From NCBI GenBank assembly GCA_000388065.2, contig KB932204.1: a DNA stretch of 9,465 nucleotides; one strand, given 5' to 3'. The DNA is from Fonticula alba ATCC 38817. Its lineage: Eukaryota > Protista > Nucleariida. Positions 1-9,465 of the stretch are shown in pieces (position 1 is the stretch's first letter; every line of letters starts with the position of its first letter). Position numbers and translations under genes: made by a program. Below the pieces are notes generated by a model. That model was not told the origin of the DNA and made no database searches. It saw nothing but the letters and a program-made list of their open reading frames with translations.

Positions 1-759
1 CCCTCGGCTCTGCGATCGCAGCTCTGGCGCGTTGCCTTGCGGCGGTGCCCGCCCCTGAAGAAGCGCGCGGTGGTGTACCTGCAGCTGGTCTTGCTGGATT
101 GCCTCTCCAACCAGGTTTTCTACCACTGCGTGGCGGAATTCTCCTCCCGGTCGGCCACCTACTCCAAGTTCAACACCGTGCGCGTGCTGGCCGCCTCGTC
201 GGCGGGGCACCCGTCGCACGGGCTGTTCGCCCATTCCCCGGCCCACGGGCACTCGCCCTTCGGATCGGCGAATTCCCTGTCCCCCTCGCAGCCCAGCTCC
301 GTCCGTCGCGTGTCCTCCGTCGGCAACATCTCGGATTTGAGCCGGCCCACGCCGGCCGGCGGCCAGGCCGCGAGTGGCGGCGCCTCCCCCGGCGGCCCGC
401 GGCAGCCGCCCCTCCGCGCGCGGGCCTTCTCAACCAGCAGCCATACGCTGCTGCACGCGCAGCACCCGATGACACGCCGGGCCCCGGTTGGAGCCCCCGC
501 CACCCCGGCGGCCGGGCGCACCGCCTCCGAGCCGGCGGACGCCCGGTCGCCGGGTGCCCTGCCGGCGGCCGGCGGCTCCAGCAGCCCTCCCTACGAGCAC
601 TCGCCCCCTCGTACGACGTCCCTCCCGTCGGCCGGCACCGGCACCGGCACCGGCACGGCCGACTCGGCGCCCCCCTCGGACCACCGGTCTCCGTGGGCCT
701 CGCCCCTGGCCAGCTGGACCCGGCCCTCCAGCGCGGTGTCGGCCTCGGATTTGTCCGCC
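1..759 (+). CDS. Exon (5'-truncated) of the ATG4-fusion gene: hydrophobic segment LWRVALRRCPPLKKRAVVYLQLVLLDCLSNQVFYHCVAEF followed by an S/P/A/G-rich disordered region
   Basis: Frame 1 is open from base 1 with strong C/G third-position bias. It ends at the donor GTGCGT at 760 (phase 0). The listed start at 37 is a TTG, not a real start. Confidence 0.75.
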
Positions 760-1654
760 GTGCGTGTCGGCGCCCCTGGCGGTGCCCCTCCTTCCTGTCG
801 GTCCCCTTGCTCCCTTCTCGCGTCCCTCTTGCTCCTGGTCCCCCGGCCCCCGGCCCCCTCGGCTTCGCTCTCCCTGCCACGCATGCGCGCCCCCTCCACC
901 GGCTCTCCGACTCACCATCCGCCCCCCCCCCTCCTCCTCCCGGCTTGCGCGCCCGGTCCGACCTGCAGAGCGACTTCGTCATCACCAAGCACCAGTTCCC
1001 CGAGTACGATGACTCGCCCCCCCCGCCGGCGGATCCCCTGCACCAGGACTTCGTGCTGCCCCTGTACTCGCTCGACCGGCCGACCTCCCTGCTGAGTCTC
1101 AGCTCCGCCGGTGGGGGTGCCAGCGCAAGCGGCACCGGGCTCTCGCGCGAAGTATCCCCCACCCCCCCGGGGTCGCGCTTCCCCCTGTCGACCGCCGGGA
1201 ATTCCCTCTCCGGCGGACACCCGCGCGACCCGGTCATCCTCCCGCCCTCGGCCAGTGACCCGCACTTCGACCTGACCCTGCAAGAGGGCCCCGAGACCTC
1301 GGACTCCGAGCCGCTTTCGGCCTGCCCCTCGCCGCTCGGTGCCGATCGGCTCTCCTCCCTTCACATTGCCTCGTCGCGGGCCGAGGGCCGCGGCCGCCCC
1401 GGCGACACCGCCGCCCCGCCCAGCGCCACCACCTCGCCCGGGGGCACGCCCCTGGCCCCGGACGCCCCGCTGGAGTCCATCTCCTCGCTGGACAGCCTGG
1501 ATGACGACTTCTTCGATGTCAACACCGAGGCCTTCGACTTCCCGCCGCCCAATGCCGATCCCAATGCCTCGGCCGTGTCGGACTCCCCTGTGCGTGCCAT
1601 TGCGCCCGGCCATCGGGCCCCGGGCTCGTGTGCCCCCTCGACCCGGCTAACATG

Positions 1655-1688
<34 letters not shown>

Positions 1689-2840
1689 CCATGCCAGCTG
1701 TCTCGGCGGTTTGCCGTGGACTNNNNNNNNNNNNNNNNNNNNNNNNNNNNNNNNNNNNNNNNNNNNNNNNNNNNNNNNNNNNNNNNNNNNNNNNNNNNNN
1801 NNNNNNNNNNNNNNNNNNNNNNNNNNNNNNNNNNNNNNNNNNNNNNNNNNNNNNNNNNNNNNNNNNNNNNNNNNNNNNNNNNNNNNNNNNNNNNNNNNNG
1901 TGCCGGCGCCAGCGGGCATCGAGCGATATCCTCATCGTGCGCGGGCCCAGTTGCGCGCCCCTCCCCCTCCTTTCCCTCCCTTGTCCCCCCTCCGTTGCCT
2001 TCCCTCCGTTGCTTGCCCTCCGTGGCCCCTCCTCCGTTGTTTTCTTCCCCCCTCTCCCCCCTCCCTCCCTCCCCCCTCCCTCGCCCTCTCCCTGCGTCTG
2101 CCTCTCCGCTCCTACCATCGCCCGAACCTCACCAGTCCCACTGACCCCCCCCCCCCCCCCTCTCCCCCCTCCCTCAATGTGGTATCCTCCTGGCGATGCG
2201 CCCCTGCCCCCGGGCATGCCCCCACTGACGTGCGACGTGCCGCCCTGCCTTTTCAGCCTTGGTCCTGTCCCCGGAGCAACTCCGGTACTTCCACACCCTG
2301 GACCGGCGGCTCATGCTCCTGGCACCGTCCTCCTTCACCCAGTGCTTCTGCGGGCTGGCCTGCCATCCGGATGCCTGCTGCTATGTCCGCGTGTCGACCA
2401 CCCTGCCCCCGCTGTGGCTCCTGTCCGACGACACCATCGACCAGCTGGCCACCCCGGTGGAGCTGGCCAGCCCGGCGGCGTCCGGCTCCCGGACGGCGTC
2501 CAAGACCCCGGCGCCGCCGGCCGGCCCGGTGCCCAGCCCCGCCCACTCGGCCTGCGATCTGGTCCCCTTCTACTCGCGCCTGCGGCTCATCAGCGACAAG
2601 GCGTCCCTCCTGTCCCTGTCGACCCTCAGCACGCCGGCCGGCTTGGTGTGCCTCTCCAGCCTCCTGACGCACCTGGCCCTGCCGGCGGCCGCGGCATTCG
2701 GCGACTCGGTCGATGGCCCCGCCGGGGGGGCCTCCTCGGGGGGCCTGGCCACCGGCGATGCCGCCGGCGCCTCGACCGGCGGCGCCGGGTCTCACGAGTC
2801 CCCCTCCGGCCTGGCGGCCCGGGCATCGGCCATGCGCTGG

Positions 2841-2878
<38 letters not shown>

Positions 2879-5632
2879 CAGCAGTGGTGGCGGCGGCGGC
2901 GGCAGCGGCGGCGTCGGCGTCGGCGGCAACCCCGTGGACCGGGATCTGCCCGGGCATGGGGCTCCTGGCGGCCCGGCGACCGGGCCGGCCGGGGCATCTG
3001 GCCGGCCGGCCTCGGCTCTGCAGCAGGCCGCCCCGACGGCCATCCCGTCGCCGGCGGCGCAGCTGTCCAACCGGGTGTCGCAGCTCCTGCCCATCAGCTC
3101 GTCGATCAGCCGCTACGCGCGCTTTGTCTACTGCCTGAACGGGCTGCCCTCGTTGACGGCCAGCAATGTGGCCTCGCTGGCCGTGCGCAACATCTTCCTC
3201 GGGCTGACGGGCAACCTGGCCCGGCTGGCTCGGAAGGATGCCCCCTCATGGCCCGGGTCCCTGCCTCCGCTGGTGCCGGTGCACGTGCTGTCCCTGCTGG
3301 CGGCCATCATCGAGTCGCGCCTCTTTTCCCTGTACACCGCCCGCGGGGACTTGGACGCCCGCGACTCGACCAGCAGCATGAGCAGCATCCTGGCGTCGGC
3401 GGCGGCGGCCGCGGCCTCGGGCAATCCCGGCGACCCGGGCGCCATCCGGCAGCACCGCTTCTCCAAGAAGAGCCCGAACATCCTGCAGCTGGAGTTCGAG
3501 CATCCGCACCTGCCACACCTGACCTTCCAGGTGTCGCTCTTGGAGTTCAACACCCCGCTGCAGCTGACCGGCCCCGGGGCCACCGGGGCCGGGGTGGATT
3601 ATGCGTCCCTGGTGGAGGGCGACACGCCGGCCGTCGGCCCGGCCGGCACGGCGCCCCTCATGATCCACGACCAGGTGGTGGACATCTGCTGCTTCTTCCA
3701 GCCGGCCGGGGCGGCAAGCGACAAGTCCGAGGCCGGGGCCTCCGGGGGGCCGGGGGCCATGCCCGGGTCGGCTTCCGGGCATCCCCATGGCCCGGGGTCC
3801 CCGGCGGCGGCCATCCGCCAGCTGGTCGAGTGTCTGACCCGGCCGCTGCCCGGCCTGGCCGGCCAGGGGATCCTGCACCCGGTCTTCCGCGAGGGGCTGC
3901 TTGCGGATGTCCTCAGCATCGGGGTCGACTCGACCTACAACTCGGTTTGCCCGCGCGAGACCACCTGCACGCCGGACAGCTGCCTGCTCATGCAGGCCGA
4001 ATTCGAGGCGCCCTTCCTGCACTCCGGCAGCGAGCCCGCCCCGGACCCTGGGGCCGCCTCTCCCAGCCCGGCCCGATGCCTGGGGTCGCACTATGCCGGC
4101 TCCGGCCGCGGCAGCCTGGCGCACATCCCCCACGCCTCTTTGGCCCTCCAGTCGGAGGTCTTCATCCGCGCGCCGACGCTGGCCGGTACGCCGCCTTGCC
4201 CCCATGCCTGCCGCGGGGTGTGCGCATGGCCACGTCGCATCGCTCCTCCCCCTCCCCATGCTAACTCCTCCTCCTCCCCCCCCCCCCCTCTCCCCCCCGC
4301 CCAGCTGCGCCCTGGTTCCGCATGGAGATGTCCATCTACTCCAATGGCGCCCTGCTCTTTGGGCCCTCTCCGCCCGAGAGCATCCCCCTTCACATGCCTG
4401 TGCATGAGGTGCCCACGACGGCTGACGCGCGCGAAGGCGGCCGCTCGCAGGCCTCCTTCTCCGGGCCCGACCGGCAGATCATGCTGTCCAACACCCTGAT
4501 CCACTTGCACCCCCACGAAAAGGAGATCCATCTGTACGGCCCCCGGTGTGCCCCCCTTGCCTCGCGTCTCGGGCCGCTTCCCCCCCCCCCCCCCTTCTAA
4601 CCTCCGTGCCCGTCCGCCTGCGCCCATGCCCACAGCATCTCCCACTCGATCATGCTGATGATTTGCATCCCGAATGGTGATGAGTTCGACCGCTGGACCA
4701 CACAGCTGATTCCCTTCGTGACGGAGCAGCTCCTGCCCCAGTCGCTGAAGCCCTGGGAATGGCCACACCTGATCCGGTCCCACCTGTCATCTGCACGGCC
4801 TTTGGTCGCTGCATCTGCCGCGGCCGCGGCCGCCAGCACGGCCTCCTCCTCGGCCAAGACCGCCCCCGCTTCCGAGTCGGCCGGCGGATCCACGGCCCTT
4901 GGCTCGCTGGACGATCTGGCGCCCGGCGGCGCGCCGGCCGGAGCGCCGGCCGATGCGCCGGACCCCCAGGCCGCCGAGTTGCCCAACGCCGGGGTCCTGC
5001 CACCAGCGGCTGCCTCCGAGCACCCGCACCAGCCGCCCCGGCTGTCGCCCGCCTCGCCGACGGCCCCCGCCGCCCCGGCTGCCGGCAGCGGCAGCGGCAG
5101 CGGCAGCGGCAGCAGCTCTGGCAGCCGGTTCATGGGCCGCATGCGCAACCCCGCCAAGAAAATCCAGTCCTGGCGGCTGTCCCTCTCCTCCAGCCAGCAC
5201 TCGTCGTCGGGATCCGGCTCCTCGACGAAGGCCGCCAGCGCCGAGGCGGCGGCCGCGGACCCGGCCGACACGACGACCGTTTCCCTGGCCGCGGCCGACG
5301 CGCCTCCCCGGCGCCCGACCGTCCACTATCGGTCCGGCTCCAATGACTATCTGGAGACATTCAAGTCGTTCATGCGCATGCCGGGCAACTTCAGCAGCAG
5401 CAGCAGCTCCTCGCTGGCCGGGCGCCATTCCGGCGGGTCTTCCCGCGATCCGTCCAGCTCGCTGGCCTCCGGCAGCGGCTCTGGCGATGACTCGATGAGC
5501 CAGTTGGAAGATTCGTTTGTCCTGCTGGAGGACCCGGACCCGGTGTCGCCCCGGCGCATGGTGGGGTCCCTCTCGCGCGAGGACCTGCCGGCGGACCGCT
5601 GCCCGGACATCACCATCACCGCCGAGGCCGAT

Positions 5633-5669
<37 letters not shown>

Positions 5670-6127
5670 ATCGGCCGGCCCCCCTCGGGGGCCCCTCGCT
5701 GCCTGTGGACATGCTGCTGGACTCGCCGAGTGACGCGCTGGTCGCCGGTCGGGCGGCGGCCCCGGGGCCGGCTGCCGAGCTTGAAACGACCACAACCCCG
5801 GGGCCGGGCTTGAGCAACATGTCTCTGGGCTCCAGCAATGTGTCCGTCTCGTCGACGACCGCCGGCGCGGAGGATGCCGCCGAAGCGGCCGCCAAGGACC
5901 TGGCCGCGGCCAAATTCCCCCACCGGTCCTTCCTGAATCGCTTCTACTCGCTCTTCTGGTTCACCTACCGCCGGGACTTCCCCCGAATCGAGCCCTCGGC
6001 CTTCACCTCGGATGCCGGGTGGGGGTGCATGCTGCGGACTTCGCAGATGCTCCTGGCCGAGGCGTATGCCAGGGTTCTCCTGGCGCCGGGGTTCCTGGCC
6101 TTCCAGCTGGATTCCGCGGCCAGTGTC

Positions 6128-6158
<31 letters not shown>

Positions 6159-7597
6159 GCAGCAGCTCCTTCTCCGACACCGGCGGGAGCCCCGCCCCTC
6201 GGCCGACCCGGTCAACCGACACCAGCCGATGGGTGTTGGACCAGGCCCCGAAGAAGTACAACCGCCTGGTCAATTACCGGGCCCTGCTGACCTGGTTCGC
6301 GGACTACCCCTCGGCCTCGTTCGGCATCCAGCAATTTGCCCAAGTGGGCCGGCAGTTTAACCGCCGGATTGGCGAGTGGTTCGGGCCCCTGACCTCGGCG
6401 CTGGTCATCCGCCAGCTGATGGCCCAGCATGATCGCCGGCGCCTGGCGGTCTACATCAACCGGTACAACAGCATCTACTCGGATTTGGCCCTGCTGACGG
6501 CGGCCGACCCGGTGACCGGCCAATGGCGGCCGCTGTTGATTCTGCTGCCCCTGCGCCTGGGCCCCGAGGCGCTGATCGAGCCGCGGCACTTTGCCTGTGT
6601 CCGGGGGTTCCTCCACCTGCCCTGGAGCGTGGGCATCGCCGGTGGCCGGCCCAGCAAGAGCCTCTACTTTGTGGCCAGCCGCGGCCCGCGGGAGCTCATG
6701 TTCCTGGACCCGCACTCGATCAATCCCCATGTGGACCCGTCCCAGCTGCGGATGTTCCCCTCGGAGACGCACCACTGCACCAATGTCCGATCGATGTCGG
6801 TCGAGCAGATGGATCCCAACATGCTGGTGGGCTTCATCGTGCGGACCCCGTCGGAGTTCCGGGACTTCATGCGGCATGTGCGCCGTGGCCCGCCGCTGTC
6901 GGCCATGGCCGACAGCACGCCGGCCTCCGGGGCAGCCCCGGGCGGCGGCCCCGGCAGTGGCCCCTCCTCGGGCGGGTCGTCCAGCTCCGGGGCCAGTTCC
7001 TCCGGCGCCGGGCCGACCCTGGCCGCGGTGGACACCTCGCGCTATGATGGCTGGCCGTCGGTCATCGAGGAGTCCCCGCACTTCCACTACCTGGAGTATG
7101 TGGAAGAGATGGTGTCCACGGGGATCTGGCCAGCCGAGTATGGCCGGCAGCAGATCGAGCGCCGGCGCTCCTCGGCCGAGATCCTGACCGCCATGATGCG
7201 GCCCCGGTCGTCGGGCCCGGCTGCTGACCCTCTGCCGGACTTGCGGCCGCCGGTGCGTGCCGTGTCGGCCGGCCGCCGGCCGGCCCACCATCTGTCCTCG
7301 GTTACCGGGGGCAGCGGGACGGCCTCCTCGGCCTCCAGCATGTACGAGCGCTCGGATGGCGGGTATCTGCGCCCGGGCAACACCGGGCACACGACGGCCA
7401 CCTTGCGCTCGGCGCCCTCCACCCCCCCGTCGGCATCGGGCGCGGTCGCGGCATCGGCCTCCCTGGGCACCCTGCATGCTCCGGCTGGCAGCCTGGCCGG
7501 CTCCTTCGCCGACGACGATGACAGCGACCTGGCAGCCTTCGTCACGCCGACCGGGGTCGATGGCAGTGTCCTCGGGCTGTCCCCTCACCATTCCTAG
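1..7597 (+). CDS. Multi-exon gene, 5'-partial: large protein with unassigned N-terminal/central regions, a PH-like domain and a C-terminal ATG4 (peptidase C54) domain. Model: join(<1..759,969..1589,1698..gap..~1936,2257..4185,4305..4545,4636..7597)
   Basis: Introns 760-968, 1590-1697, 4186-4304 and 4546-4635 each have a GT donor, a CTRAC branch point, a C-rich tract and a CAG acceptor. Each is phase-compatible with the C/G-ending coding frame on both sides. No stop occurs in the spliced 2257-7597 frame until TAG 7595-7597. The connection across the N gap (1723-1899) is unverified. Confidence 0.7.
760..968 (+). other. Spliceosomal intron (209 nt, phase 0)
   Basis: GTGCGT at 760, CTCAC at 911-915, C-rich tract, CTGCAG ending at 968. 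It joins frame 1 (...DLSA) to frame 3 (SDFVITKH...). Confidence 0.8.
969..1589 (+). CDS. Internal exon (207 codons), mostly disordered, with the acidic motif SLDSLDDDFFDVNTEAFDF
   Basis: Frame 3 is open with coding-like codon usage between the AG at 968 and GTGCGT at 1590. Confidence 0.8.
1590..1697 (+). other. Spliceosomal intron (108 nt, phase 0) containing a C30 run
   Basis: GTGCGT at 1590, GCTAAC at 1646-1651, poly-C at 1658-1687, CCAG ending at 1697. Confidence 0.8.
1698..1722 (+). CDS. Start of an internal exon (LSRRFAVD...) that runs into the assembly gap
   Basis: In frame with the preceding exon after splicing. Its 3' end is hidden by Ns. Confidence 0.65.
1723..1899. other. Assembly gap (177 N)
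   Basis: Run of Ns seen directly. It begins 35 nt after a C30 homopolymer. Confidence 1.
1937..2256 (+). other. Spliceosomal intron (phase 1); acceptor well supported, donor uncertain
   Basis: C/T-rich interior, CTGAC at 2225-2229, TTTCAG ending at 2256. The best donor is GTGCGC at 1937. Alternatives are GTTGCG at 1950 and GTGCCG at 1900; each is phase 1 in a different frame, and the gap hides which frame is used. Confidence 0.6.
2257..4185 (+). CDS. Large internal exon (about 643 codons): globular-looking segments of unknown family separated by low-complexity S/G/A/P inserts
   Basis: Frame 3 is open (ORF 2259..4499) with coding-like codon bias up to the donor GTACGC at 4186. After that the sequence becomes intron-like. 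Confidence 0.85.
2844..2903 (+). repeat. Coding (AGC)n/(GGC)n trinucleotide repeat encoding poly-Ser then poly-Gly
   Basis: Tandem AGC and GGC units seen directly. Confidence 0.95.
4186..4304 (+). other. Spliceosomal intron (119 nt, phase 1)
   Basis: GTACGC at 4186, CTAAC at 4261-4265, C tract, CCAG ending at 4304. G|CT gives Ala and switches frame 3 to frame 2 (APWFRMEMSIY...). Confidence 0.85.
4305..4545 (+). CDS. Internal exon encoding the middle of the PH-like domain
   Basis: Corresponds to ORF 4322..4600 and is bounded by phase-compatible splice sites. Confidence 0.8.
4546..4635 (+). other. Spliceosomal intron (90 nt, phase 2) joining the upstream exons to the ATG4 exon
   Basis: GTGTGC at 4546, C tract, TTCTAAC at 4595-4601, CACAG ending at 4635. 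CG|C gives Arg and the junction reads HLYGPR-ISHSIMLMIC. Confidence 0.8.
4636..7597 (+). CDS. ATG4: Terminal exon (987 codons including the stop) containing the ATG4 cysteine protease domain
   Basis: Single open frame to TAG 7595-7597. Motifs FWFTYRRDF, SDAGWGCMLRTSQMLLA, GEWFGP, LLILLPLRLG, GIAGGRP..SLYF and FLDPH are characteristic of ATG4. Confidence 0.93.
5633..5668 (+). repeat. Coding (GCC)12 encoding poly-Ala12
   Basis: Perfect GCC repeat in the frame of the ATG4 exon. Confidence 0.95.
5930..6880 (+). other. ATG4: Peptidase C54 (ATG4) catalytic domain with intact Cys-Asp-His triad
   Basis: Tyr of FTYR at 5966-5968, Cys of GWGCM at 6026-6028, Trp of WFGP at 6377-6379, Asp at 6707-6709 and His at 6713-6715 (DPH). 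Confidence 0.93.
6128..6166 (+). repeat. Coding (GGC)9(AGC)4 encoding Gly9-Ser, inserted inside the C54 domain
   Basis: Seen directly between the GWGCM helix region and the YRALLTWF segment. Confidence 0.9.
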
Positions 7598-7744
7598 ACG
7601 CTGGCTCCGTCTCACTTTTTAGATTCTTGTGCTCCCCCCTCCCCCCCTCCTCCCTCTCCCTTCACAGACCTTCCCCTTGCTTGCTCCACAGGTGTATTCC
7701 CATGCGACCGCCGCACGCGCCGGTGCATGACCAATATGATCTGC

Positions 7745-7769
7745 GTGTGTGTGTGTGTGTGTGTGTGTG
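7745..7769. repeat. (GT)12 microsatellite
   Basis: Seen directly. Confidence 0.98.
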
Positions 7770-8234
7770 CCCGGTCGGTCGATCGAGCTCATTTCCTCGC
7801 TCCCCCCCGGAAACACACATCATGCAGGCATCCTCGGCGCGCGTGTGTGTGTCCCACTTCCCATAGCAATATACATTTTCCTTCGTGTATCTTTTGCCGG
7901 CCCGTGGCTTCTTGTTGTGCTCTTTCGACACGCGCACGTTCGCACCCGCGCGGGGCGCAACTGTGCTCCCCCCTCGCCGCCTTTTCCATGCCCCATGCCG
8001 ACGTGCGTGGAGGGCCTCCCTCCGGGCCTGGACCTCATATTCCTTCGCCCGGAGGCAGGCACGCCGAATGTGCGAATCCCACTGTCATCGGTGCAGGAGG
8101 AGAGTGCCTCATTGGTTTTGTATGTCACGGCCACCCCGCGTGTCTCGGTCGGCGACATGCACACAGACTGGGGGCAAGAAAAAAGGAAGGAAGGAGAAAA
8201 ACGTGCGCAAAAGAATACCTTGTAGTCCGGGCAA

Positions 8235-8236
<2 letters not shown>

Positions 8237-8283
<47 letters not shown>
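8237..8283. repeat. (AC)23 microsatellite
   Basis: Seen directly. Confidence 0.98.
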
Positions 8284-8285
<2 letters not shown>

Positions 8286-8813
8286 GCCAGCGGGCCCACG
8301 TTGTGGGCAAGAGGAGGGCCGGAGCCTCCCCGGCTGATGACATGAAGTGTCCAGCCACACACAGGCACCGGGAGAGAAGGGCAAAAGGAGGTGGATCCGA
8401 AGAGAACCCAGGGGGAGTACATGACCAGCAGCCGACATGGACCAGTCTCGCACTTTGCCCCGACGCGCGCAACACACATGACAGGAGAGGGACACACAAC
8501 ACGCGAGACACAAGGGCACACATATATATATGCAGATGAACTTTGGTATTAAGATACAGGGGCAGCACAGGCGGCGCGACGCGCGGCGACACAGGTCCAT
8601 CGGGCCGCCGAAAAAAACACAATAGGTGGGAGGCACACGCGAATGTATCGGGGGGGGGGGGAGAGGCGCAGACGTCCCCAGGCCAAGTGACCTTGGACTC
8701 CCTCTCCTGCACAGGAGCCGAAAAGAGACCGGAGGAACAAGAGCAGGACGGGGAGACACACACCCACGGGAGAGGGACGACGCGTTCCCCCCCCCTTCCT
8801 CCCTCCCTCCCGG

Positions 8814-8832
8814 GAGAGAGAGAGAGAGAGAG
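8814..8832. repeat. (GA)9 microsatellite preceded by a C/T-rich tract
   Basis: Seen directly. Confidence 0.95.
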
Positions 8833-8930
8833 CAGACAGACGACGTGGGGTGGACACACATGCGTGCGCGCGACACGGCGGTCACGCGCGCCACAGAAGG
8901 ATCTTCACATGTTCCGACGAGCGCACGCGC

Positions 8931-9430
8931 TTAGATGGCACCGCAGTTGTCGATGGTGATCTTGGCGGAGGTGCGGCCGGAGCTGGAGCCGAGGGACTCG
9001 ACCTTCTGGACGACGTCCATACCCTCGACGACGGAGCCGAAGACGGTGTGCTTGCCATCGAGCCAGCTGGTGACAACGGTGGTGATGAAGAACTGAGAGC
9101 CGTTGGTGTTGCGGCCGGCGTTGGCCATGGACAGAAGGCCGGGGCGGTCGTGGGCCAGCTTGAAGTTCTCATCATCGAAGCGAGCACCGTAGATGGACTT
9201 GCCACCGGTGCCGTTGTGGTTGGTGAAGTCACCACCCTGGAGCATGAAGCCGGGGATCACACGGTGGAAGCTGCTGCCCTTGAAAGCGGGCTTGCCGGGG
9301 CCGAAGATGGTGCCAGCCTCGCCGGTGCAGAGCTCGTAGAAGTTCTTGCAGGTGATGGGGCAGACATCGAAGCGGAGCTCCATGACAATGCGGCCGAGGG
9401 GGGAGCCGTTGGCGCTGACGTCGAAGAAGA
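8931..9430 (-). CDS. Cyclophilin-type peptidyl-prolyl cis-trans isomerase (CypA-like), last exon; the first exon lies outside the window
   Basis: Reads (V)[18 protein letters not shown]...[15 protein letters not shown]...[17 protein letters not shown]...[10 protein letters not shown]...CGAI-stop. The Arg, Phe, Gln, Trp and His active-site residues are present. The exon opens after the acceptor CGCAG with a phase 1 remainder (TC). Confidence 0.97.
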
Positions 9431-9465
9431 CTGCGGGCGGGGCGCGGCACGAGGTGAGCGGCGGG
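9431..9465 (-). other. 3' end of the cyclophilin intron
   Basis: The minus strand reads CCCGCCGCTCACCTCGTGCCGCGCCCCGCCCGCAG, with branch CTCAC at 9458-9454 and the AG ending at 9431. Confidence 0.85.

Follow-up and report, generated by a model that had tools for sequence, protein, structure and literature searches.

The locus of Fonticula alba studied here raises the question of whether an ATG4 protease can form the rear part of a far larger protein and, if so, what the remainder of that protein is. ATG4 is usually regarded as a small soluble enzyme; the canonical members of the family, such as yeast Atg4 and human ATG4A-D (MEROPS C54, Pfam PF03416), have 350-500 aa. It is still an open matter what prevents the enzyme from removing ATG8 from autophagosomes during their growth. 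A sequence-only reading of the 9,465-nt stretch of DNA analysed here, referred to as the window, had proposed that its ATG4, despite an apparent start of its own at ATG 4652, forms the C-terminal portion of a giant multidomain protein. We found no paper linking Fonticula to ATG4 or autophagy. The results presented below indicate that one gene probably gives one long spliced mRNA and a protein at least 2,230 residues long, in which a complete ATG4 occupies the rear third and the rest is lineage-specific.

The RNA evidence consists of spliced contigs from four 2012 runs (X1-X4), which are de Bruijn (Logan) assemblies of short reads and were mapped onto the window; all features given below lie on its + strand. 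The contigs define an exon chain of 17-759, 969-1589, a 193-nt exon, 2257-4185, 4305-4533 and 4636-7597, and every exon junction is bridged by spliced contigs with GT..AG ends. At the key joints the shorter sides measure 64-230 letters, CTAAC branch-site motifs are present and the joints are seen again in independent runs. Coding exon a (1-759, of which contigs cover 17-759) has a GC3 of 0.91 and no in-frame stop; its product has an ordered-looking beginning and then becomes Ser/Pro/Ala/Gly-rich. The contigs over this exon carry at least 242 more upstream letters, so that the transcript extends 5' beyond the window. The following intron (760-968; 209 nt, GTGCGT...CAG) is removed in all four runs, the joint 759/969 having a shorter side of 64-214 letters, and leads to coding exon b (969-1589; 207 codons, GC3 0.89), which is likewise represented by RNA contigs. 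After the next intron (1590-1697; 108 nt, GTGCGT...CTAAC...poly-C...CAG) the chain enters an assembly gap. RNA letters after 1589 match the sequence at 1698, and in X1 and X2 the joint 1589/2257 has 193 letters between its two sides, with a loose-end consensus of 1698-1722 plus unseen bases. Coding exon c (193 nt) starts at 1698, in an interval (1698-1899) of which 1698-1722 is visible and 1723-1899 is a run of N; its visible ends contain no stop, the remaining 168 nt fall in the gap, and 193 + 2 nt preserves the frame. The joints 759/969 and 1589/2257 thus bear out the upstream link over the gap that had been suggested from the letters of the window.

Coding exon d (2257-4185; 643 codons, GC3 0.93), over which contigs begin at 2257 fused to upstream letters, is followed by intron 1 (4186-4304; 119 nt, GTACGC...CTAAC...CAG), exactly where the sequence-only reading had placed it. 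The GT..AG joint 4185/4305, for which that reading had called for RNA data, is crossed by spliced contigs of X2 and X3 with shorter sides of 183 and 68 letters, respectively. Coding exon e (4305-4533; 76 codons, GC3 0.87), also drawn from RNA contigs, forms the middle of a PH-like stretch that is considered below. For intron 2 (4534-4635; 102 nt, GTACGG...CTAAC...CAG) the proposed acceptor was right, the exon resuming at 4636, but the proposed donor 4546 has to be replaced by 4534: the GT..AG joint 4533/4636 is present in X1, X2 and X4, with a shorter side of 230 letters in X1 and X4. The shift of 12 nt leaves the frame unaffected, and the protein reads ...HEKEIH-L-ISHSIMLM... across the junction. 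The last coding exon, exon f (4636-7597), comprises 986 codons and the stop TAG (7595-7597); it encodes the C-terminal helix of the PH-like stretch, a low-complexity linker of ~380 aa, the C54 domain and a tail of ~240 aa. Beyond it lies the 3' UTR (7598-7887), over which RNA contigs continue to 7863 or 7887. The contigs are short, none being a single molecule covering the entire ORF, and they break at low-complexity tracts (2831-2934, 5075-5123, 5607-5677 and 6117-6178).

A single frame is kept over all junctions, the 193-nt gap exon included, and once the introns are removed no stop separates the upstream ORF from C54. Counted from 2259, the ORF runs for 1,705 aa before its stop; the upstream exons within the window bring it to ~2,230 codons, in agreement with the earlier estimates of ~1,700 and ~2,200 aa. 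GC3 in the proposed frame is 0.87-0.93 in every exon, compared with a GC content of 0.75-0.81 in the introns, and the probability that 2,165 codons of the local base composition would lack a stop is ~2e-16; the open frame and the GC3 contrast are therefore more than chance. The genome is 72% GC. The mRNA would carry at least 6.7 kb of coding sequence in the window, with its 5' end upstream of the window. The exon e/f junction had no matches among the metagenome contigs searched.

Two other accounts of this transcript have to be weighed. Two adjacent genes might have been joined by read-through, by chimeric short-read contigs or by mis-assembly near the gap; such a gap does lie in the region, and obviously chimeric low-complexity joints occur in the same contig tables. 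Those joints have sides of 20-23 letters, however, whereas the relevant ones combine long sides with GT..AG ends, CTAAC motifs and recurrence in independent runs, and an unbroken frame with a GC3 of ~0.9 runs from the upstream ORF into C54, which makes an artefact very improbable. The locus might also give two products, the giant protein and an ATG4 of ~981 aa made from ATG 4652, through an internal start or an intron-2-retaining RNA, with the shorter one as the main working enzyme. This ATG sits 16 nt past the acceptor, as had been pointed out, and no other start codon separates it from the in-frame TAA (4598-4600) of intron 2, which does lie inside a CTAAC motif (4597-4601). One contig piece begins at 4576, within intron 2, a hint of some unspliced RNA or an alternative start, and contig depth over 6179-7863 is 3-5 times that of the 5' exons. 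Yet depth climbs gradually from 5' to 3' (~5 to ~25), as from 3' bias, without a step at 4636-4652, and the assembled form over 4533/4636 is spliced in three of the four runs. The rise could also mask a shorter 3' transcript, but the depth of Logan contigs is a poor measure of expression, and we regard a second product as quite unlikely. No exact match to the 981-aa ORF product was on record. The RNA junctions instead support the proposal that the ATG4 is the C-terminal portion of one very long spliced ORF rather than a gene of its own.

What this ORF ends in is a C54 peptidase by both identity and fold. The catalytic domain (5924-6874) matches Pfam PF03416 with E 1.8e-76 and 257.7 bits (gathering cut-off 25) over model positions 2-275 of 276, and matches human ATG4B with 7e-42; a search with the whole of exon f had given three matches swamped by low-complexity words and was rerun with the C54 region alone. 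By alignment, the catalytic Cys codon TGC (6026-6028) corresponds to Cys74 of human ATG4B and falls in the invariant column C65, while the catalytic Asp (6707-6709) and His (6713-6715) of the motif LDPH correspond to Asp278 and His280. GWGCMLR, LDPH and GEWFGP align with C74, D278/H280 and the substrate-gating Trp, W142, in invariant columns, and in an alignment of 41 sequences the protein retains each of the 28 invariant columns. An AF2 model of the domain has a pTM of 0.72 and a core pLDDT >90; the best nine Foldseek matches of this model are ATG4A/B, with E values of ~1e-26 to 2e-27 and TM scores of 0.72-0.85 (normalized by target length). In the C54 tree the domain is weakly adjacent to fungal ATG4s (SH-aLRT 81) on a long branch (1.57), a position that weakly suggests an ordinary ATG4 orthologue.

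The Pfam match, the triad and the predicted fold thus agree with the earlier suggestion of a catalytically intact domain, and the rear third of the protein is predicted to be a complete and catalytically competent ATG4. Its substrate would most likely be ATG8, the precursor being cut to expose the C-terminal Gly and ATG8 being removed from phosphatidylethanolamine. The protein shares with canonical ATG4s the catalytic domain, the Cys-Asp-His triad, the conserved Trp and a predicted fold superposing on ATG4A/B. It differs in having at least ~1,680 residues before the domain, ~240 after it and a Gly/Ser-rich insertion of ~60 aa inside it.

The residues outside C54 appear to be lineage-specific. 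Searches of Pfam, the PDB and the atlas with the ~1,680 upstream residues returned nothing. For exon d (642 aa), a full HMMER scan of 1.84 billion representative proteins retrieved no homologue, ESM atlas features scored at best <=0.75, to unrelated families, and comparison with the PDB gave linker-like chance matches only; its single-sequence AF2 model has a pLDDT of 37 and is unusable. An orphan by sequence, exon d contains hydrophobic islands as well as poly-Ser and poly-Gly tracts. Ser, Ala, Pro and Gly make up 49-58% of the extension compared with 33% of C54, and the coding repeat tracts (GCA)14, (GGC)13, (GCC)12 and (CGG)9 lie inside the ORF; a search for internal repeats in the protein found none. 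Much of the lineage-specific sequence is of low complexity and would have been built partly by trinucleotide-repeat expansion, leaving a few hydrophobic islands, one of them PH-like. Such islands of normal complexity lie at approximately aa 1-60, 525-680, 800-880, 920-1010, 1040-1110 and 1155-1290 (in-window protein numbering). Transmembrane anchors were considered and rejected, as the two best 19-aa windows reach only 1.8 on the Kyte-Doolittle scale and contain Pro, His and Ser. Two candidate LIR-like motifs were picked up by pattern matching only: the acidic DDDFFDV in exon b (1500-1520) and EDSFVLLED in the linker before C54 (5507-5533). A canonical ATG4 N-terminal block in this linker, where YLETFKSF... 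and DSFVLLED resemble the conserved Mortierella block by eye, was rejected after an unsupportive HMM test. The extension would most plausibly be a flexible arm for regulation or targeting, bearing phosphorylation sites and LIR-like motifs, or else a largely neutral expansion.

A different view of the extension, which develops that of the sequence-only reading, is that the upstream ~1,700 residues fold into several domains, one of them a PH-like domain that binds lipid, and act as a scaffold or targeting module. ATG4 would thereby be anchored at one particular membrane and become a localised deconjugase of ATG8 or another UBL. Several upstream segments are of normal complexity with 35-47% hydrophobic residues, and may therefore be folded domains invisible to single-sequence methods. 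The spliced stretch 4152-4735, in addition, ends in a helix with a Trp typical of PH domains when read by eye. The putative PH domain would span three exons, and the exon pieces scanned singly gave no Pfam PH match at E values up to 10. Proteins in which PH (PF00169) is fused to C54 do exist in environmental eukaryotes: P0124 (533 aa) and P0131 (548 aa), from JGI contigs, carry PH N-terminal of an intact ATG4 domain, the arrangement suspected here. They are compact, however, and their PH domains are recognised by Pfam (44.5 and 29.9 bits), unlike the local stretch; a two-sequence HMM built from these PH domains did not match it, and the two proteins are neither sisters nor nearest relatives of the local ATG4 in the C54 tree. 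No further PH-bearing members were present among 49 metagenome loci related to P0124, all of which cover the C54 part only. We found no description of PH-ATG4 fusions in the literature. One metagenome locus, L003, has a Pfam-empty N-terminus of 377 aa.

A PH-like domain directly before the C54 linker, yielding a membrane-tethered ATG4 with ATG8 deconjugation confined to one compartment, is an unlikely reading; if true, it would parallel the compact fusions of environmental protists and point to a recurrent, undescribed route of ATG4 localisation. For the extension as a whole, the absence of Pfam, PDB and atlas matches and of homologues for the upstream pieces, the lack of a confident fold and a composition that is about half Ser/Ala/Pro/Gly with repeat tracts leave the folded scaffold unsupported, and we judge it unlikely. 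An ATG4 behind a largely low-complexity, lineage-specific extension is the reading that we prefer.

The sequence-only reading had described the architecture as one that it did not recognise. As worded, this is not supported: several lineages of fungi possess ATG4s of 1,200-1,720 aa whose N-terminal regions contain no Pfam domain. The search for long Peptidase_C54 proteins that it had recommended located them in Mortierellomycota (1,350-1,720 aa), Ustilaginomycotina (~1,500 aa), and Tremellales and Rhodotorula (~1,200 aa). The Atg4 of Cryptococcus is large, and its N-terminal region has been described as intrinsically disordered (PMC12723477). The oversized fungal proteins resemble that of Fonticula in having C54 near the C-terminus after a very long Pfam-empty region. 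The Fonticula protein is longer still, contains several islands that are not of low complexity and has nothing in common with them outside C54. Its non-C54 pieces gave no phmmer matches to 122 long ATG4s, and BLASTP against the proteins P0001 and P0008 gave chance matches only. In the Mortierellomycota a conserved N-terminal ATG4 block is followed by an insertion of ~1,000 aa, which accounts for the extra length, and then by the core; this block was not found here, the HMM of the Mortierella block reaching an E value of 0.2 with a match located inside C54. An inherited extension shared with the ATG4s of Mortierellomycota or Basidiomycota therefore finds no backing in these comparisons. The earlier caveat that a long architecture might prove common among ATG4s was thus justified in that oversized fungal forms exist, but not in the sense of a homologous extension. 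As oversized ATG4s are already found in several fungi, the Fonticula protein is an extreme version rather than a new type of enzyme.

A natural ATG4 with ~1,700 extra N-terminal residues could reveal what non-catalytic arms contribute to the regulation or localisation of the protease, and the PH-ATG4 fusions could do the same. Because the extension is an orphan of largely low complexity and comparable fungal ATG4s are known, the immediate value of the locus lies in its corrected gene model, in which a coding exon is largely concealed by the assembly gap and the intron 2 donor lies 12 nt from the earlier proposal.

RNA evidence shows that the ATG4 protease domain of the window is the C-terminal part of a giant protein, as the sequence-only reading had proposed: spliced joints and a shared frame link it to upstream exons, giving at least 2,230 residues. 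The window has a G+C content of 72% and carries an assembly gap (N run) at 1723–1899. Its long open frames lie on the plus strand at 1–759, 969–1589, 2259–4499, 4322–4600 and 4652–7597, and the last contains a full-length Peptidase_C54 (C54, ATG4) match at 5924–6874 (Pfam E = 1.8e-76; exon-translation residues 430–746). Four RNA runs from 2012 (one study, two samples) contain 88–89% of the sampled words of 4000–7600. Contigs from these runs placed on 1900–7899 show two GT..AG joints. The joint 4185|4305 reproduces the first predicted intron exactly. The joint 4533|4636 agrees with the predicted acceptor of the second intron but puts its donor (GTACGG) at 4534 instead of 4546; since these donors differ by 12 nt, the reading frame is the same, and the protein continues across the joint as ...HEKEIH-L-ISHSIMLM.... 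The observation of a giant architecture stands, apart from this 12-nt shift of one donor site.

Further upstream, contigs placed on 1–2600 show the joint 759|969 in all four runs and a joint 1589|2257 that includes 193 extra letters, of which the first correspond to 1698–1722 and the remainder run into the gap. These 193 nt plus 2 nt make a whole number of codons, and no stop codon occurs in the 30 letters visible at either end. The gap conceals about 168 nt of this coding exon, which is seen in the RNA contigs, so that the full open reading frame is unobtainable from the genome sequence alone. The in-window protein comprises about 2,230 residues, including 57 unseen ones. RNA contigs continue 5′ of position 17 for at least 242 letters; hence the gene starts upstream of the window. 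Their 3′ ends fall at 7863–7887, about 270–290 nt beyond the TAG at 7595–7597. GC3 in the proposed frame is 0.87–0.93 in every exon, and the four introns have an overall G+C of 0.75–0.81. Intron donors are GTGCGT or GTACG, a CTAAC branch site is present in three of the four, and a C-rich tract with a CAG acceptor is present in all. At the base composition of the window, 2,165 stop-free codons would arise with a probability of about 2e-16.

Besides the giant product, there may be a minor internal transcript start. The 5′ end of one RNA contig piece lies at 4576, within intron 2 and directly after a poly-C run, which could reflect an alternative start, unspliced RNA or an assembly break at the homopolymer. 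Contig depth, however, is about 5 over the 5′ exons and rises gradually, reaching about 25 at the 3′ end with no step at ATG 4652, which is the pattern that 3′ bias would give. A minor internal start is compatible with these data because the contigs are short and end at repeats.

The protease domain itself matches human ATG4B and ATG4A (phmmer, E = 7e-42 to 5e-39). GWGCMLR (Cys74), LDPH (Asp278, His280) and GEWFGP (Trp142) are kept in the alignment to these two proteins, as are all 28 invariant columns of a 41-sequence alignment. An AF2 model based on that alignment reached a pTM of 0.72 and a core pLDDT above 90, and was poor at a Gly/Ser insertion of about 60 aa and after the C54 domain. The top Foldseek matches were exclusively ATG4A/B chains (E about 1e-26 to 2e-27; target-normalized TM 0.72–0.85). 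A quick maximum-likelihood tree built from 40 C54 domains places the domain on a long branch (1.57), in a weakly supported group (SH-aLRT 81) that includes fungal ATG4s, and not with animal ATG4A/B or C/D. The giant ATG4 can be read as the ordinary ATG4 orthologue of its lineage.

What surrounds this domain is mostly of biased composition. The Ser+Ala+Pro+Gly share is 49% in the 642-residue exon at 2257–4185, 58% in the linker of about 380 aa before C54 and 54% in the tail of about 240 aa after it, versus 33% in C54. The frame includes the coding trinucleotide arrays (GCA)14, (GGC)13, (GCC)12 and (CGG)9; perfect or near-perfect trinucleotide or hexanucleotide arrays lie at 2842–2927, 5083–5125, 5633–5669 and 6127–6154. 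They yield poly-Ser, poly-Gly and poly-Ala tracts, one within C54, and coincide with RNA contig breaks. Low-complexity noise aside, the upstream pieces, linker and tail have no Pfam match even at E = 10. Against 1.84 billion representative proteins, the 642-residue exon had no match with E ≤ 0.001, and it gave no meaningful match in PDB sequences or the ESM atlas; its single-sequence AF2 model was unusable (pLDDT 37). The proposed interpretation is thus supported only in part: nothing here shows a folded multidomain scaffold. Two acidic candidate LIR-like motifs, DDDFFDV (1500–1520) and EDSFVLLED (5507–5533), are present as pattern matches only.

Nor is the architecture, which the sequence-only reading did not recognise, without precedent. 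When proteins of 542–1,725 aa were searched with the C54 region, dozens of oversized ATG4s were returned, from Mortierellomycota (1,350–1,720 aa; the best matches, 31–36% identity), Ustilaginomycotina (about 1,500 aa), Tremellales (about 1,250 aa) and Rhodotorula (about 1,180 aa). Like the giant ATG4, the oversized fungal proteins have a long Pfam-empty region and C54 near the C-terminus; C54 was the sole Pfam domain in the six scanned, and the general layout is thus already known. A published large Cryptococcus Atg4 has a disordered N-terminus, and a truncated core is reported to be enough for its canonical activity (PMC12723477). The extensions are not homologous, however: no non-C54 piece matched any of 122 long ATG4s by phmmer, and pairwise BLASTP against two oversized proteins (P0001, P0008) gave chance matches only. 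The Mortierellomycota ATG4s differ in that a conserved N-terminal ATG4 block is separated from the core by about 1,000 inserted, poorly conserved residues, and an HMM of this block found no counterpart in the giant ATG4. The block (about residues 60–125 of P0008, among P0004–P0043) ends in a WILG-like motif; the internal insertion, and not an additional N-terminal module, accounts for the size of these proteins, and several species have two or three oversized paralogues. By sequence comparison, the giant and fungal proteins look like independent expansions.

We consider it probable that the gene encodes an ordinary ATG4 orthologue whose extension is extreme, lineage-specific and largely of low complexity, with regulatory or targeting value at most. 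A membrane-tethered ATG4 carrying a PH-like module seems unlikely. Between the low-complexity tracts are normal-complexity segments with 35–47% hydrophobic residues, including the spliced, putatively PH-like stretch at 4152–4735, which spans two introns. PH–ATG4 fusions do occur among the conventional-length matches: two JGI proteins, P0124 (533 aa) and P0131 (548 aa), have a Pfam-recognized PH domain preceding C54. Neither PH domain is similar to the stretch at 4152–4735, and neither protein is close to the giant ATG4 in the C54 tree. In these compact eukaryotic-contig fusions (locus L001, 1–1647) the PH domain occupies about residues 21–131 and the ATG4 domain is intact; we found no paper describing the architecture and no further PH-bearing members in a metagenome scan.

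Word-indexed searches (216–688 and 542–1,725 aa) and the exhaustive representative search returned no self-match for any part of the gene; it seems that the protein set of this genome is missing from the searched libraries or that the gene model is unannotated. Downstream, a cyclophilin-type peptidyl-prolyl isomerase gene (PF00160, E = 3e-45) occupies 8934–9465 on the minus strand and runs off the end of the window. It is convergent with the ATG4 gene, and the 1.3 kb interval of the two genes contains the microsatellites (GT)12 at 7745–7769 and (AC)23 at 8237–8283.
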